Assembly (NCBI GenBank): GCA_964188305.1
Contig: OZ076886.1
Origin: Podarcis bocagei
Taxonomy: Eukaryota
Reading direction: 5' to 3' (one strand)
DNA: 64,000 nucleotides
Positions 1 to 64,000 of this stretch are shown in pieces; positions within the stretch are counted from its first letter, which is position 1; every line of letters begins with the position of its first letter. The position numbers and the translations under genes were made by a program. A model generated the notes under the pieces. That model was given only the letters and a program-made list of their open reading frames with translations, made no database searches and was not told where the DNA came from.

Positions 1-808
1 TTCAACAAAGGTTATATTAGCAAAGACATTGTGGTGTTTGGCCATATGGTCAATACCTAGAGGTTCTTAAAGCTCATTGTGGTGAAACTCCCACAATTGC
101 AGAAATCTAGAGCATGACAACTCTAACAACAATGAATCTACAGTAGTCCTTAACTCAGATATAGCACCAAGTGCATTAGGGGAGAAAGGAAAGGTGCAAT
201 CAAGATCCTAAGGGGCTCTTTGCTTGCATTTAGATTTTCTAAGAAGGAACTACTGCCTCTGTTATTCTTGAATGAGGAATTAGATAAGTGGAGGTCCATT
301 AGACAGATATTATTGAACCTTAAATAACTAAAGTGTAATTTATAGGAAGTTAACAAAGAATGTCATGTCTTCCCTAGCAATTCCATTGCCTTCTAAAGTC
401 AGTTACCACCATGCCTCCTTAATACATAAACCAAACCATATTGAGGGGCTTTGCCCATGTCTGCCTTTGGACCTGTCTCTAGGTCTCACTTTTTTGACTG
501 TGTGTGGGCATAAAAAGTGTAAGTTGTGTAATGGGGGGGGTGAGAGAGAGAGAGATCTCTAAGAGTCTCAGGAGCTCTGCAAGGTATTTGTGTCATGCTT
601 TGTTCTGATTAAAACAAAGTTATTTGTCTGCAAGTCACGCATTTCAAATTAGAAGTTGGAAATTTTTGAGGTTAAAAGTGAAACTTTCAGATAGTTAAAA
701 GTGGCTAAAAATAAGCAACTTCCTCTTGGCATTTCAAATTTTCCAGTTCAGGTTTTGTTCATTAGCTCCATTCTGGCTGCTGTGTCTTACCTCATTATTG
801 TTTCCTAG

Positions 809-42501
<41,693 letters not shown>

Positions 42502-43791
42502 ACAGAGCTTTTTTCTCCCTCTCAAAAGACTCGTTTGTATTTTAAAGTACTAGTGCTTTTACTGGTAACTAATTCATTACCTGATGATAGCTTGTCAAAG
42601 CTTAGCTTTTTGCTCAGTTTATTGCGACTCTCTTTCTTTGACGAATGCAACAAAATTTCTGTATACATTTTTAATTCATCATGCCTATATTATTTAAGGG
42701 TAGTAGAATCTACTCTTCCACAATCTATCATTATTAGCAGTACTATCTGGGTGTTGGGAGAGGAATTTATGGGTAATGCCCAGTATCTGTGTTGATCTAG
42801 CTTGCCTTTTCTTTCTTTGTATACTTCAGTTAATACTAGTTGTACCTCCTAATTGTCCGTATCAATGCAGTGCATATGTTTGTTTACTTCCTGTGGAAAT
42901 TGTATTTTTATAGTTTCATAATGAGGCTTAATGCAAATAAGGAAGAGAGATACAAGGACATAAGCCAAAAACATGAAAGGGATATATGCTTCTAAAAGAC
43001 TAAAGTTTTAGCTTGGTTACAGATTTTATTAATTTATTTTGAGACTCAGGAATGAAAGTGCTGCACTATTACATTCTCACACCCTTTAGCCTTATAAATA
43101 ATTTGATTTTTCCAGTTTAGAAAGTAGTTATGCTGTAATAACTATTAAACAGCTGTGCTTTTTTTGTGCAAGAATTGTAGTAGGGTCTCCTCTCACCTAA
43201 AAATAGTCAGCATACACTTCACCAGTTGCTGCAAGTACCATGACCCTCTGCTACCATGACCTGTAAATGAAATTTTTATTATAGTTATTATTTGACTATG
43301 CAGCGTGTTTTTTTAAAAAACAGGAACAGTTTTATTTTAATGAAAAGTTTATTTTAAGCTGAGTCTTTTTTTAAAGAAAATAATGTTGATATAAAGTGGG
43401 TGATTGTGTATTTTTTTAGTTCTTTGCAAATGTTAAATACCTCAACAGAAACTGGCCACATTTGGGCATCATGCTAAATCAGCACTGGTGAATGTCTTTA
43501 GTTCCATGGGCCAGATCCTTACCCAAATAGGTCTCGTGGGTCAAATTTGGACAGGTAAGTGACCTACTTGTCAATCTCTTGGTGTTAGAAATGACATTTC
43601 TATCCTTTGAAGTGCCAAATGTCTGGAAGGCAAGGCACTCCTAAAAGCAAACTTTCCCCCTTTGTTTGCAGTGAAACAGCTTCTGAAATTAAGAGAAAAA
43701 TTTGCTTTTAGCAGTACCTTGCTGCCTGCTGCATACTTAGAAAATTAGCCAAATTGAGCAGGTAGGGGTGCACAACAGAGTTTCCTACAGG

Positions 43792-44240
43792 GAGCTCTCT
43801 TGCACACCCAGATCCAGCAAGGTTGCCCTTGCTGCGTTCCTGCTTTGTGCAGCGCTTCAGAGGCTCCCGACAATCAGTTTGTTATTAGATGCTTTGGAAG
43901 ATGCACAAGGAGGCTTTGGCCAAAGGTGCCCTTTTGGCTGAGTCAAGCCCCACCTTTACCTGTATGATTCCGTGTGTAGGAAACACCCAAACCACCCTGG
44001 TGGGCCAAAATTGGCCACACAAAACAAGGAAATGCAAAATAGGCCTGCAAGAGTAAGGTTCCTCACCTGTGTGCTAAAAAAAAAAAAGTAGCTCCAAGGA
44101 TGAGTCATCTGAATCCTAAACTGTGGCTAATGCTGATTAGAATATTCAGATTTATAACCTGTGGTTTTAAGTTGCCTTGTTTCAGTGAGCCAAAGCAACA
44201 AAGAATTCCAGTTTGTCGGGTCTGAAGAATATGGCAAGTT
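43792..44240 (+). repeat. Source copy of the 449/450-bp duplication
   Basis: GAGCTCTCTTGCACACC...ATGGCAAGTT, repeated at 52270-52719. Confidence 0.97.
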
Positions 44241-45552
44241 GTAGTGAATCTAAACTAGAAATGAAAGCTTCCACATTCCTCCTGGGTGCATGGGAGTGGG
44301 GCTCATACAAGCCCAAAGCCTACTGTGGTTTATTGTCCAAGGCTCCAATGTGGCCAGTGAGTCTCAGTGAGCATCTCTTGACCTGATACTGTGGCCTGGA
44401 TTAGGACCCTTATACTTGAAGTGCTGCACGAGTGTCATGGAAATGTGAATAAGGGAGGGGACACAAAAGAGCAGCTCAGTCCTCACAAACTGACTTCCGC
44501 AACAGGAAATATTTTTGTTGTGCTTCTATATGGTTGCGACCTTCCCACGTGAACATGGGGTGCCCTATCTCTACTGACGTCAGTGCAGTTACTGTTCACT
44601 TCGAGCAGGACAAAATTTTCCCCAAGGATTTAGAAGTAACAGCATACCACCACATATAGTATAAATTTGAACTGGAAACTTCACATGGTTTTTTGTGGAC
44701 TTTTCTTCCTTCCTTCTTTTATACAATGGCTGCTGGGAAGTTCAGTGTCTACAACAACCAGCAGTTTGGTTCTTTGATGCCATAGCAGTAAGGAACTCAA
44801 AGATTGACCTGGAGTAATTGTTTCTAAATTCCAATTCATTAGCTCAAAGCTTCTCAAATGCCTGGCTGTTCAGTATTTACTGGGCCCAGAAGTAGGTCGC
44901 TGTGCAAATGCAGTGTTGCCAATCTGCCAGGAAACAAGACTGCCAATAAATACAAAGGTGAAGTTTTTGCAGAGGTTCAACAAAAAAGAATGTGATGTTT
45001 ACCAGTGAATATTCTCTAGGTCTGGTCTTTGGACTGTGGGTGACATCCAGCTGTGGCAGCCCACTTGTGCAACAGATTTCTGCTCAGGCAATAGGCTTTC
45101 CCTTTCTTTTCCTTCCTCCTACAATCCCCAACTGATCCAAAACTGCCATGAAGATTTGGAGAACCCTCTGGAATAGATCAGTGACATGGGGTGGGGGGCT
45201 ACAAGAGGCAGGAGAGCGGTGGGGTCCCATCACATTATCTGATGTGACATTGGATATCACCCACTGCCTGGTGTTGGAATTGTATCATAAACACCTTCTA
45301 TTCAACCCTAAGTGTTAATAATTAACATTTAACAGGGGACAGTTTAGAATAATAAATCTTAGTGCCTAATTCTAACACTGTGAATGTATGTGACTGTGAA
45401 CAATCCTTATTGTGATGCTTAAAAAAAATGTCAATGCAGGGAATATTTCATGGAAAATTTGAAAGTCGTACAAAGATACTGTGACAAAGTTGTATTTGTA
45501 TATTGAAAACACAAAGTTTTTGTTTGGTTTCCTACAGTTTATTTGCTTGAGA

Positions 45553-45558
45553 AATAAA
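45553..45558 (+). terminator. Candidate NUP210 polyadenylation signal AATAAA
   Basis: AATAAA preceded by TGTA and T-rich upstream elements (45491-45540); alternatives at 44945 and 45351. Confidence 0.45.
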
Positions 45559-46397
45559 GATACGCTTTAACACATAAGCATTGCCTGAAAATGATTAAAT
45601 ATACACATTCAACCTTAGACATTTTTGTAATATAATCATGATGAGATGGATGTATAAATTGGTAACAAGGGAAGAGAAAACGTACAAATGCAATACAAAA
45701 TAATAAGAATAAACAAAAGGCCCTGGAAGAAGAGGAGGGGGGCGTTGACGTTAACTGTCTTTTCACAATGTCCATGTTTTTGTTTTCTCACCTAGCTGTC
45801 AAATGAATAGCCTTTACATCTGGGGATAGCATTTCCTTCTAATTCAAAGACAAATACTGAGTTCATTGGGAGACAGCCAGAGGCTCCCTGCTGCCCTAGG
45901 AATGTCTTTCAAGTAAAGTAGGCAGTGCTGTTTCCCATAGTATTTGGTACCATTGGTCCATGCTTACTCCTTTTTTTTTTTTTTATATAGATTTTTTATT
46001 GCGTTTCTTTTCACAGGTTAACAAATTTGTTTACATGGCAACATACAAGAAACATTTTTTATATATATGTATATGAAGAAAAATAAACAAAGAAAAAATA
46101 TTAAGAAACTTTCCTTAACGTCCTTCAACAGTCCTTCAACTTTTGGACCTCCTCACATCCTCTCAGCATTGCATTCATTGTTCTAGCCAGTTCAGCAATT
46201 TGTTATCTTGTTTCTCATCTTATTATACCTTTAAATATATTATGTTACCAATTTCAAAAATTTGTAATTTAATTTTAAGACTCTTAATAAACATAATATT
46301 TTGTTTCAAATATGTCTCGTTTTTTCCATCAATGCTTACTTTATCATTTGCTTAAAATAAAATGCAGAAGCATAATATTTCTTAATCGTGCGCTATC

Positions 46398-49300
46398 TTA
46401 ACATTCAAACAACTTATAATGTTTTTGCAAATAGTCCTTAAATTTTTTCCAGTCCTCCTCCATTGTTTCTTCGCTCAGATCTCGGATTCTGCCAGTCATT
46501 TCTGCCAACTCCATGTAGTCCATCAACTGCGTCTGCCAGTCCTCCAGTGTGGGTAAATCTGGTGTTTTCCAGAACTTAGCGATGAGAATCCTAGCTGCTG
46601 TGGTTGCATACATAAACAAGGTTCTGTCCTTCTTTGGCACCTTCCGGTCCACCATGCCCAGGAGAAAGGCCTCTGGTTTCTTAGAAAAGGTATATTTAAA
46701 TACCTTTTTCAGCTCATTATGTATCATTTCCCAAAAGGCCTTTACTTTCGGGCAGGTCCACCAGAGGTGAAAGAATGTCCCTTCTGCCTCCTTGCATTTC
46801 CAACACTTATTATCAGAAAGATGATATATTTTAGCCAACTTGACTGGGGTCATGTACCACCGGTATACCATTTTCATAATGTTCTCTTTCAAGGCACTAC
46901 ATGCCGTGAATTTCATACCGGTGTTCCATAACCTTTCCCAGTCCTCAGACATAATGTTGTGTCCTACATCCTGTGCCCATTTAATCATAGCAGATTTAAC
47001 TGTCTCATCCTGTGTGTTCCATTTAAGCAGCAAGTCATACATTCTTGAAAATACCTTAGTCCTTGGTTCTAATAACTCCGTCTCCAGTTTCGATTTCTCC
47101 AACTGGAAACCCACTTTTTTATCCATTTTGAATACCTCTTGAATTTGAGCATAATGTAACCAATCTCGCACCTTACCTTTTAGTTTATCCTGGCTTTGGA
47201 GCTTCCAATTATCTCCAACTCTTTCAATCAATTCCCAATATTTTGGCCAATAGGCCTCCATATTGGGCCTTTTTTTAGAAATCTTAGCTTCCACAGGTGA
47301 TAACCACCTCGGGGTCTTACTTTCTAATAGATCCTTATACTTCATCCAGACGGCAAAAATTGATTTTCTGACAATATGGTTTTTAAACAGTTTGTGAATC
47401 TTCGCCTTGTCATACCACAAATATGCATGCCAACCATACACATTGTCAAACCCTTCCAGATCTAGGACATCGGTGTTTTCCAACAGAAACCAATCCTTCA
47501 ACCAGCAGAAGGCTGCAGCTTCGTAGTACAACCTTAAGTCCGGCAGGGCAAATCCCCCTCTGTCTTTTGAGTCGGTTAGTATTTTAAATTTTATTCGGGG
47601 CTTTTTGCCCTGCCAGACAAACTTAGAGATATCCTTCTGCCATTTTCCAAAGCATTCCATTCTGTCCACGACCTGAAGGGTTTGAAATAAGAATAACATT
47701 TTTGGCAAAACACACATCTTTATAGCTGCGATTCGGCCTGACAAGGTAAGTTTCAATCTTGACCATATATCCAAGTCTTTTTTGATTTCCAACCAACATT
47801 TTTCATAGTTATCTTTAAAAAGATTTAAATTTTTAGTGGACAAGGATACTCCCAGGTATTTCACTTTTTTAACCACACTTAACTCTGTCTCTTTCTGATA
47901 CCCCTCTATCTCTGTAGGTGTCAGATTTTTAACCAAAACCTTAGTTTTTTGTTTGTTTAACTTAAATCCCGCCACCCGACCAAACTCCAGGATAAGTTCC
48001 AAAACTCTTTTTGTGCTAGATTCTGGCTCCTGTAATGTCAAGACTAAGTCATCTGCGAAAGCTTTCAATTTGTATTGTTTCGCTCCGACCACTATACCTT
48101 GCACCAACTGGTCCTCCCTAATCATATTCAGCAATACCTCCAGAACAGAAATAAATAGCAGAGGGGATAAAGGGCACCCCTGTCGTGTCCCTTTTTCAAT
48201 TCGAAGTTCCTCCGATACCACATTGTTCACTATCAGTTTAGCTTTTTGTTCTGCATAAATTGCTTCTAATCCATTTTCAAACCCCCGTCCCACTCCCATC
48301 CCTTTCAAGTTCTTCTTCATAAACATCCAAGAAATGTTGTCAAATGCTTTCTCCGCATCAATAAAGATTAAAGCAGCCCTTGTATTTCTAATTCGCAACA
48401 GCTCCAATATATCAATAATGTTCCTGGTATTGTCCGACATGTGTCTACCAGGGAGAAAGCCTGCTTGGTCCTTGTGAATTACTTCATTTAATACATTTTT
48501 AAGTCTACTTGCTAAAATGTCTGCAAATATTTTGTAATCCACATTCAGGAGTGAGATGGGACGGTAGTTCTTAAGCTGAGTCTTTTCCCTTTCTGACTTG
48601 GGAATCAATGTGATGAATGCTTCTTTCCACGTTTCCGGTGCCTTTCTCCCCTCCATGATCTGGTTACAAACCTCCAACAACGGTTGTATCAAGAAATCCT
48701 TCAAAGTTTTATAATATTTGGAGGTGAGTCCGTCCGGGCCTGGAGATTTGCCCAGCTGCATGTTTTGGATGGCACCTTCAATTTCCTGTTGAGTTATTTT
48801 GCTGTTAAGGATTGATCTTTTATCTTGGCTTATTTTAGGTAGTCCATTTGTTTCCAGAAATTGGTCCATTTCCGATTCTTTCTGAGGCCCCTGTGCGTAG
48901 AGCTCTTTGAAATATCTGTGGAAACACTTTCTTATTTCTTCTGGTTTCTGAACTATTTTTCCTTGAATCTCCAAATTTGTAACCGTATTTAACTTTTGTC
49001 TTTTTTTCAATTGCCAAGCCAGCAACTTTCCACATTTATTTGCTGATTCAAACGATCTCTGCTTCATTTGTTTGATTTTCCACTCAATCTCTTGATTGAT
49101 CAGTTTCGAATATTGTGCTTGATGAAATTTGATCTCTCTTAGCACCTCTTTTGACTTTGGTTTAATTCTCAGCTTTTTCTCTCCTTCACTTATTTTCTCT
49201 AAAATTTTTTCTTTTTTTCCATTCCAATATTTTCTTTTTATCGAATTCTGTTGAATCAGAAACCCTCTCATTACAGCTTTACTTGCGTCCCAGATTGTTC

Positions 49301-50138
49301 TTTTCTCCACCGTAGTGTTCAAATTTATTTCAAAGTAGTCCTTTAATGTTTTTTGGGCCTTCTTCACAATCTCTTGATCTCTTAACAAGGTGTCATTCAT
49401 TCTCCATCTGAAGGATCCAGTTGGAAAAAGTCTCAGTTCCATTTTTAAGGCATTATGGTCGGAGCAGGTTTTTGGGCAGATTTCCACTTTTCTCGTTTTC
49501 GGAGCCAGCCCTCTAGATATCCAAATTTGGTCGATTCGTGTCCATGACAAGTGGGCCTCAGAATAGAAGGTTCCTTCTTTACCCAAGGGGTTCCTTGTCC
49601 TCCAGATGTCAATCAAGTCCATATTGTCTGTCATTTCAAAAAAGGTTTTAGGGAGTCTGCCGTCTGTTGTCAAGTTTTGATTTTGGGATTTGTCCATATT
49701 TGTAGACACCACCCCATTCATATCTCCCATCACAATGATATTAGCATAGTCCAAATAGTCCATCATTGTCTCATGCAGCTTCTTGTAGAATTCTGATTTT
49801 CCATCATTTGGCGCATAAATTCCTAATATCAAAATCTTCTCTCCTTGTGTTTGAATTTCAATTGCGAGAATTCTTCCATGATCATCTTTGAATAAAAATT
49901 TTGGCGACAGGTTCTCCTTTGCATAAATTACAACACCTCTTTTTTTAACTTTGTCTGATGAGATAAATTCTTGACCAAGTCTTTTATTGATTAATACTTT
50001 CCTGTGGAGCCTAGTCACATGTGTTTCTTGCAAACATATTACATCCAATTGTTCTTTTTTTAGGATATGAAATATCCTTCTCCTTTTTTCCGGAGAATTC
50101 CCGCCATTTATGTTCCAACTAAGTAGCTGCAGAGACAT
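46398..50138 (-). CDS. L1 ORF2p: APE endonuclease + reverse transcriptase + C-terminal CCHC (1246 aa)
   Basis: Endonuclease motifs SWNING, LQETH, YAPN, GDMN, RIDQ, SDHN; RT motifs KSPGPDG, NYRPISLLN, DAEKAFD, GTRQGCPLSP, FADD, KYLG; CWKC-x-GTFFHLWWTC; no stops. Confidence 0.97.
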   Translation of the reverse strand: MSLQLLSWNINGGNSPEKRRRIFHILKKEQLDVICLQETHVTRLHRKVLINKRLGQEFISSDKVKKRGVVIYAKENLSPKFLFKDDHGRILAIEIQTQGEKILILGIYAPNDGKSEFYKKLHETMMDYLDYANIIVMGDMNGVVSTNMDKSQNQNLTTDGRLPKTFFEMTDNMDLIDIWRTRNPLGKEGTFYSEAHLSWTRIDQIWISRGLAPKTRKVEICPKTCSDHNALKMELRLFPTGSFRWRMNDTLLRDQEIVKKAQKTLKDYFEINLNTTVEKRTIWDASKAVMRGFLIQQNSIKRKYWNGKKEKILEKISEGEKKLRIKPKSKEVLREIKFHQAQYSKLINQEIEWKIKQMKQRSFESANKCGKLLAWQLKKRQKLNTVTNLEIQGKIVQKPEEIRKCFHRYFKELYAQGPQKESEMDQFLETNGLPKISQDKRSILNSKITQQEIEGAIQNMQLGKSPGPDGLTSKYYKTLKDFLIQPLLEVCNQIMEGRKAPETWKEAFITLIPKSEREKTQLKNYRPISLLNVDYKIFADILASRLKNVLNEVIHKDQAGFLPGRHMSDNTRNIIDILELLRIRNTRAALIFIDAEKAFDNISWMFMKKNLKGMGVGRGFENGLEAIYAEQKAKLIVNNVVSEELRIEKGTRQGCPLSPLLFISVLEVLLNMIREDQLVQGIVVGAKQYKLKAFADDLVLTLQEPESSTKRVLELILEFGRVAGFKLNKQKTKVLVKNLTPTEIEGYQKETELSVVKKVKYLGVSLSTKNLNLFKDNYEKCWLEIKKDLDIWSRLKLTLSGRIAAIKMCVLPKMLFLFQTLQVVDRMECFGKWQKDISKFVWQGKKPRIKFKILTDSKDRGGFALPDLRLYYEAAAFCWLKDWFLLENTDVLDLEGFDNVYGWHAYLWYDKAKIHKLFKNHIVRKSIFAVWMKYKDLLESKTPRWLSPVEAKISKKRPNMEAYWPKYWELIERVGDNWKLQSQDKLKGKVRDWLHYAQIQEVFKMDKKVGFQLEKSKLETELLEPRTKVFSRMYDLLLKWNTQDETVKSAMIKWAQDVGHNIMSEDWERLWNTGMKFTACSALKENIMKMVYRWYMTPVKLAKIYHLSDNKCWKCKEAEGTFFHLWWTCPKVKAFWEMIHNELKKVFKYTFSKKPEAFLLGMVDRKVPKKDRTLFMYATTAARILIAKFWKTPDLPTLEDWQTQLMDYMELAEMTGRIRDLSEETMEEDWKKFKDYLQKHYKLFEC

Positions 50139-50159
50139 CCTGTTTTATTTAAAATGTTC

Positions 50160-51239
50160 TTAAAATGGGGTGTCTTCCTTTTTCTCAGATCCCGAGGGTG
50201 TAGGCGTTGGCCCACTTCCGGGCAGTATTGGTGCTGGTAAACCTGGAAGCCAATCCGCTCCTTTTTGGAGATCTTCTCCGTGGTCGTGAAGGAACTTTTG
50301 GTTATCTTCAGGTGTTCTTATTTTAACCTTCCTTTCTTTGTAGGTGAAGGATAATCCCTGTGGAAACTCCCACCTATAGGGAATTGCGTTGTGTCTCAGC
50401 AATTTTGCTAATTCTGTATAGGTGGCTCTAAGGTCCAGCAGTTGCCTCGGGATATCTCTGTAAATTTCCACCCTTTTGTCTTGTATTTCAATTGCTTTTT
50501 TGAAATGAAGGCCTAGGATCTTATCTCTCTCTTCCTTTGTTCTTAAAATTATCAAACAGTCTCTGGATCTGTCTTTCCTTACCAGTCTTCCCAGTCTATA
50601 TGCCGAGACTATCCTGAAATCTGTATCTTCCTTTAAACCCCAGAACTTCGAGAATTCCTGTGTTAAGTATCCAATCAAGTCTCCTTGCTCGAGTTCCGGG
50701 ATGCCTCTCAATTTGATGTTGCTCTCGCGGTTTTTCAGTTCCACCATTGACAGATAGACTTGTTGTTCACCCACCTGTTTGTGCAGGGGCCTAACTTCTC
50801 CTTTTATTTCTTCAACCTCTTTTTGTAGAACTCCCACTTTCTGGATTGCTTCTCCAGCTAATTCCCGATTTTCCGCTGTTGCTCCTTGCAATTTCTCTAT
50901 GGCTTGCGTGTGCTGGGAAACTTGGTCAGTCAATTTTTGAATCGAGGAAGTTGCTTTATCTATCTTCACAGACTGGTCGTCCACCTTCTGGTTCAGACTT
51001 GATAATTGCTCCAATATTTGTTTTAATAGTGTATCTGACCCACCTGCTGCCATATCTTCCTCAGTGGACTTCTCAGTTGTTTCCCCTTGTTCTCTATGGG
51101 TCACCAGTACAGCTGGAACCGACGAACGGCGTCCTTGGGTCAACGTTGTTTGTACAAATTGTCTTCTTTCCTTTTCTTTTTCCTTAGCCTCTTTAGTTTC
51201 CTTTGCTTTAGATGCTCTTGTTCTCCCTGCACCACTCAT
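50160..51239 (-). CDS. L1 ORF1p (coiled coil + RRM + CTD), 359 aa from the first ATG
   Basis: First ATG at 51239 (the ORF track starts at an upstream TTG, 51266); heptad-rich coiled coil, RRM-entry motif RESNIKLRGIPE, CTD-like YRWEFPQGL; ends 21 nt before ORF2. Confidence 0.9.
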   Translation of the reverse strand: MSGAGRTRASKAKETKEAKEKEKERRQFVQTTLTQGRRSSVPAVLVTHREQGETTEKSTEEDMAAGGSDTLLKQILEQLSSLNQKVDDQSVKIDKATSSIQKLTDQVSQHTQAIEKLQGATAENRELAGEAIQKVGVLQKEVEEIKGEVRPLHKQVGEQQVYLSMVELKNRESNIKLRGIPELEQGDLIGYLTQEFSKFWGLKEDTDFRIVSAYRLGRLVRKDRSRDCLIILRTKEERDKILGLHFKKAIEIQDKRVEIYRDIPRQLLDLRATYTELAKLLRHNAIPYRWEFPQGLSFTYKERKVKIRTPEDNQKFLHDHGEDLQKGADWLPGLPAPILPGSGPTPTPSGSEKKEDTPF

Positions 51240-51799
51240 TACACATCTGTCAATGTTCAAGGTCAAATTGTCTGTTGTTCCATGGGAAAGGCAAATTCAG
51301 AAGTAAACAACCAGTGAGATGGAATTCAAAACAAAAGTCAGTTCCCAGGATTTTATAATCCGAAAGCCCTGTAGGGGGAGTACCACCAGGTTTCAAAGAC
51401 AAAGAAGGAAGTAATCCGCCATTAAAGTTCCAAATTGTTTCAAAACAGTAGATTCATTAGTCCAAAAGTCCCTTCATAAACTCAAAGTTTCCCAAAGCAC
51501 CTTTTATAGATCAACAAAGTTTCATGAAAGGTGCTTGTGACAGTATCCCATTCAGTCTTTTCTGCTCAAATATAACAGTTACGTTTCAGCAAAGTTTTGC
51601 AACTGTTTCCGCAGTTTGACACAGTCTCTCTCTCTGGCAGCCCGACAATCTGGCTCTTTAAAGAAGACAGCCCAAAGGAGAAAAAAGATAGGAGGAAAGT
51701 CACCATTTACTACTTCTTTTAGTCAATGTCCATTTCCACCTTCAGCTCAGTAAAATAAGCAGATCTTATAGCACGAAAAAGTTTAAGCTTCCCACAGTC

Positions 51800-52269
51800 C
51801 CGTTTCAAACGCTTCCGTTTTTAAAAGCTTTGCTTTGATCTTGTCAGCAATGTCGGAAGACGGACTTCCCTTTTCTCGTCTCCCGCTTTCAGCCAAATTT
51901 ACCGGATTTCTTCTGCCAAATTTAAAACCCCTTTACTCACGGGTATGTTGCTTGCAGTTTAGCGTTGATTTTAGGAAGAAGGATCAGCGCTCATCTGTAA
52001 CAGCCGCGCGGCTTCGCTTCCGCGGAAAGAGCGATGAACTCACAGCACCGCTACCCCTCCTTCACTCCGGGTCTCCTTACGGGGTCCCTTCTGTGTTTTC
52101 GGAGCAGCTTCTGGTGCCCGCCGAGTCCCACGGCCACGGGCTCCCTCTACCCGTGGTTTATCTTGATGGGTCGTCGCTATGCCGCAGCGAACGACCCTTT
52201 TCCGCGGAGCCCCTCTTCAGAGCTCGAAGAGGACCGCCATTACAGTTTCGCGCCGCCCCCGGAAGTCCT
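51800..52269 (-). promoter_or_regulatory. CpG-rich L1 internal promoter region
   Basis: Sharp local rise in GC and CpG; ETS-type CCGGAAGT at the extreme 5' end; YY1-like ATGGCGG about 30 nt in. Confidence 0.6.
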
Positions 52270-52719
52270 GAGCTCTCTTGCACACCCAGATCCAGCAAGG
52301 TTGCCCTTGCTGCGTTCCTGCTTTGTGCAGCGCTTCAGAGGCTCCCGACAATCAGTTTGTTATTAGATGCTTTGGAAGATGCACAAGGAGGCTTTGGCCA
52401 AAGGTGCCCTTTTGGCTGAGTCAAGCCCCACCTTTACCTGTATGATTCCGTGTGTAGGAAACACCCAAACCACCCTGGTGGGCCAAAATTGGCCACACAA
52501 AACAAGGAAATGCAAAATAGGCCTGCAAGAGTAAGGTTCCTCACCTGTGTGCTAAAAAAAAAAAAAGTAGCTCCAAGGATGAGTCATCTGAATCCTAAAC
52601 TGTGGCTAATGCTGATTAGAATATTCAGATTTATAACCTGTGGTTTTAAGTTGCCTTGTTTCAGTGAGCCAAAGCAACAAAGAATTCCAGTTTGTCGGGT
52701 CTGAAGAATATGGCAAGTT
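52270..52719 (+). repeat. 450-bp direct copy of 43792-44240 (NUP210 3'UTR), fused to the L1 5' end inside the TSD
   Basis: Base-by-base comparison: identical except A12 vs A13 in one homopolymer. Confidence 0.97.
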
Positions 52720-54614
52720 ACTCCTGACAGGTCTCTCCAGTGTCTGGTTATGGTGTTTCTGGCTGCTGAAAGTAGGTGGGTTATGAGTTCTTTGTGGTGT
52801 AAATGGGCATTGTTGTCTTGGAAGATGTTTAGTAGGGCCAATTCTGGGGTGATGTCTAATACTTGCTTGGTTATTTTACATATTTCTTGTATGACTGTTG
52901 TCCAGAATAGTTGGATTTTGGGACACTCCCACCACATGTGGAGGTATGTGCCTGTGCAGGTGCACCCTCTCCAGCATTTTGGTGAGGTTCTTGGGCGTCG
53001 CCTTCACCCCGGTATGGCTCCCCTTTATCACATACACAGCCCAACAAGACAATGACAATAATCCACCAACAGCATACAAATCAATATGGCTAACCTGATC
53101 CAAAACACCCACCCACCCCACTCACACACGAAAACAAAGATCACCACAGCCAATCACAAACAAACAATCACACCCTAGGCCAACCCCAACCTCTCTCACC
53201 ACCAAAGGAACACAAGTGAACAACACAAGCAAGGCTGACACCAAACTCTACATACATTAAGCATAATTGAAACATCGCCACCCGACCCCACCCCCATCCA
53301 TCTTCCCTCCCTCCACCCCCTTTCCCCCCCTTTTTTTCTTCTCCCCCTAATGTCTCAACAAATGAAACGGATTTGTAAAAATGTTACATGGAAAAAAATA
53401 CGAGGCATTACACTTACTTCTGTAAAACAATAAAATCCTTAATAAAATATTTAAAAATAAAAATAAAAAAGTAAAGTAGGCAGTGGCACCTGAGTTAAAT
53501 TCTTATAAGCTCTGTTTTTACCCTAAATAAACTGTGTTTTATTTTGCTCTGTGAACCCTCCTCTTTCTGGGTACCAAAATAGAGTTATAGGGGAATAGGA
53601 AAGGGAGGGAAGATATAAGACCTTTTTCTAATGATGATGGTTCCTGGTTAGTCCACCTAATATGTCTCTAGCTTTAAAATTTCTGCACCTACTGTGCTTA
53701 AACACTCTAGTGCCTTACAGGTGTTGCAGTTTTCTGTGAGAAACTAAAGCACCCCCAATTGTAGAGAGCGTTAAAAAGAAAGTGTGTTTGGGTTGTTAGC
53801 AGCTGATTATAGTTTTGTGGGTTTACTGGCATTTCTTTTTAATAGGAACCATGTGAGGGTCAACTCAAAGAGGTTGGTAAAAAACAACACACATTGCTTA
53901 AAATGCATAGGCAAATAACATTTTGAAGGTTTCTAATTTTGTGCTCTTTCCATTGAATTCAGTAGAGAATTGGATGTTAACTGCTCTTGAGCTGTGGTTG
54001 GCTGTAGTGCACATGTCCAAACACTGTTATTAAGACAAGTGACTCTGAAGAACCCTTGGGAAGTCTGAACCCTGAAGGCTCTCCAAGCTATTGGTTCCAG
54101 ACAAAACACAGTCCAACCACAAGAGGAAGATACTGATGTGTCTAGACTGGCTGCCTTCCTTTTTAACATGGCCTGCCACAGAAAACAGCCTGTGAATGTT
54201 CTGTGATCTGTCACTGATTTATCCTTCTTGCCTGACTTTCCCACACTTAAACTTGTATTTCTATAGCATCATTTTATTTCCATAACTGGCTTAAACTTAA
54301 TGATGTGTGATTAGAATTTGTTTCTTTTCCATACTACTGGATCGGTCTTTTATTCTTCCCCTTCTGTGATACTTGGAAGAGAGTGAGCAATCCAGAAGAA
54401 AGAGAACATGGAACAGGGAAAGGCACATGTAGTGGTTGTGCCCAAGTGGCAGCCATGACACCTACCTACAACATTTCATAGCTTCTTGTAATTGCGAGCA
54501 CAGTAACATTGTACATTGTTGAAGGCGGAACCTGCTATATATGGTATTTGTTTATTTGCTTACAGTGAGTACATGACAGTGGGGTCCCAGGGTTAAATGT
54601 AGATTTTTTATATT

Positions 54615-54945
54615 GGGACTGAGGAACTTGAGGTCCAGGAGCCAAATGCCAGAGGGTTCTCTATCTGAGCCTTAGATCTTTCCCCAGCCCACACCCTTCC
54701 CTGCTTCACACCACAACTGTTTGCCTGGTTGGAATATGTCCTGGATCCCTTAATGCCACTTGCCTATCTTGATGGAGTGGGGTGTGTAAATGTATGTAGA
54801 AACTAGCCTACTGTACAAAGATAAAGTTTACATCTCTTGCTCTGCTCACTTTTGCCTCTTGCCTTGCCCATCACTGGCAGGTGAGCCTTAGAAGGTTGCC
54901 CAGAAGGGAATGCAGTGCTTGGGCTGACTGAGGTTCTCCATTCCT
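54615..54945. mobile_element. Old non-autonomous DNA element; second copy near 57150-57485
   Basis: Shared blocks AGAAACTAG..TACTGTACAAAG.TAAA and AG(G/A)TTGCCCAGAA.GGAATG in both copies. Confidence 0.6.
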
Positions 54946-55274
54946 CTTCTAGTTACTCAGATAATGCTTCATTGTTATGTATCTGGTCTGCAGAATATGC
55001 AAGCTATGTGTTAAATTCAAATTAATCTGGAAAAGCATTGAGGGTACAGTGAATGCATTTCCCTACTTAAGATTCATCTAGATTTTAGAGTGATTCTTCA
55101 ACCTTTTTTCTTCAACAACACTGGCATAAATATTTAATCTTGATGCCCTTATGTCCACATGGGTCTTTTCACTGCATGGACAAATTTCCATTGTGGACAG
55201 TGTTCTTTGAAACCAAATTCATAAATTCTTGGCTCTGACTTACCAGGTCCAGTGGAAGACTGAAGCTAAGGCCT

Positions 55275-55350
55275 TGTTCTTGTTCTCGTTTAGTTGTGTC
55301 TGACTCTTCGTGACCCCATGGACCAGAGCACGCCAGGCACTCCTGTCTTC
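55275..55350 (-). mobile_element. BovB-like RTE 3' end fragment
   Basis: GTTTAGTTGTGTCTGACTCTTCGTGACCCCATGGACCAGAGCACGCCAGGC is the reverse complement of a BovB-type 3' end. Confidence 0.75.
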
Positions 55351-58300
55351 ATGCCCTTTATTAATAGCTGTCTCCAACAATGAGAAGTCATGCTGATCTT
55401 CCTAAATTGATCTAAATACATATCCTCTTAAGTGTCTGAAATACACACTGAGTTTTAAAAGTGTACGCACTCCTGTTGTTTGTGTAGGGTGTCCTCAAGT
55501 ATCACAGGGCCTTTCCTACTCCCAGAATGGTAGGACTCCAGCTGGAAATTACATTTGGCACAAACAAACCGTAGTGTATTACAGCTTTAATAAATAGGTT
55601 TCTTCCCCTACCAGGTAATGTATTCCAAACTCATCCCCATACACTACTTTTTTTTTCTTTTTCTTTTTTAGATGCTCAAGTATGAAAGTCACAGCGTGTA
55701 TAAGAACAACCCTTCTGCGTTCAGGGTATTTGCTCAGTGCTTAGCATTAGTAAGGATTACCAAACAGACACTGGCATGGATCATCTTGAAATAAGTCTGC
55801 TAAAATCACAGTTAAATTGTGTCATCAGCTGTTGAATGAACTCATTCCTCCAAGGGATGGAAATGTCATGGCAATAAAGCTGAAGATATTTACTGAGTGG
55901 TAGCTGGCACAGAGTCGAGAACAGGGCTAGATCAGAAATAATGAATACTCCTCAAAAACAACACCAACACAGGTGATTACAGAAGAATTACCTAAGATAA
56001 ATTAACATACTAGAGATCTTTCTCCACCTCTTCCCAATTTAAACTTGCGTTAGGATTAGTAGATTTCCCGATTCCCTATTTTGCCCAATTAAAGTTACCC
56101 TCAGGTTTTCTATGCTTTTCATGTGCAGACCATGCCAGAATCAGAGTATAGGATTTCATTCCAACCCGTTAGCAAAATGGCTCAGATCTGTCGCAAAGGA
56201 TTTATAGCCTGAACTAAATGATGAGGCCACTTTCTTCAGGCAATGTGCAGTTGCTAAAATGTGCATTAAGCTGAGGAACTGCCGGGTGCGGTTTCTTTTC
56301 CTTTTAATAGTTAACGGCATTTCCCTGCACTGTCTCATGCCCAGAACTATAAATTGGACAGGAAATGTCCTGAAGTAGAATCAACGATATCTGGTCCCCA
56401 AAAACCAGATTAGATTTATGAAATGTGCCTTTCCTCCTGAGAACTATGCTGCCTGTGATGACACAGTCCTGCTCTGACTGAGGATGAGCAGAGACATATG
56501 GTTCCATTCTGTGAAGTTTTGAAGAACTAGGAATACAGCCATTCACTTGCCTGAACTCTGGAATTAAATTTGGAAGCTGGAATGCACCAAAGGTTTAGTG
56601 TAGTAGTGTAATAGGGAATGGGAGGGTAGCCATGTTCTCCAGTCACTGCTGCATACTAACTAGTCCCATTAGAACTGAGTTTTGTCATTCTTGTAGAAAG
56701 GAGTAGCCTGGCAGTGCCTTCATGGGTACTTGTTCCAAGCAGAAGGAAACCAACCTTGAACTGACAGTTGGGAAAGTGAGGAGAGGTCAAGGGTAAGAAA
56801 AAGAGCCTTTGGATTCTGATGCAGTTGGGATGTCAGTCTGGAAGAGGGGTTGGGCGAGGGTTTGTGGTCACTGCTAGTTCCACTCCCAGTTGGATACTTA
56901 ATCTTTGCACAACTGGGGGGGGGGCATACACCCAGAATTTCCCAGACATATCCGGAATACCACAGCCATCAACAGCATCCGGGCAGAAATTGGACAAATG
57001 TTTTGGGAAATCTGGATGTATGGCACACCATGTCAGCAGTGCTTATTTTGCTTTAAAATAGCTCAACTTTTCTGTCTTTTCACTGTTTGAAATATGGTAA
57101 CCCTATTAACTAGTCACATGTATTCTATTTCTCCAGGGCTAAGTTGTTTAAAGCAGTTATGTGGGGAGCCCCAGATCAGTCTATCTGGCCCTCAGAAATC
57201 TCCTCACTCTTCCAAGGTTGCACCCCTCACTGCTCTCATTCATACATGCATTCTACATACTATGAGCTTGCTGGAATGTGTCCTTCAAGTTTAATAGATA
57301 GATAGAGAGGGGTGATGGAATACCTGCAGAAACTAGTATACTGTACAAAGGTAAAAATTACACCATTTTTGTCCCGGACCCCATCTACCACTGCCATGCA
57401 GTCCTCAGAAAGTTGCCCAGAAAGGAATGTGGCCCATCTATGCAGTAAGTGAAGAGTGTCCTTCTTTCTCATTTGACTCCCAACTTTTGTCTGTGAAACT
57501 AGAGGTTCACTAACACAGGATAATCAGGTTTGTATGGCAACAGTAGATCTGCAGGTAATTATTGTAATTTTAAGTTAGTCCTTTTACGCCACCTGCCCTC
57601 TTGAAGGGTAGTTTATGATATATGTGCACAGCATATTTTGCAATGGAAAGAATTTCATTTAAATTTGTGACAGGCAGATAAATATTTAGTATCACATTAT
57701 TGTATATTGAATGAGGCCCATTATTACTCTCTGCTACAAGTGTGTACCATCATTACTCAGCTCTGGAGTTTATGACTATGCTTTATAGGATGCATATTGA
57801 ACATTCATCTTCACTTAGCCTCTGGCACTTATGAAAAATACCTTGTGCAGTAAGCTGACTCCCCACCCCCCACCCCACCCTCAAGAGCCTGCTTCTCTGA
57901 ATGAAGTTTAGAGTTGACTTTATGGGTGCAGGGTTTGTTGTTGTCACTGCTTTTTATATAAATGGTCAGAAAACTAGCTCCTGTTACTCATGGCTGTAGG
58001 AGCAGGATTCTGGGTTAGAGGGATATTTGCATATTGGCTACACTGTGTATACAGTTTTATTTCATAGGCAGCAAACTAAAACCTAATTATACTTCCTGCA
58101 TTTTGTGAAAATTACGCATTGAAGGGTTAGTGCAGAGGTTAATATTAACAGCACAATCCTATGTCCACTTGCCTGGGAGTAAGCACCATTGAATACCAGG
58201 GAACATATTACTAAGTAAGCACGTAGAATAATGGGCTGTAATCCTGTAAAAAGACTATGTTCATCCTAGTAATTTTGGAGCACTCTATTACCTCCTGCCT

Positions 58301-59671
58301 TGCCTGTCCCACCCCCATCATTCTTACCTCTTGGCGTGCTTTTCAATGTTTAGCAGGGAATGCACAGCTGTCTGGACTTGGGGCGGGGCTGTGGAGCAGA
58401 TGGAGGTGGCATTTTCAGTCTTGTCTGGAGTAGCAAAACATCCTGAATATTAACAGCAAACTAATCCAGAGGTGGGGGTTCTGTTGCTCTCCAGGTGTTC
58501 CTATATTAACAGCTCCCATCATCCCTAACCACTGACCATACTGACTGGGGTTTATGGGAGTTGGGGTCCAACAATATCTGAAGGATGAGGTCCCAAAGTG
58601 TTACTTACCACAGACTGTAAAGCAGGGTGGTTATATGCCCCAGTGAGGAGACACTGCCACCAGTAGATACTGTTACATTATTGGTTCTGATAAGTTAAAC
58701 TGTTTTTTTAAATCTTGCTTCTGCTGAACAATTCATTTATGGAAGGAAACATGGGCAACATGGGTTTGCAGACTTTGATTTAAGTTGGAAGTTACCACCC
58801 ATTCTTACAGAAGAGTGTCACATTATAAAAATGTAGCTACCCATTTCCTTCAAATTAAAGGAAGCACCTTCTTGTTAATTCTGTGGGCATATTCTGTGCA
58901 GCTAGGATCAGTTGTGTCTGTTAGAACTTGAGCAGAACAGTTCTCTTGCCTAACTGAACACTGAGGAGCTATATTAAATGAAGACAAAACATAACAAACA
59001 AATGTCAAGATACTGATTTATAATAACAGTTAAAAATAATAATCTTAAATGACAAAGTGAGGAATTGATAGTTCAAGTCTGGCTCATGTACTGCAGCTAT
59101 AAATATACATTTTCTACTCATCTTGCTTTAAATGGATTTTATTTTTATCCCATAATTTACCTAGCTTTGACATGGGTTTTGGGCAGAGTGTTTGTTCGCA
59201 GTATAATTAGCAATCAGACCTAAAGATCTAGGCAAAGTGAACTTCACTGCACAAGAATCACTTTTTCCTTATGATAAGGTCGGGCAAGATGGCACAACCA
59301 TACAGTCTCTGTAGTTTACCTTCTCACAATCTTCACAGACAATTTCAAATACCAAGCCTGCCTTTTTTATATTTGTAGGTACTCATTTGCTTACTTTCTG
59401 TTCCTCGCTCTATGAAAAGGAACAAAAACATAATTAACTTTATATCTAAAATTATCATGAAATTAAACATTCCAATCACTGCAATGATTTTAATGCCTGG
59501 ATTAAGGTGTTTTGCAAGTGTTTGAGTTGCAGTGGGTGCTATTCACCTCCAGTGCAAAATTCTGGTTGTATTGTTTTTGTTCTACACTTGTGGCTGGGGA
59601 AACCTAGGCAGATGGCCGGGGTATAAATAATAAATTATTATGATGATGATGATGTTGTTTAAACTACAGTA

Positions 59672-59760
59672 AGGCTGCAATCCTAACACCTGTTAACTAG
59701 AAGTAAGCCCTATTGAATTCAATGAGATTTGCTTCTGAATAGGAACCATTAGGACTGCTG
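59672..59760. repeat. ~85-bp palindromic interspersed repeat (related copies near 24545-24622 and 58150-58240)
   Basis: GCAATCCT...AGTAAGCCC.ATTGAATTCAATG...AGGA(C/T)TG hairpin architecture. Confidence 0.55.
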
Positions 59761-59765
59761 TCTAG

Positions 59766-59900
59766 GTGTCCTGTTGCACCAGAAGCTGCCTGTGAACAAA
59801 TGCTGGCTCCCTCGGCCTGAAAGCAAGATGAGCGCTGCATCCCCATAGTCACATTTGACTGGACTTAATCGTCCAGGGGTCCTTTACCTATACCTTTTAC
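59766..59900 (+). mobile_element. Sauria SINE 3' fragment
   Basis: GCTGGCTCCCTCGGCC...GGGGTCCTTTACC tail; CTGTCTAG on both sides. Confidence 0.8.
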
Positions 59901-61619
59901 CTGTCTAGTTATGTAGTAAAAACCAAACACAACTGGACATATACATTAATCATCATGGATCTGAATGCCATTCTCTTCCTGTGATTGGCTGCTAGTATTG
60001 GCCAGACCTGATGTAAGTAATTGGAACCTGGACTTCTGATCTTGCCTGCTCAACAGCAGGTCAAGTCTCCACTTTCAGTAATGAAAGAAAACCTTCATAA
60101 CAGTCTCTGTCTAGGTGTAACTACATATGACCACAACATAACAAACATAACAATATTTGATAATCATGGCTCTCTGTTTTTGATCAGGGAATGGAGAATG
60201 GAATGTTTGATAACCCAAATAAAAGTGATGAACACTGAAAGGGAGACTTATGGGGTGGACTGTCTTGGAAATATTAGGCCAGGTACTTGGATTGTTTAGA
60301 TTGTGATCACTTTGGAAACAGAAATGTGTTGGGGGGGATGCTGAGTATAAGAGATAGAGGAGGCTATATAGCCATGAAGTAAATGCATGAAGTGCATCTC
60401 TAGGGATCTCACCACCATCTTAGTCCCCCCTCACCTTCCTTGTAGACTACATTATGCACCCTGCATGGACTGTCTTTGAAAACATTTAGTCTCAAGCTAG
60501 TTAAGAATCTTTCCATCCTCAAGGGAAGTGGCTTTGGTGTTTTTTTTTCTTCTTACCATCATGAAATATGGACTACCTGACTCTTGTGGTTGCAACACAA
60601 CCAGAAATGTGAGTTAGATTCTAAATTTGCTCCTTCCAACCCAAGTGTTTCCAAACTGCTGCCCATATTAGGTAGCCTGCTTTGTTTACCAACACTATCC
60701 AAACCAATGGTTTGTTTTTTTACCATTGGCTTATGGCTAGAACAAAAACTGATGCAACACAATTTGATGTGTGCAGGACAGAACAGGAAGCTGGAGAATC
60801 AAACACTCCCGCCACAGTGGGAGCCGGTGCTCATGGTTCAAGAAAATGCCTCTTACAAGAGAAATTGCTATATAGGACATATGAGTCCCTGTTGTGATTA
60901 TGAAAAATATTCTCTCCTCCTCTAACTGCTGGTGCCTTGATACATATTATGTGGTACTGTGCTGTTGCTACACAATTGTAAACAGATCTAAGATTTATGG
61001 ACAAAAAAGCATTAATGGGATACCTCCCTAAAGTATTGTGTCCTTACCCCAAGACAGTGGAAATGGATCAGTTGCATGAACTAGCTGCATACTATGCATC
61101 TTTTTCCCCATATCAATACTTATTTACAGGATTTATTTGTTGGCCATTTGTATTTTATGGTGTTTTAATGAATTTAGTCATATTTTTAATGAGATGGTTT
61201 AAAAACAGTCTTATGAATAAGTAAATAGTGCATATTACAGACATTAGATGCCTGCCAAACTATAGGGCAAACCTGCAGCAAATTCAGTGCTTGCTGCATA
61301 CAAATATATTTTGTGACAGCTCCATAAACAGAAAATGAGAAAAACCTAAGAGTTCTGACCCAGCTCCTCTTCCCTTTCCCACCTTCCTCCCTCCCTCAAC
61401 CAGCATTCTGTTTCACTTTAGTTTCCTTTTTATTGTTATTGTTATGGTTGTGTTTGTAGTGTTGATATGAACTGGAAAAAAAATCAGTGAAAATACTATT
61501 GCTATACAGAATAAAAAAGCAAGCATCACCCTTTATTGCTGACCAAAGCTGCTGCAGAGACCTCCATTCTGAGAGCTTCACTGGCTCATAGGTTTTCAGG
61601 CACAGCTGAAGTTCTTCTA

Positions 61620-61975
61620 TGATCCTTTCAATTGTGAAGTGCTCTCGCCCAACCCACAGCCTTGGAAGAATGCCTGTGCTCACTTCAGTTTTCTTGTGTT
61701 AGGAAGCCACTCTTTCTCCTGGGTGGCATCTCATCTTTGTGAAAGACGAGGAGGCTCACTAGGCTAGTTTCCTCGTTGCCTTTTATGAGTTAATCAAAGC
61801 ATCCTTATTTTGAAAGGCTTTTGAAGAAGCTGGCTAATAAAATTTTATTGCTGCTGATTCTGCATTTTTATAGATTTTTAGCTTTCTGTTTGTTGTGGTT
61901 TCTTTTTTATATTTTTACTTCTTTGGGCTTTGAATTGTATTTGGAGTGATTTTTATGTGAACCTCCTGAGTGCAA
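61620..61975 (+). mobile_element. Possible degenerate L2 3' region
   Basis: Pattern resembling squamate L2 3' ends (...CCTTATTTTGAAAGGCTTTT, then a T-rich stretch and TGTGAACCTCCTGAG). Confidence 0.4.
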
Positions 61976-62446
61976 AAGACATATATATATGACATACATT
62001 CTTATAACCTATTTAACTTAATTTCTCACAACTGATAAGTTCAAATTTCCTTCTTGTGAAAATGTTTTGGTTGAGATTATTTTGGGGTGCAGGGGGGTAA
62101 ATAAAAATAATGTGCAATGCAGGGATACACACAATTCATCTTTAAGAAGCAATAAGAGAAAATGTGCTGGTCAACGTTTTAAAGATTACAGATGAACAGA
62201 GAGGCCCTATGTCAAGGTGACATACTGTCATGAATTCATTGCACTGGCACAACGACAATGCATACCACTGGCATTACAGCACGTGAGGATAGGAAGCCTC
62301 AGTTCAAGAACAGCCCTGAAGCCACTGGAGCTGAGTGGAACCCACTGAGTTATGAGGTTTCATTGAGGCCTGTTCAGTCAGAGATTCAAAAAGGAAGGTT
62401 GAAGGTGAATGGTCACTTGGATGAAAGACCTGTGGTTTGTCTAGAG

Positions 62447-62797
62447 CACGGGTGTCAAACACAAGGCCCGCGGGCCGAATCCGGCCCGCCAGACCTCGTC
62501 ATGTGGCCCGTGTAGCCACCACCGGCCGCCAGCCTTCACCTTTTATTCTTGCTTTTTTTTTTTTTACACAAGAAAGCCGCCTCTTCAGCGCATGCGCGGC
62601 AGCCTACAAGCCAGAGAACGTCTGCCCTTTAGCGGCGCCGGCCGTTCTACACAGGAAACCTCCACTTTACATGCATTCAGGAAACTTCCACTTGTTTTTA
62701 TATTGAGCGCATATTGAGTCCTATAGATACAACCGGCCCTTTGAGGGTGACCAAACTGCTGATGCGGCCCCCGATGAATTTGAGTTTGACACCCCTG
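62447..62797. mobile_element. hAT-Charlie-type non-autonomous element
   Basis: TIR CA(C/G)GGGTGTCAAAC; perfect 8-bp TSD GTCTAGAG (62439-62446 and 62798-62805); GGCCCG subterminal motifs; CpGs retained. Confidence 0.93.
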
Positions 62798-63739
62798 GTC
62801 TAGAGTGAAACCAAGTGAAGCTGTCCATGTTTATACAGTCTTTATCAACAGTCATTCAAAAATGTGTTTATTCTTAATGGAACAAATCCTAAGCTTTTGT
62901 GGGGGACAGTCAACAAGAAATCGGGTACTGCAGGCTCCCTTTTCATGAGGGAGGTCTGCAGTTACACGTCCTCACAGTGCAATGGTAGAAAGCTCCACTG
63001 CTGTCACTGTTCTACTGGTGGTCCTCTGTATGTAAAGAAGCCACGCACAAGGCATTCCGGGGGCAGGTTGAGAAAAGCCATGGATTTGCAGGATCCAGAG
63101 CCTTAATATTCTGTGGACATGTCTTTCCCCTCCCCCTGCACGCCATACGCCAGTCCACAGCTGGTGTATGCATTTCATTCCTGCTGTGGTCAATGGAAGA
63201 TAAAATGTAAAAAGGAATACAAACGCAGGTCAAAAAGTTGCCTCCCCCTATCCAACGCAATACAGCTAGGTTCTCCCTGCAGCAGTGGCTGTGCCACAGT
63301 TCTCTCCTCATTCAGGAAGGTATATATTAGAAAATGTAAGTTTAGGAATGGGGAGTGAGGTATCTGTGTGTGTGGTATTGGAGTGGTTAGGAAATGCTGA
63401 TCACATACCTTATTTCTATCAAGCTGGCAAATAAATATTTGGAATCCCACATGCTGCAACAAGTGAATCTTGCCAAGCTAATATCTAATTTCGTCACTAC
63501 TTGAAGCATCCATTCCGGGTATATCATGCCAAATGGACATTTTATATACGTACCTTTACAGGAGGGACAGTGCTGTCCTGTTCACTTTTGATATGACTGC
63601 TGACAGCAAGGCTTTTCCCTTTGCATTAGCTGACAATGTCAGTTTGCTTAATTATACAGAGCACCTGAATTTCGACCTTGAAAACTCTGATGGATTGCAA
63701 CTTCCTGGCAAAAATCCAGCCTGAATCATCATCTCCAAA

Positions 63740-64000
63740 TCCAGGCTTGGTGGCTTTGTCTCTGCAGTCATGGTCCATCTCTTCAAATCCCTCTGCTGTT
63801 TTGTTCATTCAGTTCATTGCCAAGGCAAGAAAATGGTCCAGCACATCCACTGCCACGCCTGTAGATATAAAGGAGAAATGGAGCTGTGTGTCACCAGCAT
63901 ATTGCTGACAACATATAACCAAAATCCAGATGACCCCCCACAGTTTCAGGTAGATGTTAAACAGCATGGGAGATAAAATCAGACCCTGCAGAACCCCACA
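63740..64000 (-). mobile_element. Degenerate L2 LINE RT fragment, continuing past the window edge
   Basis: - strand reads CGVLQGLILSPMLFNIY...CQQYAGDTQL, resembling L2 GVPQGSILSPMLFNIY...QYADDTQL. Confidence 0.8.

Follow-up and report, generated by a model that had tools for sequence, protein, structure and literature searches.

In the lizard Podarcis bocagei, a young full-length LINE-1 (L1) carries at its 5' junction a 450-nt copy of neighbouring host DNA, and judged from the sequence both parts are one insert within a single target-site duplication (TSD). We favour, with moderate confidence, an explanation in which a single L1 integration made the full-length L1 together with the copy, the latter being a filler templated by nearby single-stranded DNA. 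Positions refer to the window, i.e. the whole stretch of 64 kb that was analysed.

Structure of the insert

On the + strand the order of elements is TSD, T14, antisense L1, 450-nt copy and TSD. The left TSD copy, TTACTCC, occupies 45964-45970 and is followed at 45971-45984 by T14, which represents the poly(A) tail (A14) of the L1 on the - strand. The L1 itself (6285 bp, 6.3 kb; - strand) was delimited to 45985-52269 by its ORFs, Pfam domains and ORF2 homology. In antisense it ends with ...CCGGAAGTCCT at 52269, where the copied segment begins. This segment (52270-52719, + strand) has the same orientation as its source and is antisense to the L1. The right TSD copy, again TTACTCC, lies at 52718-52724, its first TT being common with the end of the copy. 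The core ACTCC of the TSD is certain; the preceding TT is ambiguous with the copy end and the following T with the T-run, and because these edge bases are shared the TSD length is given as 5-8 bp.

Microhomology at the junction of copy and TSD amounts to TT, i.e. 2 nt. A search for longer microhomology at both junctions gave only these 2 nt between copy and TSD and 0 nt between L1 and copy, and neither a splice junction nor a poly(A) stretch nor an untemplated base was seen at the copy junctions. Read along the minus strand of the product, ...GGAGTAA is followed first by the complement of the source, from 44238 back to 43792, and next by L1 sense sequence. The same order of elements had been claimed in a previous sequence-only reading and is confirmed here by reading of the sequence and by the rebuilt empty site described below. 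The TT shared with the TSD and a source about 1.7 kb away, also part of that reading, were found as well (TT; 1.72 kb between source and insertion site).

The carrier is an intact young L1, with an ORF2 that encodes an APE-type endonuclease and a reverse transcriptase (RT), an upstream ORF1, a poly(A) tail and a TSD. From its 3' end, all on the - strand, it comprises a 3'UTR (45985-46397), ORF2 (46398-50138, 1246 aa), a 21-nt spacer between 50138 and 50160, ORF1 (50160-51239, 359 aa) and a 5'UTR (51240-52269). ORF2 contains the Pfam domains Exo_endo_phos (E 1.5e-16) and RVT_1 (E 1e-38), and its best match is a UniRef entry for a Podarcis muralis L1 ORF2 with 90% identity. ORF1 is homologous to lizard L1 ORF1 proteins (best match 71%) and showed no Pfam domain above threshold. 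The first 300 nt of the L1 have a GC content of 61% and a CpG o/e of 1.08, corresponding to a CpG island with an abrupt start, and the first 40 nt hold what we take to be ETS-like, Sp1-like and YY1-like motifs. A second copy of the family, sought in the 64-kb window for comparison of the 5' end, was not found. Under the favoured explanation other members of the family should lack the 450 bp and begin near (A)GGACTTCCGG.

The target site

The young L1 has inserted into an older, twin-primed L1. The latter is bounded by an exact 17-mer, its TSD, with the left copy at 45911-45927 and the right copy at 53469-53485; the chance expectation for a 17-mer match in 12 kb is ~0.004. Three pieces of the older element could be assigned with P0020, a Podarcis muralis ORF2 fragment. 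The distal end of the inverted ORF2 piece lies at 45928-45970 (- strand; tblastn, residues 848-863, 94%), and the inverted ORF2 C-terminal piece is found at 52725-53003 (- strand; residues 758-850, 94% identity). The direct 3' piece at 53000-53468 (+ strand) begins with the final 32 codons of ORF2, followed by the 3'UTR and an A-rich tail, with residues 882-913 of P0020 at 53000-53095 (97% identity).

The empty site was rebuilt by deleting 45971-52724 and was then compared with P0020. The deletion restores the ORF2 frame of the older L1, and the rebuilt site aligns gaplessly to P0020, which is 93% identical to the older L1. In the occupied site, residues 758-850 correspond to 52994-52716 and residues 848-863 to 45970-45923, and the overlap of the two matches by 3 residues is the TSD. 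Because the P. muralis fragment spans the rebuilt empty site gaplessly, L1 and copy are regarded as one insert. An empty allele lacking both is expected to read ...CCATGCTTACTCCTGACAGG....

The copied segment and its source

The source is a segment of 449 nt at 43792-44240 (+ strand), located 1.29-1.74 kb beyond the stop codon of NUP210. Between the copy (450 nt) and the source there is a single difference, A13 versus A12, in accordance with the earlier statement that the two are identical bar one A. Zero substitutions in 449 bp point towards a recent insertion event. The segment occurs in just two copies within the 64-kb window. Source and copy both exhibit a CpG o/e of 0.21, similar to the source flanks with 0.12-0.24. 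Searches for tRNA in the segment were negative and no Rfam match came near its gathering score, so that an origin of the 450 bp from a SINE or ncRNA was rejected. No TSD was seen flanking the source, and no L1 adjoins 43792-44240 in the assembly.

The last coding exon of NUP210 was located at 42401-42501 (+ strand) as an ORF preceded by a pyrimidine tract and AG; it ends with ...LWSPGYASQ and the stop TAG at 42499-42501. Its motif presumably resembles the human NUP210 C-terminus, and the assignment as the NUP210 tail is based on the ORF, the splice acceptor and this resemblance. An upstream TM exon (38960-39061) matches residues 1798-1826 of human NUP210, and the Ig domains of NUP210 were located on the + strand; a PDB search with the C-terminal exon gave no hit. 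The source thus lies on the NUP210 sense strand, 3' of the stop, with candidate poly(A) signals on either side: ATTAAA with a U-rich downstream element at 43144 upstream, and AATAAA signals at 44945-45708 downstream. The previous designation of the source as NUP210 3'UTR is unproven, with 1.29 kb between stop and source and ATTAAA in between. Within 10 kb downstream no minus-strand gene or obviously coding long ORF was seen, as judged by eye. There is no evident effect of the insert on NUP210.

Origin of the copy

In the favoured explanation, both nicks would be followed by resection of the minus-strand 5' end over about 2 kb on the side of primary reverse transcription, leaving the + strand single-stranded. 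The reciprocal 3' end (...GGAGTAA-3') could then anneal to the exposed + strand at TT (44239-44240), and extension by a DNA polymerase would add about 450 nt, possibly stopping at the resection front. After dissociation, comparable to SDSA or to a microhomology-mediated join that was aborted, the extended end and the 3' end of the completed first-strand cDNA would be linked by homology-free end joining. Such direct joining is usual for full-length L1s. Reverse transcription was primed by the + strand 3' end on the side of the break that contains the source. The source is no further away than resection commonly reaches, and on this side resection would free the strand that was copied. A DNA template is preferred because it is expected to be local, whereas a random mRNA would almost never stem from the target locus.

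The TSD of the young L1 (5-8 bp) is consistent with a processed reciprocal end, being short in comparison to one neighbouring L1, the older element with 17 bp, and to human data, where full-length L1s show 10-20 or 12-18 bp (PMC4245944; preprint). A precedent is given by the SDSA-like chimeric L1 in CDKL5 (PMC8087252). Against a DNA filler it has to be considered that 2-nt microhomology arises by chance in 1/16 of cases and that dissociation followed by rejoining is an additional step. The short templated insertions known from end joining also fall far below 450 nt. No mark in the sequence separates a DNA from an RNA template, and the orientation is compatible with both. The orientation had previously been treated as a constraint on the mechanism. 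It does not favour RNA, since the + strand is precisely what becomes single-stranded when the reverse-transcribed end is resected, and the DNA model predicts the same orientation. A proposed test, in which absence of strand bias would indicate DNA templating, is flawed for the same reason.

The most probable rival, although we consider it unlikely, is twin priming in trans: the reciprocal end ...GGAGTAA would have primed RT by ORF2p on nascent or read-through NUP210 RNA at ...CAAGUU, and the resulting 450-nt cDNA would then have been joined to the L1 cDNA. As in twin priming, copy and L1 point in opposite directions, and the reciprocal end shows a microhomology of TT; 2 nt at the priming site are typical of this process. 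The orientation fits, NUP210 being on the + strand, human cells show two-RNA inserts of opposite orientation, and mammalian genomes hold antisense tRNA-half and U5/L1 chimeras. However, the resection model accounts for the orientation equally well, transcription of 43792-44240 is unproven with a plausible poly(A) site, the ATTAAA at 43144, upstream of it, and the junctions show no splicing, poly(A) or untemplated nucleotides. In addition, the 1.7-kb proximity is automatic for DNA but requires a transcript tethered at the locus. A simple switch of the first strand onto sense mRNA had already been dismissed, correctly, as the copy is antisense to the L1. A jump of the first-strand cDNA at the L1 5' end onto a minus-sense template, either antisense RNA or minus-strand DNA of the sister or homologue, with copying of 450 nt and annealing via TT, was also considered. 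L1 and related RTs do jump between templates end to end without homology, and the distal TT would be the usual microhomology-mediated 5' attachment. We nevertheless regard this route as improbable: judged by eye, the downstream 10 kb contain no minus-strand gene or long coding-like ORF, resection removes the source-side minus strand on the broken chromosome, and invasion of a duplex without any homology is hardly to be expected.

It is very doubtful that the 450 bp are a repeat or a longer 5'UTR variant of the L1 family, with the presumed source as merely another copy. In its favour, the window offers a single copy of the family from which to define the consensus 5' end, but the CpG o/e of the copy matches the source flanks and not the L1 start, where the motifs taken as ETS-, Sp1- and YY1-like are located; a lone 5'-terminal L1 fragment without tail or TSD would be odd, and the tRNA and Rfam searches gave no signal. 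Equally remote appears an assembly artefact by which a mis-join placed the 450 bp at the L1 5' end. In its favour, copy and source differ only in the length of a homopolymer, the kind of error typical of long reads, and exact look-ups of the ORFs spanning the junctions (52269/70, 52719/20) in public read assemblies gave no record, which is uninformative. Two false joins would be needed, though, exactly at the L1 5' terminus and at the TSD boundary, and the same TSD restores the reading frame of the older L1 to the residue. Hardly credible, finally, is 5' transduction from a lost or polymorphic donor L1 at 43791, or an unrelated later duplication at the junction. 5' transduction is known to occur, and a pyrimidine-rich/purine site (TCTT/GC) is present 10 bp inside the source, easily by chance; but in agreement with the sequence-only reading, which had set aside 5' transduction of the ordinary kind, the source has no L1 beside it, and re-insertion less than 2 kb from the donor in a Gb-sized genome has a chance of about one in a million. 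The exact landing of a later duplication between L1 terminus and TSD is just as improbable. Two further candidates were rejected: the products of NAHR between two L1s do not fit the observed order, and a large TSD with subsequent deletion leads to the same product as the favoured model with more steps.

Implications

The insert is a clean natural example of a rare L1 integration by-product known from human cells. It is clean because the L1 is full-length, both junctions are readable, the event is recent, and a paralogous member of the family allows the sequence before insertion to be checked residue by residue. The insert indicates that local fillers, as described for engineered human cells and for tumours, also arise in the germline of a reptile with many active L1 lineages. 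No function is implied; on the favoured reading what remains is a repair scar, by which 450 bp of host DNA have been duplicated upstream of the L1 promoter. Should the 450 nt instead have been reverse-transcribed by ORF2p from tethered nascent NUP210 read-through RNA, as germline twin priming in trans, for which we see a minor chance, transcription through a target could supply host RNA for second-strand priming by L1 and thereby lead to the duplication of gene ends in cis.

A single case cannot decide between RNA and DNA templating, and its value is that of a seed for a survey, as young full-length L1s of lacertids could supply enough junctions to separate the models. The resection model predicts direct copies from sources on the primary-RT side and inverted copies from the reciprocal side, irrespective of gene strand and expression. 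According to the RNA model, sources should follow the transcribed strand of expressed genes, on either side or unlinked, and some should be spliced or carry poly(A).

Comparison with known systems

Both mechanisms put forward in the sequence-only reading are already documented for human L1 and are not new: two-RNA inserts of opposite orientation as well as inserts containing DNA copied from the vicinity of the integration site were described (bioRxiv 10.1101/2024.12.14.628481). In the local fillers of human cells and cancers, as in the lizard, a TPRT insert has additional host DNA at its 5' junction, the reciprocal end, and resection of both ends is likewise inferred there. The human fillers are somatic, from engineered cells and cancers, whereas the lizard event is germline-fixed or segregating. 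Furthermore, the human worked examples are inversions or inverted duplications formed by a self-annealing reciprocal end, in contrast to the direct duplication found here, with its source on the primary-RT side and a full-length, intact L1.

Twin priming was reportedly introduced by Ostertag and Kazazian in 2001. It has in common with the present insert, also in its in-trans form, a reciprocal 3' end extended from microhomology and a segment inverted relative to the L1. The classical process inverts the L1 itself, as seen in the older L1 at the lizard site, and the in-trans form copies abundant unlinked RNA, whereas the lizard segment is local sequence with two copies in the window.

Chimeric L1 insertion by retrotransposition and an SDSA-like step was reportedly described by Gilbert et al. 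in 2005. In the de novo human insertion in CDKL5, 2.6 kb of a nearby intron at the L1 5' end were ascribed to such a step (PMC8087252). Similar to the lizard insert, it is heritable, and its TSD encloses, next to the L1 5' end, non-L1 sequence from the same chromosomal region. The CDKL5 source, however, is 230 kb away compared to 1.7 kb, the switch occurred via homology between cDNA and an old L1 whereas the lizard source has no L1 homology, and the L1 is 5'-truncated with a TSD of 119 bp, in contrast to a full-length L1 with 5-8 bp (PMC8087252).

In L1 5' transduction, too, host sequence enclosed by the TSD immediately precedes a full-length L1, but it is the upstream flank of the donor that is copied, while the lizard source is at the target locus with no adjoining L1. 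Chimeras of the U6/L1 type, formed by template switching or RNA ligation, likewise combine foreign sequence and L1 cDNA in one TSD (PMC6789731). Their partners share the L1 orientation and the L1 is usually truncated, whereas in the lizard the copy has the opposite orientation and the L1 is full-length (PMC6789731).

Results and Discussion

In this lacertid lizard genome, the 450 nt at 52270-52719 are a direct copy of the 449 nt at 43792-44240, the sole difference being one A in a homopolymer (A13 in the copy, A12 in the source). With zero substitutions in 449 bp, typical vertebrate neutral rates indicate that the event is at most a few million years old. A third copy of the segment was not found in the window by self-BLAST. 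On its left the copy is adjoined by the body of a young minus-strand L1 (45985-52269, 6285 bp), whose poly(A) tail is seen as T14 on the + strand (45971-45984). On the same minus strand, ORF1 (359 aa) begins with an ATG at 51239, and ORF2 (46398-50138, 1246 aa) contains Exo_endo_phos and RVT_1 domains and is 90% identical to a Podarcis muralis entry. The ORFs are separated by a spacer of 21 nt and preceded by a 5'UTR of 1030 nt. With both ORFs intact and a CpG-island-like 5'UTR start, the element looks retrotransposition-competent. An exact 16-mer, TTAAGCTGAGTCTTTT, is found at 43354-43369 (3' of NUP210) and at 48571-48586 on the antisense strand of ORF2. Chance expectation is about 0.02 per 12 kb of random sequence and higher in AT-rich DNA, and the match is likely a coincidence.

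The left TSD TTACTCC (45964-45970) lies directly before the T-run; the right one (52718-52724) has its two Ts in common with the end of the copy. A 7-bp repeat carries little weight by itself, and an independent empty site was therefore sought. An exact 17-mer at 45911-45927 and 53469-53485, the latter following an A-rich tail, flanks the entire region, and tblastn with the young ORF2 as query hit the C-terminus of a diverged, minus-strand ORF2 at 52734-52988. The target of the young L1 was therefore an older L1. When 45928-45970 is fused to 52725-53003, the reading frame stays open, and in an exhaustive protein search the 93-aa right-hand piece matched the Podarcis muralis ORF2 fragment P0020 (UniRef A0A670KKD3) with 93% identity. 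Against the joined sequence P0020 aligns gapless across the junction, through TRHWRDLSGVSMDQWYQI. Its residues 758-850 map to 52994-52716 and 848-863 to 45970-45923 (both minus strand), residues 882-913 to 53000-53095 (+ strand), and the overlap of three residues between the blocks is the TSD. Deletion of exactly T14, L1, copy and one TSD thus restores the older L1, which bears out the placement of the copy within the TSD of the young L1. The feature is real, and its identity, order and TSD placement had been well described in the sequence-only reading.

The older L1 (45911-45970 and 52725-53485 overall) is a twin-primed, 5'-inverted insertion with a TSD of 17 bp, AAGTAAAGTAGGCAGTG. Its inverted ORF2 piece corresponds to P0020 residues ~757-863, its direct piece to residues 882-913 followed by 3'UTR and A-rich tail; 18 codons are absent where the orientation changes. 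The encoded protein is 93-97% identical to the Podarcis muralis ORF2 fragment.

NUP210 lies on the + strand, where Pfam assigned NUP210 Ig domains 6 and 7, Big_2 and NUP210_Ig to successive exons. Among the exons, the one at 38960-39061 matches residues 1798-1826 of human NUP210. The last exon, preceded by a good splice acceptor, ends in ...LWSPGYASQ, which we take to resemble the human C-terminus, and in a TAG stop at 42499-42501; a PDB search with this exon gave no match. A minisatellite in a NUP210 intron (3908-4093; 24-bp unit, 6.5 copies, 90% matches) stays open as a repetitive frame when read along the + strand. The source starts 1290 nt past the stop codon, and the young L1 sits antisense about 3.5 kb 3' of it. 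By eye, no obvious coding ORF was seen on either strand over the 10 kb downstream. The source had been assigned to the NUP210 3'UTR. Its position 3' of a + strand NUP210 stop holds, but the assignment itself is only possible, as candidate poly(A) signals occur on both sides: the ATTAAA at 43144 is closely followed by a U-rich stretch and, if used, would terminate the mRNA before the source, whereas use of AATAAA at 44945, 45351, 45553 or 45708 would place the source inside it. Both L1 insertion sites lie just past the last of these candidates (45708).

As the window holds a single copy of the young L1 family, the origin of the 450 bp was judged by composition. CpG o/e is 0.21 in copy and source alike and 0.12 and 0.24 in the 500-nt flanks of the source, compared to 1.08 (GC 61%) over the initial 300 nt of the L1, and the shift is abrupt at 52269/52270. 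That the segment is a repeat, or belongs to the L1 family itself, is accordingly very improbable. The source region gave no tRNA or Rfam family match. Within its first 40 nt the young L1 contains ACTTCCGG, GGGGCGG and AATGGCGG, presumably promoter-proximal motifs of ETS, Sp1 and YY1 type; this cluster fits a true transcription start. Upstream of the source, at 43630-43722, is an inverted repeat (26 nt, 88% complementary, loop 41 nt), with 70 nt between it and the left source edge. Its only Rfam matches, MIR7504 (miRNA precursor) and eiav_FSE (frameshift element), fall far below gathering thresholds, and it is probably irrelevant, though just past the point where copying stopped.

Taken together, a single L1-coupled local templating event is very probable. 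Misassembly is as improbable as a repeat origin, and a 5' transduction from a lost donor or an unrelated later duplication hardly comes into consideration. Reverse transcription was primed on the left piece by the + strand 3' end at 45970/45971, the primary-RT end; on the right piece, the minus strand terminates in the reciprocal end ...GGAGTAA-3'. Along its minus strand the product runs from the reciprocal end through the complement of 44238-43792 and on into L1 sense sequence. This order argues for extension of the reciprocal 3' end on a + sense template, which would have started from the TT at 44239-44240. Its homology-free joining to the terminus of the full-length cDNA would have followed. 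A first-strand switch would call for a minus-sense template and is improbable.

The orientation had been read as pointing to NUP210 RNA, but it does not favour RNA over DNA. Resection of the 5' end of the left piece would strip the minus strand and expose the + strand outward from the break, and at a distance of 1.7-2.2 kb the source could be reached by ordinary resection. A DNA-templated join, SDSA-like or an aborted microhomology-mediated one, thus predicts the same orientation as RNA and accounts for the proximity of the source with no further assumptions. Within the local templating event we therefore lean towards a DNA template. A nascent NUP210 read-through transcript, on which ORF2p extended the reciprocal end, is rather unlikely, requiring both a transcribed source and RNA that stays at the locus. 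The young L1 has a TSD of 5-8 bp, compared to 17 bp in the older L1 and 10-20 bp (PMC4245944) or 12-18 bp (preprint) in full-length human L1s; measured against this one neighbour and human elements, it suggests a processed reciprocal end. The first nick of the young L1, TCCT/GA when the ambiguous T is counted, and that of the older L1, ACTT/GA, are both degenerate pyrimidine/purine L1 endonuclease sites.

Comparison with known L1 insertions

Mechanistically, the insert belongs to the rare products of L1 integration already on record. For induced human L1, Mendez-Dorantes et al. (10.1101/2024.12.14.628481) reported two-RNA inserts of opposite orientation and inserts containing DNA templated close to the integration site, a later version adding local inversions, inverted duplications and resection of reciprocal and primary-RT ends. 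In CDKL5, Hiatt et al. (PMC8087252) encountered a de novo human L1 insertion whose 5' end carries 2.6 kb of PPEF1 intron within the TSD; after Gilbert et al. 2005, they explained it by retrotransposition with an SDSA-like step. Germline L1 chimeras with an antisense partner (tRNA halves, U5), catalogued in a 2025 preprint (10.1101/2025.02.02.635956), are ascribed there to a twin-priming-like second reaction, and according to Yamaguchi et al. (PMC4245944) flanking sequence is often the origin of short stretches of extra nucleotides at the 5' junctions of LINEs. Both mechanisms put forward, priming by the reciprocal 3' end on local NUP210 RNA and invasion of nearby DNA by the finished cDNA, are thus already in the literature (10.1101/2024.12.14.628481, PMC8087252, 10.1101/2025.02.02.635956). 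A non-exhaustive literature search found no squamate report of such a locally templated insert. What sets the present event apart is that it occurred in the germline of a reptile and involves a full-length, intact L1, that the copied segment is a direct and not an inverted duplication, drawn from the primary-RT side, and that the reconstruction is unusually clean.
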